From contig JAYENL010000093.1 of assembly GCA_034722055.1 (NCBI GenBank), positions 29,622 through 89,173 of the forward strand: a stretch of 59,552 bases of DNA, given 5' to 3'. The stretch comes from Armatimonadota bacterium. Lineage in GTDB: Bacteria; Armatimonadota; Zipacnadia; Zipacnadales; UBA5352. The position numbers were made by a program, and so were the translations under genes. Shown here piece after piece: positions 1 to 59,552 of the stretch (positions are counted from its first letter, which is position 1; each line of letters starts with the position of its first letter). The notes beneath the pieces were generated by a model, which saw nothing but the letters and a program-made list of their open reading frames with translations, was not told the origin of the DNA and did no database searches.

Positions 1-72
1 TCCCGGGGTATCGCATCAGTTGCCTCCACGCTGAACTGAGATCTGTCTGGCTGTGTGTCCGCTGCTCCCGCC

Positions 73-196
73 GTGGAGGGGCCGTCCTGAGGAGCGGTTG
101 CGTGAGCAACCGCGCTGAAGCCGGCCCCGTCGTTGTCGGGAGGTCGCGGGCCGACTTCGCGCGCCTCTTTGTGGCGCACTCAGGCGGCCCCTCCAC
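73..196. repeat. Inverted pair of GGAGGGGC-type REP-like units (REPIN-like)
   Basis: gtggaggggccgtcctgag (73-91) and ctcaggcggcccctccac (179-196) are reverse complements except for one extra base. The same GGAGGGGC tag recurs at 19-21 kb, 23.7 kb, 56.4 kb and 59.4 kb. Confidence 0.6.
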
Positions 197-292
197 CTGA
201 TTGTGCCACAGTCACCAGACCTACGCATGGCGGCTGGGCTGCTCATCGACATCCGAGCACTTCCGCACGCCACCGCTGGCCGCGCTGGACCT

Positions 293-1336
293 CTATCCAC
301 CCTCGACCGCCTTTCTTGCGGCGTGGCGCACCCAGTAGTGGCTGTCGTTGACCGCCCGATCGAATGCATCTCCCACCCGCTCGGCCAGCTCGGTGGGGGG
401 CCGCAGCAGCCGCAAGGCGTGGGCGGCGGCGATGCGCACGTCGCCGATCTCGTCATCGAGCGCGAAGATGAGAGCCTTCACCGCTCGCGCCTGCACCTCG
501 TCATCGGCCGTGGCCTCCGCCAGGTCGCTGAGGGCGTAGCAGGCCGCCTGCCGGACTACGTCACTGGGCTCCACCTCCGGATCGACGCTGTCCCTGAGGA
601 TGTCCGCCGCTCGGAGGATCGGGCTGGCCTCGGACGCCGAGCCCTCCTCCCCGGCGGCTGCAGGCGCCACCGGCGCGATGCGCGCCAGAGCCCGAGCGGC
701 CTCCTCCCGCAGAGGCGCCGTCTCGTCCACCGGCTCCTCCTCTTCCTCCTCCTCCGCGGGCTCCTCAGCCTCGGCGGTCCCCTCAGTCTCGGCCTCCTCC
801 TCAGTCTCCTCCTCGGGCTCGGGGACGGGCGGCCGATCCTCGAGAATCTCCACCACCGTCGCCATCTGCTCGCCGGCCCGCAGCAGCTCCAGGGCGCGGA
901 CGGCCGCCGTGCGCACCGCCACCGGCTCGCCGGCGTCGGCCGCCAGCATGGCGATGCGCGCGGCCGTCTTGGTTGCCCCGAGATGTCCCAGGCTCAGCGC
1001 GGCGTTGAGCCGCACATCCGGCGAGGGGTCCCGCAGCGCGTCGATGAGCGCCTCGCGCGACGCCCGGGTATTCACCGCCCCCAGCAGCATGGCGGCCCGC
1101 CAGCGGACGTCGTCGTGGCCGCGGTCGAGGTAGCTGATGAGGTTGTCACTCACCGCCCCGGTGCGGTCCCGGAGGCCCGTCATGGCCTTCGTGGCCACGC
1201 CGTGATCCCGGGACATCAGGTCCGACAGCATCTGCTGGGTCTCACGGGCGCGCTGCCACAGGGTGATGCCGTAGACCCCGCCCACCACGATGACCACGAT
1301 GATGATCAGCGTTACAGTGCGTCGATTCACGGTCAT
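293..1336 (-). CDS. Membrane-anchored HEAT/PBS-lyase-like repeat protein (347 aa) with acidic linker
   Basis: N-terminal hydrophobic helix (TLIIIVVIVVGGVYGITLW); HEAT motifs DDVRWRAAMLLG, PDVRLNAALSLG, VRIAAAHALR; Glu-rich linker. Confidence 0.85.
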   Translation of the reverse strand: MTVNRRTVTLIIIVVIVVGGVYGITLWQRARETQQMLSDLMSRDHGVATKAMTGLRDRTGAVSDNLISYLDRGHDDVRWRAAMLLGAVNTRASREALIDALRDPSPDVRLNAALSLGHLGATKTAARIAMLAADAGEPVAVRTAAVRALELLRAGEQMATVVEILEDRPPVPEPEEETEEEAETEGTAEAEEPAEEEEEEEPVDETAPLREEAARALARIAPVAPAAAGEEGSASEASPILRAADILRDSVDPEVEPSDVVRQAACYALSDLAEATADDEVQARAVKALIFALDDEIGDVRIAAAHALRLLRPPTELAERVGDAFDRAVNDSHYWVRHAARKAVEGG

Positions 1337-1376
1337 CAGCTCTCGTTCACTCGTCTATGGCGCACGTCTGCGCCGC

Positions 1377-3947
1377 TCACAGCAGCTTTTGTAGGTCGCT
1401 GTAGATCTCCCGGCTGGCCCGGACGTTCTTCGGGTCGGGCTTCTGGTCTTTGGGGAGCTGTTCGATGAGGTCCATCGCCCGCGCGTCACCGATCATCACC
1501 AGCGTGACCGCGTGCCAGTTGCGCAGCTTTTCGTCCTCGGCCTTGCCGCGGGCATCAAGCACGGGGAAGGTGGCTGGCTTGCCGATCGCCCCCAGAATTG
1601 CGGCCAGCCAGCGCTTGCGCTCCTCCGGCCCACTCTTCATCCGCTCCAGCAGGGGCTGAACCGGCTGAGCGCCCATGAGGGCCAGGCCGCTGCCCGCCAC
1701 CAGCCGTAACTGCCTGCTCTCCGCCGCATCGAAGACATCCAGCAGAAGCTCCGCGGCCTGTCCCACCTTGACCTCCTCCCCCCGCTCAGTGGGCGCGATC
1801 GTTCGTTCCCCGATCCCTCCGACCGTCTTGGCGGCCGTCTCCGCGAACTGACTGTCGATGCTCAGCAAGGGCGCGAGCGCGTCCAGCGATTCCTCGTCGC
1901 CCACGAACGCCAAGCCCTCGATGGCCTCCCGACGGAGAGTGTCGGGAGCGGAGCTGTCGGTCACGATGCTCTCAAGCGCTGAGCGGACCTTCTCGCTCCC
2001 GGCCGCCACCCGCTCCTCGACAGCGCCCACTGCGCGCATCAGCTCACCACTGGCGGCGAGGGAATGCTTGGCCAGCACGATGGCCGCTCGGCGCACGGCC
2101 GCCTCTCGCTCGGAGGCCAGCATCTCCCGCAGCTTCTCATCCACGTCACCCAGCCGCCAGTCCTTGAGCACATCCATGGCTGTGGCGCGCACCTCGCGGG
2201 CCGGGTCCTCCAGGGCCTCCACCAGCGTGGAGGTGGCGCGCTCGTCGCCGATCTCCCCCAGCGCGCGCACCGCCTGCTGCCGGACCTGCGTCGGTGCGGC
2301 GCTGCTCTTCACGGCATTTATCAGGGGCTCGGTTGCGGAGTGAGATCCGGTGGCGCCCAGTGCCCGGGCCGCAGCGGCCCGAGCCTCGGCGCCGGCGCCG
2401 GACGACAGCAGCAGCTCCGCCGCTGGCTCCACCGCCGCCTCGCCGATGGCGCCGAGGGCGATGCCGCTCCACTGCCGCGCCCCGGGACTTCCGGACTGCA
2501 GCCACTGGATCAGCGGCTCCACCGCCGGCCCGCCGATGCGCGCCAGCGCCTGCTCCGCCATGTAGGCCACCCGCGTGTTCGCGCTGCCCAGCGCGCCCAG
2601 CAGCGCCGGGATAGCTGGCTCGCCCATCCTCGCCAGCGCGTCCCGCGCGGCATAGTAGACCCTGGATTCGCTGTCGCCCAGAGCCGCTATGAGCTGATGG
2701 AGCACGCGCCGATCGGCCAGGTTCCGCAGGGCGTCAGCCGCGGCCTCTCGCACCTTCACCTCCGGGTCCGTCAGCGCCTTCCCCAGGGGCAGCACGGCGT
2801 CGCTGGTCCCGATGGTCGCGATGGTCTCCGCGGCCACCAGCCGCACCGCCGCCTCCGGATGGTCCAGGGCCGGCGTCAGCGGCGCGATCGCCGGCTGACC
2901 GATCTTCACCAGCGCCTCGGCGATCTCCGCGGTCGCCCCGCGCCGGTTGGTCAGCAGCAGCGTCGCCAGTGGCTGCGCCGCTGCCGGATCGCCCAGCGCA
3001 CCGAGCGCCTGGGCCGCCGCCGCCCGAACCTCCGGCCGGCCGTCCTTCAGGCGGCCGATCAGCGGCTGGACGGCGCCCTCATCCACCGCCACCTCCCCCA
3101 GCCCGCCCAGCGCCGAGGCCGCCTTCCGCCGGACTGCCCAGGCGTCATCCTCGGTCAGCCGCTCGATCAGCGGGCGCACCGCCGGGACCCCGCCATCCTC
3201 CTCCAGCGCCGCGGCCACCGCCCCCAACACCCCCGTGGCCGCCAGCCGCACCTCGGGATTCTCGTGCGGCAGCAGGTCCTCGATCATGGGCTTCATGGCC
3301 GGCTCACCCATGGCCTTGAAGGCCGCCTCCGCAGCGCTCTTGGCCCGGCGGAAGGCTGCCGGGCCCTGGTCCGGACCCGGCTCCTCCTGCTGCATGACGC
3401 GAAGCAGGGGCTTGATGGCCGGCTCGCCGATCCCGCCCAGCGTCGAGGACACCAGGCCGCGAACCGCGTCGTCGTAGACGTCGATCAGCGGCATCAGCGA
3501 CGCCACCGCGGGAGCCCCGATGGTCTTGAGCGGGCCCCCGGCCCCGCCCCTCACGGCGGCATCCTTATCCTGCAGCGCCATCACTAACGGCCCGATCGAC
3601 GAGGCGCCCACGTGCGTCAGATAGGTGTCGATCTCCGCCTGAACTGGCGCGTCCACCACGCTCTTGGCGGCCACGAGCTGGAACATCGTCTCCTCGGTGC
3701 CGATCAGTGTCGCCGCCGAGACGGCCCGGTCCTGGACCCACCGCGGCTCGTCCTCAAGCGCCTCCATCAGCTTCTGCTTGTGCACCAGGCGCCTGACGGC
3801 CTCCACGCGCTCCGCGGGCGGGCCCGTGGCGATGTCCGCAAGCAGCATGTCCACCTCCGCGCGCCGGTAGGCGGCCAGCACCACCACGGAGAGCACCACC
3901 GCCAGGATGATCGTCCAGGTCACCTGTTGGCGAGTCCCTTCGTCCAA
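1377..3947 (-). CDS. Large membrane-anchored HEAT repeat protein (856 aa)
   Basis: N-terminal TM segment followed by many 'L.D....VR..AA.ALG.IG..AV.PLI..L' repeats; TTG start. Confidence 0.9.
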   Translation of the reverse strand: MDEGTRQQVTWTIILAVVLSVVVLAAYRRAEVDMLLADIATGPPAERVEAVRRLVHKQKLMEALEDEPRWVQDRAVSAATLIGTEETMFQLVAAKSVVDAPVQAEIDTYLTHVGASSIGPLVMALQDKDAAVRGGAGGPLKTIGAPAVASLMPLIDVYDDAVRGLVSSTLGGIGEPAIKPLLRVMQQEEPGPDQGPAAFRRAKSAAEAAFKAMGEPAMKPMIEDLLPHENPEVRLAATGVLGAVAAALEEDGGVPAVRPLIERLTEDDAWAVRRKAASALGGLGEVAVDEGAVQPLIGRLKDGRPEVRAAAAQALGALGDPAAAQPLATLLLTNRRGATAEIAEALVKIGQPAIAPLTPALDHPEAAVRLVAAETIATIGTSDAVLPLGKALTDPEVKVREAAADALRNLADRRVLHQLIAALGDSESRVYYAARDALARMGEPAIPALLGALGSANTRVAYMAEQALARIGGPAVEPLIQWLQSGSPGARQWSGIALGAIGEAAVEPAAELLLSSGAGAEARAAAARALGATGSHSATEPLINAVKSSAAPTQVRQQAVRALGEIGDERATSTLVEALEDPAREVRATAMDVLKDWRLGDVDEKLREMLASEREAAVRRAAIVLAKHSLAASGELMRAVGAVEERVAAGSEKVRSALESIVTDSSAPDTLRREAIEGLAFVGDEESLDALAPLLSIDSQFAETAAKTVGGIGERTIAPTERGEEVKVGQAAELLLDVFDAAESRQLRLVAGSGLALMGAQPVQPLLERMKSGPEERKRWLAAILGAIGKPATFPVLDARGKAEDEKLRNWHAVTLVMIGDARAMDLIEQLPKDQKPDPKNVRASREIYSDLQKLL

Positions 3948-4130
3948 TGAGTTCAGCTCCTCGCTTCCCTTGCGGCCCGCCTCGCTCCGCAGACACAGTG
4001 GCGCACGCCCCCGGCGCGCTCTCTGACACCGCTCGGGCGCGTGGGCGTCCTGCTATCCTCAAAGCTCCCTGAGTAGACCATTGTTATTCCCGCCCCGCAG
4101 CCCGCCTCCTCCCTCCACGCCGAAAAAGCC

Positions 4131-4907
4131 TCACACCACCCGCCATGCCCGCTCGCTGCGGTGGAACACCACCCGCAGCTCCGGGAAGCTCTCAGCCAGG
4201 TGCCGCGCGAAGTGCTCCAGCCCCGGCTCCTCGCTCACCGCGTGTCCGGTCTCGATTAGTGTCACGTCGCAGTCACGAATCATCCGCATGGCGTGCTCAT
4301 CGGACTCCCCGGCGATGAGCACGTCAGGGTGGTATTCGATGACGCTATTGATGAACGATGCGTTCACGCTCAGGCCCGTCCCACCCCATGGCAGCCCCAC
4401 TCGCGACACGGGCCTCTCCAGCTCCCCCACCACCCGGACGGCCTCCAGGCCGGTGCACGCCTTCACCCTCTCCACCAGCTCGCCCAGCGGCACGCTGTGG
4501 ATCTCGTGGATCCTCACGCGGCCGTCGTCGAACACCGGGTCCGTCAGCCCCAGCAGAGCCGCGAAGTCCTCCAGCACGCAGAAGCGGTCGAGCGTGCCAT
4601 GGGCCCTGAACAGCGTGATGCCGTGGCGCGCCAGCAGTCCGATGCGCCTGCGGTTCACCCGCCAGGTCAGATGCTGCTCCAGCCCATGGCCCCGCCAGGG
4701 GTAGGGCATGTGCAGCAGCTCGTGCGCCACCAGCAGGTTGCAGCCCTCGGCGGCGCAGCGCTCGATGGCCTCCACGGTGGGCATGAAGGCCACCACCACT
4801 CCGGAGACCTCCACCTCCGGATCGCCCCAGCGGAAACCCTCGTCCCCGCCCAGCGGCTGGTCGGGCACCAGCCCGTCGATGAACTCGCCGATCTGAGACG
4901 CACGCAC
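4131..4907 (-). CDS. NIF3/YbgI-family dinuclear metal-centre protein
   Basis: GD...EV.GVVVA, LLVAHE, AHGTLD and LIETGHAVSE motifs typical of the NIF3 family. Confidence 0.8.
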   Translation of the reverse strand: MRASQIGEFIDGLVPDQPLGGDEGFRWGDPEVEVSGVVVAFMPTVEAIERCAAEGCNLLVAHELLHMPYPWRGHGLEQHLTWRVNRRRIGLLARHGITLFRAHGTLDRFCVLEDFAALLGLTDPVFDDGRVRIHEIHSVPLGELVERVKACTGLEAVRVVGELERPVSRVGLPWGGTGLSVNASFINSVIEYHPDVLIAGESDEHAMRMIRDCDVTLIETGHAVSEEPGLEHFARHLAESFPELRVVFHRSERAWRVV

Positions 4908-5128
4908 CGGCCATCACATCCAGCGTTCCGCGAGCTGTGGGTCCCCGAGATGCTCATTCCCCCTCCGCCCTCGGGAACCCTTCTCGTACCTTCCTGCCTT
5001 TCGTGGCGACGATGGGGAAGGCGGTTGCACACCGCCGGGTACCCTCTCCCAGACACGGGCCTCGGAGCGACGGCAGACGACCGCGCGTGAGCGGCGCAGC
5101 CGCCTCCGCGCCCGTGCCCAGGGGACGT

Positions 5129-5159
5129 CGTTCCGTGGTGCGGAGGCCCTCCTCCGCAC
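5129..5159 (+). repeat. GTGG-tagged REP-like palindrome
   Basis: cgttccGTG+gtgcggagg-ccct-cctccgcac: 9-bp stem with 4-nt loop; same leader and geometry as the unit at 17215-17245. Confidence 0.55.
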
Positions 5160-5324
5160 GTCGTTCGGCCGGGCGAAGGCCCCAATCCTCCAGTGTCGAT
5201 ACCAGACCCTTCCCGGGAGGTGCCGGGCGCCGCACCGTGGAAGGCTTCACCTGCACAGAGCCAGCAGAGACCACCGGCCGCGCGCACAGGTGTGTCGCCG
5301 GGCCGGTTGCAGGAGGTCGTCGTG

Positions 5325-6311
5325 ATGGCGATTCCCCAGTGGCAGGATGCCGGTGCCAAGTACCTGGCGCAGGTCCCCCTCTTCGGCCCCGAGGACGGCG
5401 TCACCGTCCGGGAGCCGCTGGATGCAGGGCCCGGCTGGTGGGCCGGCGCCCCCAGCGCGCTCTACGACGAGGAGAGCGGCAGGTTCTACCTCTACTACCG
5501 CGTCCGCAAGCCCCGGGAGCTGGGGCGCGGCGTCGGCTGCCGCATCGCCGTCAGCGAGGATGGCATCGGCTTCGAGGACATCTGGCAGATCGGGAAGGAG
5601 GACCTCGACAGCCCCTCGGTCGAGAAGTCCTGCATCTTCCGGGCCGCCGGCGGCTCCTGGCGACTCTACATCTCATACGTCGATCCCGGGACGAACATGT
5701 GGCGCATTGACTGCATGGAGGCCGATGCGCCCGACGCCTTCGATCCCGCCGATCGCACCAGGGTGTTCGTGCCCCAGGAGCTGGGCCTGGAGGGTATCAA
5801 GGACCCCATGGTCTACCGCATCGGGCCCATGTACTACATGATCGTGTCCTACGCGCCCACCGCCGAGTCCGTTGCGACCGAGGAGGAGAAGCACGGCACC
5901 GGCGACGTCTACAACACTGGAATCGTCAAGTCCCACACCGGCCTCGCCACCTCCGCCTGCGGCCTCAACTGGCACTGGCAGGGCGACATCCTCTCCCCGC
6001 CCGACGAGGGCTGGGACAGCTACTGCACCCGCATCGGCTCCATCCTCCATCGCCCGCCCCTGTTCATCGGCTTCTACGATGGCAGCGCCTCGGTGGAGGA
6101 GAACTACGAGGAGAGGGCCGGCCTGTGCGTCTCCTACGATCTCCGAAGCTGGGAGCGCGTGACGCGCGCCGCGCCCTTCGTCACCTCGCCCTTCGGCTGC
6201 ATCCGATACGTGGAGGTCCTGCCGGTCGGGGATGCGCTGTATTACTACTACGAGTGGACCCGAGAGGACGGGTCCCACGAGCTGCGCGTTACGCGGGTGG
6301 AGGTGGCCTGA
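5325..6311 (+). CDS. Five-bladed beta-propeller glycoside hydrolase-like protein (GH43/32/130-like clan)
   Basis: WAGAPS..YD....RFYLYY, SEDGI.F, GIKDP.V and GLATS..GLNW blade motifs. Start moved from 5193 to ATG 5325 on the basis of AGGAGG at 5311-5316. Confidence 0.7.
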   Translation: MAIPQWQDAGAKYLAQVPLFGPEDGVTVREPLDAGPGWWAGAPSALYDEESGRFYLYYRVRKPRELGRGVGCRIAVSEDGIGFEDIWQIGKEDLDSPSVEKSCIFRAAGGSWRLYISYVDPGTNMWRIDCMEADAPDAFDPADRTRVFVPQELGLEGIKDPMVYRIGPMYYMIVSYAPTAESVATEEEKHGTGDVYNTGIVKSHTGLATSACGLNWHWQGDILSPPDEGWDSYCTRIGSILHRPPLFIGFYDGSASVEENYEERAGLCVSYDLRSWERVTRAAPFVTSPFGCIRYVEVLPVGDALYYYYEWTREDGSHELRVTRVEVA

Positions 6312-6333
6312 GGTCGAGGTGACGCTGCCGGGC

Positions 6334-9300
6334 ATGAGGGGGGAGCGGATATCCCCGATGATTCTCTGCGGACCCGCCGGGTCGGGCAAGACTGACTTGG
6401 TGCTGGACGAGTACGTCGCCACCATCCGGGCGCACGGCGAGGACGCCGCGCTCCTGCTGCTCCCCACCCGCCTGGCCTGCGAGCGGGTGCGTCGCCGGCT
6501 GGTGGACGAGGGCACGGTCAGCGGCCTCCTCGACGCCCGCATCTACGACTTCCGGGGCCTCGCCGAGGTCATCCTGGAGGCCAACCACGAGCAGGTCGCG
6601 AGGCTGACCGACTGGCAGCAGACGCTGCTGATGCGCTCCATCGTCCGCGAGCTGTGCGAGGCCAAGCGCCTCCCGGCCCTCGCTCCCATGTGCGGCTATC
6701 CCGGCTTCGTGGACACCCTCTGCGAGCTCGTCGAGGAGCTCAAGCGCGCCGGCGCGGACCCCTCAGCCTTCCGCGCCGGGATCGAGCGCAGCCCCCTCAA
6801 TGACGAGCGCAGCCGCGAGCTTGCCGCCATCTACGACGCCTACCAGGCCCGGCTGCAGGAGCGCGGTCTCTACGATGACGCCGGCCGCTTCTGGCGGGCC
6901 CGCAACGTGCTGCGCGGCGAGGATGGCCGCCAGCCGCGGCGCCGGCCCTTCGAGGATCTCCGCCTCATCCTCGCCGATGGCTTCGCCGACTTCACCACCA
7001 CCCAGCTCCAGGTGCTGCGGGCGCTGGCTGAGGGCGCGGAGCGGCTCATCATCACCCTCAGCCTGGAGCCCGATCCCGGCCGCCGGCCGGAGCTGTTCCG
7101 CCTGCCGCGACGCACCCTCGACCGCCTCCAGGAGCACCTCGGCGATCTCAGTGACGGCGGCACGCTCCCGGTCGAGTACATCCAGCTCCCTGGGGCTGAC
7201 GGCGCGCTTCCGCGCATGGGCGACCGGCTCTTTTTGGAGGGCGAGGTGGAGCCGCTGGAGGGCCCCGGCGACGCCCTGGCGCTGTTCGAGGCCTCAGGTC
7301 GGGAGATGGAAGTGCACCAGGTCGCGGTCCGCGTCAAGAAGCTCCTCTGCCAGGGCGTGGAGCCGTCCCGCATCGCGGTTATCGCCGGCGACCTGGACGG
7401 CTACGCGGCGGCGCTCGAAGGAGTCTTCGCGGAGGCGGGCGTCCCGCTGCGGCTGCAGTCCCGAGCGCCGGCGGGCGGCCGGCCTCCGGTGCAGGCGGTC
7501 CTGGACGTGCTGCGCGTGCCCGCCGAGCGCTACCGGGCCTCGGACGTGCTGCGCCTGATCAAGTCCAGCTTCTTCGATGGCGCCGTCCTGGGCCAGGATG
7601 CTCCCGAGCCGGATGAGATCGAGCGCGTCTGCCGCGCCGCCAGGATCATCGGCGGCCGGGGGCGGGAGGAGTGGGCCCAGCGGCTGGCCACCTACGCCCG
7701 CCGCCTGCGCCGGGAGCTCGACCTCCGCACCCGCGGCGAGCGCGACGAGGAGGCCCAGTGGTTCCCCGGCTCCGACGCCCGCCTGGAGCGCGAGATATCG
7801 ACCGTGGAGGCCGTGCAGAGCGCGCTGAGCGCCCTCTTTGAGCGTCTCGCCCCCCTGGAGCAGGCGTCCACGCTGCGGGAGGCGGTCGAGGCCCTGGTTG
7901 CGGTCATCCACGGCATCGGCCTCCCGGACAGAATCGGCATGCAGACGCCGGACTCCCGCGCGGAGGGCGAGAACATCCTGGCCTTCGACGCCTTCCGTGA
8001 GGGCCTGCGGCAGATGTGGGCGGCCCGCGAGCAGCTCGGCACCGCCGGCGAGACGGCTGTGCGCGAGTTCTACCAGGATGTCCTGCGCATGTCCGGGCGG
8101 GTGAGCTACCCGCTCATCGGCGGTCCGGCGGAGGCCGTGCTTGCCGTTGACATGCAGCACGCCCGCCAGCTCGACTTCGACCACGTCTTCATCCTCGGCG
8201 TCACCGAGCACGAGTTCCCGCACGCGTGGCGGGAGGACCCGCTCTACGGCGACCGCGAGCGTCGCGAGCTGCGCCGGGCCGGGGTGCCCCTCGACCCCAG
8301 GCGCGACCAGCAGTGGCGCGACATGCTCACCTTCTACTCCGTCGTCGCCTCCGTCCGCCAGCGCCTGACGCTCAGCTACCCCACCACCGATGCCGAGGGC
8401 CACGAGGTGCTGCCCTCCTACTACCTCGACGAGATCCGGCGCTGCTTCGTCGATGACATCGAGCCGGTGCGCTACGGCCTGGCGACGACCATCCCGGACT
8501 TCCCGGACGCCATCAGCGTCCGGGAGCTGCTCGATCGGGCGCTGCTGGAGCTCTACAGCCCTGACATGACCGCCCGCGCGGGCCGCGACGACGAGGCCAG
8601 GCAGGTCCTGCCCGCCCTGGGCGCCCGGAAGCCCGACCTGCTGCGGGCGCTGGCCGGTGCGGTGGCGGTCGAGGAGCGCCGCGAGTGGCATCCCGCCGAC
8701 GAGTACGACGCCAGGCTCACCGACGAGGCCACGGTGGCGCACATTGCCGCCGAGCTGGGCCCCGAGCATCTCTTCAGCGCCGGAGCGCTGGGCGACTACG
8801 GGACGTGCCCCTTCCAGTTCTTCGCCGGCCGCGTCCTGGGCCTGGAGAAGCTGGAGGACCCCACCGAGGACGTGGATGCCCTGCTGCTGGGCAGCCTCCG
8901 CCACCGCTGCCTGGCGGAGTTCTTCCGCCGCTGGCGGGAGCGCCGCCAGGACGGGCGCATCGAGCAGCAGGATCTGCCGGAGGCCCGGAAGGTCATGGCC
9001 CGGGTGGTGGACTGGGCCTTCGAGGACGCCATCCGGGACGGCCTGGTCGGCGACCGCGCCGTCTTCGACATCTCCCGCCGGGAGACGCACCGGGACTTGC
9101 GGCTGTGGCTGGACTACGAGGTGGCCCAGATCCAGTCGCAGGGCCACACCGCCACCTGGCTGGAGCAGCGCTACGGATTCGGGCGCTTCGAGCCCGTGGT
9201 CATCGGCGAGGGTGATGAGGCGCTCCGTCTGCGCGGACGCATCGATCGCGTGGACCGCATGGAGCGCATAGAGGGGCGCCCGGCCTTCGCGGTCTACGAT

Positions 9301-9657
9301 TACAAGAGCTCCAGCGGTCCCTCCCTCAACCGCATCGACGACGGTCGCGACTTCCAGCTTCCCGTCTACGCCCTGGCGGTGCGCTCCAGCGTGCTGGACG
9401 ACGAGGCCGTCTGCGCCCATTGGGGCTACTATCGCGTCAGGCGACCCGTCAAGCTCGGCCGGCGCAGTCCATCGGCAGAGAGGATCGAGGAGTACATCCA
9501 GACCGCCTGCGCCAACGCCCGCCAGCACGCAGCCCGCATCCGCTCCGGCGACTTCATGCCGCACCCCGCCGGCAGGTGCGGCTTCTGCGACTTCGACGGC
9601 ATCTGCCGCTGGAATGAGTATCGCTTCGAGCGGAAGGGGGGCCAGGAGGATGACTGA
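6334..9657 (+). CDS. addB: ATP-dependent helicase/nuclease subunit B (AddB) with Fe-S-staple nuclease domain
   Basis: GPAGSGKT, DGFADFT, YGTCPFQFF, GRIDRVD...YDYKS, QLPVY, CGFCDFDGIC. Start uncertain (6319, 6334 or 6358). Confidence 0.88.
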   Translation: MRGERISPMILCGPAGSGKTDLVLDEYVATIRAHGEDAALLLLPTRLACERVRRRLVDEGTVSGLLDARIYDFRGLAEVILEANHEQVARLTDWQQTLLMRSIVRELCEAKRLPALAPMCGYPGFVDTLCELVEELKRAGADPSAFRAGIERSPLNDERSRELAAIYDAYQARLQERGLYDDAGRFWRARNVLRGEDGRQPRRRPFEDLRLILADGFADFTTTQLQVLRALAEGAERLIITLSLEPDPGRRPELFRLPRRTLDRLQEHLGDLSDGGTLPVEYIQLPGADGALPRMGDRLFLEGEVEPLEGPGDALALFEASGREMEVHQVAVRVKKLLCQGVEPSRIAVIAGDLDGYAAALEGVFAEAGVPLRLQSRAPAGGRPPVQAVLDVLRVPAERYRASDVLRLIKSSFFDGAVLGQDAPEPDEIERVCRAARIIGGRGREEWAQRLATYARRLRRELDLRTRGERDEEAQWFPGSDARLEREISTVEAVQSALSALFERLAPLEQASTLREAVEALVAVIHGIGLPDRIGMQTPDSRAEGENILAFDAFREGLRQMWAAREQLGTAGETAVREFYQDVLRMSGRVSYPLIGGPAEAVLAVDMQHARQLDFDHVFILGVTEHEFPHAWREDPLYGDRERRELRRAGVPLDPRRDQQWRDMLTFYSVVASVRQRLTLSYPTTDAEGHEVLPSYYLDEIRRCFVDDIEPVRYGLATTIPDFPDAISVRELLDRALLELYSPDMTARAGRDDEARQVLPALGARKPDLLRALAGAVAVEERREWHPADEYDARLTDEATVAHIAAELGPEHLFSAGALGDYGTCPFQFFAGRVLGLEKLEDPTEDVDALLLGSLRHRCLAEFFRRWRERRQDGRIEQQDLPEARKVMARVVDWAFEDAIRDGLVGDRAVFDISRRETHRDLRLWLDYEVAQIQSQGHTATWLEQRYGFGRFEPVVIGEGDEALRLRGRIDRVDRMERIEGRPAFAVYDYKSSSGPSLNRIDDGRDFQLPVYALAVRSSVLDDEAVCAHWGYYRVRRPVKLGRRSPSAERIEEYIQTACANARQHAARIRSGDFMPHPAGRCGFCDFDGICRWNEYRFERKGGQEDD

Positions 9658-12600
9658 CAGCGCCGAGCGCGGCTACGAGCGCATCGAGGAGGCCGTCGCC
9701 GATCTCTCGCGCAGCTTCCTGATGACCAGCGGCGCCGGCTGCGGCAAGACCTACCAGATGGTGCAGCGCTACACCAACATCCTGGCCTCCGGCGCGCACG
9801 TGGGGGAGATCGTGGCCGTCACCTTCACCGAGAAGGCCGCGGCGGAGCTGCGCGACCGAGTGCGGGCGAAGTGCCGCGAGAACATCGCCGAGGACCCCGA
9901 GAACCGCGACCTGTGGGAGCGGGCCGCCCGGGAGATGGCCGTGGCGCCCATCGGCACTATCCACGCCCTCTGCGCCCGCCTGCTGCGCGAGAATGCGGTC
10001 CAGGCGGGCGTGGACCCGCGGTTCGGCCAGCTCGACGAGACCCAGCAGCACTTCCTGCTCCGCGACGTCGTCCGCGACACCCTCCTGCAGCGCCTGCACG
10101 GTGGCGAGGCCACCGCCGAGCGCATCGTCGCCCGCTGGGGCCTGGCCGAGGCCGTCGGCAAGCTCCGCGGCATGGTGGGCGACCGCGAGCGCCTCGCCGA
10201 CCTGCTGGAGAGCCCGCCCTCGGCCGAGGAGCTGCTCGGCCGCTGGCGGGAGGCCTACATGGACGCGATGGGCGACCGGCTGCAGGAGCTGCTTGGGGAC
10301 CCGCTGTGGGCCACGGCCACTGAGAGCCTGCAATCCGTGCCTGCGGTGAACATCGATGACAGCGCCGCGGAGCGCCACCGGCCGGCGCTCGACGCCATCG
10401 CCAGGGCGCTCGACGAGAGCCTTCCGCTCCATGAGCGCTTCGCGGCCTTCGGCGAGGCCATCGGCTGGGGACACAAGGGCAGAGTTGGCCGCAAGAGCAA
10501 CTGGTCGGCGGCCAAGCTCGCCAGGCTGCGCGAGGGCCTGTACGCCCTCGGCGAGCTCCGCGACCGCTGCCGCGAGGAGGGCCTGGAGTTTGCGGCCCTT
10601 GAGGATTCCGAGACCGCGGAGCTCGCCCACGCGCTGTGCGTGGAGGCCGCGGCGGCCGCCGCGGCCTACGCCGAGGAGAAGCAGAGGCGCTCGGTGCTGG
10701 ACTTCGCCGACCTGCAGATCCTCGCCCGCGACCTGCTCCGCGACCACCCGGACGTGCTCCAGGCGGTGCGGGAGCGCTATCAGTGGGTTCTGGTGGACGA
10801 GTTTCAGGACACCAACGCGCTGCAGAAGGACATCATCTGGTTGCTTGCCGGCGGAGATGTGCGCGACGGCACGCCGCCGCGTCCCGGCGCCCTCTTCGCC
10901 GTCGGCGACGCCAAGCAGTCGATCTATCGCTTCCGCGGCGCCGACGTCACGGTCATCACCGAGACTGAGGACGACTTCCGCGGGCCGCATGACGGCTGCG
11001 GTGTCCTCCGCCTCAGGCGCAGCCGGCGCAGTCACCCCCGGCTCACGGAGCTGCTCAACTTCGTGTTCGACCAGGACGCGGTCATGGGTGACGAGGGCCA
11101 GGCCGCCTTCGAGGCCACCTATGAGTGCGTTGAGGCGCATCGCGAGGACCTCCTCGATCAGCATGATGCGGAGCTGATGCTGGTGGCTGCGCCGGCGGCC
11201 GAGGAGGGCGATGGCGAGGACGGCGACGGCCTCACCACCCGGCAGGCCCGCATGCGGGAGGCCGAGGCCATCGCCAGGCGCATCCGGGAGATCGTTGAGG
11301 CCGGCGAGATGCGCGTCGGCGAGAAGCGCCAGAGGGGGGATGGGGAGGAGGAGATCGTTCACCGCGCGCCTACCTGGCGGGACTTCGGCATCCTCTTCGC
11401 CGCCATGACTGACGTCGGCATCTATGAGTACGCGCTCCGGCGGGAGGGCATCCCCTTCTACACCGTCGCCGGCCGGGGATTCTATAACCGCCAGGAGATC
11501 CGCGACTGCATCAACCTGCTGAGCGCCCTCGAGAACCTGACCGATGAGCTCTCGCTCGTGGGCGCGCTCCGCTCGCCGATGTTCGCCGTATCCGATGACA
11601 CCCTCTACTGGCTCACACGGCCGCGTCTGCCGCTGATGGACGCCATGCGCCAGGCCGCGGACGGAGACTTCGAGCACCAGCAGCACATCAAGGCCGACCA
11701 GCAGCCCCGGCTGCAGCGCGCGGTCCGCGTCATCGACCGCCTTCGCGCGGCCCGCGACCGGCTCACGCTGTCGGAGCTGATGGAGCGGGTCGCGGCCGAA
11801 ACCGGGCTGGCGTCGGTGCACCTCACGCAGTTCGCCGGCCGCCAGGCGGCCGCGAACATCCGCAAGCTGGCGGACCTGGCCCGCCGCTTCGAGGCCACCG
11901 GGGAGTACAGTCTGCGGCGCTTCGTGGAGTACCTTCGCGACCTGGTGGTCAGCGAGGAGCATGAGGGGCTGGCCACCGTCCACGAGGAGGCCAGCGACGT
12001 CGTCCGGCTGCTGACCGTGCACAAGGCCAAGGGCCTCGAGTGGCCCATCGTGGTGGTGCCCGACCTGGCCCGCCCGCCCCGCGCCGGCTCCGCGGACCCG
12101 CTGCTGGATGAGCGCATGGGGCCGGTGCCGAAGATGGAAAGCGAGGACGGCGAGGCCACCTGGGGCGCCGCCGGCAGCCTGGTGCGGTGCCGGCACCAGG
12201 AGCAGGAGGTCGCCGAGCGCCGGCGCCTGCTCTACGTGGCCCTCACCCGCGCCCGCGATCACCTCATCCTCTCCGCCTCCTACGAGCTGAACAAGGACGG
12301 GACCCTGGCCAGCAATGTGGACTGGCTGCGGTGGCTCTCGGAGGCCTTCGGCATCGACCTCCAGGAGATCACCCAGGGCCGGACGCTGGGCGAGGGCGCC
12401 GGATGGAGCTGCCTGCTCACCGTCCCCGACCTCGAGGCCGGGAAGCGGCCTGAGGCGCGGGGCTTCCCGGAGCGCGCCGAGCCTGAGGCGCTGGCTCGCG
12501 CGGCGGAGGCCGCCTCCGGAGGCGTCGAGCACATCCCGCCCCTCGCGCTGCCCATCGCCCCCACGCAGGCCCCTCTGCGGCGCTTCACGGTGACGGAGCT

Positions 12601-13327
12601 GGTGCACTACCGTGCCTGCCCCCGCCTCTACATGCTGCGGCACCTGCTGGACATGCCGGAGCGGCCCCGCGGCGGCGACTGGCTCAGCTCGCTCTCGGCC
12701 GCCGACCGCGGAGACGTGGTGCACGCCGCCCTGGAGGCCATCGGCCGCAGGGGCCTGGAGGATGGCGTCATCGAGCAGGCGCTGGAGGTGGCCACCTTCC
12801 CCCACGCCATCTCCTCTCGCCTGGCCCCCGGCGAGCGGGAGCAGATGCGGGATATTATCCGCTGGTTCGTCCACGACGCGCCGGTTGACGGTGAAGAGGC
12901 CCGCATCTACCGGGACTGGATCGCCACCGCCGACCGCCTTCGCGGCGAGGTGCAGTTCGCGGTGACCGTGGACGGCGTGCTGGTAGAGGGCACCGTTGAC
13001 GCCCTGGCGGAGCGCAGCGACGGGCACTCGCGCATCCTCGACTACAAGACCGGCCGTCCGGACGAGAGGAAGCTCGACGAGTACCGCTTCCAGATCGGCC
13101 TGTATTGCGCCGCGCTCCAGGCCGCCGGGCGACCGCTCCCGGAGGCGGCGGCGCTGGTGCTGCTTGACCAGCGCCGGATCATACGCCTGGGTCCCGGCGA
13201 ATGGGCCGACGCCGCCCGGCGGGAGCTCTCTCACATCGTAGAGCAGGTGCGCGGCGGCCGCTTCGACCGCCCGGAGCCCTGTCCTCTCAAGCACTGCACT
13301 CTTGCGTACGCCTGCGAGAGGGCGTAA
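9650..13327 (+). CDS. addA: ATP-dependent helicase/nuclease subunit A (AddA): UvrD-type motor plus PD-(D/E)xK nuclease
   Basis: GAGCGKT, VTFTEKAA, TIHALC, VDEFQDTN, VGDAKQSIYRFRGAD, TVHKAKGLE, LYVALTRA, GTVD...LDYKTG. Overlaps the addB stop; GGAGG immediately precedes ATG 9650. Confidence 0.92.
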   Translation: MTDSAERGYERIEEAVADLSRSFLMTSGAGCGKTYQMVQRYTNILASGAHVGEIVAVTFTEKAAAELRDRVRAKCRENIAEDPENRDLWERAAREMAVAPIGTIHALCARLLRENAVQAGVDPRFGQLDETQQHFLLRDVVRDTLLQRLHGGEATAERIVARWGLAEAVGKLRGMVGDRERLADLLESPPSAEELLGRWREAYMDAMGDRLQELLGDPLWATATESLQSVPAVNIDDSAAERHRPALDAIARALDESLPLHERFAAFGEAIGWGHKGRVGRKSNWSAAKLARLREGLYALGELRDRCREEGLEFAALEDSETAELAHALCVEAAAAAAAYAEEKQRRSVLDFADLQILARDLLRDHPDVLQAVRERYQWVLVDEFQDTNALQKDIIWLLAGGDVRDGTPPRPGALFAVGDAKQSIYRFRGADVTVITETEDDFRGPHDGCGVLRLRRSRRSHPRLTELLNFVFDQDAVMGDEGQAAFEATYECVEAHREDLLDQHDAELMLVAAPAAEEGDGEDGDGLTTRQARMREAEAIARRIREIVEAGEMRVGEKRQRGDGEEEIVHRAPTWRDFGILFAAMTDVGIYEYALRREGIPFYTVAGRGFYNRQEIRDCINLLSALENLTDELSLVGALRSPMFAVSDDTLYWLTRPRLPLMDAMRQAADGDFEHQQHIKADQQPRLQRAVRVIDRLRAARDRLTLSELMERVAAETGLASVHLTQFAGRQAAANIRKLADLARRFEATGEYSLRRFVEYLRDLVVSEEHEGLATVHEEASDVVRLLTVHKAKGLEWPIVVVPDLARPPRAGSADPLLDERMGPVPKMESEDGEATWGAAGSLVRCRHQEQEVAERRRLLYVALTRARDHLILSASYELNKDGTLASNVDWLRWLSEAFGIDLQEITQGRTLGEGAGWSCLLTVPDLEAGKRPEARGFPERAEPEALARAAEAASGGVEHIPPLALPIAPTQAPLRRFTVTELVHYRACPRLYMLRHLLDMPERPRGGDWLSSLSAADRGDVVHAALEAIGRRGLEDGVIEQALEVATFPHAISSRLAPGEREQMRDIIRWFVHDAPVDGEEARIYRDWIATADRLRGEVQFAVTVDGVLVEGTVDALAERSDGHSRILDYKTGRPDERKLDEYRFQIGLYCAALQAAGRPLPEAAALVLLDQRRIIRLGPGEWADAARRELSHIVEQVRGGRFDRPEPCPLKHCTLAYACERA

Positions 13328-13395
13328 CATATACGTGTGTAGCGTCGTGGCTGCATGGCGCGGTGGCAGGGCGACGGTTGAGAAGGGGTGTATCG

Positions 13396-14382
13396 GTGCC
13401 GAGGGCCGTCTGGACACTGGCAATCATCATTCCTGTCTGCATGGCCGGCTGCAGTCGCGACGCCACGACGATCTCCACCCTCGAGGCCCAGGTGCGACGC
13501 AATCCCGACTCCGTGCAGCACCTGGTGGCGCTGGGCGAGGCCTACCTCGAGGAGGAGATGAAACATGACGCCTTCATTCAGTTCTCGCGGGCCTGGCAGC
13601 AGGCCCCCTCCTCCTTTGAGGCCGCCTACGGCCTGGCCCGCGCCCATGCGGCGCTGGGGGCCCGGCAGCAGGCGCTCACGACCGTGGACCAGGCCCTGGA
13701 GATCGACCCCGACAGCGTCGAGGCGCTCAGCTTCAGGGGCCGGTTGCACCTGGCGGCCGGCGACCCCGAGGCGGCCGTCGATGACCTGCAGCGGGCGCTG
13801 GAGCTGGATCCGGACAGTGAGGAGGCGCTGCGCCATCTGCCCATCGCCTACCTGCGCACCGATGAGCTTGACAGGGCCGAACAGGCAGCGCGCGACGCCC
13901 GCGACAGACGGCCCGAGGATGTGGACGCGCACCTGAACCTGGCGCTGGTTCTGGCTGTCAGGAAGAAGTATGACGAGGCCGAGCAGCTCCTGCGCCAGGC
14001 CATGGAGCTGGCCCCCGACGATGCGCGACCGCCCTTCCGGCTGGCGGAGGTGCTGCTCATCCAGGAGAGGAAGCTTGAGGAGGCGGTGGAGCTGGCTGAG
14101 AAGGCCGCCGACAGTGGGGAGCCGAAGGGAGAGGCCGGGGCACTGGCGGCCATGGCGCTCCGAAAGCTCGGCCGCCAGCGGGAGGCCATCCAGCGTCTGC
14201 ATGACGCTGCCAGCATGAACCCCCGCAATACCCGCCTGTGGCTGATGTTGTCCGCTGCCTACAAAGAGATAGGTGAAGAGGAGGCCGCCGCAAAGGCGGC
14301 GGCCGTGGCCGTCCGTCTGGCCCCCAGACGCAAGATGCGAGAGGGCGAGGGCGGCGAGTTGATCATTACGCCGGAGTGGTGA
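13396..14382 (+). CDS. TPR-repeat putative lipoprotein
   Basis: Signal-like N-terminus ending in MAGC (lipobox-like) from GTG 13396; multiple TPRs (ALEIDPD..EAL, ALELDPD..EAL). Confidence 0.75.
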   Translation: MPRAVWTLAIIIPVCMAGCSRDATTISTLEAQVRRNPDSVQHLVALGEAYLEEEMKHDAFIQFSRAWQQAPSSFEAAYGLARAHAALGARQQALTTVDQALEIDPDSVEALSFRGRLHLAAGDPEAAVDDLQRALELDPDSEEALRHLPIAYLRTDELDRAEQAARDARDRRPEDVDAHLNLALVLAVRKKYDEAEQLLRQAMELAPDDARPPFRLAEVLLIQERKLEEAVELAEKAADSGEPKGEAGALAAMALRKLGRQREAIQRLHDAASMNPRNTRLWLMLSAAYKEIGEEEAAAKAAAVAVRLAPRRKMREGEGGELIITPEW

Positions 14383-14447
14383 TCCACCTGCGGTCACTAT
14401 CAGGGCCGGCCGCAGCCACGCCGGCGGAGTCTCCGTGAGGTGCTGGC

Positions 14448-15782
14448 ATGTCCGACAGCTCTGCCAGTGAGGTCGAGGAGCTGCAGCGCAAGCTCCGCCA
14501 GCGCGACGAGCAGATACGGGCCATTCACCGCATCACCAGCGCCCTGGGCGGAATCGTGCGCCAGCAGGACCTGATCCGCGAGGCCCTGAGAGTCTCCATG
14601 GAGCAGGTCCGCGCCGGCGCAGGCTCCATCATCCTTTACAATGAGGACCGCGACAAGCTCGTCTTCACTCACGTGGTGGGCCCCACCGCCGACGATCTCA
14701 CGGGCATGGAGATGGAGCCCGACCAGGGCATCGCCGGCTCCGTCTTCCAGACCGGCGAGCTGCGCGTCAGCGAGGATGTCTCCACCGAGGAGGAGCACGA
14801 CTCTGACATCGGAGAGCGGGTCCAGTACCGCACCCGCAACATGGTCACCGTTCCCCTCAAGAGCGTGGAGGGCGATCCCATCGGCGTCATGCAGGTGCTC
14901 AACAAGGAGGAGGGCATCTTCGACCAGGCCGACATCGACATCCTCGCCATACTGGGCGCCGAGATCGCCAGCGCCATCGAGACCAGCCGCCTGCACGAGC
15001 GGGCCCGGCTTGCCGAGATCATCCAGTTCATCGGCCACATCAGCCACGACGTCAAGAACATGGTCACTCCTGTGCAGACCGGGGCCGAGACCCTGCAGTT
15101 CATGCTCGAGGACATGTTCGCCAGGCTCGATGAGCTGTGCGCGGAGACTCAGGACGAGGAGGTCGGCCAGATCCGCAACGCCGTCGATGAGGTCCGCGAC
15201 TTCTACCCCGAGATGATCAACATCATCGTTGACGGCTCCAATAACGTGCAGGAGCGCACCAAGGAGATCTCCGACTGCATCAAGGGCATGGTCTCCAAGC
15301 CCAGCTTCGCGCCCTGCGATCTCGACGAGCTGATCAGCCGCGTCACCAAGCCGCTGGCCCTGGTGGCCGAGGAGGCCGGCGTGACGCTCTCTCACGAGCC
15401 CGACGGCGACCTCCCGCAGGTGGTCTGCGACGAGAAGCAGCTCTACAACGCCATCTACAATCTGGCCAACAACGCCATCCAGGCCTGCGAGCGCGGAGAC
15501 ACGGTGACCATCCACACCGACGCGGTCCCCGGCGGAGAATGGCCCGCCGGGTACTACGCGCTGGTGCAGGTGGCCGACACCGGCTCCGGAATCCCTGATC
15601 ACGTGCTTGAGAAGCTCTTCACCGACGATGCCGTCAGCACCAAGCCGGGGGGCACCGGCCTGGGCACCCGCATCATCAGGGACGTGGTCACCGCCCACGA
15701 CGGCCTCATCGAGGTGGAGAGCGAGGTAGGGAAGGGGACCACCATGACGGTCAAGCTCCCCCTCACTCCCGAGTCCGACTGA
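14448..15782 (+). CDS. Soluble GAF-domain sensor histidine kinase
   Basis: GAF (GIAGSVFQTGE, VPLK..G..IGVMQVLNK); H-box ISHDVKN; N-box NLANNAIQA; DTGSGI; GTGLG. Confidence 0.9.
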   Translation: MSDSSASEVEELQRKLRQRDEQIRAIHRITSALGGIVRQQDLIREALRVSMEQVRAGAGSIILYNEDRDKLVFTHVVGPTADDLTGMEMEPDQGIAGSVFQTGELRVSEDVSTEEEHDSDIGERVQYRTRNMVTVPLKSVEGDPIGVMQVLNKEEGIFDQADIDILAILGAEIASAIETSRLHERARLAEIIQFIGHISHDVKNMVTPVQTGAETLQFMLEDMFARLDELCAETQDEEVGQIRNAVDEVRDFYPEMINIIVDGSNNVQERTKEISDCIKGMVSKPSFAPCDLDELISRVTKPLALVAEEAGVTLSHEPDGDLPQVVCDEKQLYNAIYNLANNAIQACERGDTVTIHTDAVPGGEWPAGYYALVQVADTGSGIPDHVLEKLFTDDAVSTKPGGTGLGTRIIRDVVTAHDGLIEVESEVGKGTTMTVKLPLTPESD

Positions 15783-15849
15783 GATCACCGCCGCGGTCCG
15801 CCAGCGCCCTCCCGCTCAGCGGGCCGTTTCCACGAGGAGAGTCCCAGGG

Positions 15850-17025
15850 ATGCAGAGCTTCGAGTTCTTCAACTCCGTACGCCTCCTGTTCGGCACCGGG
15901 CAGTTCCAGCGCCTCGGCGAGCGCGCGGCCGACTGCGGCCGCCGCGCCATGCTGGTCACCGGTCGCAGCTCCGCCCGAGAGACCGGCCTGCTCCACCGCG
16001 CGCTGGACCTGCTGGATGACGCCGGCGTTGATGTCACGCTCTTCGATGGCGTCATGCCCAACCCCACCGACGAGATCGTCGAGGAGGGCGGTGAGCTGGC
16101 CCGTGAGGCGGGCATTGACCTGGTCATCGGCCTGGGCGGCGGCTCGCCCATGGACGCCGCCAAGGGAATCGCCGTGGCCGCCACCCACGACGCCCCGGTC
16201 AGCGAGTTCCTCAAGCCCCCGGACAAGGCCGAGCCCACCGATGCCACGCTCCCGCTCATCTGCGCCACGACGACCTCTGGCACGTCATCGGAGCTGACGC
16301 CCTACGCCGTCATCACCATCAAGGACCTGACGATGAAAAGCTCTATCGGCGGCGACCACATCTACCCGAAGGTGGCCATCGTGGACCCGGAGCTGACGCT
16401 CACCTGCCCGCCGTCGGTGACCGCCAACACCGGCGCCGACGTGCTGGCTCACGCCATGGAGGGCTACTTCTCGACCGTGGCCTCGCCCGTCACGGAGGCC
16501 TGCTCGGAGCGGGCCATCGGCCTGGTGGGCCAGCACCTGCCGCGAGCCGTCAGCGCCCCGGAGGACCTCAGCGCGCGGGAGGGCATGTCGCTGGCGAACG
16601 TCTTCGCCGGCTACACGCTCTCCAACTGCGGGGCCACCGTGCTGCACGCTCTGGAGCATCCCATGAGCGCGCACTACCCGGAGCTGCCTCACGGGGCGGG
16701 CCTGGCGGTGCTGATGGTGGCATACGCTGAGCGGTACTGGGAGGAGGACCCCTACAAGTTCGGGCGCATCACGCAGCTTCTTGGGGACGCCCCCCACGTG
16801 GCGCCGGAGCATGTCGCCGACGGCGCGGCTGACGCCCTCCGGAATCTGCTGGGGAGGATCGGCCTGAACGTGGGGCTGGAGGACATCGGGGTGGAGCGCG
16901 ACCTGCTCCCCACCATCGCCGCCGACGCCATGCACTACATGGAGGGCGCCATCACTAAGACTCCGGTGGAGCTGTCCCGCGAGGAGCTGATCGAGCTGTT
17001 GGAGGCGAGCTACAGCACCGACTGA
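15850..17025 (+). CDS. Iron-containing alcohol dehydrogenase
   Basis: GLGGGSPMDAAK, TTSGTSSELT, DVLAHAMEGY, HALEH and HGAG metal-ligand motifs. Confidence 0.92.
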   Translation: MQSFEFFNSVRLLFGTGQFQRLGERAADCGRRAMLVTGRSSARETGLLHRALDLLDDAGVDVTLFDGVMPNPTDEIVEEGGELAREAGIDLVIGLGGGSPMDAAKGIAVAATHDAPVSEFLKPPDKAEPTDATLPLICATTTSGTSSELTPYAVITIKDLTMKSSIGGDHIYPKVAIVDPELTLTCPPSVTANTGADVLAHAMEGYFSTVASPVTEACSERAIGLVGQHLPRAVSAPEDLSAREGMSLANVFAGYTLSNCGATVLHALEHPMSAHYPELPHGAGLAVLMVAYAERYWEEDPYKFGRITQLLGDAPHVAPEHVADGAADALRNLLGRIGLNVGLEDIGVERDLLPTIAADAMHYMEGAITKTPVELSREELIELLEASYSTD

Positions 17026-17076
17026 GGTTGGTGGTGGTGGCGGCCGTGCGCCGTGTCGTTGTCGTCTGCCGTCTGC

Positions 17077-17245
17077 CGTTCCGTGGCGCGGACACTCAAG
17101 CCGCAAGCTGCAGGCTACAAGCTACAAGCTCACGACAGCGGCTGTCGTTCCGTGGCACGGACACTCAAGCCGCAAGCTGCAGGCTACAAGCTACAAGCTC
17201 ACGACAGCGGCTGTCGTTCCGTGGCACGGACACTCCTGTCCGTGC
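17077..17245 (+). repeat. 69-bp tandem repeat (about 2.3 copies): CAAGCTA-type heptamers plus hairpin, ending in a GTGG REP-like palindrome
   Basis: cgttccgtggc at 17077, 17146 and 17215. Each unit has caagccg caagctg caggcta caagcta caagctc, then acgacagc-g-gctgtcgt. Final palindrome gcacggaca-ctcc-tgtccgtgc. Confidence 0.9.
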
Positions 17246-17302
17246 GTCGTGCCGTTGTCGTAACCCGCACACCGTCATGAGCAGAGACCGGGAGAGGCAG
17301 GG

Positions 17303-18133
17303 ATGCTGGAGCTCACGCGCGCCACAGTCAAGTCCGCCGCCTCCGCTGCCGGCGTCGGCGTGCGCAGCGGTCAGGACGTCACGCTCACCATCGGACCGGC
17401 CGAGATCGGCGCCGGGCTGACCGTCGAGCGCGCCGACCTCGGCGAGCGCTGGCCGCTGGACCTGGCGCACTGTGCGCCCGGCCCCGGTGCCACCGTCTGC
17501 GGGGAGGGCGACGCGGCGGTGTGCTTCATCGAGCACCTTCTGGCGGCGCTGTGGTCGCGCGGGATCACCGACTGCCTGGTGAGCCTCGACGGCCCGGAGG
17601 TGCCGCTGTTCGACGGCAGCGCTCTGCCGCTGCTGGAGGTCATCGACGAGGCCGGCGTGGCCCGCTCAGGGGCGCCGCTGGAGCCGCTGGAGGTCGGCGA
17701 GCCCGCCATGGTGATCGACGAGCATCGCGCCCTCTGCGCCCTGCCAGGCGAGCCTGCGGAGTTCGCGTACTCCCTCGAGCACGATCACCCCCTCATCGGG
17801 CGGCAGTTCGTGAGCTTCGTCCCTGAGCGCGACGACTTCGAGGTGGAGGTGGCGCCTGCGCGCACCTTCATCACGCTCGAGGAGGCCGAGGAGCTGCGCG
17901 AGGCGGGGATGCTGGCTGCTGGCAGTGAGGAGAACTGCCTGGTGGTATATCCCGATCACTGCTCCGAGGAGCCGGCCATCTCGCAGGCCTTCGCCCGCCA
18001 CAAGCTGCTGGACCTGCTCGGCGACCTCTACCTGCTGGGCCGGCCGGTGCTGGGGCGCATCTTCGCCTTCTACACCGGTCACAGACACAACCATGAGCTC
18101 GCGCACATGCTGGCGAGCGAGCCCGGGGGCTGA
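17303..18133 (+). CDS. lpxC: UDP-3-O-acyl-N-acetylglucosamine deacetylase
   Basis: IEHLLAAL, EVPLFDGSA, APARTF, RHKLLDLLGDL and GH.HN motifs. Confidence 0.9.
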   Translation: MLELTRATVKSAASAAGVGVRSGQDVTLTIGPAEIGAGLTVERADLGERWPLDLAHCAPGPGATVCGEGDAAVCFIEHLLAALWSRGITDCLVSLDGPEVPLFDGSALPLLEVIDEAGVARSGAPLEPLEVGEPAMVIDEHRALCALPGEPAEFAYSLEHDHPLIGRQFVSFVPERDDFEVEVAPARTFITLEEAEELREAGMLAAGSEENCLVVYPDHCSEEPAISQAFARHKLLDLLGDLYLLGRPVLGRIFAFYTGHRHNHELAHMLASEPGG

Positions 18134-18169
18134 CGAGCCGCACGTATCCTGGATCAAGGGGATGGAGCG

Positions 18170-19291
18170 ATGCAATACCGACAGTTCGCCGACACCGATA
18201 TCATGATCTCGGCGCTGGGCTTCGGCGCCATGCGCCTGCCCAAGGACGACGACTACGCCGTGGAGTGCATGCGGCGCGCGCTGGAGCTGGGCGTGAACTT
18301 CATCGACTCCGCCTCCGGCTACAGCGCCGGCGACCCGCCCGAGCGCGGCTACTCCGAGGTCCTCGTGGGGCGCGCCATCAAGGCCGTGCCTCGCGAGGAG
18401 GTCTACATCTCGACGAAGAACGCCGTGCGCGAGCCCTCCGGCGAGGCCTGGCGCAAGCAGCTTGAGGGCTCTCTGGAGCGCCTGGACACCGACTACATCG
18501 ACTTCTACCAGGTCGTGCACTCGATGAGCTGGGACTCCTACACCAACAAGTTCCGGCCGGAGGGCTGCGGGCTGGAGGAGGCCATCAGGGCCAAGGAGGA
18601 GGGCCTCATCCGCCACATGGGCTTCTCCTCGCACGACTCGCCGGAGAACATGATCCGCATGCTCGATGAGGGCCTCTTCGAGAACATCATCCTGCAGTAT
18701 AACCTCCTCGACCGCGCCAACGAGCCGGTCATCGCCCACGCGGCTGAGAACGACATCTCGGTCTTCGTGATGGGTCCTGTGGGGGGCGGGCGGCTCGGCA
18801 TGCGCTCCGAGAAGATCGAGGAGATGGTGCCCGATCAGGTGACCACTCCTGAGCTTGCCATCCGTTTCGTGCTCGCCAACCCCGGCGTTACCAGCGCCAT
18901 GTCGGGCATGAACTCCATCGAGATGGTGGAGGAGAATGCGGCCACTGCCTCCCGTGAGGAGCTACTGTCCGATGAGGAGATGGCGGCCATCGAGCAGGCC
19001 CTCGAGGAGAACAAGCGCCTGGCGGAGCTCTACTGCACCGGCTGCGAGTACTGCATGCCCTGTCCGGAGGACGTGGGCATCCCGCGGATCTTCTCGGCGA
19101 TGAACATGCACCGGGTCTGGGGCCTGACGGATGTCGCGAAGCGGATGTACGCGCGCCTGGGCCCTGATAGCCGCCGCGGGTATCTGCAGGCCGACGCCTG
19201 CGTGGAGTGCGGGCAGTGTGAGGAGAAGTGCCCGCAGGACATCCCGATCATCGAGCAGCTCAAGGAGTGCCACGAGACGCTGAGCGAGTAG
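18170..19291 (+). CDS. Aldo/keto reductase with C-terminal 4Fe-4S dicluster domain
   Basis: LGFGAMRLP, SLERLDTDYID, CTGCEYCMPCP and CVECGQCEEKCPQ. Confidence 0.92.
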   Translation: MQYRQFADTDIMISALGFGAMRLPKDDDYAVECMRRALELGVNFIDSASGYSAGDPPERGYSEVLVGRAIKAVPREEVYISTKNAVREPSGEAWRKQLEGSLERLDTDYIDFYQVVHSMSWDSYTNKFRPEGCGLEEAIRAKEEGLIRHMGFSSHDSPENMIRMLDEGLFENIILQYNLLDRANEPVIAHAAENDISVFVMGPVGGGRLGMRSEKIEEMVPDQVTTPELAIRFVLANPGVTSAMSGMNSIEMVEENAATASREELLSDEEMAAIEQALEENKRLAELYCTGCEYCMPCPEDVGIPRIFSAMNMHRVWGLTDVAKRMYARLGPDSRRGYLQADACVECGQCEEKCPQDIPIIEQLKECHETLSE

Positions 19292-20906
19292 TAGCGATCA
19301 GCGATCAGCTATCAGCGGTCAGCTACCAGCTATCAGCGGTCAGCTACCAGCAACGGCGGGGGCCTCGCTGCCCAGCCGTCTGGAGGGGCTGGTCCCCGTC
19401 CCAGCCCGCCGTTTCCCTGTCGTTGTCGGGCTGGAAGCCCGACCTACGCGATGAAGGGATGAGGTAAAGGGGCGGTTGTCATGGCGTCAGGGGGGACGGG
19501 GCGAGGGCGCGGTTGTCGTGTCAGGAGGGGCGGGCTTCCTTGCCCGCCCGCCGTTGTTGCCGCCGTTCGTCGTGCCGTTTGGAGGGGCGCGACTACGCTC
19601 GCGCCCGGCCGTGCTGGTAGCGGTCAGCTACCAGCTATCAGCGGTCAGCTATCAGCTATCAGCGGTCAGCTACCAGCTACCAGCGGTCAGCTAACAGCAA
19701 CGGCGGCGGCCTCGCTGCCCAGCCGTCTGGAGGGGCTGGTCTCCGTCCCAGCCCGCCGTTTCCCTGTCGTTGTCGGGCTGGAAGCCCGACCTACGCGATG
19801 AAGGGATGAGGTAAAGGGGCGGCTGTCGTGCCGTCAGGGGGGACGGGGCGAGGGCGCGGCTGTCGTGCCGTCCGGAGGGGCGGGCTTCCCTGCCCGCCCG
19901 CCGTTGTCGGTGTTGCCGTGCCGTTTGGAGGGGCGCGACTACGTTTGCGCGCGGCCCTGCTGGTAGCGGTCAGCTACCAGCTATCAGCGGTCAGCTATCA
20001 GCTATCAGCGGTCAGCTATCAGCTATCAGCGGTCAGCTACCAGCTACCAGCGGTCAGCTATCAGCTACCAGCGGTCAGCTATCAGCGGTCAGCTAACAGC
20101 AACGGCGGGGGCCTCGCTGCCCAGCCGTCTGGAGGGGCTGGTCCCCGTCCCAGCCCGCCGTTTCCCTGTCGTTGTCGGGCTGGAAGCCCGACCTACGCGA
20201 TGAAGGGATGAGGTAAAGGGGCGGTTGTCATGGCGTCAGGGGGGACGGGGCGAGGGCGCGGTTGTCGTGTCAGGAGGGGCGGGCTTCCTTGCCCGCCCGC
20301 CGTTGTTGCCGCCGTTCGTCGTGCCGTTTGGAGGGGCGCGACTACGCTCGCGCCCGGCCGTGCTGGTAGCGGTCAGCTACCAGCTATCAGCGGTCAGCTA
20401 TCAGCTATCAGCGGTCAGCTACCAGCTACCAGCGGTCAGCTAACAGCAACGGCGGCGGCCTCGCTGCCCAGCCGTCTGGAGGGGCTGGTCTCCGTCCCAG
20501 CCCGCCGTTTCCCTGTCGTTGTCGGGCTGGAAGCCCGACCTACGCGATGAAGGGATGAGGTAAAGGGGCGGCTGTCGTGCCGTCAGGGGGGACGGGGCGA
20601 GGGCGCGGCTGTCGTGCCGTCCGGAGGGGCGGGCTTCCCTGCCCGCCCGCCGTTGTCGGTGTTGCCGTGCCGTTTGGAGGGGCGCGACTACGTTTGCGCG
20701 CGGCCCTGCTGGTAGCGGTCAGCTACCAGCTATCAGCGGTCAGCTATCAGCTATCAGCGGTCAGCTATCAGCTATCAGCGGTCAGCTATCAGCTATCAGC
20801 GGTCAGCTACCAGCTACCAGCGGTCAGCTATCAGCGGTCAGCTAACAGCAACGGCGGGGGCCTCGCTGCCCAGCCGTCTGGAGGGGCTGGTCTCCGTCCC
20901 AGCCCG
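19291..20906 (+). repeat. Higher-order tandem array: alternating 347- and 402-bp units (749-bp dimer x2+) built from REP-like palindromes and CAGC(TAT/GGT/TAC) heptamer tracts
   Basis: Marker gacctacgcgatgaagggatgagg at 19441, 19788, 20190 and 20537 (spacings 347, 402, 347). Spurious ORFs are duplicated 749 bp apart (19476/20225, 19481/20230, 19828/20577). Confidence 0.95.
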
Positions 20907-20939
20907 ACCGTTGAGACGCCGAAGAGGAGTAGACTGCCC

Positions 20940-21722
20940 ATGTCCGACATGCCTATGACAAGCCTCGGCCCACTGACCGTCTCCCGCCTGATCATCGGGG
21001 GGAATCCCTTCAGCGGCCACTCGCACTGGTCGGCGGATCGCAGCGAGCAGATGAAGCGGTGGTGGACGGTGGAGCGCATCAAGCAGCTCCTGCATGAGGG
21101 CGAGCGCCTGGGGGTGAACACCTTCCTGGGCCGTGGCGACAACCACATCCAGCGCATGCTGCTGGAGTACTGGGACGAGGGCGGCCAGATCCAGTGGATC
21201 GCCCAGACCGCCCCTGAGCGCGCCTCGGTGGAGGCGAACATCCGCCAGATCTGCGGCACCGGCGCCTCGGCCTGCTTCCTGCACGGCGGGATGGCCGACG
21301 GCATCTGGCGGGACGGCGAGCCCGAGCGGATGCGCGACTGGATCGCGCTGATCAAGGAGCTGGGCATGGTGGCGGGCATGGCCTCGCACAACTGGCAGTT
21401 CCCGCTGCGCGCCGAGGAGGCCGACCTGGGCTGCGAGTTCTACATGTGCTGCTTCTACGACCTCTACGGGCGCGGCGGGGAGATCTATGAGCAGGAGGAC
21501 CGGCAGGCGATGTGTGAGACGATCCGGCGCATCGACAAGCCCTGCATCGCCTACAAGATCATGGCCGCTGGCCGCAACGACCCCGAGGAGGCCTTCGAGT
21601 TCGCATTCGAGCACATCAAGCCCACCGACCCGGTCTGCGTGGGCCTCTACACCGAGGACGATCCGGACCAGTTGGCTGAGGACGTGGAGCTGACGATACG
21701 CTTCGCCGGCACCGCCCGGTGA
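20940..21722 (+). CDS. Aldo/keto-reductase-like TIM-barrel hypothetical protein
   Basis: VSRLIIGGNPFSG and IAYKIMAAGR motifs. GAGGAG precedes ATG 20940; the longer ORF extension upstream is repeat-derived. Confidence 0.7.
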   Translation: MSDMPMTSLGPLTVSRLIIGGNPFSGHSHWSADRSEQMKRWWTVERIKQLLHEGERLGVNTFLGRGDNHIQRMLLEYWDEGGQIQWIAQTAPERASVEANIRQICGTGASACFLHGGMADGIWRDGEPERMRDWIALIKELGMVAGMASHNWQFPLRAEEADLGCEFYMCCFYDLYGRGGEIYEQEDRQAMCETIRRIDKPCIAYKIMAAGRNDPEEAFEFAFEHIKPTDPVCVGLYTEDDPDQLAEDVELTIRFAGTAR

Positions 21723-21737
21723 CGGCAGGGGCCCAGC

Positions 21738-21766
21738 TTGACATCCCGGGGAGCGGTCGGTATACT
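21738..21766 (+). promoter_or_regulatory. Sigma70-type promoter for the yceD-rpmF-plsX-fab cluster
   Basis: TTGACA (21738-43), 17-bp spacer, TATACT (21761-66). Confidence 0.85.
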
Positions 21767-21811
21767 GCAATCACGAGCTTCGCCAGCCACCCGGCTGGCG
21801 GCGCTGCAATT

Positions 21812-22330
21812 ATGAGATACGATATCGCGCATAAGTTGAGGAAGCGCGACGGTCAGGTCGTGCTCGACATTGACGCGCCCGCTCCGCTGGGGACCGAGGT
21901 CGAGTTCGTTGGCAACGTCGTGGGTCAGATCACCCTCCGCAACGCGGGAGGGGAGATCGCGGCGTGGGGACACCTGGAGGCTGTGGCGCTGATGGAGTGC
22001 AGCCGGTGCCTGAAGCTGCACGAGGTGCCCCTGGAGTTCGACTTCGCCGAGGTGTGCGCCCTGGCGCAGATCGATGAGCCGCAGTCCTACGCCCAGGTCG
22101 CGGAGGAGGATGAGCCGGCGCCGATCCCGATCCTGGACGGGGACACGGTTGATCTCTCCGAGCTGGTGCGGCAGCTTCTGGTGCTGCACCTGCCCGCGCG
22201 GTCGTTGTGCCGGCCGGACTGTAAGGGCATCTGCCCGCACTGCGGCGCGGACCTCAACGAGGTCACGTGCAGGTGCCAGCGGGAGGAGGTTGACCCCCGG
22301 CTGGCGCCCCTGCGCGAGCTGCTTGAGTAG
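21812..22330 (+). CDS. yceD: DUF177/YceD family protein
   Basis: CSRCL...DLSELVRQ...LCRPDCKGICPHCGADLN..C.C...DPRLAPL; canonical position upstream of rpmF. Confidence 0.9.
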   Translation: MRYDIAHKLRKRDGQVVLDIDAPAPLGTEVEFVGNVVGQITLRNAGGEIAAWGHLEAVALMECSRCLKLHEVPLEFDFAEVCALAQIDEPQSYAQVAEEDEPAPIPILDGDTVDLSELVRQLLVLHLPARSLCRPDCKGICPHCGADLNEVTCRCQREEVDPRLAPLRELLE

Positions 22331-22369
22331 ATTTGCCGTCGCCTGCTGTGACGTCTGAAGAGGTGTACC

Positions 22370-22576
22370 ATGGCGCTACCGAAGAGGAAGCATTCGAAGT
22401 CGCGCACCCGCAAGAAGCGGACGCACCAGAAGGTGGTCGTCCCTCCCATTACGCAGTGCCCGCAGTGCGGGGCGCCGAAGCTACCGCATAATGCGTGCGG
22501 CAGATGCGGCCACTACCGGGGCCGCAAGGTGGACCACACCGTCAGCGAGGAAGAGAAGTCGCGCGAGGGGGGCTAG
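22370..22576 (+). CDS. rpmF: 50S ribosomal protein L32 (Zn-ribbon type)
   Basis: [17 protein letters not shown]...[21 protein letters not shown]. Confidence 0.97.
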
Positions 22577-22661
22577 ACTCCGCAACGGTCGCGCCTGCGG
22601 CCGCCCTGGCGGCCGCGTCTCCCCGTACCGAACCTGACTCTCGACGGGCACGGGACACGCT

Positions 22662-23666
22662 ATGCGGATAGCCGTGGACGCCATGGGGGGCGATTTCGCC
22701 CCCGACGAGATCGTCGCCGGCGCCCGTCTGGCGGCTGACATGCTCGGGGCGCAGATTGCCCTCGTGGGGCAGCCCGAGGCCGTTGAGGAGGCCCTTGCAG
22801 GGCTGCCCGCGAGTAATGAGCGGATTGAGGTGGAGCCGGCGGCCGACGTCATCGACATGGGGGAGAGCGCCCGCTCCGCCATCCGCGGCCGGGATGACAC
22901 GTCCGTGGCGGTTGCGGTGGAGATGGTGGCCGACGGCAGGGCCCAGGCGGTGGTCTCGGCGGGCAATTCGGGTGCGTTCATGGCGCTCTCCACAGTCCGG
23001 ATGGGGACGATCCCCGGGGTCAAGCGCCCCGCCATCGCCGTGACGCTGCCCAGCCCCGCCGGCACCCGGGTGCTCCTGGACGCCGGCGCCAACGCCGACT
23101 GCAAGCCCGGGCACCTCCGCGACTTCGGGCTGATGGGGTCGGTCTACGCCGAGCACGCGCTGGGCATCGGGAGTCCGCGGGTCGGCGTGCTCAGCATCGG
23201 CGAGGAGAGGGGCAAGGGCAACGAGCTGACCAAGGCCGCGCACGAGCTCCTGGCCGCCACGGATGTGAACTTCGTGGGCAATGTGGAGGGCGGCGACATC
23301 TACGGAGACGGCTGCGATGTCATCGTCTGCGACGGGTTTGTGGGGAACGTAGTTCTCAAGGCCAGCGAGGGCGTGGCCGGCGTCTTCGCGTTCGAGATGC
23401 GTGAGGCGATCCGCAGCAATCTGGCGCTGAGGCTGGTGGCGCCGATGTTCCGTACTGCCTTGCGGCGGATCATCAGGCAGTTTGACTACTCGGAGTATGG
23501 CGGTGCGCTGCTGCTGGGGGTCAACGGGGTGAGCGTCGTCAGCCACGGCTGCTCGGACGCCAACGCCATCCGTAACGCCATACGCTTTGCCTGCCGAGCC
23601 GTGGAGCGCCGGGTCGTGGAGCACATCTCGGCGGTCTTTGCCCAGCGCGCTGAGCTGCCGGCCTGA
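22662..23666 (+). CDS. plsX: Phosphate acyltransferase PlsX
   Basis: IAVDAMGGDFAP, SAGNSGA, LDAGAN, VCDGFVGNVVLK, GGALLLG...HG.S. Confidence 0.97.
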   Translation: MRIAVDAMGGDFAPDEIVAGARLAADMLGAQIALVGQPEAVEEALAGLPASNERIEVEPAADVIDMGESARSAIRGRDDTSVAVAVEMVADGRAQAVVSAGNSGAFMALSTVRMGTIPGVKRPAIAVTLPSPAGTRVLLDAGANADCKPGHLRDFGLMGSVYAEHALGIGSPRVGVLSIGEERGKGNELTKAAHELLAATDVNFVGNVEGGDIYGDGCDVIVCDGFVGNVVLKASEGVAGVFAFEMREAIRSNLALRLVAPMFRTALRRIIRQFDYSEYGGALLLGVNGVSVVSHGCSDANAIRNAIRFACRAVERRVVEHISAVFAQRAELPA

Positions 23667-23704
23667 AGGCGGCGCAGCGGCGGCGCGCTCCTGGTACGGA
23701 TCCT

Positions 23705-24003
23705 CTCGGAGGGGTGAGGGGCTGCCTGTGCGGGGTCGCTCGCAGCACGGGCGCCATAGGACGCAGAGGGCTGTCTGCCGCGCCGTATGGAGGGGGCGGA
23801 CCACTGTCCGGCCCGCCGTTGCCCGTCCGCGATGGGGGCATGCGAAGACGGCGGTCGGGCTGGAAGCCCGACCTACGCGGAAGGGGGAGGCGCTGTCCCG
23901 CTGGAAGCCCGACCTGCGCGGCGAACGCGACGCGTAGTCGCGGTGGGAGGGGTGGACCTGCGCGGGGGGGGCCGCCGGCTTGCAGCTTGCGGCTTGTAGC
24001 TTG
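23705..24003. repeat. REP-like mosaic plus heptamer tract between plsX and fabH
   Basis: ggtcgggctggaagcccgacctac (23853-76, same as in the 19-21 kb array), GGAGGGG-tagged units, and cggcttg cagcttg cggcttg tagcttg (23976-24003, reverse complement of the 17.1-kb heptamers). Confidence 0.75.
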
Positions 24004-24160
24004 TCGCTGCCGTTATCCGTCGTAACCTGGTGGCGGGCCTGAGCTGGTGGAGGAATTCCGCCTGGTTGCGGGAACGCCACCATGTTCGCGTGTGGAGAGC
24101 CGGATTGGTGTCGGCGCGGAGAGGGCGCCGGCAGTCGTGCGAGAGGGTGCACGCCTGCTC

Positions 24161-25162
24161 ATGTCGCTTCGGCCTGCAGTGATCACAGGTGTTGGGTCCT
24201 ACGTCCCCGAGCGCGTGCTCACGAACGCGGATCTCGAGGAGATCGTGGACACCAGCGACGAGTGGATCGTCAGTCACACGGGCATCAGGGAGCGCCGCAT
24301 CGCCTCCGACGAGCAGGCCACCTCTGATCTGGGAATCGAGGCCAGCCTCAGGGCCCTGGAGGACGCCGGTATCGGGCCGGAGGACCTGGGCCTGATCGTC
24401 TGCGCCACTGTCACCCCCGATCACCTCTTCCCCGCCACCGCCAACATCATCCAGGACCGTATCGGCGCGGAGAACGCCGCCGCCTTTGATCTGCTCAGCG
24501 GCTGCACCGGCTTCGTCTACGGCCTGTACGTGGCGCGCCAGTTCATCGCCACCGGGGAGAGTGACCCGGTGCTGGTGATCGCGGCGGAGAAGCTGACCTC
24601 CATCACCGACTGGACCGACCGCAGCACCTGCGTGCTTTTCGGCGACGGCGCGGGAGCGGCGGTGGTGGCTGCCGGTGACGGAGATCCCGACCGAGTGGGC
24701 CTCGTCGCCTTCGAGCTGGAGTCCTATGGCGAGCACGGGGGCCTGTTGATTGTGCCGGCGGGCGGCTCTCGCCAGCCCCTGGACGAGGAGCTGCTGGCCG
24801 CCCACGACGACTGCCTGCACATGAGCGGGCCGGAGCTGTTCAAGCTGGCGGTGCGCGGCATCCCGGAGGTGGCCGGCAAGACCATCGCCAGGGCCGGAAT
24901 CACCAACCGCGACATCGACTGGGTGGTCATGCACCAGGCCAACATGCGCATCATCGATGCCGCCGCCAGGCGTCTGGACATCCCGAACGAGCGCATGGTG
25001 GTCAATGTCGATAGGTACGGCAACACCTCCGGAGCCTCCATGGCCATCGCCCTGGATGAGGTCTACCGCGACGGCCGCCTGCAGCCCGGCGACAACGTGT
25101 TGATGGTGGGATTTGGGGCGGGGTTCAGCCTCGGCGGCGCCGTCATCCGCTGGACCGGCTAG
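24161..25162 (+). CDS. fabH: 3-oxoacyl-ACP synthase III
   Basis: DTSDEWI..TGIRERR, SGCTGF (Cys), LFGDGAGA, HQAN, YGNTSGAS, GFGAG. Confidence 0.95.
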   Translation: MSLRPAVITGVGSYVPERVLTNADLEEIVDTSDEWIVSHTGIRERRIASDEQATSDLGIEASLRALEDAGIGPEDLGLIVCATVTPDHLFPATANIIQDRIGAENAAAFDLLSGCTGFVYGLYVARQFIATGESDPVLVIAAEKLTSITDWTDRSTCVLFGDGAGAAVVAAGDGDPDRVGLVAFELESYGEHGGLLIVPAGGSRQPLDEELLAAHDDCLHMSGPELFKLAVRGIPEVAGKTIARAGITNRDIDWVVMHQANMRIIDAAARRLDIPNERMVVNVDRYGNTSGASMAIALDEVYRDGRLQPGDNVLMVGFGAGFSLGGAVIRWTG

Positions 25163-25198
25163 CCGCCAAGCTTCAGAAAGCGCAGGGAGGAGACCCTC

Positions 25199-26347
25199 TT
25201 GGACTTCAGCTTCACCGAAGATCAGCAGATGATCGTGGACGCCGTGCGCGAGCTCGGCGAGGAGGAGCTGGCGCCCCGGGCCTCCGAGATCGCCGAGCGG
25301 GGCGAGTTCCCCTGGGAGAACGTCGAGCTGCTGCGGGAGATGGATCTCTGCGGCGTGCCTGTCCCTGAGGACTACGGCGGGCTCGACATGGGCTTTCTGA
25401 CGTGGGGTGTGGTTGGTGAGCTGCTCAGCTACTACTGCTCCACAACCGGTGCCATCTTCGGCGCCCACATGCTGGCCCAGTACCCCATCATGCAGTTCGG
25501 CACCGAGGAGCAGAAGCAGAAGTACCTGGTGCCTTTGACCACCGGGGAGAGCATCGGCGCCTTCGGCCTCACCGAGCCCAACGCGGGCTCGGACGCCGGC
25601 GCCGTTGCCACCAGGGCCGATCTGAAGGGCGACAAGTATATCCTCAACGGCACCAAGGTGTTCATATCCAACGGCGGCGAGGCCGAAGTCTACGTCATCA
25701 TCGCCAACATCGACCCCTCCAAGGGCACCCGCGGCCAGACTGCCTTCATCGTCGAGAAGGGCATGCCCGGCTTCGAGTTCGGCAAGGACGAGAAGAAGAT
25801 GGGCTGGGACGCGCTGCCCAATCGGGAGCTGATCTTCCAGGATTGCGAGGTCCCGGTCGAGAACGTGCTCTACAGGACCGGGCGGGGCTTCCGGGTGGCC
25901 ATGGAGACGCTCGGAATCGGCCGCCTGGGCATGGCCGTGGGCGCCGTCGGCCTGGCCCAGGCCGCCTTTGACGCCGCCATCGTCTACGCCCAGCAGCGGG
26001 AGCAGTTCGGGCAGCGGATCTCGGAGTTTCAGGCCATCCAGTTCAAGCTCGCCGACATGGCCACCGGGATCGAGGCCTCGCGGCTGCTGTACCAGCGGGC
26101 GGCCTGGCTCAAGGACCAGGGGGAGAAGTACGAGAAGCTGGCGGCCATGGCCAAGGTCTACTCCTCCGAGATGGTCTCACGCGTCACCTCTGATGCCGTG
26201 CAGATCCATGGTGGCGTGGGCTACACCCGCGACTTCCCCGTGGAGCGCTACATGCGCGAGGCCAAGCTGTTCGAGATCGTGGAGGGCACCTCGGAGATCC
26301 AGCGCGGCATCATCGCCAACCGCGTCCTGCGCGAGCACCGCATCTGA
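25199..26347 (+). CDS. Acyl-CoA dehydrogenase (butyryl-CoA dehydrogenase-like)
   Basis: [62 protein letters not shown] start. Confidence 0.95.
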
Positions 26348-26376
26348 GCCGCGCTGCAATCGGAGCTGAGCGACCG

Positions 26377-27159
26377 ATGAACATCATCGTGTGCATCAAA
26401 CAGGTCCCTGACACCTCCGAGGTGCAGATCGACCCGGAGACGAACACCATCGTCCGGGAGGGCGTGCCGGCGATCATCAACCCCTTCGATGAGAACGCCA
26501 TCGAGGCGGCCGTCCAGCTTGTGGAGGAGCATGGCGGCACGGTCACCGTCATCTCCATGGGGCCGCCGCAGGCCGAGGACGCGCTGCGCGAGGCCCTCGC
26601 CATGGGCGCTGACGAGGCCATCCTGATCTCCGACCGCTGCTTCGCCGCCTCCGATACCCTCGCCACCTCCTACGTGCTCTCCTCCGCCATTCGGCAGATC
26701 GGGGACTACGATCTGATCCTGACCGGCAAGCAGGCCTTCGACGGCGACACCGCTCAGGTCCCGCCGGGCATCGCCGAGCACCTGGGCATCCCCCAGGTCA
26801 CCTTCGCCATCGGCCTGGAGGTGGACGGCAAGGCGCTGACGGTCCGCCGGCTGCTGGAGGACGAGTTCGAGGTCACGCAGGTCGAGATGCCGGCGGTGGT
26901 CTCGTGCGTCAAGCAGATGAACGAGCCCCGGCGCCCCGGCATTAAGGCCAAGCTGGCGGCGAAGAAGAAAAACGTGCAGGTGTGGGACCAGACCTGCATG
27001 GACGTGGACGCCTGCCTGTGCGGGCTGGATGGCTCGCCCACCCGCGTGGTCCGCACCTTCGCACCCACCCGCAACACCGAAGGCACGAGGTTCGAGGGCG
27101 AGCCGAAGGAGACCGCCACCGCGGTCATCGAGGCCCTCATCGACGACAAGATCATCTGA
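26377..27159 (+). CDS. etfB: Electron transfer flavoprotein beta subunit
   Basis: VCIKQVPDT, INPFDENAIE, GKQAFDGDTAQV, NEPR, GLDGSPTRV. Confidence 0.95.
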   Translation: MNIIVCIKQVPDTSEVQIDPETNTIVREGVPAIINPFDENAIEAAVQLVEEHGGTVTVISMGPPQAEDALREALAMGADEAILISDRCFAASDTLATSYVLSSAIRQIGDYDLILTGKQAFDGDTAQVPPGIAEHLGIPQVTFAIGLEVDGKALTVRRLLEDEFEVTQVEMPAVVSCVKQMNEPRRPGIKAKLAAKKKNVQVWDQTCMDVDACLCGLDGSPTRVVRTFAPTRNTEGTRFEGEPKETATAVIEALIDDKII

Positions 27160-27227
27160 CGCCCGCGCGAAGAGCCACTCCGCCCGCGGACCGCGCGGCC
27201 CGTTTGGACCCGTTCGGGAGCGACGCG

Positions 27228-28427
27228 ATGGGCATATACATCGACAAGCCCAAGTGCATCGGATGCGAGCTGTGCATCCCGGCCTGCCCCTACGGGGCCA
27301 TCGACATGGTCGATGAGAAGGCCGAGTTCAACGAGAACTGCACCATGTGCGGCGCCTGCGCCTACGCCTGCCCCACCGGCGCGATCGTGCTGGAGATGGC
27401 GGGCAAGGGCGAGGTGGACACCTCGCAGTACGAGGGCCTGTGGGTCGTCGGTGAGATTGGGCCCGAGGGCACGCTGGCCCCCGTCACCGCCGAGCTGATC
27501 GGCGAGGGCCGCAGGCTGGCAGCGGACCTCGGCACCGACGTCAGCGTTGTGCTCATGGGCCATGAGATCGCGGACCTGGCCGACGTGGCCGCCGGCTACG
27601 GCGCCGACCGCGTCTTCCTGGTGGACCATCCCACGCTCGGGCGCTACCGCACCCAGCCGTTCACGGACGTCCTGACGGGGCTGATCAACAAGCACAAGCC
27701 CGAGATCGTGCTCATCGGCGCCACCACCATGGGCCGCGACCTGGCCTCCCGCGTCGCGGCGCGCATCCGGGCCGGGCTGACTGCCGACTGCACGGAGCTG
27801 AGCATCCAGCCGGAGACCAGGCTCCTGGAGCAGACCCGACCGGCCTTCGGCGGCAACGTCATGGCCACCATCCTCTGCGAGTACACCCGCCCGCAGATGG
27901 CCACCGTGCGGCCCAAGGTCATGACGCCTATGGAGTTCGATGACAGCCGGGAGGCCGAGGTCATCCAGGTCCCGGTGGAGATCGACGAGGGGTCCATCGC
28001 CACCCGCATCCTGGAGGTCATCAAGGACGAGACCGGCAGCGACGTCAACCTCACCGAGGCCGACATCATCGTCTCCGGCGGACGCGGGCTGGGGGATCCG
28101 AAGCACTTCGCGCTTATCGAGGAGCTTGCGGAGCTGCTGGGCGGCGCCGTGGGCGCCTCCCGGGCCACCGTGGACGCCGGATGGATCCCTGCCACGCACC
28201 AGGTGGGGCAGACCGGCAAGACCGTGCATCCCAAGCTCTACATCGCCTGCGGCATCTCCGGCGCTGTGCAGCACCTGGCCGGCATGTCCTCCTCCGACTG
28301 CATCGTGGCCGTCAACAAGGACCCCGACGCGCCCATCTTCAACGTGGCGCACTACGGGATCGTGGGCGACCTGTTCGAGGTCGTGCCGGCCATGATCGAG
28401 GCCTTCAAGCAGCGGCGGGGTGAGTGA
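27228..28427 (+). CDS. etfA: Electron transfer flavoprotein alpha subunit with N-terminal 2x[4Fe-4S] ferredoxin domain
   Basis: [12 protein letters not shown] and [12 protein letters not shown], then [42 protein letters not shown]. Confidence 0.95.
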
Positions 28428-29357
28428 GTGGTGATCGCCTTCGTCTTCCCCGGGCAGAACTCGCACTACGTGGGGATGGGTGAGGACCTCTACGAGGCCG
28501 GCGGCCCCCCGAGGCTGGCTCTGGAGGTCGCGGAGGGCGCCCTGGGCGCCGACCTGCTGCAGGTGATGTTCGAGGGGCCGGAGGATGCGCTCACTCGCAC
28601 CGACAACCAGCAGCCCGCCATCGCAGCTCACTCCCTGGCGGCATTGGCGGGCCTGCGCGACGCCGGCATTGAGCCGGACTTCGTGGCCGGCCACAGCCTC
28701 GGGGAGTACTCGGCCGTCGCCTGCGCCGGGTGCCTCACGCCGGAGCAGGTCCTGCATCTGGTGCGCTTCCGGGGCGAGCTGATGGCCCGTGCGGGCGAGG
28801 AGTGCCCCGGCGCCATGGCGGCCGTCCTGGGCCTGGACGCCGAGGAGGTGGAGGCGGTGGTCGCCCGGGCGCGGGAGGACGACGTCCTGGTCGTCGCGAA
28901 CTACAACTCCCCGGGGCAGATCGTCATCTCGGGCGAGGTGGGCGCGGTGGAGCGGGCCGGTGCGCTGGCCGAGGAGGCTGGCGCGAAGCGCGTCATCCCC
29001 CTCAAGGTCAGTGGAGCCTTCCACTCCTCCCTGATGGGGCCGGCGGTCGACCTGCTCATCGAGCGTCTCGAGGAGATCGACCTTGCGCCGGCGGACGTGC
29101 CCGTCGTCGCCAACGCGGACGCCCTGCCGCACACCGAACCGGCCCAGGTCCGGGAGTGCCTGGGCAGGCAGATGACCACCAGCGTCCTATGGGAGCAGAG
29201 CGTGCGTCGGCTGGCCGAGGAGGGCGTGGAGACGCTGGTGGAGGTCGGTCCCGGCACGGTGCTGAGCAGGCTCATCCGCAGGATCGACCCGGAGCTGCAG
29301 GTCCTTAACGTGGACACCGCAGAGGACCTGCAGCAGGCCGTCGCCCGGCTCACATAG
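28428..29357 (+). CDS. fabD: Malonyl-CoA:ACP transacylase
   Basis: FPGQ, GHSLGEY, ANYNSPGQIVISG, VSGAFHS; starts directly after the etfA stop. Confidence 0.95.
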   Translation: MVIAFVFPGQNSHYVGMGEDLYEAGGPPRLALEVAEGALGADLLQVMFEGPEDALTRTDNQQPAIAAHSLAALAGLRDAGIEPDFVAGHSLGEYSAVACAGCLTPEQVLHLVRFRGELMARAGEECPGAMAAVLGLDAEEVEAVVARAREDDVLVVANYNSPGQIVISGEVGAVERAGALAEEAGAKRVIPLKVSGAFHSSLMGPAVDLLIERLEEIDLAPADVPVVANADALPHTEPAQVRECLGRQMTTSVLWEQSVRRLAEEGVETLVEVGPGTVLSRLIRRIDPELQVLNVDTAEDLQQAVARLT

Positions 29358-29501
29358 CGAGCGGTCGCTGGCGGAAATGGTTGGATCCTCACTACGAGGG
29401 CAGTCGAGGGGGTACATTGCTGCCAGGACGGGCACCATTGAGATGGAGGGGTCGCCGGTTCCACCCCGGCCCAGAGCCCCGTCCCGCCGGAGGTGTGGGT
29501 C

Positions 29502-30242
29502 TTGCAGCTTCAGGACCAGGTTGCCATAATCACGGGAGCGGGTGGCGGCATCGGCGCCGCCATCGCCCACACGCTGGCCGATGCCGGCGCACACATCGTC
29601 GTCAATGACGTCGCGGAGGCGGCGGCGGAGAAGGTCGCCGCCGAGGTCGGCGAGCGCGGCGTGGAGGCCATGGTGAGCGCCGCCGACATCACTGACGCGG
29701 AGCAGGTCCAGGACATGATGGACGAGGTGATGAAGCGCTTTCAGCGCATAGACATCCTCGTCAACAACGCCGGCATCACCCGCGACGCGCTGCTCGTGCG
29801 CATGGGCGAGGAGCAATGGGACGCCGTCCTGGACGTGAATCTCAAGGGAGCCTTCCTATGCACCAGAGCCGTGGCCAGGCCCATGATGCGGGCACGCTAC
29901 GGTCGGATCGTCAACATGGCGTCCGTCGCCGGGGTGGCCGGGAATGCCGGACAGGCCAACTACTCGGCCTCCAAGGGCGGTCTGATCTCGCTGACCAAGA
30001 CCACCGCCCAGGAGCTGGCGGGCCGCAACGTGACCTGCAACGCGCTGGCGCCGGGGTTCATCGAGACCGCCATGACCGATGAGCTGCCGGACGAGCAGCG
30101 CCAGGCGTGGCTGGATCGCATCCCGCTCAAGCGGCCCGGTACCGCCGGGGACGTGGCCAATGCAGTGCGGTTTCTGGCCGGCCCGGGCGCAGCCTACATC
30201 ACCGGCCAGGTGATCAACATCGACGGCGGCCTGATCATGTAG
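29502..30242 (+). CDS. fabG: 3-oxoacyl-ACP reductase
   Basis: TGAGGGIG, NNAGITRD, GQANYSASK, PGFIETAMT; TTG start after GGAGG. Confidence 0.95.
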   Translation: MQLQDQVAIITGAGGGIGAAIAHTLADAGAHIVVNDVAEAAAEKVAAEVGERGVEAMVSAADITDAEQVQDMMDEVMKRFQRIDILVNNAGITRDALLVRMGEEQWDAVLDVNLKGAFLCTRAVARPMMRARYGRIVNMASVAGVAGNAGQANYSASKGGLISLTKTTAQELAGRNVTCNALAPGFIETAMTDELPDEQRQAWLDRIPLKRPGTAGDVANAVRFLAGPGAAYITGQVINIDGGLIM

Positions 30243-30266
30243 GCGTCTGCATGGAGATGAGGGAAG

Positions 30267-30503
30267 ATGGCAGTTGCGGATCGCGTCAAGGCAATCGTTG
30301 CCGAGGAGTTTGAGGTGCCGGAGACGCAGGTCACCGACTCCGCAACCTTCGAGGGCGACCTGGAGGGGGACTCCCTGTTGATGATGGAGCTGCTGATGGC
30401 CCTGGAGGACGAGTTCGACATGGAGATTCCTGAGGAGGAGGCACAGGACATCCAGACCGTCGGTGACGCCGTTCGGTACATTGAGGAGAGGACGGGCCGG
30501 TAG
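30267..30503 (+). CDS. Acyl carrier protein, divergent paralog (DSLL motif)
   Basis: 78-aa acidic ACP fold: GDLEGDSLLMMELLMALEDEF...IQTVGDAV. Confidence 0.9.
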   Translation: MAVADRVKAIVAEEFEVPETQVTDSATFEGDLEGDSLLMMELLMALEDEFDMEIPEEEAQDIQTVGDAVRYIEERTGR

Positions 30504-30614
30504 GACCGGGCCGTGGACCCACGGCGGCCGGAGATCGCACATAATGACACACAGACACTGCCGGGCCTCGCTGGGCCGGCCGACGCTACGCACAGAACGG
30601 AGATGAGACGACAC

Positions 30615-30848
30615 ATGGCGCTGTTCGAGCAGGTCAAGGAAGTCATCGTGCGGGAGCTGTCCGTCCCCGAGAGCTGGGTGACCGAGTCCGCCACCTTCGA
30701 GGGCGACCTGAAGGCGGACTCGCTGGACGTCGTCGAGCTGGTCATGGCGCTGGAGGACGAGTTCGACGTTGACATCCCCGAGGAGGACGCCCAGAGCATC
30801 CAGACCGTGGGCGACGCCGTCCGCTACCTCGAGGAGAAGACCCAGTAG
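30615..30848 (+). CDS. acpP: Acyl carrier protein (canonical DSLD motif)
   Basis: [20 protein letters not shown]...IQTVGDAV. Confidence 0.93.
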
Positions 30849-30948
30849 CTGCGGATCTCGAGGGGGACCTTCAGCGCGACTGGCGGCCGCCCAGCTTCAT
30901 GGACGGCCGCAGGTCGATATCCGGCGCACGTTGCGAGGGCCTGAGCTG

Positions 30949-32190
30949 ATGAACCGTCGCGTGGTCATAACCGGTACCGGGACCGTGTCGGCCTCCGGCC
31001 GGGGGCTTGACCGCCTGTGGGACGCCTGCCTTGAGGGACGTACGGGCATCGACCGCATCCGGCGCTTCGATCCGTCTGAGTACAAGGCGCAGATCGCCGC
31101 CGAGGTGGACCTGGACTTCGACGCCACGGACCGGATCGACCCCAAGCTGATGAAGCGCGCCGACCGCTTCGCCAGGTACGGGGTGTGGGCGGCCGACGTG
31201 GCGATGGAGCACGCGGGGCTGGCGATCGATGATGGCAACCGGAGCGAGATCGGCGTGCTCATCGGCTCCGGCATCGGGGGCATGACCACCTGGGAGGAGC
31301 AGTTCGAGCGACTCCTCGAACGCGGCCCCAACCGGGTCTCGCCCTTCCTGGTGCCCATGATGATCATCGACATGGCCTCCGGTCTGATGTCCATCCACTG
31401 CGGGGCCATGGGGCCCAACTCAGCGGTGGTCACCGCCTGCGCCTCCGGGGCGCACGCCATCGCCGCCTGCGTGGACCTCATCAAGCTCGGGCGCGCCAAG
31501 GCCATGATCACCGGGGGGACCGAGGCCGGCGTGTGTCGCAGCGCCCTGGCCGGCTTCTGCGCCGCCCAGGCTCTCTCCACTCGCAATGACGATCCGGCCG
31601 CCGCCTGTCGCCCCTTCGACCGTGACCGCGATGGATTCGTTATCGGCGAGGGCGCCACCGGTGTGATTGTCGAGGACCTGCAGTACGCCCGGCAGAGGGG
31701 CGCGCCCATCCTCGCCGAGATCGTGGGCGTGGGCCTCAGCGGCGACGCCCATCACATTACCGAGCCCTGCCCCGACGGGGCCGGGGCCATCCTGGCCATG
31801 CAGAACGCCCTCGACGATGCCGCCATGACGGTCGAGGATATCGACTACATCAATGCACACGGGCCGGGCACTCCGGCCGGCGACGCCACCGAGGCCCTGG
31901 CCCTTCGCGAGCTGCTTGGCGAGCATCTCTCCGAGGTGCCCATCTCCTCCACCAAGCCGGTGCACGGGCACATGCTCGGGGCCACCGGCCCCACCGAGCT
32001 GGCGCTGTGCATCAAGTCCATCCACGAGGGCATCATCCCGCACACCCTCAACTGCGACGACCCCGAGCCCCAGGACCTGGACCTTGTCCGGGGCCAGCCG
32101 CGCGAGGCCGAGGTCAACATCGTCATGTCCAACTCCTTCGGCTTCGGCGGGCATAATGTCACACTCATCATTCGCCGCTTTGAGGAGTGA
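30949..32190 (+). CDS. fabF: 3-oxoacyl-ACP synthase II
   Basis: RRVVITG, GSGIGG, TACASG, RPFDRDRDGFVIGEG, INAHG, GHMLGA, SNSFGFGGHN. Confidence 0.95.
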   Translation: MNRRVVITGTGTVSASGRGLDRLWDACLEGRTGIDRIRRFDPSEYKAQIAAEVDLDFDATDRIDPKLMKRADRFARYGVWAADVAMEHAGLAIDDGNRSEIGVLIGSGIGGMTTWEEQFERLLERGPNRVSPFLVPMMIIDMASGLMSIHCGAMGPNSAVVTACASGAHAIAACVDLIKLGRAKAMITGGTEAGVCRSALAGFCAAQALSTRNDDPAAACRPFDRDRDGFVIGEGATGVIVEDLQYARQRGAPILAEIVGVGLSGDAHHITEPCPDGAGAILAMQNALDDAAMTVEDIDYINAHGPGTPAGDATEALALRELLGEHLSEVPISSTKPVHGHMLGATGPTELALCIKSIHEGIIPHTLNCDDPEPQDLDLVRGQPREAEVNIVMSNSFGFGGHNVTLIIRRFEE

Positions 32191-32239
32191 AGGCCTTCCT
32201 CGCCCGCCTGCAGCGCAGGGGGCGCGGGCGGCGCCACCG

Positions 32240-32947
32240 GTGCCTGAGGAGCGCTTCGCAAGCCTCAAGCAGAGGCTCGGCCTGCAGTTCGTTCCCGACG
32301 AGCTGCTGGAGCTCGCCTTCCGGCACAGCTCCTATGTCCGGGAGCAGGGGCTTGATGAGCTGGCCAGCAACCAGCGTCTGGAGTACCTGGGCGACGCCGT
32401 GCTCGACCTGGTCTTCGCCTCCTACCTCTACTCCGCGCACGCGGAGCTGCCTGAGGGCGCCCTGACTCGAATGAAGGCCGCCCTGGTGCGCAAGTCCGCG
32501 CTGGCCGCCGTGGCGCGAGAGCTGGGGCTGGGCAAGTACCTGCTGCTGGGTCGGGGCGAGGAGACCACCGGCGGCCGCAACAAGGCCTCCCTGCTGGCGG
32601 ACCTGGTGGAGGCCCTGATCGGGGCCATCTTCCTGTCCGGCGGCTTCGTCGCCGCCCGCGACTTCGTCCTCGAGCACTTCGGCACGCTCCTCGAGGACGT
32701 CCACGGGCGGGAGTCCCTGCGCGACCACAAGTCCGCGCTCCAGGAGGTCCTGCAGGCCTGCGGCGAGACCCCGCCGAGCTATCGGGTCGTGCGCACCGAG
32801 GGGCCGCCACACGACCGGTGGTTCATCGTTGAGGCCACCCACGAGGGGGGCGTCATCGGCGTGGGGGAGGGCAGGTCCAAGCGGGCCGCCGAGCAGGAGG
32901 CCGCCCGCGAGGCGCTCGACACCGTCGAGGAGTGGCTCTCTGAATAG
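32240..32947 (+). CDS. rnc: Ribonuclease III
   Basis: NQRLEYLGDAVL signature, ADLVEALIGAI, dsRBD (KSALQE...GPPHD..F...GRSKRAAEQEAA). Start approximate. Confidence 0.95.
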   Translation: MPEERFASLKQRLGLQFVPDELLELAFRHSSYVREQGLDELASNQRLEYLGDAVLDLVFASYLYSAHAELPEGALTRMKAALVRKSALAAVARELGLGKYLLLGRGEETTGGRNKASLLADLVEALIGAIFLSGGFVAARDFVLEHFGTLLEDVHGRESLRDHKSALQEVLQACGETPPSYRVVRTEGPPHDRWFIVEATHEGGVIGVGEGRSKRAAEQEAAREALDTVEEWLSE

Positions 32948-32950
32948 CCC

Positions 32951-33365
32951 CTATGCATTACCCGCATCTTGCGGGAGGCCTGTGATGGAGTTGAGTAGCG
33001 CCTCAGGCGTGTGCTGCTGTGGTACGCAGGGGCCCCCGAGCGTAGCGATGGAGAAGCCAGTAGGCTTCTCTTAAGAGTTCGGTATCCGAACTCCAGGATG
33101 CCGCCTGCGCGGTCGTCTTGCGCAGGCGGCAGGTTCCATCCCGGCGCGGTAAGATAGCTCTACCCAGGGGCTAAACGGCGCGCAGGCGGGGGCGCCTGGG
33201 CTACTTAACGAGTGGGCCGGGGTGGAACCTTCGGCCCTGGCGGGCCTCACTCCTCGCGCCGCCGGGGCGGCGACGCTCGGAGCGGCCCCTCCATGACAGC
33301 GTGACTTCTCCGCGCAGCGCGGCCATCGTACTTCCGCGAGCGCTCAAGATGCGGGTAATGCATAG
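32951..33365. mobile_element. Non-autonomous IS4-family (IS50/Tn5-like) MITE, 415 bp, no transposase
   Basis: Perfect 21-bp terminal inverted repeats ctatgcattacccgcatcttg (32951-71) and caagatgcgggtaatgcatag (33345-65). Flanks gaatagccc / atatagccc (7/9 match, TSD-like). TIR matches the Tn5 mosaic end CTGTCTCTTATACACATCT at 12/19 positions. Confidence 0.75.
33051..33230 (+). ncRNA. Candidate structured RNA inside the MITE (family and strand not established)
   Basis: Hairpins at 33051-70, 33075-93 and 33099-131, then a 15-bp stem (33131-45 with 33216-30) enclosing further hairpins. Confidence 0.45.
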
Positions 33366-33467
33366 ATATAGCCCATGCGCGCCGCGTCGGGCATTGACGA
33401 GCCGCTCCCGCGAGGTGGCTGACTGATGGTAAGGAACGGTTCCTCCGTGGTCCGCGGGAACCTGACG

Positions 33468-35882
33468 ATGGCCCGCCGGGCCGTCGCGGCCCTTCTCTGC
33501 CTCTCTCTGGCCGCCATCGCCGGCGCTGACGAGCGCCCCGGACCGTTCGTCTTCGTCTACGGCCTGCAGGGCGCCGGTGCGGCGGCTCAGGCCCGAGAGC
33601 TTGGCTGCAACACGGTCTACCTCGACCTGCCCGACGACGCCCCCCAGCATATCGAGCGGACACGGGAACTGATCGGGGGGGCCGCCGCAGAGGGCCTCCA
33701 GGTTATCGTCGGCCTGCGCACCAAGCTCTTCGGCGAGCACCGGGTCTCCCCCCACGACCCGGAGTACTCGGCCGCCTGCCGCGAGTGGATCGGGGCGGTC
33801 GTCTCCGAGCTCAAGGACACAGACGGTGTCGCCGCCTGGGCCACCGACCACTACCTGGAGCGCGATATCAGCCACACCGAGGACGACTTCCGACGCTTCC
33901 TGCTCCACCGCCACGGCTCCCTGACAGCGATCAACGCGGCCTGGGGCACCGACTACCTGCGCATCGACGAGATCACCCGCACCCGGGCGCGCGCTCTCGA
34001 CCACAAGCAGACCTACGGCGTGGGCCGCCCGTCGGTGGACTGTGCGGAGTACGAGCGGGCGGCCTTCCATGATGTGATGCAGCTCTGGGCGGAGGAGATC
34101 CGACGCATCGATCCTGAGACCCCCCTGATGACCGGTCGCATCTCGCTCTACCGGAGTCTCACCGCCATCCCGGACTCCTATGACGTCGTGCAGGTGTTCG
34201 TTCCGCCGGACATCATGGAGCCTGACATCGCGACCCACAACGTGCACGCCGTCCAGATGGCCCGGCGCGGGGGGCAGTTCGAGGTCATCCCCTGGCTTCG
34301 CATCCCACTGCCGCCCAGCCCCGCCTACACCCGCTCGGCCCTGCCCGCGTGGATCCTCGAGGCCGGCCTGCGTGGTGCCGTCGGCGTCGGCCTTCACGAC
34401 CTGGAGCGACTCCAGGCCTCCCGCTCAGTGCAGAGGAGCGTGGTCGAGCAGCTCGCCGCCGCCCTCGGCCGGGCACCGTTTGCCGACGAGGCGCCGGAGC
34501 CCTGCGCCGCAGTCCTTTACCAGCCCTACGCCGGCGGCCACCAGTTCGCGGGCACCCCGGCCTACGGGTACGTGGAGGAGTACACCGTCAACGACGTCGC
34601 CGAGCTGGCATGCGGCTATCGCGGCGGCACCGTGTTCGGCGGCCTGGACTTCCTCTGCGTCGAGGACCTCGAGACCGTCGATCTGGATCGCTACAGCGTC
34701 ATCCTCGCGCCGGCCTGCCTCAATCTGCCCGGCGGCGCGCAGGAGGCTATCCGGCGCTACGTGGAGCGAGGCGGGGCCTTTTTCGGGGACCTGGGGCTGG
34801 CGATGTGTCAGTCGCGCTCGTGGAATCCCGCCATGTCGCCGCTGGCGGCCATGCTGGGGATCGCCGGCGCCCGCGATCCGGCGGACCGCTACGGGAGCTT
34901 CCGCGTCGGCGAGCAGCACCCGGCCTTCCCGTCGGTCAGCGTGGGGATGGAGGCTGGGGGCACCTTCGTGCCCGGCCGGGGGCGGGACCTCTCGATGGGC
35001 CGCATGCGCGGCTACGCCCATACCGGCGCCGCCACCGAAATGCAGGGCTATCCCTTCCAGGGCCCGAGCTGGTTCATCCGCCCCAGCGCCGAGACCATCC
35101 CGCTCGCCACCCAGAGCGTGCAGTTCGACGACGAGGAGAACCCCTACTTCATGGGGCTGACGGTCCATCCTGTCGGGGCGGGGCTGGCCCTCTTTGCGCC
35201 CTTCCCGTCCTGGAGCCACTGGCCCCCTACCGACGCCCTGCACGCCGCCGTGCACGGGGACCTGTTCGGGCGCCGGGCGCTCCACCGCCTGCTGTCCGAC
35301 GGCCTCCTGTGCGGCGACGTGGCTATCGCCGGGACGCCCGACAGGATCAGACTGCTCAGCCGGGGCCCGGCGCGGCATGTGCAGGTTCTCTCGGCCGCGG
35401 CAGACCACCGCGTCTGGATGGGCGGCACTTGCACGTTCTCAGCGGCCGAGCGGGATACCACGGGCCGCCGAACCGGGATCGTCCGCCTGGGGATCGACGT
35501 GCCGGCCCGCGCCATGGCGCGCGCCCAGGCGATTCCCGTCCGGCTCCGCCCGCAGTCGGGCGAGGCCCACGCTCGCGTGTCCATGTGCGGCCCCGGCCTG
35601 ATCCTCCTGGAGGTCGGCGGCCACGGCGCGAGTTGGGGCGAACAGCGGCGGGGCGGCCCGGAGCGCTTCTTCGGCGGCGTTCCCACGCGCGTGCGGATCA
35701 CAGTCGATGATGGCCTCTACCCAGTGGAGGCCGGCTCGAAGCACACCGTCACGCTCCGTGAGGGACGCGAGGCCGAGCACACCCAGACCGTCACCGCCGA
35801 CCACCGCGGGAGGCTGGACTTCTGGGCCACCGTCACCGGCGGCCGTCTCTCGATCACCCCGGCGAAGCCGGAGTCCCCATAG
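33468..35882 (+). CDS. Secreted GH42/beta-galactosidase-like protein with trimerisation-like domain
   Basis: Signal peptide (MARRAVAALLCLSLAAIAGA); FRRFL..RHGSLTAINAAWGT; LDRYSVILAP...IRRYVERGG. Confidence 0.6.
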   Translation: MARRAVAALLCLSLAAIAGADERPGPFVFVYGLQGAGAAAQARELGCNTVYLDLPDDAPQHIERTRELIGGAAAEGLQVIVGLRTKLFGEHRVSPHDPEYSAACREWIGAVVSELKDTDGVAAWATDHYLERDISHTEDDFRRFLLHRHGSLTAINAAWGTDYLRIDEITRTRARALDHKQTYGVGRPSVDCAEYERAAFHDVMQLWAEEIRRIDPETPLMTGRISLYRSLTAIPDSYDVVQVFVPPDIMEPDIATHNVHAVQMARRGGQFEVIPWLRIPLPPSPAYTRSALPAWILEAGLRGAVGVGLHDLERLQASRSVQRSVVEQLAAALGRAPFADEAPEPCAAVLYQPYAGGHQFAGTPAYGYVEEYTVNDVAELACGYRGGTVFGGLDFLCVEDLETVDLDRYSVILAPACLNLPGGAQEAIRRYVERGGAFFGDLGLAMCQSRSWNPAMSPLAAMLGIAGARDPADRYGSFRVGEQHPAFPSVSVGMEAGGTFVPGRGRDLSMGRMRGYAHTGAATEMQGYPFQGPSWFIRPSAETIPLATQSVQFDDEENPYFMGLTVHPVGAGLALFAPFPSWSHWPPTDALHAAVHGDLFGRRALHRLLSDGLLCGDVAIAGTPDRIRLLSRGPARHVQVLSAAADHRVWMGGTCTFSAAERDTTGRRTGIVRLGIDVPARAMARAQAIPVRLRPQSGEAHARVSMCGPGLILLEVGGHGASWGEQRRGGPERFFGGVPTRVRITVDDGLYPVEAGSKHTVTLREGREAEHTQTVTADHRGRLDFWATVTGGRLSITPAKPESP

Positions 35883-35964
35883 GCGAAAGGTCGCACCGGG
35901 CCCTGCGTCGAAACAAGCAAGGTGACTGCCAGCGGTCTGTACCGCCTCAGTGAGGAATGGAGCC

Positions 35965-36987
35965 ATGACCCGCAGGATGCTGAAGCTGCTGCTTATCGCC
36001 GCCGTCACGGCCACGCTCGCCGGCTGTGGCGGAGGAACGCTCGTGGGCGCGCTCATCGGCCTGATCAGCGTCGGAGACGTCATCGGTCGCGTGGAGAACC
36101 TGCTTGAGGAGGGCGATGACCCGACGAACTCGGCGGTCCTCCTCGACGGTCAGCCCCTGCCGGTCAGTCCCGACGCGGCCGGTCGCGTGCGTCTGCGGGA
36201 CCTCCCAGCGGGCCGCCACCTGCTGCAGGTGGTGGCGCCGGGCGGATTCCGCGGCGCGGTTACCATCATCAACGTGCAGCCCAACAGCGACCTGCGGCTG
36301 GACAATCTGCAGGCGCAGGTCGGTGGCCGCGTCCGCGGCACCGTCACGCTTCCCGGCGACGTCGCGGCTGGCCGCGTCCTGGTCTACGCCCTGCCTGGAG
36401 GCGCGCAGCTCGTGCGCGAGGGCTCATCGGTGATTGCGCTGCCTCCCGCCGATACTCACTACGCGGCTTACACCGATGGCAATGGCGAGTACCGGCTCGA
36501 CGCCCTGGCCCCGGGCGACTACCTTATCACCGCGGCCGTCGCGGGCTTCAACACCGACGTGCGTGTGGTCTCCGGCCTCACCGAGCGGCAGTCCGTCACC
36601 GTGGACCTGGAGCTGACCGCCGCGGCGGGCGCGGCCCCGGGCACGGTGCGCGGCTCGATTGCGGGGCAGATCGGTGGCGGCGCCACGCAGTCGCTGGCCG
36701 GGGCCAGCGTCCGGGCCAGGCTCGACCGCGCCTACCGTCCGCTGGTGCCCGAGGACGTCATCGACCGAGTGCAGACGTGGGCGGGCACCTCCCTCCGGCC
36801 CTCTCCCTGGTTCGCGTGGGAGCAACTGGCGACGCTCAGCGATGCGGGCGGCAGCTACCTGCTGGACCTGCCGTCCGGCACTCCGCGCATCGACGCCTTC
36901 GCCTACGGCTATCAGCCCGGCTACCAGGATGCCGGAGTCAACGCCGGGCAGACTGTGCGCATTGACTTCGAGCTTCCCGAGCGGTAA
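35965..36987 (+). CDS. Lipoprotein with carboxypeptidase-regulatory-like/PEGA beta-sandwich domains
   Basis: LAGC lipobox; TDGNGEYRLDALAPGDYLITAAVAGF; SDAGGSYLL. Confidence 0.75.
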   Translation: MTRRMLKLLLIAAVTATLAGCGGGTLVGALIGLISVGDVIGRVENLLEEGDDPTNSAVLLDGQPLPVSPDAAGRVRLRDLPAGRHLLQVVAPGGFRGAVTIINVQPNSDLRLDNLQAQVGGRVRGTVTLPGDVAAGRVLVYALPGGAQLVREGSSVIALPPADTHYAAYTDGNGEYRLDALAPGDYLITAAVAGFNTDVRVVSGLTERQSVTVDLELTAAAGAAPGTVRGSIAGQIGGGATQSLAGASVRARLDRAYRPLVPEDVIDRVQTWAGTSLRPSPWFAWEQLATLSDAGGSYLLDLPSGTPRIDAFAYGYQPGYQDAGVNAGQTVRIDFELPER

Positions 36988-37021
36988 TCTGTCTGGGCAA
37001 TGTGCACCGCGTGAGCTTGAC

Positions 37022-37951
37022 ATGCAGGAGAGCAAACGGATCTTCGGCGCCGCGGTGCGGCGCCGATACAATCTGATGTTGGGGCTCGCCACCTTCGCTG
37101 CAGCGGCCGCACCCTTTGGCGTGGGGCTGGCGCTACTGCACCTGTTGTGGCCGGAGGGCAGGGGTATCGCCCCCTTCCTGGTCGCCACCGCGGCGCTGAT
37201 CCTCGCCCCCGTCGGGACCTGGCTGGCGCATAACCGCCTGGCGCTGGCCGGCAACCTCGCTCTGCGGCGGCGCCTGCGCGAGTTGCTGCGTGAGGAGGGG
37301 CACGACTTCCCCGAGGGCGTCAGGCCCATCTTCGTGGGCTTCTCGCCCGGCGACGCTCCCCTCGTCTGGGATGGCGACACCGATCGCGACATCGGCTTTC
37401 TCGCGGCGTGGGGCGACGCCCTCGTCTACTACGGGGACGACTTCTCGTGGTATCTGCCCCGCGCCCGCATCGACATCATCGAGCCCATGCAGCCGGCGGC
37501 CGGCCTGAACCGCATCCTCATCCGCTGGCACGCCCCGCGGGAGAGCAACCGCGCCCTGACCCTGGTCTCCCGCGAGGCCGCCGACCTCCGCGGTGCACGC
37601 CGGGCGACCATACAGTTGCTCCACCAGCTCTACGCATGGGTCGCCCGCCCGCCTGAGGCCCAGTGGGAGCCGCCCAGGCTGGGGATGCCCCCCACCGACA
37701 CCGCCGGCGGCCGACCCATGGACGCCGCGCCCGGCGGCTCGTGTCTTGCGCTTGTCGCCGTCGTGACCGCCACGGTCGTGGCGGCCTGGCAGGTGGGGGG
37801 CCCGCTCGTGGAGGCTCAGATGTACGCTCATGCCGTGCTGGCGAGCGGAGGCGTCTTCGTCGTTGGCTTCGCGGCCATCAGCACCATCATGCGGCTGTTG
37901 CAGTGGGCCGAGGAGCGCGACCGGGCCGACAGAGCGGCCTCGCCGTCGTGA
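37022..37951 (+). CDS. Hypothetical membrane protein (about 4 TM helices)
   Basis: Two N-terminal and two C-terminal hydrophobic helices; fits the operon-like spacing. Confidence 0.65.
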   Translation: MQESKRIFGAAVRRRYNLMLGLATFAAAAAPFGVGLALLHLLWPEGRGIAPFLVATAALILAPVGTWLAHNRLALAGNLALRRRLRELLREEGHDFPEGVRPIFVGFSPGDAPLVWDGDTDRDIGFLAAWGDALVYYGDDFSWYLPRARIDIIEPMQPAAGLNRILIRWHAPRESNRALTLVSREAADLRGARRATIQLLHQLYAWVARPPEAQWEPPRLGMPPTDTAGGRPMDAAPGGSCLALVAVVTATVVAAWQVGGPLVEAQMYAHAVLASGGVFVVGFAAISTIMRLLQWAEERDRADRAASPS

Positions 37952-37992
37952 GAGCTTCGCCCTCGAATCGCCGAGCGTCCCGGACGTCCCGG

Positions 37993-39135
37993 ATGGAGGC
38001 CAAGGTGCGACCGGCATACCTGGAGATCGACCTGGACGCCATCCGCGGCAACGTGCGGGCCATTCAGCAGCTCGTCGGCCCCCGGCGGGGCATCGCCGCC
38101 GTCGTGAAGGCCAACGCCTACGGGCATGGTGCGGTTGAGGTGGCGCGAGCGGCCATCGAGGCCGGGGCGGCGCTGCTGTGCGTGGCGCTCGTGGATGAGG
38201 GCATCGAGCTGCGCGACGCAGGCATCACAGCGCCGATTCTGGTCCTCGGCCCGCCGGACCCGATGGAGGCCCCTCTCTACAGGGAGCACGACCTCGTAGC
38301 CACCCTCAGCAGCCCGGCGCACGCCTGCATGATGGCCGAGGCTGCCCGCGACGCGGACTCGGTCGCTGGCGTGCACGTCAAGCTTGACACCGGCATGGGC
38401 CGCCACGGCGCGCGCCCGGACGTCGCTGAGAGGCTGGCGCGGAAGCTCATGGAGATGCCTGAGGTCCACGTGGAGGGCGTCTTCTCGCACTTCGCAGACT
38501 CCACCAACCCCGACCTGTCGTGGTCCCGGGAGCAGCTCCGCCGCTTCCGGGAGATGCTCCCGCTTCTTGATGACCTGGGCGACGGGCCCCTCCTGCGGCA
38601 CATGGCTAACAGCGCCGCCACCGTGCGCATGCCCCAGGCGCACCTCGACGCGGTGCGGCCCGGCAGCATCCTCTACGGGATCAACCCTGGCTATCCGCCG
38701 GAGCTTGTGCCCGATGGGGTTCGGCCAGCGCTGTCTCTGCGCTGTCGCATCGGCGTCGTGAAGCTCGTGGAGGTCGGCGAGCCGGTGGGCTACGGCTGCA
38801 CCTGGAGGGCCCCGCGGGACAGCCGCATCGCGGTGCTGCCCGTCGGGTACGCCGACGGCTACGCCCGCGCGCTTTCGGGCAACGCCGACGTGCTCATCGG
38901 CGGCCGGCGCTGTCCGGTGGTCGGCCGAGTCTCCATGGACGCCATCACGGTTGACGTCACGAACGCAGAGGCCGCGACCGGCGACGAGGCCGTCCTCATC
39001 GGCCGGCAGGGGGAGGAGCGTATCACCGTCGAGGAGCTGGCGCAGCGGGCCAGCAGCATCGTGGAGGAGGTCTGCTCGCGCCTGTCGGCCCGGCTGCCGC
39101 GCAGATACATCGGGCGAGCCGAAGGAGGCCCATGA
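37993..39135 (+). CDS. alr: Alanine racemase
   Basis: AVVKANAYGHG, HVKLDTGMGR, SHFA, RPG..LYG, GYADG, GRVSMD. Alternative start GTG 37948. Confidence 0.95.
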   Translation: MEAKVRPAYLEIDLDAIRGNVRAIQQLVGPRRGIAAVVKANAYGHGAVEVARAAIEAGAALLCVALVDEGIELRDAGITAPILVLGPPDPMEAPLYREHDLVATLSSPAHACMMAEAARDADSVAGVHVKLDTGMGRHGARPDVAERLARKLMEMPEVHVEGVFSHFADSTNPDLSWSREQLRRFREMLPLLDDLGDGPLLRHMANSAATVRMPQAHLDAVRPGSILYGINPGYPPELVPDGVRPALSLRCRIGVVKLVEVGEPVGYGCTWRAPRDSRIAVLPVGYADGYARALSGNADVLIGGRRCPVVGRVSMDAITVDVTNAEAATGDEAVLIGRQGEERITVEELAQRASSIVEEVCSRLSARLPRRYIGRAEGGP

Positions 39136-40040
39136 TGGATCGGCAGTCCGCGACGGTTGAGGTGCCGGCCACCACCGCGAATCTCGGCGCGGGCTACGAC
39201 TGCCTGGGGCTGGCTCTGGCGCTGCACAACGAGGTCAGGCTGGCGCTGGCCGACGCCGATAGCGTGGAGGTGGACGGCGAGGGCGCCGATTCGCTTCCGC
39301 GCGACCGTACTCACCTGGTGCTGGGCGCCGCCCAGGCCGCCGCGGACGCCGCCGGCCGCCACCTCCCCAGGCTTACGCTCCGCCAGCTCAACCGCATTCC
39401 GCTCGCCCGGGGCCTCGGCTCCAGCTCCGCCGCCATCGTGGGCGGCGTCGTGGCCGCCAACGAGCTGCTGGGGCTGGGGCTGACCGACAAGCGGATGGTG
39501 GAGGTCGCCGCCCGGGTCGAGGGCCATCCCGATAACGTGGCGCCGGCGCTCCTGGGCGGACTGACGGTCTGCTGCACCGTGGGCGATGAGGTGCTGGTGC
39601 GGCGCCTCGACGTGGCCTCGGGCCTCGCCTGCGTGGTGGCGATCCCGGACTTCGAGGTCGCCACGCACGACGCCCGGCGCGTGCTGCCCCAGACCGTGCC
39701 GCACGAGGACGCCGTCTTCAATCTCAGCCGCGCCAGCCTCACCATCGCCGCGCTGGTGTCCGGCAGCTTCGAGCTGCTGGCCGAGTCCACCCGCGACCGG
39801 CTCCACCAGCGGTATCGCGCGCCGCTGACACCCGGAGCCGAGGAGGCCATGGAGGCCGCCCTGGAGGCGGGGGCCTACGGTGCCGCGCTCAGCGGCTCGG
39901 GGCCCACGGTGGCGGCCTTCGTCGGCGACCGCCGGGAGGAAGTGGGCCAGGCCATGGTGAATGGCTTCCAGCGCGCCGGGATCGCAGCCGAGAGCCGCGT
40001 TCTGGCGCTGTCGCACGACGGGGCGAGGGTCATCGAGTAA
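39132..40040 (+). CDS. thrB: Homoserine kinase
   Basis: VPATTANLGAGYDCLGLAL, PLARGLGSSSAA, EGHPDN, LHQRYR, LSGSGPT. Confidence 0.95.
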   Translation: MMDRQSATVEVPATTANLGAGYDCLGLALALHNEVRLALADADSVEVDGEGADSLPRDRTHLVLGAAQAAADAAGRHLPRLTLRQLNRIPLARGLGSSSAAIVGGVVAANELLGLGLTDKRMVEVAARVEGHPDNVAPALLGGLTVCCTVGDEVLVRRLDVASGLACVVAIPDFEVATHDARRVLPQTVPHEDAVFNLSRASLTIAALVSGSFELLAESTRDRLHQRYRAPLTPGAEEAMEAALEAGAYGAALSGSGPTVAAFVGDRREEVGQAMVNGFQRAGIAAESRVLALSHDGARVIE

Positions 40041-40088
40041 TCCCGCCGCCCTCAGCGTTTCCGCATATCGCGATCGGAGTGAGTCCTA

Positions 40089-41339
40089 TTGAGCGAGGTC
40101 ACCCCGCAGCAGGTCGCAGACGCCATCGACGCCCGCGCCGAGCAGGCTCGCGAATGGCTCATGGAGCTGATCGAGTTCGAGAGCGTTCAGGGCAATGAGC
40201 AGGGCGTCCAGGAGTACATGAAGGGCCTCCTCGCTGACCTCGGCATGGAGGCCGAGTACCGAGAGATCCCAGAGGACATCTTCGACGATCCCGAGTATAG
40301 CCACAATGAGAACGAGATGCCCTACGAGGGGCGCTACAACCTGGTGGCGACCCTTCCGGGCTCCGGTGACGGCCGGAGCCTCATCGTCCAGTCGCACACC
40401 GACGTCGTCCCTGGCGCTGACTGGGAGGAGGCCTTCGATCCCCAGTTCGACGGCGAGTACGTCACCGGCCGCGGCGCCATGGACGACAAGGGCCAGGTCG
40501 TCCTCCAGACCCTCGCCATTCGCGCCATCATGGACCTGGGCATTGAGCTCAAGGGCGACATCCACCAGCAGCTCGTCATCGAGGAGGAGGTGGGCGGCAA
40601 CGGCGCGCTGGCGCTGATCCGGCAGGGCGACCGCGCCGACGGCGTCATCGTCGGTGAGGGCTCGTCGCTGAACATCTTCCCCGCGAACCGGGGCGCCATC
40701 TGGTTCCGCGCCAAGACCTTCGGCACACCGATGCACATGGGGCGCCGCCATGAGGGCGAGAACGCCATCGAGCACATGATGGAGGCCATCGACCGAATGC
40801 TCGACTACGAGGAGCAGCTCATCGCCGAAAGCGCGAACTACCCGCTCTTCGAGCGCTACGAGGCGCCCGTGCAGCTCTGCCTGGGCATCATCCGCGCCGA
40901 GGGCTGGCCGTCGATGGTCGCCGGCGAGTGCATGCTGGAGGGCGGCGTTGGCTTCCTGCCCAACAAGTCCATGGATCAGGTCAAGCAGGAGCTCTACGAC
41001 GCCGTCATGGAGACCGACGACGAGTGGCTCAGGGAGCACTTCGAGCTGACGTACCCCAAGCTGCACAACGACTCCTACGAGATCCCTGCCGATCATCCGC
41101 TTCCGGTGACCTTCCACGACGCCGTGACGCAGTTTGAGCCGAGCTCGGAGATCTTCGGCTGGAACGTCTCCTGTGATGCCCGCCTCTACAACCGCATCGG
41201 CGGCATGCCGGTGATCGTCTACGGCGTCGGCGACATCCAGGAGGCCCACTCCGACAACGAGAAGGTCTCCATGACCGAGCTGATCACGGGCGCGAAGGGC
41301 CTGGCACTGGGCATCATCAACTGGTGCGAAGCAGAGTGA
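40089..41339 (+). CDS. M20 (ArgE/DapE-family) metallo-deacylase
   Basis: SHTDVVP, GRGAMDDKG, EEEVGGNG, CDAR, AHSDNE. Confidence 0.88.
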   Translation: MSEVTPQQVADAIDARAEQAREWLMELIEFESVQGNEQGVQEYMKGLLADLGMEAEYREIPEDIFDDPEYSHNENEMPYEGRYNLVATLPGSGDGRSLIVQSHTDVVPGADWEEAFDPQFDGEYVTGRGAMDDKGQVVLQTLAIRAIMDLGIELKGDIHQQLVIEEEVGGNGALALIRQGDRADGVIVGEGSSLNIFPANRGAIWFRAKTFGTPMHMGRRHEGENAIEHMMEAIDRMLDYEEQLIAESANYPLFERYEAPVQLCLGIIRAEGWPSMVAGECMLEGGVGFLPNKSMDQVKQELYDAVMETDDEWLREHFELTYPKLHNDSYEIPADHPLPVTFHDAVTQFEPSSEIFGWNVSCDARLYNRIGGMPVIVYGVGDIQEAHSDNEKVSMTELITGAKGLALGIINWCEAE

Positions 41340-41392
41340 GGGCCTTCCACAGATTGTCAGTTGCGGGCGGCGGCTGCAATCCAGATAGATAC

Positions 41393-41419
41393 TGGGGCGC
41401 GGGCGCCCTCGCCCGCGCG
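41393..41419 (+). repeat. TGGG-tagged REP-like palindrome
   Basis: tggggcgcgggcg-ccct-cgcccgcgc; related units lie at about 48047-48180. Confidence 0.55.
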
Positions 41420-41594
41420 TTCCACCGACACCAGGAGTTCGCGCTTCACAGTGACCAGCGGATCACGCCGGCTGACGGCAGTGGAGTAGGAGAGGCCCTC
41501 GCCTGTCCTCGGGCCCCGGGTGGATGCTCGCCGCCGGGACCTGACGCCCCTTGCAGTGGGGCATCGTCTCATCGCGCTCCAGGGAGGTGCCACC

Positions 41595-43301
41595 GTGAAG
41601 ATCATCAGGCTCATCTGCGCGGCGGCCATCATCGGGCTGGCAGGCTGCAGCGCTCGCGCCCAGGACGACCAGCTCACCATGCGCTGGTTCTACCTGTCCA
41701 CCAACTTCCTCGTCGAGGAGAACGTGGGGACGGGGCAGCAGCTTCTGCAGCGCGCCGCCGCCGCGGGCTACAACGGCGTCCTGGTCGCCGACAGCAAGTT
41801 CGGCTTCCTGCAGGAGATGCCCCAGCGCTACTTCGACAACGTTGCGGCCTTCAAGCGGACCGCCGATGACCTCGGCATCGAGATCATCCCCGCCGTGATG
41901 CCCATCGGCTATTCCTCCAGCCTCCTGCACAACAACCCCAACCTGGCCGAGGGCCTGCCCGTTCGCGACGCGCTCTTCGTGGTGGAGGATGGCGTGGCGG
42001 ACATCGTCGCCGACCCACCCGTGAGCCTCCCCGGCGGAGACTTTGAGGACGCCGAGGGCGACAGCTTCGCCGGCTGGGACTGGCAGGATCAGGCCGGCGC
42101 CATCACCTTCGCCGACACCGAGACCGTCCACGGCGGACGGCGGTCCTGCCGCATCGAGAACGTGGGGTCCGCCGATCCCGAGCACGGTCACGGCCGCCTC
42201 AGCAGGACCATTGACGTGGCGCCCTTCCGCTGCTACCACCTGCGGGCCTGGATCCGCACCGAGGACTTCGAGGCCGCCTCCCGTGTGCGCATGTTCGCCA
42301 TGTCGGAGGACGGGCAGGTGCTCTCCTACAGCGACCTCGGCGTGGAGCCCAGCCAGGACTGGACGGAGCACCATGTCGTCTTCAACAGCCTCGACAACGA
42401 GCGGGTCCGCGTCTACATCGGGGTGTGGGGCGGGAGGGGCGGGCGTCTGTGGTTCGACGATGTCGCCATCGAGGAGCCGGGCCTGCTGAATATCCTGCGC
42501 CGCGAGGGCTGCCCGCTGACCGTGCGCGGCGAGGATGGCACCGCCTACGAGGAGGGCCGAGACTTCGAGCGCGTGGTCGATGAGCGGATGGGCACGGTCC
42601 CGTGGCCGGGCAGCTACGAGGTCTACCACGAGGCACCAGCGATCCACCTCACAGCCGATTCGCGCATCCAGGACGGCCAGCGCCTCCGCGTCAGCTTCTA
42701 CCATCCGGTCATCATTCACTGGGGTCAGATCGCCTGCTGCCTCAGCGAGCCGGAGGTCTACCAGATCCTGGCCGACCAGGTGCGGCAGGTCGAGGACATG
42801 CTGCACCCGCGCTCGTACTTCATGAGCCACGACGAGATCCGCGTCGCCAACTGGTGCCAGGCCTGTCAGGAGCGCGGTATGACGCCCGGCGAGCTGCTGG
42901 CTGACAACGTCAGGCGCTGCACCGAGATCATCCGCGAGGTGAGCCCTGACGCGCGCATCTTCGTGTGGTCCGACATGTTCGATCCCTACCACAACGCGCA
43001 CGACGACTACTACCTCGTCAACGGGACCTGGGCCGGCTCCTGGGAGGGCCTGGATGAGGACGTCATCATCGCCGCCTGGTACTTCCGCAAGCGCGAGCAG
43101 AGCCTCCCGTGGTTCGCCGAGCGCGGCCACACGCAGATCCTGGCCGGCTACTATGACACCGGCGACTTCTACACCGATGAGTGGCTCGCCGACGCCCAGC
43201 GCCTCGGCGCGCCCGTCTGCGGCGTCATGTACACCACCTGGCGCCACCAGTACGATGATCTGGAGCGCTGGGCCGAGGCCCTGTGGGGTGGAGGGCGGTA
43301 G
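41595..43301 (+). CDS. Lipoprotein glycoside hydrolase-like protein (TIM barrel, GH20-like HDE motif) with inserted carbohydrate-binding (CBM4/9-like) domain
   Basis: LAGC lipobox after GGAGG+GTG; GGDFED...GW...LWFDDVAIEE; FMSHDEIR; VWSDMFDP. Confidence 0.6.
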   Translation: MKIIRLICAAAIIGLAGCSARAQDDQLTMRWFYLSTNFLVEENVGTGQQLLQRAAAAGYNGVLVADSKFGFLQEMPQRYFDNVAAFKRTADDLGIEIIPAVMPIGYSSSLLHNNPNLAEGLPVRDALFVVEDGVADIVADPPVSLPGGDFEDAEGDSFAGWDWQDQAGAITFADTETVHGGRRSCRIENVGSADPEHGHGRLSRTIDVAPFRCYHLRAWIRTEDFEAASRVRMFAMSEDGQVLSYSDLGVEPSQDWTEHHVVFNSLDNERVRVYIGVWGGRGGRLWFDDVAIEEPGLLNILRREGCPLTVRGEDGTAYEEGRDFERVVDERMGTVPWPGSYEVYHEAPAIHLTADSRIQDGQRLRVSFYHPVIIHWGQIACCLSEPEVYQILADQVRQVEDMLHPRSYFMSHDEIRVANWCQACQERGMTPGELLADNVRRCTEIIREVSPDARIFVWSDMFDPYHNAHDDYYLVNGTWAGSWEGLDEDVIIAAWYFRKREQSLPWFAERGHTQILAGYYDTGDFYTDEWLADAQRLGAPVCGVMYTTWRHQYDDLERWAEALWGGGR

Positions 43302-43501
43302 CTGCCGCGCGGACGGAGTCGCGGCAGACTTCGTCGCACGCACTCAGGCCCGCAGCGCCCTCAGAAAGGAGGCGCTGTTGGCCCGCACGAAGGGATCGCG
43401 CTTCACGCGGCGAATCCCTCTTACCAGACCTGACGGGAGCGAGACTCGGGCATCCGCCCAACCTCACAGCCGTCGCATCTGACGGACGGGAGGAATCCGT
43501 C

Positions 43502-44572
43502 GTGGCACAGGCACGCATCGGAGTCATCGGGATCGGGACCTTCGGCGTCAACCACCTGCGCTGCTTCAGGCAGATGGGTTACTGGGGCGAGGCGGAGCTG
43601 ATCGCCGCCGCCGACATCAACGAGGAGCTGCTGGAGGAGCGCACCCAGGAGTTCGACTTCGTGCCCTACGTGGACTACAAGGAGATGTTGCGGAAGGAGG
43701 AGCTGGACGGCGTCACCGTCGTCACGCCCGACCCCTACCACCGCGAGATCGTCATCGACGTGGCCGGGGCCGGCCTCCACGTGCTCTCCGAGAAGCCGCT
43801 GGACGTCACGGTGGAGGGCTGCCAGGAGATGATCGACGCCTGCGAGGAGGCCGGCGTGCTCCTGCAGGTGGACTTCCACAAGCGCTATGACGAGTACCAC
43901 ATCGCCATGAAGCAGAAGATCGACGCCGGCGACCTGGGCGACATCGAGTACGGCTACTCGCACATGGAGGATCGCATCGAGGTGCCGCGCGACTGGTTCC
44001 CCGGCTGGGCGGTCAACAGCTCGCCGGCCTGGTTCCTGGGCATCCACTTCTATGACCTGGCCCGCTTCCTCATGGACAACGCCAACGGAGTCCGCGTCTG
44101 GGCCACCGGCTACAAGAGCAAGCTCCAGAGCCTGGGCGTGGACACCTGGGATTCGGTCTCCGCGAAGGTGGAGTTCGACAACGGGGCGTCCGTGATGTTC
44201 GACACCTCCTGGATCCTCCCCGACGCCTTCGAGGCCATCGTCAATCAGGGCATCCGGCTGGTGGGCACTGAGGGCATGATGGAGTGTGACTCCCAGGACC
44301 GCGGGACCGTCACCTGCAACTACGAGGAGGGCATGGCCACCCATAACGAGAGCTTCCTGCGGCAGCGCTACGACAAGCAGGGCCGGGAGATCTTCGAGGG
44401 CTACGGCATGGACTCCATCGCCGATTTCGCCCGCAATGTGAACGTCCTGCTCGAGGGCGGGACCATGGACGACCTCGGCGACTACCCCGACGGCTACGAT
44501 GGCCTGGAGGCCACCAAGATCGCCGCCGGCGTGCACGAGAGCGTCGAGAGCGGGCAGATCGTGGACCTGTAG
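43502..44572 (+). CDS. Gfo/Idh/MocA family oxidoreductase
   Basis: IGVIGIGTFG, VVTPD..H, EKPL, FHKRYD, GIHFYD. Confidence 0.9.
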   Translation: MAQARIGVIGIGTFGVNHLRCFRQMGYWGEAELIAAADINEELLEERTQEFDFVPYVDYKEMLRKEELDGVTVVTPDPYHREIVIDVAGAGLHVLSEKPLDVTVEGCQEMIDACEEAGVLLQVDFHKRYDEYHIAMKQKIDAGDLGDIEYGYSHMEDRIEVPRDWFPGWAVNSSPAWFLGIHFYDLARFLMDNANGVRVWATGYKSKLQSLGVDTWDSVSAKVEFDNGASVMFDTSWILPDAFEAIVNQGIRLVGTEGMMECDSQDRGTVTCNYEEGMATHNESFLRQRYDKQGREIFEGYGMDSIADFARNVNVLLEGGTMDDLGDYPDGYDGLEATKIAAGVHESVESGQIVDL

Positions 44573-44633
44573 GCCCGATCCGCTTGAGCGTTGGCCGATT
44601 GCGGCGACGGCCTCGCGCACAGGTCGCCGCCGT

Positions 44634-44662
44634 TTGACAGCCCCGAGATGCGCCGGTATACT
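44634..44662 (+). promoter_or_regulatory. Sigma70-type promoter upstream of the aminotransferase
   Basis: TTGACA (44634-39), 17-bp spacer, TATACT (44657-62). Confidence 0.8.
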
Positions 44663-44763
44663 CAGTCTGAGTGGGGTGGTGATGCGCTGAAGGCGCTGCC
44701 ACCGCCCACCGTTTGCTGTGTACCACTCCGCGTGGAGCCGAGCCCTGCAAAGAGGCGACCCCA

Positions 44764-46095
44764 ATGCCGAACATCATCACTGAGCTTCCAGGCCCCCGGT
44801 CGAAGCAGATCATCGACACCGCGCGCACCTACGAGCCGCGCTCCATGGGCGACCAGATGCCTGTGGTCTGGGACCACGCCGAGGGCTGCGTCATCTGGGA
44901 CGTGGATGGCAACGAGTTCCTCGACTGGTCCAGCGGCGTGCTGGTCACCAACGTGGGCCACTGCCATCCCCGCTATGTCGAGCAGGTCAAGAAGCAGTGC
45001 GACAAGCTCTTCAACTGCTACGACTTCGTCACTGAGCCGCGCGCGGAGCTGGCCAAGAAGCTCATTGAGATCACGCCCGAGCACCTCGACAAGGCCTTCC
45101 TCGTCACCACCGGCTCCGACGCCACCGAGGCCGCCATGCGCATGGCCCGCCGGGCGCATGACGGCTATGAGATCATCGGGTTTGACGGAGCCTTCCACGG
45201 TCGGACCTTCGGAGCAGCAGCCGCCGGAGGCATGGGCGGCACGAAGAGCGGCTATGGCCCGCTGCCCCACGGCTTCCTGCAGGCGCCCTTCCCGTACGCC
45301 TACAGGGCTCCCATCTGTGAGGGGAAGTCGGAGGAGGAGTGCGCGCAGAGGTGCCTGGAGTACCTGGACTGGGTAGTCGAGCACCAGTCCGAGAACCGCC
45401 TGTGCGCCGTGATCACCGAGCCCTATCAGGGCGGCGCCGGCGGCATCATTCCGCCGAAGGCCTGGATGGAGGGCCTGGACAGGTGGTGCAAGGAGCGTGA
45501 CCTGATCTTCATCCTCGACGAGGTGCAGTCATCCTTCGGCCGCACCGGCAAGTGGTTCTTCATGGAGCACTGGGACATCGCGCCCGAGCTCGTCTGCCTG
45601 GGCAAAGGCCTCGGCAGCGGCATCCCCTGCTCTGCGGTAGTGGGGACCAGTGAGATCATGGACGCCCTGCCGCCCGGCTCCATGGGGAGCACCAACGGTG
45701 GCAACCCCATCTCCTGCACCGCGGCCCTCGCCGCCATCGATATCATCGAGCGGGAGGGCTTGGTGGAGAACGCGGCCAGGATGGGCGAGCTCTTCGAGCA
45801 GCGCTTCCTGCAGATACAGGAGAGCACGCCCCAGCTCGGCGACGTTCGCGTCATGGGCCTCATGGGCGGCCTGGAGTTCGTCAAGGACCCCGAGACGAAG
45901 GAGCCGGCCCCGGAGCTGACCCGCCAGATCGTGTGGGAGGCCTTCCAGCGCGGCCTGATCTGCATCGCGCCCATCGGCCTGTATGACAACGTCATCCGCG
46001 TGGCCCCGCCGCTGGTGATTACCGAGGAGCAGGCCCACGAGAGCCTCGGAATCTTCGAGGAGGCCATGCAGGCCGCCGTCGCGGAGGCGGGCTGA
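44764..46095 (+). CDS. Class III PLP aminotransferase (GabT/ArgD-like)
   Basis: DVDGNEFLD, GHCHP, FHGRT, DEVQSSFGRTG, LGKGLGSG, TNGGNP. Confidence 0.92.
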   Translation: MPNIITELPGPRSKQIIDTARTYEPRSMGDQMPVVWDHAEGCVIWDVDGNEFLDWSSGVLVTNVGHCHPRYVEQVKKQCDKLFNCYDFVTEPRAELAKKLIEITPEHLDKAFLVTTGSDATEAAMRMARRAHDGYEIIGFDGAFHGRTFGAAAAGGMGGTKSGYGPLPHGFLQAPFPYAYRAPICEGKSEEECAQRCLEYLDWVVEHQSENRLCAVITEPYQGGAGGIIPPKAWMEGLDRWCKERDLIFILDEVQSSFGRTGKWFFMEHWDIAPELVCLGKGLGSGIPCSAVVGTSEIMDALPPGSMGSTNGGNPISCTAALAAIDIIEREGLVENAARMGELFEQRFLQIQESTPQLGDVRVMGLMGGLEFVKDPETKEPAPELTRQIVWEAFQRGLICIAPIGLYDNVIRVAPPLVITEEQAHESLGIFEEAMQAAVAEAG

Positions 46096-46139
46096 GCAGA
46101 TTCCAACCCAAGGGAAACCTTCTCGTCACCATACGAAGG

Positions 46140-46169
46140 AAGGGAAACGGCCGGTTTCCGTTCCCTTCT
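46140..46169. terminator. Stem-loop downstream of the aminotransferase (possible terminator)
   Basis: aagggaaacgg...ccgttcccttc near-perfect inverted repeat; no clean U-tract. Confidence 0.35.
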
Positions 46170-46342
46170 CCCTAGCACGGGTCGACTTGGTTGTGTTGAA
46201 GATGCGCGGCCCCTCCATGGTGGGCGTGGGCGTCTTGGCGTGACGCGGGAAGGTACGCGAACTTCTGCCACTCACTGCTGGGAGCCTCTTCGACGCGGCG
46301 GCGGGCCCTCCGTCGTCCAGCTAATAGAGGTGTCTCTGATCC

Positions 46343-47065
46343 ATGCGTATCGTCCGCATCTTCGGCATCGCCTTCATCACCGGCTTCTCGGGCGCCATGA
46401 TGCCCGGTCCCATGCTGGTGCTGACCATCGGCCAGACCGGCGTTCACGGCATGGCCGCCGTCTGGGCCATCGTGGGCGGCCACGCGGTGCTGGAGATCGC
46501 GACCGTGCTGCTGCTGGTCGCGGGCATGAGGCATGTGCTGCAGCGGCCGGCACTGCGCGGCGCCATCAGCCTCATCGGCGGGGCCTTCCTCGCCTGGATG
46601 GGCGCGGACATGATGCGCAACGCCGCTGCGGCCTCTCTGGATCTGGCGCGGAGCGCTCAGGGCATGCCCTGGCTGCAGCTCATCATCGCGGGCGCCGCGG
46701 TCTGTGTGGTCAACCCGTACTTCACGCTGTGGTGGGCGACCGTGGGGGGCGGGCAGTTGGCCCATGCCGCCCCCCGCAACGCGGTGGAGTACATCTCGTT
46801 CTACGCCGGGCACGAGCTCTCGGACCTCGTCTGGTTTGCTCTCGTTGGGCTCATAGTCGTGACGGGCGCCACGTGGCTGTCGCCGACCGTCTACTCGTGG
46901 CTCATAGTGGTCTGCGGCGCCGCGCTGATCGCGCTCAGCCTCTGGTTCATCTGGACGGGCGCGCGCCTGGTCTGGGAGGGCGCCGGCGATGAGAGCGCCG
47001 GCGGGTCGGCCGCTGAGATGGTGGCCGAGGCCGGCGCGCCCGCCGATGCCGATAGCAGGGAGTGA
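46343..47065 (+). CDS. LysE-family translocator
   Basis: GAMMPGP, GHAVLE, NPYFTLWWATVG; six hydrophobic segments. Confidence 0.85.
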   Translation: MRIVRIFGIAFITGFSGAMMPGPMLVLTIGQTGVHGMAAVWAIVGGHAVLEIATVLLLVAGMRHVLQRPALRGAISLIGGAFLAWMGADMMRNAAAASLDLARSAQGMPWLQLIIAGAAVCVVNPYFTLWWATVGGGQLAHAAPRNAVEYISFYAGHELSDLVWFALVGLIVVTGATWLSPTVYSWLIVVCGAALIALSLWFIWTGARLVWEGAGDESAGGSAAEMVAEAGAPADADSRE

Positions 47066-47072
47066 CAGACCC

Positions 47073-47957
47073 ATGTCGGACAGGCAGTTGCGAATCGGGC
47101 TGCCCAAGGGCAGCCTTCAGGACTCGACTATCGACCTGTTCCGCAAGGCCGGCTTCAACGTCACTGTGGACGAGCGCGCCTACTCGCCGGACCTCGGCGA
47201 TGAGGAGATCTGGGCGGTGCTGCTGCGCGCCCAGGAGCTTCCCCTCTACATCGACCATGGCGTGCTGGATTGCGGTCTGACCGGCTATGACTGGATCCTG
47301 GAGCGAGGTGTCGATCTCCACGAGGTCACCGACCTCGTTTATGCCAAGGGCGGAATGCGCCCGTACCGCTGGGTGCTGGCCGTGCACGAGAACTCCAGCA
47401 TCCAGTGCTGGGAGGACCTGCAGGGCAAGCGCATCGCCACCGAGCTGGTGGAGGTCACGCGGCGGTTCCTGGCGGAGCGTGGCGTTCAGGCCGAGGTGGA
47501 GTTCTCCTGGGGCGCCACCGAGGCCAAGTGCCCGGACCTGGTGGACGCGGTCGTGGAGGGCACAGAGACGGGCAGCACCCTGCGCGCCAACAACCTGCGC
47601 ATCGTGGAGACCCTCTTCGAGTCCTGCCCGAAGTTCGTGGCCAACCGGGAGGCCTGGGAGGACCCCTGGAAGCGGCGGAAGATCGAGAGCATCTCGCTGC
47701 TGCTCAACGCGGCGCTGGAGGCAGAGAAGAAGGTGGGGCTGAAGATGAACGTGGCCGAGGAGGATCTGGAGGCAGTCCTGGAGTGCCTCCCGGCCCTCAA
47801 GAAGCCCACCATCTCGCCGCTGGCCAACGACGGCGACGGCTGGGTGGCGGTGGAGACCGTGGTGGACACCGACCGCGTGAAGGACCTCATCCCCGCCCTG
47901 AAGGCCGCCGGCGCTCAGGGAATCATCGAGTACGCCCTCAACAAGGTGGTCGTCTGA
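47073..47957 (+). CDS. hisG: ATP phosphoribosyltransferase, long form
   Basis: GLPKGSL, LRAQE, GLTGYDW, SWGATE, TETGSTLRAN, C-terminal PTISPL...GAQGIIE. Confidence 0.95.
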   Translation: MSDRQLRIGLPKGSLQDSTIDLFRKAGFNVTVDERAYSPDLGDEEIWAVLLRAQELPLYIDHGVLDCGLTGYDWILERGVDLHEVTDLVYAKGGMRPYRWVLAVHENSSIQCWEDLQGKRIATELVEVTRRFLAERGVQAEVEFSWGATEAKCPDLVDAVVEGTETGSTLRANNLRIVETLFESCPKFVANREAWEDPWKRRKIESISLLLNAALEAEKKVGLKMNVAEEDLEAVLECLPALKKPTISPLANDGDGWVAVETVVDTDRVKDLIPALKAAGAQGIIEYALNKVVV

Positions 47958-47959
47958 TG

Positions 47960-48200
47960 CCGGGAACCAGCGCCCTCCGCGGGGCGTCAAACGCCCTGCA
48001 GGCCGGCGGGAGCCCGCACGTGGCATGCGACCTCAGGATGTCGGTCGCCGCGGGGCGCCCTCGCCCGCGTGCGCCTTGGTGTGGCCCAAGGATCAAGAAT
48101 CCAGTGGCGCTTCGCGCCACAAGCCGGCGAGGGCGCCGGCTTCCCAGCCCGAGATAGCGCTTCGTGCTGGGGCGCGGGCAGGCCTGTGGCGGCGGGAAGA
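47960..48200. repeat. Cluster of GCGCCCTCGC-type REP-like palindromes in both orientations
   Basis: gccgcggggcgccctcgcccgcg, gccggcgagggcgccggcttccca and tggggcgcgggc resemble the 41393 unit. Confidence 0.5.
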
Positions 48201-48276
48201 AACGCGGCCGCGCGTCCTACCGACACATGGGACTTGCACCCAGTGCCCTCGCCTGCTGCTCCGCTGCGCCTGCTGC

Positions 48277-48306
48277 TTGACAGCCGTGAGAGCTTTGGGG
48301 TAACGT
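48277..48306 (+). promoter_or_regulatory. Possible sigma70 promoter for the TPR gene cluster
   Basis: TTGACA (48277-82), 18-bp spacer, TAACGT (48301-06); weaker match. Confidence 0.4.
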
Positions 48307-48377
48307 ACCAGCGAGGCACTGTGTAGTATTCATCGCAAAAGTGCAGCAAACCTCCACCACGCTCCACTGGAGTGTTG

Positions 48378-49790
48378 ATGGACATGATCCGGTGCAGCGA
48401 CTGCGGGGCCCGCAACGCCGAGACGGCCACGTTCTGCGTCCGATGCGGCGCCCCTCTCGCCGGCGCGCCCGAGCCGGAACAGGCGCCGGGCCAGGACACC
48501 GACCGGCTGGAGCCGGCCTCGGAGGCGGACGAGGCTGAGCACACCTTGGTGATGGATGCCCCGCCCGCTCCCGACGAGGAGGCGGGCGACGCCGAGGGCC
48601 TGCTTCACGAGGCCTCACAGCTCCTCGCGGCCGGCGACCCTGATGGCGCCGCCGCCCGCTGTCGCGAGGCCATCGAGGTAGCGCCGGACCTGGTGGCCGC
48701 CTACTCGCTCCTGGGCATGGCCGAGGAGCAGCGCGGCAACGCTGTGGCCGCTGCGGGCGCCTACCGGCGCGTGCTGCAGCTTGATCCCGGCCGCACGGTG
48801 GAGCGCGAGAAGCTGGAGGCGCTTTACGAGAGCGGCGAGGCGTCTCGCCCCGAGGGCGAGGGCCTCGGCGCAGAGGCGGAGAGATCGGTGCTGCGCTGGG
48901 CGCCGTGGGTCGCGGCGGCGGGCGCCGCCTTCATCGTGCTGGTCATCCTCACCCTGGTGGGCGTGCATCTGCACGCAGGATGGGCCCAGGAGCGGGTCCA
49001 CTCCGAGCAGATGGCGACCGCACGGGCTGCGCTGGACAGCGGGGATTACGCCAGCGCCTGTGAGGCCTTCGAGGCCGCGCTGCGGGTCAAGCCGGAGGAT
49101 CAGGACGCGCAGGAGGGCCTCCGCTACGCCCGCCGGAAGCTGCGCCCCCAGACGGCCCAGCCTGCCAGGGCAGTCCGACCTGTGCCCTCCCCGCGCATCG
49201 CGTCCTCGCCGGGGCCGAATCCCTTCCAGCCGATACCTATCGGCGCTGATGAGGAGGAGCCGGAGCGGCAGCCGCAGCAGCCGGCCCGGACTCGCGCGCC
49301 TCGGCCACCCGTAGTGACCAGCGAGCGCGTCCGGAGCAGCGACACGTCGCCTGCCGGTCCGGCCGAAACTGAGGTCGTGCCCTTCGGCCCCCTGGAGGAG
49401 GGGCCCGGCGAGCCCGGGGGGGCCGCGACCGGCGAGGACCACGAGGAGCCCATCACCGACCAGGAGCTCGAGGTGGAGCGTCGGCCCCAGGGCACTGTGC
49501 ATATCGAGTTCGTGGACAGGCCGCCTGCAGCCGAGGCCGAGCGAGAGCAAGGGGAGGGGGAGCCCCAGCCCAGCCTCGAGCAGGCGCGGCGGGCTGCGTC
49601 GCTGCGCGCACAGGCCGAGCAGGCCCGCCGCAGCGGCAACTCCGAGCTCGCGGCCGAGCTCTACCAGCAGGCCATAGGCGCCTATCGCCAGGACATGGAC
49701 GCCAATCCGGGCAATCGGGAGGCCGATCAGGCTGCCATCGAGGCCTGCGAGCGCGCGCGGAATCTGTGCACCGCTGCGGAAGGGCAGTGA
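48378..49790 (+). CDS. Zinc-ribbon + TPR single-pass membrane protein
   Basis: CSDCGARN..TATFCVRCGAPL; TPRs on both sides of a TM helix; Pro/Glu-rich linker. Confidence 0.8.
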   Translation: MDMIRCSDCGARNAETATFCVRCGAPLAGAPEPEQAPGQDTDRLEPASEADEAEHTLVMDAPPAPDEEAGDAEGLLHEASQLLAAGDPDGAAARCREAIEVAPDLVAAYSLLGMAEEQRGNAVAAAGAYRRVLQLDPGRTVEREKLEALYESGEASRPEGEGLGAEAERSVLRWAPWVAAAGAAFIVLVILTLVGVHLHAGWAQERVHSEQMATARAALDSGDYASACEAFEAALRVKPEDQDAQEGLRYARRKLRPQTAQPARAVRPVPSPRIASSPGPNPFQPIPIGADEEEPERQPQQPARTRAPRPPVVTSERVRSSDTSPAGPAETEVVPFGPLEEGPGEPGGAATGEDHEEPITDQELEVERRPQGTVHIEFVDRPPAAEAEREQGEGEPQPSLEQARRAASLRAQAEQARRSGNSELAAELYQQAIGAYRQDMDANPGNREADQAAIEACERARNLCTAAEGQ

Positions 49791-49794
49791 CCCG

Positions 49795-51522
49795 ATGGTC
49801 CTCCGCCGCTGGAGCCCGCTGGCGATGGCAGCCGCCATCCTCCTCAGCGCCGCAACTGCCTTCGCAGCCGTTGAGGCCCCCGTTGGCGTTCTGCTCGCCC
49901 CCGCCGGCGACCGCCTCACTGAGCTGGAGGCGCGCTTCGCCGATGCTGTCATCGCCGAGCTGGTTGCGAGCGGCGCGCGGGCCTCGCTGCTCCATGAGGC
50001 GTCCCCCCTGGTCCGCGCGTCCCGGGCCCGTCTGCCCGCGGTCTCAGCCGAGGATGACTGGACCCCGCTGACCGACGTCCTCAGCCGTCTGGCCGCTCGT
50101 CTTCGGCTGGGATACGTGCTGCTGGTGGCGGTGAATGAGGACGGCGGCGTGATGCACGTCAACGGAATGCTGGTGGTGCGTGGAGGTGCCTCGGCCGAGC
50201 TTCGGGCCTCCGCCGCCGCGGCCGACGAGGGCCTGCGGGAGGCCGCCGGGGCGGCCGCTCGCCGCGTCATGGAGCTGGCCGCGGAGCTGCCGGCGCCGGC
50301 GGATCCGGCCGAGCAAGCCGTGGCGGTGCCGGGCCCCGCGCCCGGCCCGACCCGTCAGCAGTCGGCGGAGCCTGACGCTGAGGGGGAGGAGCGGCCTCCC
50401 GGGCAGGAGACGGAATCGGCGACCGGCGAGGCGCCCGGGACCGCTGAGGCCGTGGAGGTCACCGAAAAGCCCCAGCCCACTGAGGACCAACCCGCAGCCG
50501 AGGCGGTCCCCGATGAGGGTGCCGCCGACGCACTCGCGCAGGTGCAGGCGGCGCTGGAGGCGGGCGAGCTGGACAGGGCCGGCCGGCTGCTGCGTGACTT
50601 CAAAGACGCACACCAGCCGGCGGGGCGCTTCTACCTGCTCCGGGCGCGCCTGAGCATGGCCCGACAGCAGCGGGATGACGCCATCGCGGACCTCCGACAG
50701 GCCGTGGCGCTGCAGCCGGACCTGGTCGAGGCCCGCGTCCGGCTGGCGCGGCTGTTGGACGACAGCGGACTGTGGCAGGATGCCATAACGCACTACCAGG
50801 AGGCCCTGGCGGTCGAGCCGAACCGGCTGGAGGCGCTGCTGGGCCTGGCCCGCATCTATCGCGACCACGGACACCGCCGCAAGGCCGTTGAGCTGCTGAC
50901 AGAGGCCGCCGACGCCGGAGTGAAGGACCCGGCCGTGCTGACACTGCTGGGCGAGCTACAGGCCCTCGAGGACAGACCGGAGCTGGCGGAGCGCTATTAC
51001 CTGCAGGCTGTGGCGGCCACGAGCGGCGAGCGCGCGGCCACCATCCTCGAGCGTCTCGGCGATCTCTACGCCGATCTGCACCGCCACCGGGAGGCCCTGA
51101 GCTGCTACCTGAAGGCGGCGGAGCTCAATCCCTCCCGCGCCAGCATGGTGCAGCGGCGCTATCGGGAGGTCATGAGCGCCGCCGACAACTCCGTCTACGA
51201 GGCGCTGACTTCCAGCTGGAGCGCCTTCGAGGACTACGTGCAGAATGGTATCGGCGAGCGTGAGATGGTCTACCGCAAGCTGGCCGACATGCGCACGCAG
51301 CTTGAGGAGGCCATGCGCTTCGCCGACGGTGTCACGCCGCCGGCCGATCAGCGGCCGGCTCACGCCGGGCGGCAATACGCCTACAGTCTGGCGGTGGAGG
51401 CCGCCGTGGCTGCGCTCACCTACCTCGATCTGGGCGAGGGGCCGATGCGGGAGCGCGCCGAGAGGCGTCACCGCGAAGCGCTCGCCGAGTTGAACGCGCT
51501 GCGCGGCGCTGAAGGGGGCTGA
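49795..51522 (+). CDS. Secreted TPR-repeat protein
   Basis: Signal peptide ending AATAFA; several TPRs. Confidence 0.8.
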   Translation: MVLRRWSPLAMAAAILLSAATAFAAVEAPVGVLLAPAGDRLTELEARFADAVIAELVASGARASLLHEASPLVRASRARLPAVSAEDDWTPLTDVLSRLAARLRLGYVLLVAVNEDGGVMHVNGMLVVRGGASAELRASAAAADEGLREAAGAAARRVMELAAELPAPADPAEQAVAVPGPAPGPTRQQSAEPDAEGEERPPGQETESATGEAPGTAEAVEVTEKPQPTEDQPAAEAVPDEGAADALAQVQAALEAGELDRAGRLLRDFKDAHQPAGRFYLLRARLSMARQQRDDAIADLRQAVALQPDLVEARVRLARLLDDSGLWQDAITHYQEALAVEPNRLEALLGLARIYRDHGHRRKAVELLTEAADAGVKDPAVLTLLGELQALEDRPELAERYYLQAVAATSGERAATILERLGDLYADLHRHREALSCYLKAAELNPSRASMVQRRYREVMSAADNSVYEALTSSWSAFEDYVQNGIGEREMVYRKLADMRTQLEEAMRFADGVTPPADQRPAHAGRQYAYSLAVEAAVAALTYLDLGEGPMRERAERRHREALAELNALRGAEGG

Positions 51523-51530
51523 GCTTCTGG

Positions 51531-51758
51531 ATGCTGGAGCAGCTTGGCAGGCTCCTGGCGGGCCTCGGGGCACTGATACTCATCCTGGGGGCAGTGATGA
51601 TCCTGGTGGGGCGCTTCGCGCCGTCCGGACGATTGCTGCCGGGCGACATCGTCATCCGTCGCCCCGGCTTCACGCTCTACTTCCCGCTGATGACCATGAT
51701 CGTCGTCAGCCTGGTGCTCAGCGGGATCATGTGGTTGGTAATGTACTTGCGAAGATGA
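51531..51758 (+). CDS. DUF2905-family small membrane protein
   Basis: GRLLPGDIVIRRPGFTLYFPLMTMIVVS motif. Confidence 0.85.
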   Translation: MLEQLGRLLAGLGALILILGAVMILVGRFAPSGRLLPGDIVIRRPGFTLYFPLMTMIVVSLVLSGIMWLVMYLRR

Positions 51759-51827
51759 CCTGCTGCGGGTCGGCGGGGTGGGCCTGCGTGGGACGTCGCA
51801 ACCTCCAACGAGAGGAGCGATGCTGTC

Positions 51828-52481
51828 ATGCTGATGCACGAGTGGATTCGATACCGTGACAAGAAGCTCAAACGCTCCCCGGAGGATGAGGAGGGCGAGG
51901 AGCAGCAGGCCGCCGAGGCCGAGGTTGAGACCGCGGAGGCCGAGGTCGAGGCTGGAGAGGCGGAGGTCGAGGCCGATGAGGCGCAGGCCGCGCCCGCCGA
52001 GGCCGCGGCCGCCGAGCAGCCACAGCCGCCGGCGGAGACTGCAGCCGAAGAGGCCCCTGACCAGTCACAGGCTCAAGCCGAGCCCGAGCAGGCCGAGAGT
52101 ACAGATAGAGCCCGGGAGGAGGTCCTGGCCTCCCTGCAGGAGGAGCTGGATCGTGCGGGCCAGAGCATGCAGCAGCGGCTGGAGCAGATCCAGGCGCGCC
52201 AGAGGCAACTGCCCATCGAGGTGGAGGAGCCCGAACCCGAGGAGGACGAAGATCGAGAGAAGCCGGCCAGCGAGACGCGCCAGGAGCTGGTGAAGCGCCT
52301 CCTCGATCCCGTGCTGACGCTCCGCGAGGCCGCGCTCCTGCTGGAGGTGTGTCCGACGACGGTTCGCCGCTACACCAACCGCGGACTGCTCAACTGCTTC
52401 CGGACCCCCGGCAACCAGCGGCGCTTCCACCTCTCCGACGTCCTGGAGTTCATGGAGCGCCGCGAGCAGGGCGAGGAGTGA
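51828..52481 (+). CDS. HTH_17/excisionase-like (BldC/MerR-type) DNA-binding protein with long acidic N-terminus
   Basis: LTLREAALLLEVCPTTVRRYTNRGLL..FRTPGNQRRF..SDV. Confidence 0.8.
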   Translation: MLMHEWIRYRDKKLKRSPEDEEGEEQQAAEAEVETAEAEVEAGEAEVEADEAQAAPAEAAAAEQPQPPAETAAEEAPDQSQAQAEPEQAESTDRAREEVLASLQEELDRAGQSMQQRLEQIQARQRQLPIEVEEPEPEEDEDREKPASETRQELVKRLLDPVLTLREAALLLEVCPTTVRRYTNRGLLNCFRTPGNQRRFHLSDVLEFMERREQGEE

Positions 52482-52555
52482 GCCATCTCATCCCCCGCCC
52501 GGCGGGACCTTCCCGGGAGCTGTCACCAGCATCATCTACCCGCGAGGGATTACAG

Positions 52556-53236
52556 ATGGCAGGACGAGCCCTGCTCATCATGGCCTCCGGTGAGGCCAGG
52601 GAGCATACCGCACGGGGGCTGGCGGAGCGTTGTGTCGCGGTGGAGCTGTCGGACGACCTCGAGCGCGCTCTCTCCAGCCCTCCGCGTGAGGTGGACGTGA
52701 CGGTCGTCGATCTTGACATCAGCGGGGCGGGGACTGAGGAGACCTTCGATCAGGTCCGCACCGTCATCGGGGCTGGACTGATAGCGCTCGGGGATCGCCG
52801 GGGGCGGGCCGACGCCGTCAGCGTGCTCAAGGCCGGCGCCGATGACTTCATCCCGCCGCCTCCCCATCCCGCCGAGGTGGTCGCCCGCGTTCGCGCCCTG
52901 CTCCGCCGCCTGCGTGAGTACTGCGGTCGCCCGCAGTCGCTGATCGATCTCGGCGACGTCCGCGTGAACTGCGAGCGCCATGAGGTCACCGTCCGCGGCC
53001 GGCCCGTTGACCTCACGCCCAAGGAGTTCGACCTGTTGCGCGAGCTGGCCCGGAGCGCCGGAGAGCTCGTGCCCCGCGAGGACCTGCTGCAGAGCGTCTG
53101 GGGCTACGATGAGTCCATCCGGAGCAGGACCCTGGACGTGCACATCGGCCGCCTGCGCAAGAAGATCGAGCGCGATCCGTCCCGGCCGCGCCTCATCGTC
53201 ACTGTGCCCCGGGTCGGGTACCGTATCGCCGCCTGA
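52556..53236 (+). CDS. OmpR/PhoB-family response regulator with atypical receiver domain
   Basis: wHTH LTPKEFDLL...VWGYD...RTLDVHIGRLRKKIE...TVPRVGY; degenerate receiver. Confidence 0.85.
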   Translation: MAGRALLIMASGEAREHTARGLAERCVAVELSDDLERALSSPPREVDVTVVDLDISGAGTEETFDQVRTVIGAGLIALGDRRGRADAVSVLKAGADDFIPPPPHPAEVVARVRALLRRLREYCGRPQSLIDLGDVRVNCERHEVTVRGRPVDLTPKEFDLLRELARSAGELVPREDLLQSVWGYDESIRSRTLDVHIGRLRKKIERDPSRPRLIVTVPRVGYRIAA

Positions 53237-53299
53237 TGCTCGCCGCCGGCCTCCCCCGGCGACGGGCAGCCTGAGCCGAGGGAGGCCGCCGGCATCTCG

Positions 53300-54406
53300 A
53301 TGACCATCACATCCATGTCCCCCCTCCACCTCCTGGTGCCCCTGGAGGAGCCCATCCCTGCCAGCGTCGCCCGCCCCCTCACCGAGGAGCTGTCCGTCCA
53401 CCTGGTGCGCGTGGAGTGCCAGGATGGTGAGGTCGCCTGGGGCGAGGCGTGGTGGAGCGACCGCCGGGAGCTGCACGAGGCCGTCGAGCTTCTGGCGCCA
53501 GCGGTCATCGGGGCCGATCCCCTGGACCGGGTCGCTCTCTGGGAGCGCATGGTGGACCGCCTCACCTCCCGGAAGGAGCCGCTCCCCGGCGGCGCCGCGG
53601 CGCTCAGCGCCATCGATGTCGCCCTGTGGGACCTGGCGGGGCGCTCCGCCGGCATGCCCATCTTCCGACTCATCGGCGGACGCCGCTTCGCGCGGCTCGA
53701 CGCCTACGCCACCGGCATCTACCTGGAGGAGCCGGAGGTGGCGGCGCGGAAGGCAGCGGTGATGCTTGAGCGGGGCTTCCGCGCCGTGAAGGTCAAGGCC
53801 GGCGCCGGTCTCGAGCGGGACGCGCAGGTGCTGGAGGCCGTCAGGGAGACGGTGGGACCGCAGGTGCCTGTGCTGGTGGACGCTAACCAGGCCTTCGACG
53901 ATTTGCAGGAGGCCCTGGACCTGGGCGCTGCGCTGGATCGGCACGAGGTCTTCTGGTATGAGGAGCCGATGCCGCCCGGCGACTGGAGCGGCTACGTGGC
54001 CCTGCGGCACGGCGTTGACACTCCTATCGCCGGTGGCGAAAGGCTGCGCTCTCCCGGGGCCTTCCTGCAGGCCTTCCGGGCCGGAGCGCTGGACGTGGCC
54101 ATGCCGGACGTGCGGCTGTGCGGGGGAATCACGGGGATGCTCAAGGCCGCCGAGCTGGCGCGGTGGTTCGGCGTGCGTATCAGCCCGCACAACTGGGCCT
54201 CCCAGCTCGGTGCCATGGCCTCCGGGCACGTGGCGGTGACGCTGCCGAACTGCATGATGACCGAGCTGGAGGCCACGCGCACGCCGCTGACCGAGAGCCT
54301 GCTTGATCCGCCGCTTGAGATCGAGGACGGCTTCCTCATCATCCCCGAGGCCCCGGGCCTTGGGGTCACCGTAGACGAGGAGGTCGTCGAGAAGTTCGCC
54401 ACCTGA
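53300..54406 (+). CDS. Mandelate racemase/muconate-lactonising enzyme (enolase superfamily)
   Basis: AIDVALWDLAG, KVK, VDAN, WYEEP, AGGE, PDV..CGGITG, PHN, PGLG. Confidence 0.9.
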   Translation: MTITSMSPLHLLVPLEEPIPASVARPLTEELSVHLVRVECQDGEVAWGEAWWSDRRELHEAVELLAPAVIGADPLDRVALWERMVDRLTSRKEPLPGGAAALSAIDVALWDLAGRSAGMPIFRLIGGRRFARLDAYATGIYLEEPEVAARKAAVMLERGFRAVKVKAGAGLERDAQVLEAVRETVGPQVPVLVDANQAFDDLQEALDLGAALDRHEVFWYEEPMPPGDWSGYVALRHGVDTPIAGGERLRSPGAFLQAFRAGALDVAMPDVRLCGGITGMLKAAELARWFGVRISPHNWASQLGAMASGHVAVTLPNCMMTELEATRTPLTESLLDPPLEIEDGFLIIPEAPGLGVTVDEEVVEKFAT

Positions 54407-54431
54407 GCCGGGCACAGACAGGGGTCGGGAG

Positions 54432-55541
54432 ATGATCGGCGAGGAGCTCGTGGACAGAGTACGCCGGGCCCGTGAGCGGCAGGGGGCTGTCATCGACCGG
54501 GTCTGCGGGGCGTGCGACAACAAGTGCTGCAAGCAGATGACCATGATGGGCAGCCAGGACCTCCGGCGCCTCGTCAAGGCCATGCTGCTGGATCCCGACT
54601 TCCAGGGGCGAGTGCGCGACGGACTGGCGCGCGTGGCCGACAGGCTCGAGCGCGATCTCCTGGTGCTGAAGCAGGTCACCGAGCTCCTGGAGGCCTCCTC
54701 CGATGAGTCCCAGGCCGACGACCTCGCCGACCTGCGCCGCAACGTGCAGCAGTGGGCCGACTTCGTGCGCTGGCTGCGCAGCGACTTCCCGCTCGACTAC
54801 GACGAGATGCGCCGCCTCCTGCACTTCTCAGCCATCCGTTCCAACACCGTCAAGGCCGTCGATCGCTTCCCCGGCGGCCTCGGCGCGCTGGCGAACCTCT
54901 CCGGCCCCGACAGCGGCTTCCAATACTCTCGCCGGCGGCTCGGGCCGCAGCGGTGTCTGTTCTACCTCGACGACCGCGGCTGCATCTGCGAGGACGCCAA
55001 GCCCGCCAAGTGCGCCAACTTCTTCTGCGTCGGCGAGCCCGACCTGCTCCAGGAGCTCCGCAAGGAGCTCAGCTTCGACGACTTCGTGATGGCCAACCTC
55101 AACATCATCGACTTCCAGACCCTCCAGGAGATGATCTCGCTGGAGCGCGATCTCGGCTCCGAGTTCATCGCCCCCAAGATCGTCATCGGGGCCTCCCATG
55201 AGCAGATCGACCGCATCGCCGCGACAATGGGGTCCGCCGGGGAGAACGTTCGCGTCCGGCGCATCGAGCGCCCCGGGTTGCGCTCCGCCGCCGAGGTGGA
55301 GCGCGAGCTGGCGGAGATCCCCGAGGGTGTGGGCCTGCTGGAGGTCTACCCCGCCATCAACGGCAACACGCTCTACGAGCTGGCCCTGGCCCTCGACCGC
55401 ATTCGCCTCCGCGACGAGCACCCCAGCTACGTCCTGGCGGCCGGCGAGCTCAAGCCCACCCCTGCGGCACACCCGGTCTGGGACGACCGTATGATGGCTC
55501 AACCCCTCGGCGCCCTGGACCTCTTCGTCATCCGCGACTGA
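54432..55541 (+). CDS. Cys-cluster (YkgJ/CxxCxxCC-like) hypothetical protein
   Basis: CGACDNKCC ... CLFYLDDRGCIC..KPAKCANFFC. Confidence 0.6.
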   Translation: MIGEELVDRVRRARERQGAVIDRVCGACDNKCCKQMTMMGSQDLRRLVKAMLLDPDFQGRVRDGLARVADRLERDLLVLKQVTELLEASSDESQADDLADLRRNVQQWADFVRWLRSDFPLDYDEMRRLLHFSAIRSNTVKAVDRFPGGLGALANLSGPDSGFQYSRRRLGPQRCLFYLDDRGCICEDAKPAKCANFFCVGEPDLLQELRKELSFDDFVMANLNIIDFQTLQEMISLERDLGSEFIAPKIVIGASHEQIDRIAATMGSAGENVRVRRIERPGLRSAAEVERELAEIPEGVGLLEVYPAINGNTLYELALALDRIRLRDEHPSYVLAAGELKPTPAAHPVWDDRMMAQPLGALDLFVIRD

Positions 55542-55737
55542 CGCTCCGCGGCCGAGCGCCCCCGCCCGCACGTCCTCCGCTGACCCGTTGCGCCTGGGTG
55601 GCCTCATGCTGTGCCTGTGCGTCCTCCCTGCAACCATTCTGACAGACGGCTGCACGAGTCCGCGAAGGACTTCAAGACACCTCCTGCGCTACGCTGGGGC
55701 TGTCTCTCACACGGCCGCGTACTCGAGGGGGCGCACC

Positions 55738-56112
55738 ATGCAGCACAACAGCGAGCGCGAGCGACGACTGGAGCGCCAGGCCGACAGGCTGATCGGCGAG
55801 AGCATCCGCCGCCACGGCCGCGGCGAGTATCCGTGCTATCAGGAGCGATGGATGGACGAGCTCGGCCGCCGGGAGCGGCCCGGGGTGGAGCGCGTGGCCG
55901 GAACCGTGGGGGCCGGGGAGATCGAGGCCAGGCTGGGAGGGATGGTCGTGGATGCACAGCTCACCCGCAGGCAGCGGATGGTCATCAGGTGGATCGTGCG
56001 CGGCATCTCACAGCGGGAGATCGCGGAGATGCTGGGGGTCTCGGAGGCCCAGGTCAGTCGCATCAAGCGCGCTGCCATCAAACGTATGCAGGCCGCCGGC
56101 GTGCTGCCGTAG
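55738..56112 (+). CDS. Small sigma70 region-4/LuxR-type HTH protein
   Basis: LTRRQRMVI.W...GISQREIAEMLGVSEAQVSRIKRAAIKRM; GAGGGGG before ATG 55738. Confidence 0.75.
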   Translation: MQHNSERERRLERQADRLIGESIRRHGRGEYPCYQERWMDELGRRERPGVERVAGTVGAGEIEARLGGMVVDAQLTRRQRMVIRWIVRGISQREIAEMLGVSEAQVSRIKRAAIKRMQAAGVLP

Positions 56113-56309
56113 CAGCGGCGTGGTGGGGGGATTCCGGGGCGCGGGCCATCACGCGGGCCGACCTGCGCATCACCGGAGCGCGAGCGTGAGCCGCGAGCTG
56201 GTCGAACACAGGACAACGGCAGGCCGGAGGGTGGTCCGGCCGGAGACCGCGCAGCGGTCTCAGTGAGACTGCCATGCAGTCTGCCGCGAGCTTGCGCTGG
56301 CGTAACGCC

Positions 56310-56500
56310 ACCCGTCCGCAGGGGCGGCACCTCAGGCCCGCGGCCGTTGTCGTGTGTGTCGTCGGCGGTGCTGAGGCCCTCGCCCCCGCGCTGTTGCCGC
56401 GACGCCGTACGGAGGGGCGGGCTGCCCAGCCCGCCCGGCCGTTCGTCGTGCCGTTTGGAGGGCGCGACTACGGGAGGTGTCAGGCACCTCTCGCGCCCGG
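56310..56500. repeat. REP-like mosaic between convergent genes
   Basis: ggaggggcgggctgcccagcccgcccg and gccgttcgtcgtgccgtttggagggcgcgactac, nearly the same as blocks in the 19-21 kb array. Confidence 0.7.
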
Positions 56501-56506
56501 GCGCTG

Positions 56507-59131
56507 CTATCGCACGCGGACGCGTTCGGGCGGCACGTTCAGCATCAGGCCGCGCTTGGGGATGGTCCGGAGCAGCTCACTCCCCTTGGGCACCGCCTCA
56601 TCGAGCTTCTTCGCCAGGCGCGAGCGGTGTGAGTAGATCTGCGCCGGCTCCACGAAGCTCTCCTCCCCCCACATGCCCTCGTAGATCGCCTCGTAGGCCA
56701 CGCATCGCTGCGGGCTCCGAGCCAGCACGCGCAGCAGCTTGAACTCCGCCGGCCGCAGCTCGACGGCCTCGTCGCCCACCAGGACGCGGTCCGGCCGCTC
56801 GCCGTCGATGATCAGCAGTTGGCCCGTGGGCCGTTCGCTCGCGGACCCACTGGCGGGCTGAGGCGGCCCACCGGACGGTTCCGGCCGCCGCCCCTCGCGG
56901 GGATCGATGGGGACTCCGCAGGCCACGGCCAGCGCCCGCGTCCCCAGCCCTGGCCCAAGCAGCCGCTGGAGCACGTCCAGGTCTGCGTTCGCCAGGGCCT
57001 CCCGGGTGCAGATGCCGGCGTCCAGCAGCGACAGGATGCGGCCTCGTCCGAGCCCCGGGATGTGCAGCCCGTGCAGCGCCAGCCCCTGCTCAGGCACGCC
57101 CGCGGCCACGCTCTGGCCCAGGCGCAGGACCGCTCCCCACTGGTCGCGGGGCCACCCCAGCTCGCGCCCGATGCGTCCCACCACCTCCACCGCCCACCCC
57201 ACCGCCTCCGCCAGCGTCGCCAGCCGACCGGCCGGGATGCGCACGGCGCGCTCGACCTCGATCGTCGGCCCCCAGCCGCGCCACTGCTGCATGGCGATGA
57301 CGATGCGGGCGGCCCGCTCCCGGCGCCGCGCGGAGGCTGAGTCCGGCGCCACCCTCGCGGCGCTTGCCAGGAGCCGCTCCACCTCCCACAGGTCATCGCA
57401 GGGAGCTGACGGCTCGGCCAGCTCATCTGACAGCGCCGCGGCCCAGCCCGGCGGCGGCAGAGGCACCGCCTGTGCCTCGTCGGTGAGCGCCGCCACCAGC
57501 AGCAGCTCCAGCTCCTCCGGCGCCACGCCGTCCGCCGCCTCGGCCGCGCGCACCAGCCCCAGGAAGCTGCGCGGCGTCAGGCCGCTGGTGCCGCACAGCC
57601 GCCCCCGGACCGTGGGCCGCCAGCCGCCCTCTGCGGTCTCCTCGACCAGGCCATGCAGCGCAGCGGCGTCCAGCGCCTCGCGCAGCTCGCTCGGCAGCAC
57701 GCCCGGAGGCAGGCCCGTCTCGCGGGCCGACAGGGTTCGCCCCCAGGCCTCCTCGATTCCACCGGGGGAGGCGGCGGCCGCGGAGCCGCTCAGGACACAC
57801 ACCTGCTGCAGGGGCGAGAGGCCCGAGAGCCGCGAGGCCAGCGGCGGGAAATCGTCGTCCACGTAGGTCGCGAAGAGCACGTGCCGCTGGACCTCCCCGT
57901 CGGCGAGCAGCACCGCCCGGCCCATCTCATCGCCGCAGCCCAGGCGGCCGGCGCGGCCGGCCATGTTCTCGAAGTCCGCTCGGCTGATGGCGCCAAGGGT
58001 GGGCTTGCCTCGCGGCCCGCCGGAGCGCCACCTGCGAGGATCGACGATCACGTTCCGCGCCGGCAGGTTCACCCCCATGGCGAGGGTGGAGGTGCAGACA
58101 AGCACCGACAGCTCACAGCGGGCGAAGGCCGCCTCCACCACCTCTCGCTCGTCGAACTGCAGGTCGGCGTTGTGGAAGGCCACCCCGGACTGCGCCAGCT
58201 CCCCCAACGACCGAGTCGCCTGCGTCTCCTCCAGCCGCTGGAGCTGTGCCACGGCGTCCTCAGCAGCCGGCAGGTCGGCCTCCCGTGCGATGGCGCGCGC
58301 CATCAGGACCGTGGAGCGCTTGTCGCGGACGAAGACCAGCACCGAGCCGTCGCGCTCGCCGAGCCAGGCCGCCACCTGGGCCATGCGCTCCCCCAGGTCC
58401 TCCGGGCCATCTGCCAGCTCCGGCCAGTCCTCCACGCCCTCCGCACCGTCATTGTGCTGGCGGAAGTGATACTCGCCATCCAGCAGCACGCCCTTGCGCA
58501 GCTCCACCGGCCGGCGGTCGTCGCGCACCAGCTCAGCATTGAGCCAGCCTGCGACCTCCTCCGCGCGCCCCAGCACCGCCGAGAGGCCCACGAGCTGCAG
58601 GTCGCTGCCCTCGGCGACGAGATCGCCCAGCAGCAGCTCCAGGCCGGGACCCCGCTCCGGGTCGCCCAGCACCTGCAGCTCATCGGCCACCACGGCTCCC
58701 AGGCTGCCCGCCAGCGCCGGACGCTCGGCCAGCAGCGCTCGCATCTTCTCCGGCACCGCCACCGCCAGGTCGAACTCCCCGCGGGCGATCTCCTCCTGCT
58801 GGTTGCGGCGGTCGCGGGTGGCGACCGTGATGCGAAGCCCCAGCGGCGCGTAGCTGGCGGTGAACTCGTGGAACCTCGCCTCCGCCAGGGCTTTCGTGGG
58901 GACGAGGTAGAGGACTCTGCGACCAGAAAGCGCAGCATGTACCGCCGCCATCTCGCCGATGAAGGTCTTCCCGGAGCTGGTGGGTGCGGAGACCAGCAGG
59001 CTCTCGCCGGCCAGCACCCCTGCGCCCACCGCGCGCTCCTGCACCGGCAGCAGCTCCGGCCCGTAGGTTCGCTCCCATGCGTCCAGTACGGCGGAAGGCA
59101 CGCCATGTGCCTCAAGTGATCTCATCAGCAT
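56507..59131 (-). CDS. Ski2/Hel308-like SF2 helicase fused to a C-terminal OmpR-type winged-helix domain
   Basis: Q-motif LLPVQ, APTSSGKT, DELQ, GLSA, FHNADL, TSTLAMGVNLPA, MAGRAGR, HhH IPGLGRGR; C-terminal LRPAEFKLL..L...MWG...HRSRL.KKL...RTIPKRGL. Confidence 0.88.
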   Translation of the reverse strand: MLMRSLEAHGVPSAVLDAWERTYGPELLPVQERAVGAGVLAGESLLVSAPTSSGKTFIGEMAAVHAALSGRRVLYLVPTKALAEARFHEFTASYAPLGLRITVATRDRRNQQEEIARGEFDLAVAVPEKMRALLAERPALAGSLGAVVADELQVLGDPERGPGLELLLGDLVAEGSDLQLVGLSAVLGRAEEVAGWLNAELVRDDRRPVELRKGVLLDGEYHFRQHNDGAEGVEDWPELADGPEDLGERMAQVAAWLGERDGSVLVFVRDKRSTVLMARAIAREADLPAAEDAVAQLQRLEETQATRSLGELAQSGVAFHNADLQFDEREVVEAAFARCELSVLVCTSTLAMGVNLPARNVIVDPRRWRSGGPRGKPTLGAISRADFENMAGRAGRLGCGDEMGRAVLLADGEVQRHVLFATYVDDDFPPLASRLSGLSPLQQVCVLSGSAAAASPGGIEEAWGRTLSARETGLPPGVLPSELREALDAAALHGLVEETAEGGWRPTVRGRLCGTSGLTPRSFLGLVRAAEAADGVAPEELELLLVAALTDEAQAVPLPPPGWAAALSDELAEPSAPCDDLWEVERLLASAARVAPDSASARRRERAARIVIAMQQWRGWGPTIEVERAVRIPAGRLATLAEAVGWAVEVVGRIGRELGWPRDQWGAVLRLGQSVAAGVPEQGLALHGLHIPGLGRGRILSLLDAGICTREALANADLDVLQRLLGPGLGTRALAVACGVPIDPREGRRPEPSGGPPQPASGSASERPTGQLLIIDGERPDRVLVGDEAVELRPAEFKLLRVLARSPQRCVAYEAIYEGMWGEESFVEPAQIYSHRSRLAKKLDEAVPKGSELLRTIPKRGLMLNVPPERVRVR

Positions 59132-59166
59132 TGCACTTCACCCCTCCGTGTGCCGACGGCCCTTGC

Positions 59167-59195
59167 AGTATATCGAACACGCGTTCGCAAGTCAA
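59167..59195 (-). promoter_or_regulatory. Sigma70 promoter for the helicase with embedded LexA (Cheo-type) SOS box
   Basis: Minus strand: TTGACT (59195-90), 17-bp spacer, TATACT (59172-67). The spacer contains CGAACACGCGTTCG (59174-87). Confidence 0.85.
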
Positions 59196-59329
59196 GGCGG
59201 AATGCCTTCAGCGTGGCGCGGCGCAGCCGGTACGCGGAGGTCTGTCCTCGGATTGCCGCCTCCAGGCAGGCCTGCTCGGAGGCGCTTGTGGGCCTCTGGC
59301 CCCAGCCCACAGAGACCCCTCTGTCGTGG

Positions 59330-59552
59330 CGCAGGCGGGCCGACCTCGTCCGGGCCTTCGGCCCGTCCTCGTGCGGCCCCTCCACGTACGAACTCGCATG
59401 CGTAGTTGCCGTCGCCGTCGGAGGGGCCGCATGAGCGCCACAGGCGCGAGGCCGGCCCAACACGCCGCAGGCGGGCCGACCTCGTCCGGGCCTCCGGCCC
59501 GTCCTCGTGCGGCCCCTCCATGTACGAACTCGCATGCGTAGTTGCCGTCGCC
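59330..59552. repeat. Tandem ~136-bp repeat of GGAGGGGC-type REP-like units (runs off the window end)
   Basis: gcaggcgggccgacctcgtccgggcc...gtagttgccgtcgcc starts at 59331 and again at 59467. Confidence 0.85.

Follow-up and report, generated by a model that had tools for sequence, protein, structure and literature searches.

An Acyl-CoA Dehydrogenase-Etf Gene Trio in a Fatty Acid Synthesis Cluster of Armatimonadota Is a Candidate Enoyl-ACP Reductase

RESULTS

Organization of the gene cluster

The window, a 59,552-nucleotide stretch of Armatimonadota DNA, carries on its + strand the genes yceD, rpmF, plsX, fabH, ACAD, etfB, ferredoxin-fused etfA, fabD, fabG, acp1, acp2, fabF, and rnc, in that order (Table 1). 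The gene calls bear out the initial annotation, which had placed an acyl-CoA dehydrogenase (ACAD) gene and the two etf genes between fabH and fabD, and the spacing it gave is also correct, with 36 bp between fabH and the ACAD gene and fabD beginning one base past the etfA stop. A scan of 16 proteins in and around the cluster agreed with it again, as none was FabI, FabK, FabL, FabV, or FabZ. The ACAD gene, present in one copy in the genome, starts with TTG preceded by AGGAGG. The region contains 2 promoter-like sites, compared with an average of 0.8 after shuffling. A second ACP was seen in only 3 of 40 relatives; acp2 keeps 68 to 97% identity across 30 relatives and is presumed to be the carrier of the module's substrate.

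Table 1. Features of the cluster, with positions in the window
Feature	Position	Strand	Basis and remarks
Sigma-70-like promoter candidate	21738..21766	+	Upstream of yceD, probable operon start; 11/12 consensus positions; consensus match only
plsX	22662..23666	+	TIGR00182, 356 bits, above cut-off
fabH	24161..25162	+	TIGR00747, 388 bits, above cut-off
ACAD-fold flavoenzyme (clade A), candidate enoyl-ACP reductase subunit	25199..26347	+	Pfam ACAD N/M/C
EtfB, bifurcating type (Gly123 kept)	26377..27159	+	PDB sequence matches, Gly123 column
EtfA with N-terminal 2x[4Fe-4S] ferredoxin domain, CarE architecture	27228..28427	+	Pfam Fer4 + ETF + ETF_alpha
fabD	28428..29357	+	TIGR00128, 310 bits, above cut-off; first base abuts etfA stop
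fabG	29493..30242	+	TIGR01830, 332 bits, above cut-off
acp1, extra acyl carrier protein	30267..30503	+	TIGR00517, above cut-off
acp2, conserved acyl carrier protein	30615..30848	+	TIGR00517, above cut-off
fabF	30949..32190	+	TIGR03150, 548 bits, above cut-off

Enoyl reductases and physiology of the host genome

The host is an uncultured anaerobe whose Armatimonadota genome is 92.7% complete. A canonical enoyl-ACP reductase (ENR) elsewhere in this genome would have spoken against a role of the trio in FAS-II, and our searches found none: FabI (best tblastn match, 1e-9), FabK, and FabV were missing, and none of the 12 SDRs reached the FabL cut-off. The sole fabZ lies on contig C196, adjoining lpxA. 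Crotonase was found in none of six module genomes, compared with 13 of 14 control genomes, MaoC was not found in the host genome, and no source of a CoA-type enoyl substrate was found. Thiolase, Hbd, and a PhaB-like reductase lie together on another contig, C69, unlinked to the trio, which does not place the trio in a thiolase-Hbd-crotonase pathway. The physiology is anaerobic and ferredoxin using: neither cyoB nor cydA has a match in the host genome, which encodes PFOR and has two clusters resembling group-4 hydrogenases (both Ni-binding motifs are present in the one that was read). Searches of it for Rnf and [FeFe]-hydrogenase turned up neither.

Conservation of the cluster and near-exclusion with FabI

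The insertion is not unique to this genome. The order fabH-ACAD-etfB-etfA-fabD is kept in 34 of the 40 loci fetched from the same order, with a further 5 interrupted by contig ends, and the ACAD gene lies immediately downstream of fabH in 39 of the 40. Set against fab neighbors at none of 72 more distant ACAD loci from a genome scan, this shows that the arrangement is not a matter of chance. Outside the order, fab neighbors were seen at none of 11 clade-A and none of 9 clade-B Armatimonadota loci. By comparing Armatimonadota family f25, we found fabH-fabK-fabD in all four loci fetched; the one f25 FabK protein scanned exceeds the TIGR03151 cut-off and matches PDB 7L00 at 7e-124. The slot shared with fabK and the scarcity of FabI among module genomes, described next, indicate that the trio fills the ENR slot, and with it the hole, of FAS-II.

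The predicted anticorrelation with FabI took the form of near-exclusion. Among 261 Armatimonadota genomes, in counts that include related and hence not independent genomes, 74 have the module and 168 have FabI, and only 4 (G022, G027, G061, and G136) have both; 70 have the module only, 164 have FabI only, and 23 have neither. Fifty-four of the 70 module-only genomes also lack PF03060 proteins and strong FabV matches, and a PF03060 protein is present in the other 16. A split between aerobes and anaerobes could lie behind part of the FabI exclusion.

A second ACAD clade in other phyla

A second clade of ACADs (clade B) occurs in fab clusters of Omnitrophota and of one Thermodesulfobacteriota class. 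In Omnitrophota, 40 of 91 genomes have the clade-B ACAD and 26 have FabI, with no genome having both and 25 having neither. Fab genes accompany the clade-B ACAD, in several gene orders, at 26 of 34 Omnitrophota loci (the remaining 8 are without them) and at 31 of 80 metagenome loci. In the Thermodesulfobacteriota class, the ACAD lies in a fab cluster at all 18 loci, with no etf gene next to it and no fabH within the clusters themselves. Sub-cut-off TIGR03151 matches occur in 50 of 52 genomes of this class, and the one FabK-like protein checked is nearer to PA1024 than to FabK; some of these FabK-like proteins could be ENRs. Sequence names point to Syntrophorhabdus relatives as clade B carriers. 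Eleven Armatimonadota genomes have neither module, nor FabI, nor any other ENR hit; together with the 25 Omnitrophota genomes, they suggest that the search panel misses ENR types or that assemblies miss genes, so the absence of a known ENR is weaker evidence than it appears.

Features of the ACAD protein

The nearest PDB chains to the ACAD are 4L1F and 5OL2 (TM, 0.95; 50 to 52% identity), and in a profile comparison the protein stayed under every NCBIfam cut-off. Helix E has 17 residues in 54/54 clade-A and 134/134 clade-B sequences versus 18 in 74/76 outgroup sequences; by comparison with MCAD, SCAD, and VLCAD, the shorter helix would allow longer chains. The catalytic Glu362 of the J-K loop is kept in all 54 clade-A sequences, all of which have Val361 where Bcd has Tyr, and Gly248 replaces the Gln of Bcd in 48 of 48. 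The short-chain pocket of Bcd is marked by the Tyr361/Gln248 pair (PMC12630350). Both this pair and the Bcd-length helix E are absent from the window ACAD, and its pocket differs from that of short-chain Bcd.

A basic ACP-docking patch had been expected on the ACAD, but no clear one emerged: basic residues are enriched in both clades at a few positions, 209, 226, 313, and 328 (a sequence-based comparison, in which 226 is Lys also in the Bcds 4L1F and 5OL2), and clade A is net acidic (mean net charge, -16 versus -5 in the outgroup). Several known families were rejected. The AcrABC acryloyl-CoA reductase cut-offs NF042972, NF042971, and NF042970 were missed (439 < 640, 252 < 475, and 391 < 600 bits), as were those of RedW, PigA, and MbtN by the ACAD (260 < 650, 255 < 500, and 70 < 700 bits); FabI, FabL, FabV, and FabK would have the SDR or FMN TIM-barrel fold, whereas the trio has ACAD and Etf folds.

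Bifurcation marks of the Etf subunits

EtfB matches 5OL2_B, 6FAH_B, 4KPU_B, 7QH2_B, and 7KOE_A at E values of 2e-71 to 2e-64, compared with 2e-27 for human ETF. EtfB Gly123, described in PMC12630350 as a bifurcation marker that makes space for the second FAD, is present in the window protein, in 50/50 clade-A loci, and in 71/73 clade-B loci. EtfA contains two CxxCxxCxxxC motifs and aligns to CarE (6FAH_A) over its full length (E value, 5e-129); together with the Fer4 domain, this match confirms the ferredoxin-fused, CarE-like EtfA of the initial annotation. Its Arg204 and Arg312 align to R136 and R243 of Clostridioides difficile EtfA, which PMC5691135 lists, with Bcd F155, E198, and D345, as residue marks of bifurcating Bcd-EtfAB. 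The window proteins carry all of them (R204, R312, F155, E198, and D345), with Y340 changed to Val and Y346 to Phe. These residues suggest an Etf of the bifurcating kind.

DISCUSSION

Proposed function and alternatives

Gene identity, fold, synteny, the equivalence to the fabK slot, the near-exclusion of FabI, and searches that turned up neither a known ENR nor crotonase are the grounds on which we consider it likely that the trio is the FAS-II enoyl-ACP reductase of this lineage, coupled to Etf and taking the place of FabI or FabK. Since it occupies the operon slot in which relatives carry FabK, the trio probably carries out the final reaction in every round of elongation. That it combines this role with true bifurcation has somewhat better than even chances. 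An ACAD-Etf enoyl-ACP reductase was not described in the literature searched. Counting against the proposal, a Sulfolobus ACAD/ETF pair is reported not to work in the reductive direction (10.1101/2024.07.05.601840), no clear basic patch for ACP was seen, the host carries thiolase, Hbd, and the PhaB-like reductase on one contig and showed neither Rnf nor [FeFe]-hydrogenase, no etf gene adjoins the ACAD at the 18 Thermodesulfobacteriota-class loci, the genes often lie away from fab outside the order, and some genomes keep FabI, have FabK-like proteins, or have neither system.

The position directly 3' of fabH would also suit an enzyme that supplies FabH with primers from short or branched CoA esters (e.g., crotonyl-CoA to butyryl-CoA) while an unrecognized enzyme does the ACP step. 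The nearest solved enzymes are indeed butyryl-CoA dehydrogenases, the host has thiolase, Hbd, and the PhaB-like SDR, some genomes have no detected ENR, and Val in place of Tyr361 could fit branched chains, by analogy with branched-chain ACADs. However, we regard primer supply as unlikely, given the missing crotonase (six module genomes) and MaoC (host), the 18 Thermodesulfobacteriota-class clusters that hold the ACAD without fabH within the cluster, and the FabI exclusion and fabK slot, both of which it leaves unexplained. Less probable still is an enzyme of general energy or redox metabolism in anaerobes that acts on a CoA ester and moved into a highly expressed rpmF-fab operon, with the FabI exclusion reflecting anaerobic lifestyle only. 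Under this reading, chance would have had to bring the genes into fab clusters again and again, in several gene orders and in three phyla, whereas other ACADs show this in 0 of 72 cases; the trio is retained in assemblies of 0.9 to 1.5 Mb without crotonase, and most carriers would remain without an ENR, although the trio often stands alone (0 of 20 Armatimonadota loci outside the order adjoin fab genes, and 8 of 34 Omnitrophota loci are without them).

Oxygen-independent desaturation or chain editing, in which acyl-ACP would be oxidized to trans-2-enoyl-ACP by confurcation with NAD+ and reduced ferredoxin and then isomerized in a FabX-like manner, appears the least probable of all. Carrier-bound oxidative enzymes of the ACAD fold do exist, as the prolyl-ACP dehydrogenase 4IRN and the sub-cut-off matches to the RedW, PigA, and MbtN models illustrate. 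However, the step would seem wasteful because trans-2-enoyl-ACP is already an intermediate of the cycle, some module genomes have separate FabX-like proteins (that of G022 matches 7E1Q at 8e-70; 12 of 16 loci outside f25 belong to this type), and the ENR hole would stay unfilled.

Proposed mechanism and implications

Returning to the enoyl-ACP reductase, we infer that the three proteins form a complex that acts on an ACP substrate in the reductive direction and bifurcates electrons. On the model of Bcd-EtfAB and CarCDE, NADH would reduce the EtfB flavin, which would send one electron via the flavin of EtfA to that of the ACAD and a second, through the 2x[4Fe-4S] domain fused to EtfA, to ferredoxin. 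Once this has happened twice, the reduced ACAD flavin would deliver a hydride to C3 in the FabZ-supplied trans-2-enoyl-ACP, while Glu362 would protonate C2. By analogy with Bcd-EtfAB, two one-electron equivalents of reduced ferredoxin would be gained per double bond, so that, if the complex bifurcates, membrane lipid synthesis itself would yield reduced ferredoxin; the group-4 [NiFe]-hydrogenase or Nfn-like enzymes of the host genome may consume it. This mode of enoyl reduction is possibly energy saving.

More broadly, the balance leans slightly toward anaerobes of at least three phyla closing the FAS-II cycle with a bifurcating, ferredoxin-yielding ACAD-EtfAB, a new structural class of ENR, and each of the two distinct ACAD clades may have taken on this role independently of the other. 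If so, the ACAD fold with Etf would join the SDR and TIM-barrel folds as a third among bacterial enoyl-ACP reductases, a hole in a core pathway would be filled for many uncultured anaerobes, and the reach of flavin-based electron bifurcation would extend beyond energy metabolism to anabolism, where it would recover some of the drop of about 300 mV from NADH to the enoyl thioester (from potentials for crotonyl-CoA in PMC5691135). The gene is now annotated as butyryl-CoA or acyl-CoA dehydrogenase, a label that can imply butyrate production or beta-oxidation even though no crotonase was found. Meanwhile, redox-efficient engineering of anaerobic fatty acid synthesis may be a possible use.

Comparison with known systems

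Bcd-EtfAB (4L1F/4KPU of A. fermentans; 5OL2 of C. difficile) shares with the trio the ACAD fold and catalytic Glu, the Etf-interface residues F155, E198, T343, and D345, EtfB Gly123, and the EtfA arginines. The trio differs in lying in a fab operon with no crotonase found, in a helix E one residue shorter, in Val/Gly for Tyr361/Gln248, in its ferredoxin-fused EtfA, and in its proposed ACP-bound substrate. The caffeyl-CoA reductase-Etf complex CarCDE of Acetobacterium woodii (6FAH) has the same three-gene order and N-terminal 2x[4Fe-4S] domain of EtfA, and CarE is the best full-length EtfA match; however, the ACAD is nearer to Bcd (2e-121) than to CarC (8e-89), which ranks only 20th among PDB sequences, and the trio adjoins fab genes without CoA-activation genes, unlike a CarC-type caffeate-activation operon.

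Known ENRs comprise FabK, an FMN TIM-barrel enzyme, and the SDR-type FabI, FabL, FabV, FabL2, FabI2, and FabMG (PMC9260719). They share with the trio the proposed reaction and, for FabK in f25, the identical fabH-x-fabD slot, but have an unrelated fold and cofactors and transfer hydride directly from NAD(P)H, whereas the three-subunit trio is proposed to pass single electrons via Etf. RedW, PigA, MbtN, and 4IRN illustrate that the fold accepts carrier-bound acyl groups, though they are oxidative enzymes of secondary metabolism, and the window protein is far under the RedW, PigA, and MbtN cut-offs. In the anaerobic mitochondrial fatty acid synthesis of Euglena gracilis, an ACAD and ETF do reduce trans-2-enoyl thioesters; that eukaryotic system, a precedent for such a reaction (PMC6587861), is a CoA-bound reverse beta-oxidation running via complex I and rhodoquinone, not FAS-II.

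The acyl-CoA dehydrogenase/Etf trio lies within the fab cluster

All on the forward strand, the genes run yceD, rpmF, plsX, fabH, ACAD (an acyl-CoA-dehydrogenase-fold protein), etfB, etfA, fabD, fabG, two ACP genes, fabF and rnc, placing the trio of ACAD, etfB and ferredoxin-fused etfA in the FAS-II slot between fabH and fabD. The tight spacing read in the initial annotation was borne out, with 36 bp between fabH and ACAD and the first base of fabD directly after the etfA stop. A sigma-70-like site (consensus match) lies upstream of yceD. The region gave two terminator-like matches, where chance alone would produce 2.7, and one of the two is within fabH. No RNA element was listed for positions 22400-32300.

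Coordinates of the trio in the window
Feature	Position	Strand
ACAD-fold protein	25199-26347	+
etfB	26377-27159	+
etfA with N-terminal 2x[4Fe-4S] domain	27228-28427	+

Elsewhere in the window, about four 347/402-bp units carrying 7-nt tandem repeats form an array between two genes at 19293-20915. Its 749-bp double unit repeats almost exactly, and the array may be either a mobile intergenic repeat or a stretch duplicated in assembly. Two degenerate copies of a 35-nt element from this array occupy 23850-23925 in the plsX-fabH spacer, which spans 494 bp here and is shorter in most relatives. A second, divergent ACP (30267-30503) is 66% identical to acp2 and keeps the serine motif; only 3 of 40 relatives showed a pair of ACPs.

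The source genome shows an apparent gap at the enoyl reduction step

The source genome (G000; 6.14 Mb, 68% GC) is 92.7% complete, and because the assembly is incomplete its absences are to be read as "not found." ACAD, etfB, etfA, fabH, fabD and fabZ are all single-copy, and fabZ adjoins lpxA on a different contig from the trio. Our reductase panel comprised FabI, FabK, FabV and FabL, and none of the four was found, in keeping with the initial suggestion that the trio may itself reduce enoyl-ACP. The best match to E. coli FabI reached only E 1e-9. For FabK, two NMO-family queries gave no match and the PF03060 profile gave one sub-threshold match, which by its sequence resembles PdxS. The FabV profile found nothing in G000; it likewise matched 0 of 14 control genomes and gave strong matches in 2 of 261 phylum genomes, and a separate FabV query carried an upstream-gene tail that was the only part to match. 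All 12 short-chain dehydrogenases (SDRs) of G000 were scanned; none reached the FabL cut-off (328 bits), and their best scores went to FabG-like or sugar/alcohol dehydrogenase models.

Neither crotonase nor MaoC was found in G000, and crotonase was found in none of the five further module genomes searched, two of them single-contig assemblies. On one G000 contig (C69; L282:195-3034), genes for a thiolase, Hbd and a PhaB-like reductase are clustered; they may belong to a route that epimerises 3-hydroxybutyryl-CoA or makes PHA precursors. As for electron carriers, G000 has PFOR, a NuoF-like gene, four GltD/Nfn-like genes and two group-4 hydrogenase-like clusters (L328 on C4, L329 on C243); the C4 large subunit, the one read, holds both Ni-binding motifs. 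Searches for cyoB, cydA, Rnf and [FeFe]-hydrogenase gave no match.

The arrangement is conserved, and FabK takes the same slot in a related family

Of the 61 genomes in the source genome's order, 58 gave an ACAD match, and loci were fetched for 40 of the 57 others among them. In 39 of these 40, fabH lies directly upstream of ACAD; the complete fabH-ACAD-etfB-etfA-fabD order occurs in 34, while five are cut by contig ends; in the last one (L042), the ACAD at the start of a contig belongs to clade B instead. The synteny that was initially to be checked is present in relatives, and we rejected an assembly artefact or one-off insertion because the trio order is conserved across these loci. Family f25, also in this phylum, has an NMO-family gene between fabH and fabD at all four loci fetched, and the one slot protein scanned is a true FabK.

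Some loci vary. In several lineages, inserts of 0.7 to 1.3 kb separate ACAD, etfB and etfA, as in L019, L027, L036, L038, L128, L229, L232 and L247, and the L128 insert (6100-7077) has no Pfam match. Family f2 (L034, L038) has divergent Etf proteins (41 to 47% identity), with no ferredoxin domain detected ahead of etfA.

The module and FabI rarely occur together

Across one sample of 261 phylum genomes, we called the module from an ACAD match at E <= 1e-85 plus an EtfA match at E <= 1e-80, and scored at most 10 FabI candidates per genome. Module and FabI coincided in four genomes only, agreeing with the predicted anti-correlation; 70 had the module only, 164 FabI only and 23 neither. Fisher tests were not leaned on because kin are not independent. 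PF03060 and strong FabV matches were also missing from 54 of the 70 module-only genomes, and 34 of 38 genomes with the window-type ACAD (clade A) lacked both FabI and PF03060. The 23 genomes with neither module nor FabI comprise five of family f25, two with FabV, one with another PF03060 match, four with a partial module and eleven in which nothing was found (G103, G128, G140, G181, G182, G197, G207, G220, G238, G269 and G286 have no module, FabI, PF03060 or strong FabV match).

Outside f25, none of the 16 PF03060-type loci has fab neighbors, and 12 of these 16 genes resemble a protein of genome G022 whose best PDB match is Helicobacter pylori FabX (7E1Q; PMC8626469). Stand-alone FabX-like flavoproteins occur in anaerobic Armatimonadota and Omnitrophota (L281:3001-4065; L302-L308; L311-L315), where oxygen is unlikely to be their electron acceptor. 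In G022 and G027, FabI is encoded outside the fab cluster, upstream of MoxR/VWA genes; in family f6 (L286:5948-6862, L287:6488-7240), fabI directly precedes MoxR-DUF58-VWA and coexists with the ACAD module.

A second ACAD clade recurs in fab clusters of other phyla

Quick tree searches, each run on part of the rows (101 of 134, with 33 Bacteroidota-rich rows dropped, and 67 and 32 of 264), gave two well-supported ACAD clades, the window-type clade A and a clade B that is 49% identical to the window protein. The ACADs sampled from other Armatimonadota without FabI fall in clade B, as do those from Omnitrophota and from a Thermodesulfobacteriota class (the G295 class); Syntrophorhabdaceae appear in the protein labels of close homologues, and the non-fab loci L171 and L179 are placed beside this clade. 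An AU test on 32 rows did not reject monophyly of A plus B (p 0.137), and the clades may have either one origin or two.

Among 91 Omnitrophota genomes, 40 carry clade B, 26 FabI, none both and 25 neither; these 25 and the eleven Armatimonadota genomes without module or FabI may have no FAS-II or use an enoyl reductase of yet another, unknown kind. Sub-cut-off TIGR03151 matches occur in 10 of the 91, nine of them clade-B carriers. Among the clade-B loci, fab genes accompany the ACAD in 26 of the 34 fetched from Omnitrophota and in 31 of the 80 from metagenomes (20 of 43 at least 5 kb long), in several gene orders including the window's own. In the G295 class, ACAD was found in 50 of 52 genomes and FabI in none; all 18 loci fetched (L262-L279) show plsX-ACAD followed by fabD or fabG, with fabH and etf absent from every cluster and fabD missing in two. 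Fifty of the 52 genomes have sub-cut-off TIGR03151 matches; the single protein examined resembles PA1024 more closely than it does FabK. Among 72 more distant ACAD loci that served as a control, none has fab neighbors. Counting against the linkage, none of the nine clade-B Armatimonadota loci has fab neighbors, nor does any of the 11 clade-A loci from beyond the order.

Features of the trio proteins

The ACAD passes no NCBIfam cut-off; its model (pLDDT 90) superimposes on A. fermentans and C. difficile Bcd (butyryl-CoA dehydrogenase) with TM 0.94 to 0.95. The protein largely retains Glu362 and the residues that contact Etf in C. difficile (PMC5691135). Where straight-chain enzymes have a Tyr361/Gln248 pair (PMC12630350), it has Val/Gly. 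All 54 clade-A and all 134 clade-B sequences have a helix E one residue shorter than that of 74 of 76 outgroup sequences. By comparison with MCAD, SCAD and VLCAD structures, Val/Gly and the shorter helix suggest a pocket roomier than that of Bcd. That helix E shapes the ACAD cavity, and this point only, is confirmed by PMC11153573.

The window EtfB keeps Gly123; its matches to five Etfs of the bifurcating or confurcating type lie at E 2e-71 to 2e-64, versus 2e-27 or weaker for canonical Etfs. The window EtfA matches CarE, the EtfA of CarCDE, over its full length. The basic ACP-docking patch expected initially could not be established on the ACAD: clade A is net acidic and the enriched basic positions are ambiguous. 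Loss of Asp239 was discarded as an ACP signature, as clade B does not share it and it occurs in outgroup ACADs too. Complex prediction of an ACAD dimer with FAD and ACP scored 0.00 with unfolded controls, and carries no weight for or against docking.

Discussion

The module is real and conserved, and it is wrongly labelled. The trio is probably an enoyl-ACP reductase, because it stands where FabK does elsewhere, is almost confined to genomes in which FabI was not found and turns up repeatedly in the fab clusters of three phyla, and because no crotonase that could supply enoyl-CoA was found in the carriers tested; an ACP substrate and the reductive direction are part of that reading. Given the Etf type and a crotonyl/butyryl couple at -10 mV (PMC5691135), we lean slightly towards the fuller proposal, in which this reductase also bifurcates electrons and would reduce ferredoxin.

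The slot next to fabH would also suit an enzyme supplying acyl-CoA primers, which we consider unlikely, no crotonase having been found. An energy enzyme co-located with the fab genes would fit the unlinked loci; set beside the recurrence in three phyla, it seems quite improbable. Acyl-ACP desaturation would have a precedent in ACAD-fold enzymes that act on carrier-bound substrates, and is very improbable because it would leave the enoyl reduction step unfilled.

The trio is proposed to work like Bcd-EtfAB and CarCDE; it departs from Bcd in pathway and pocket and from CarCDE in dehydrogenase type and operon setting. We rejected assigning it to Bcd proper or CarCDE on these grounds, and to AcrABC because its scores stay under the NCBIfam cut-offs. 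A literature search, mostly without subscription papers and supplements, found no published ACAD/Etf enoyl-ACP reductase. A 2022 review lists FabI, FabV, FabL, FabK, FabL2, FabI2 and FabMG, and a term search of its available text met neither acyl-CoA dehydrogenase nor flavoprotein (PMC9260719); the accessible part of a 2026 review names FabI alone for this step (PMC13691511). A Sulfolobus ACAD/ETF pair, as far as the available account goes, did not run reductively (10.1101/2024.07.05.601840), and the nearest precedent, in Euglena mitochondria, is CoA-based (PMC6587861). Unrelated to the known enoyl-ACP reductase folds, the module is a strong candidate for a new class of these enzymes.

Follow-up and report, generated by a model that had tools for sequence, protein, structure and literature searches.

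A bacterial gene that joins a Hel308-like helicase to the DNA-binding domain of an OmpR/PhoB regulator raises two questions: what such a protein does, and how it relates to enzymes thought to belong to other domains of life. A passage of PMC12278908 describes Hel308 and HELQ as archaeal and animal helicases that are absent from bacteria. The gene is located on contig JAYENL010000093.1 of an Armatimonadota bacterium; the whole stretch of DNA that was analysed, 59,552 nt in length, is referred to below as the window, and positions are those of the window. The Ski2 phylogeny presented in part of PMC10946056 sampled archaea and eukaryotes only, sections of the 2026 review PMC13623763 mention bacterial Ski2-like helicases in general terms only, and the main text of a BREX survey (PMC12839542) mentions neither Hel308 nor OmpR nor LexA. 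In the literature searched, which took in few subscription journals and no supplements, no description of a helicase–OmpR fusion or of its LexA control was found; within these bounds, the view of the original prediction that the fusion is uncharacterised holds.

Architecture of the fusion protein

The gene is a single uninterrupted reading frame of 874 codons on the minus strand. Its features, and those of the adjoining promoter, are as follows (aa, amino acid positions in the protein).

56507–59131, minus strand: helicase–OmpR fusion gene, encoding an 874-aa Hel308-like SF2 helicase with an OmpR/PhoB winged helix
56510–56815, minus strand: OmpR/PhoB-type winged-helix domain, aa 773–874 (Pfam, lone fold and alignment)
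56825–56902, minus strand: Pro/Gly/Ser linker, aa 744–769; pLDDT below 50, poorly conserved
56942–57064, minus strand: domain 5, helix–hairpin–helix (Pfam HHH_5, aa 690–730)
57101–57829, minus strand: domains 3 (internal winged helix) and 4 (ratchet), about aa 435–677 with approximate boundaries, from the model and Foldseek matches to Hjm/Hel308
57938–58216, minus strand: RecA2 domain (Pfam Helicase_C, aa 306–398) with motifs IVa, V and VI
58568–59047, minus strand: RecA1 domain (Pfam DEAD, aa 29–188); motif I, APTSSGKT, intact
58673–58684, minus strand: motif II, DELQ, within the RecA1 domain
59141–59147, minus strand: ribosome-binding site GGAGGGG, read from the sequence, ahead of the ATG at 59131
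59167–59195, minus strand: sigma-70-type promoter TTGACT-17 nt-TATACT, found once in 55500–59552 (0.1 expected in shuffles)
59174–59187, no strand assigned: palindrome CGAAC-N4-GTTCG, predicted LexA operator, between the −35 and −10 boxes

Four Pfam families pass their curated cut-offs: DEAD (29–188), Helicase_C (306–398), HHH_5 (690–730; 27.4 bits against a cut-off of 27) and Trans_reg_C (788–862; 44.8 bits against 26.2, E = 1.3e-11). PF21280, which matches relatives, is absent from the Pfam list for the 874-aa protein. The RecA2 motifs read FHNADL (IVa), TSTLAMGVNLP (V) and ENMAGRAGR (VI, with both arginines); R696 of domain 5 is kept in 115 of 116 alignment rows. An AlphaFold model of the whole protein, based on a 43-row alignment, has a mean pLDDT of 88.4, with low confidence at the linker. 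The nine best Foldseek matches of this model are archaeal Hel308/Hjm structures, followed by Pol theta and Brr2; the overlap with Hjm/Hel308 spans about 740–770 columns at a TM-score of 0.80–0.85 of the target (2zj8: 0.84, E = 2e-37). Archaeal Hel308/Hjm are also the nearest solved relatives by sequence (E = 1e-56). The protein contains the five-domain Hel308-like core, arranged as RecA1–RecA2–winged helix–ratchet–HhH. The gene has a GC content of 0.735 and a GC3 of 0.90, the genome a GC content of 0.68, and the composition gives no sign of a foreign gene.

The C-terminal tail, folded alone, reaches a pLDDT of 89.9. When compared with OmpR/PhoB DNA-binding domains (VIA), it matches GlnR with a Z-score of 14.0 (rmsd 2.3 over 94 residues) and VanR and BaeR with 13.9 each; the first 33 rows of the structure search of the tail all fall within the wider OmpR/PhoB family. 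The original prediction of a helicase with a C-terminal HhH, a Pro/Gly/Ser linker and a fused OmpR/PhoB winged helix is thus borne out by the Pfam scores, the single frame, the low pLDDT of the linker and the winged-helix fold of the C-terminus. The resemblance it had noticed to the Trans_reg_C domain of the regulator encoded at 52556 amounts to 37.5% identity over 72 aa. Local capture from that regulator was rejected, since the fusion spans phyla and the identity of the two domains is only at this level. The tail resembles OmpR/PhoB response regulators and CadC/ToxR/SARP-type regulators (PF00486) in its winged-helix fold and backbone-contact pattern. Unlike them, the present protein lacks receiver, membrane and BTAD domains (its Pfam scan gave no Response_reg match) and has its winged helix joined to a helicase.

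The fusion is not a one-off read-through, as PF00486 is present in 115 of the best 120 homologues listed. Armatimonadota, Hydrogenedentota and Elusimicrobiota are named among these 120, and four of the five proteins without the domain are 568–612 aa long and encoded on contigs shorter than 3 kb. Natural split forms were also considered. The short frames at three loci (G115, G053 and L050) are frameshifts, with N adjoining the break in G115, and the sequences of G255 and G256 are partial or stop where the contig does; none of these short-frame loci proved to be a cleanly split gene.

A predicted LexA operator in the promoter

The palindrome between the promoter boxes, CGAACACGCGTTCG, was found once in the window, against 0.04 expected. 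GAAC-N4-GTTC is the Gram-positive LexA box. CGAAC-N4-GTTCG lies between the −35 and −10 boxes in all 14 family loci that include the 5′ end, these loci being members of one family and non-independent. Among Armatimonadota loci, a box of this type occurs in 8 of 8, three of which are also among the 14; the background is 67 of 1674 windows.

An operator matrix built from the boxes of 13 relatives gives 197 sites above 11 bits in the host genome. The first rank belongs to dinB (IMS), the second to a cassette of dnaE2 type (DUF6504 and DNA polymerase III alpha), the third to the present gene and the fifth to uvrA; an MrfA-type helicase, darT/darG and lexA appear at lower ranks. Many of the 197 sites, including that of rank 4, have no recognised repair or SOS gene downstream, and no good box was found for the host recA with this matrix.

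A change of operator between lineages provides the stronger test. In the Hydrogenedentota-type genes, the corresponding slot is occupied by another sequence, CTGAW-N6-WTCAG. It is present upstream in 15 of 15 loci (11 from Hydrogenedentota and four labelled Nitrospira), a circular count in that the pattern was derived from the same 15 loci, and in 9 of 1674 background windows. Independently, the main lexA of five out of five Hydrogenedentota genomes has the exact form, CTGAA-N6-TTCAG, after its −10 box (a count made by eye); a sixth, weaker lexA-like gene lacks it. Six further sites of this type include one before dinB, one before an imuA-like gene and one before a cytosine methylase gene. Neither box was seen in Binatia, Zixibacteria, Ignavibacteria and several other relatives. 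Two Myxococcota loci (L035 and L047) have the gene directly after recA and a WYL regulator in divergent orientation; three other loci (L024, L050 and L057) have it directly after lexA, on apparent mobile elements.

The promoter is therefore predicted to contain an operator of LexA type that overlaps it and is common to lexA and repair genes. The proposal that the helicase is damage-inducible gains strong, though indirect, support from this operator and from the other, lexA-linked operator in another phylum. The neighbourhood analysis that had been suggested as a check revealed, besides the SOS-gene-like operator, the adjacency to recA or lexA in other lineages.

Proposed role of the helicase and its winged helix

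The best explanation, with a probability of roughly 0.6, is that the protein is a damage-induced (SOS-induced) 3′–5′ helicase, translocase or annealase acting on stalled forks or recombination intermediates, with the winged helix gripping nearby duplex. LexA would block the promoter until its RecA-triggered cleavage after DNA damage. The protein would then load on a 3′ single-stranded tail and move in the 3′–5′ direction with ATP, and the motor would unwind short duplexes or strip proteins and re-anneal strands. Both activities are modelled on Hel308/HELQ, for which brief unwinding and re-annealing at forks and recombination intermediates is described in a section of PMC13623763. The tethered winged helix may grip the neighbouring duplex, placing or holding the motor, and would be an exchangeable accessory, not an output. 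The predicted five-domain fold, the kept catalytic residues, the motif VI Asn of the active HamB, the operator and its occurrence at SOS genes, the operator switch, the adjacency to recA or lexA in other lineages and the exchangeable tail were counted in favour of this explanation; the changes in motifs II, IVa and VI, the conservation of the tail, the effector-like domains of sister proteins, the lack of a good recA box, the many matrix sites at genes outside the SOS response, the kinship of the 14 loci and the relatives with neither box were counted against it.

The exchange of tails is seen in the 137 representatives that have a complete core. The present type clusters 86 of them (83 tails score at least 20 bits on the profile), 33 carry a second, related winged helix (HHalign 92.4%, E = 5e-7), nine have a tail that is PD-(D/E)XK nuclease-like by eye and has no Pfam match, four have other tails and five have none. 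The loss of the tail in a Binatia clade and its replacement in other sister proteins favour an accessory role. One sister group, scattered over many phyla, has an N-terminal caspase domain in five of the six proteins scanned; there are also plasmid matches similar in length and layout to these caspase-fused sisters. Sensor helicases likewise carry effector-like domains, as the sisters do with their caspase and nuclease-like domains.

The conservation of the tail leads to a different reading. Its mean consensus share is 0.58, nearly that of RecA2 (0.60), with core domains 3–5 at 0.44–0.47. It aligns to PhoB without gaps over 66 residues; W821, V827–E828, Q831, H835 and a T-x-P-[KR]-[RH]-G wing are kept, and Q831, with which the predicted recognition helix begins, is found in 114 of 115 rows. 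Conservation above that of domains 3–5, together with a near-invariant Gln, would be easier to understand for a specific target than for a generic clamp. The protein might then be a damage-gated transcription factor, in which the motor, on sensing single-stranded DNA or broken DNA ends, would switch an OmpR domain with sequence specificity and so add a second regulatory tier below LexA. The fusion of the same motor to a caspase or nuclease-like domain elsewhere suggests that it may act as a sensor, and in L024 and L057 the lexA–helicase pair precedes a sigma factor on the apparent mobile elements. In L024, DUF2924 and a serine recombinase come next after the sigma factor. This reading is nevertheless unlikely. 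Positions 834 and 838 of the tail, presumably matching other residues that read bases in PhoB, vary as S/W/F/Y/Q and R/Q/K/N/E, respectively; the protein has no receiver domain, no target motif was found, and the loss of the tail in Binatia and its replacement in other sisters also speak against this reading. Unlikely to the same degree is the broader idea of a Hel308-type motor as a plug-in sensor of DNA damage, the ATP cycle of which would gate whichever part the motor carries: in this protein an OmpR domain, giving a helicase-gated transcription factor of a second SOS tier, and a caspase or nuclease in the sisters.

OmpR/PhoB domains also contact RNA polymerase, as in 3t72, the best sequence match of the tail, and 8hih, which is among its structure matches. 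An SOS-induced translocase might use the polymerase-contacting loop of its OmpR domain to find and dislodge stalled transcription complexes, like archaeal Eta or Mfd; a precedent is Eta itself, a Ski2-like archaeal helicase reported to disrupt elongation complexes (PMC9371683). The host genome, however, contains a full Mfd scoring over its cut-off, and no linkage to RNA-polymerase genes appears in the neighbour clusters. Moreover, the contacts of OmpR with RNA polymerase are made at initiation, not elongation, and removal of the polymerase by this protein is quite improbable. Replacement of RecG or Mfd was rejected, the host genome having both a full-length RecG match (654 versus 659 bits) and Mfd. 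Replacement of RecQ was rejected too: among 12 genomes of the class with a strong match to the RecQ zinc domain, seven have the tail gene and five do not.

Relation to Hel308 and HamB

As a putative repair helicase, the protein is most closely comparable to Hel308/Hjm (PDB 2zj2/2zj8, 2p6r, 2va8 and 9b15), HELQ and the helicase domain of Pol theta, which are alike in their five-domain order. Archaeal Hel308/Hjm provide the top matches in both sequence and fold, and a link to DNA damage is also common to both. The present protein differs from them in being bacterial, in its DExQ/E, HNAD and NxxGRAGR motifs, in the extra C-terminal OmpR winged helix and in its predicted LexA control. The full Ski2/Hel308 motif set noticed in it by the original prediction is intact but non-canonical: four canonical archaeal Hel308 sequences have DEIH or DEVH, FHHAGL or FHHSGL, and xQxxGRAGR, in place of which DELQ, FHNADL and ENMAGRAGR are found here.

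These changes recur among the homologues. Motif II is DExQ in 94 and DExE in 24 of 120 rows, with His in one; motif IVa shows Asp in place of Gly in 118 of 119 rows and retains its leading Phe in 108; motif VI has Asn for Gln in 112 of 119, with the arginines kept. Motif II of 150 representatives (50% clustering) comprises 128 DExQ, six DExE, eight DExH, four others and four unread, and motif VI of the same 150 representatives has Asn in 123 and Gln in two. Part of 10.1101/758169 reports that the motif VI Gln assists in placing the catalytic (attacking) water in Prp43 and Brr2, so the change from Gln to Asn could matter. The motif VI of E. coli HamB is FRNVIGRAGR, with Asn at the Gln position, and HamB is described in a passage of PMC12278908 as an active ATPase and helicase; a section of PMC5861437 makes a general point only about motif VI variants. 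For the changes of His to Gln/Glu in motif II and of Gly to Asp in motif IVa, a tested precedent was not found in the literature searched. It is very unlikely that the three changes have switched off translocation to leave a clamp with little ATPase activity or an enzyme that only anneals: motifs II, IVa and VI do all deviate, and ATPase-null HELQ still anneals naked DNA (a section of PMC13623763), but the Walker A residues G54-K55-T56 (118 of 118 rows), the DE pair (D150 in 119 and E151 in 120 of 120) and G392-R393 and R396 of motif VI (119 of 119) are near-invariant, and HamB is active with the same Asn.

A RecA1–RecA2 tree separates 31 DExQ-type rows from four canonical archaeal, two HamB-type and four other rows with 100/99 support; its 41 rows, only four of them canonical, were chosen from a 76-row set, the tree of which was built by FastTree, and seven plasmid rows, and it is rooted at the midpoint. 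A clade of 30 rows named in advance was rejected (p-AU 0.007), as L124, placed outside beforehand, nests inside; L124 carries DEIQ and the motif VI Asn, and the 31-row group with this support includes it. The NCBIfam scores are far below the cut-offs (NF040935, 203 against 1200 bits; NF002654, 312 against 887). Membership in Hel308 proper was rejected on account of the three motif changes, these scores and the separate clade. In the phylogenetic comparison with archaeal Hel308 and HamB proposed earlier, the protein falls in a clade separate from both. Most likely, then, it acts as Hel308 does, although the family it belongs to is a sister one.

Hachiman HamB (PDB 8vx9) is also a bacterial Ski2-like DNA helicase with Asn in motif VI, but its motif II reads DEGH, and it also possesses a helical bundle at the N-terminus, an OB-like C-terminus and a partner nuclease, HamA; none of these is found here. 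A Hachiman-like sensor helicase directed against phages or plasmids would agree with the shared Asn, with the PADLOC HamB models that match the core (best E = 1e-38) and with the occurrence of caspase-fused sisters on plasmids and in patchy taxa. The best of these PADLOC matches, however, start at model position 156 or later, and RecA1 begins at about residue 26, leaving no room for the HamB-type bundle. The layout leaves no place for a hamA directly upstream in one operon: the gene has its own promoter 36–64 nt upstream and a convergent gene downstream, and its clade is separate from HamB. In the host class, 40 of 61 genomes yield a single match to the tail profile. In a sample of the phylum (E = 1e-15, at most 23 candidates scored per genome), the profile was matched in 14 of 20 other genomes of this class and in none of 180 from other classes. 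The convergent neighbours, which encode a 369-aa unknown protein, an enolase-fold enzyme and a response regulator, are kept out to an orthologue of 37% identity (L053). Among phages, there is one weak match in 50,697 records; 28 plasmid records matched, none of them covering 80% of the query. The gene is inherited in single copy at a stable chromosomal site, another difference from HamB, and a role in defence is highly improbable.

MrfA, UvrD and DinG are SOS helicases, SF1/SF2 motors under LexA. They belong to different helicase families, and none is known to possess a Hel308 core or an OmpR tail; the MrfA-type gene of the host genome has a similar box upstream.

In bacteria, a domain from which Hel308 is said to be missing, this protein is probably a repair helicase that DNA damage induces and that has not been described before. 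If so, the bacterial SOS response would gain a helicase family that LexA controls in two or more phyla by way of two different operators, and two uncultured lineages would gain candidate LexA operators. The linked changes DExQ, HNAD and NxxGRAGR would offer a natural test of ATPase coupling in SF2, and the caspase-fused sister group, found in culturable bacteria, is directly testable. The protein may also serve as a small model of how Hel308-type enzymes balance unwinding and annealing.

Promoter region and neighbours of the helicase gene

A GCCG(T/C)C(G/A) motif, read by eye in the window and loci L002–L015, lies 3′ of the –10 box in 13 of the 14 family loci, frequently in the palindromic form GCCGNCGGC; it may serve as a second operator or else represent a feature of the 5′ leader. 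Further upstream are two copies of an 87-nt dispersed intergenic repeat, 98% alike, which has 32 BLAST matches genome-wide, many close to contig ends, and is a REP-like element. The 369-aa protein with Cys-rich motifs neighbours the helicase, an arrangement kept throughout the helicase family, and has no match in Pfam or NCBIfam. The HTH of the small convergent gene has a Pfam match in its counterpart at the related locus L018; the window's own copy has none.

Features of the window
54432–55541, +, 369-aa protein with Cys-rich motifs
55740–56112, +, small convergent gene, C-terminal sigma-70 region 4 or LuxR-type HTH
59151–59160, –, GCCG(T/C)C(G/A) motif (by eye)
59330–59416, 87-nt repeat, copy 1
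59466–59552, 87-nt repeat, copy 2

SOS-gene partners and LexA-type boxes

The lexA–helicase loci L024 (895–11586), L050 and L057 have what looks like a mobile-element layout, fullest in L024, where PD-(D/E)XK nuclease and AAA_24 genes diverge from lexA–helicase; after the lexA–helicase pair come a sigma factor gene, then DUF2924 and a serine recombinase gene. In Myxococcota L035 (520–620) and L047 (3620–3730), a recA–helicase operon is divergent from an HTH–WYL–WCX regulator and preceded by a common TGTGACC-N5-GTCATA motif.

CTGAA-N6-TTCAG, present at 5 of 5 main lexA promoters in the Hydrogenedentota loci L098–L102, is a candidate LexA operator of that group. In the host genome, a LexA-like box lies close to the start of a darT/darG toxin–antitoxin pair (L123; G000:C242:81931); upstream of recA (G000:C36:34048–34836), apparently the last gene of an operon, there is no good LexA-type box.

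Sister proteins with additional domains

Some sisters have a C-terminal domain resembling, by eye, a PD-(D/E)XK nuclease, with no Pfam match; their hosts are Paenibacillus, Dehalococcoidia and archaea. In others, of about 1000 aa, the same DExQ motor is preceded by a caspase domain (Peptidase_C14) at the N-terminus.

Sister proteins
L056, L063, L078, L096; P0195, P0174 and others, PD-(D/E)XK-like tail
L064–L094 (e.g. L065:5230–8277, L094:5233–8235) and L116:5227–8235, caspase-fused

The caspase-fused group has no close model in PADLOC. It is patchily distributed over many phyla, culturable genera among them, similar proteins are carried by plasmids, and the group is a candidate defence system.
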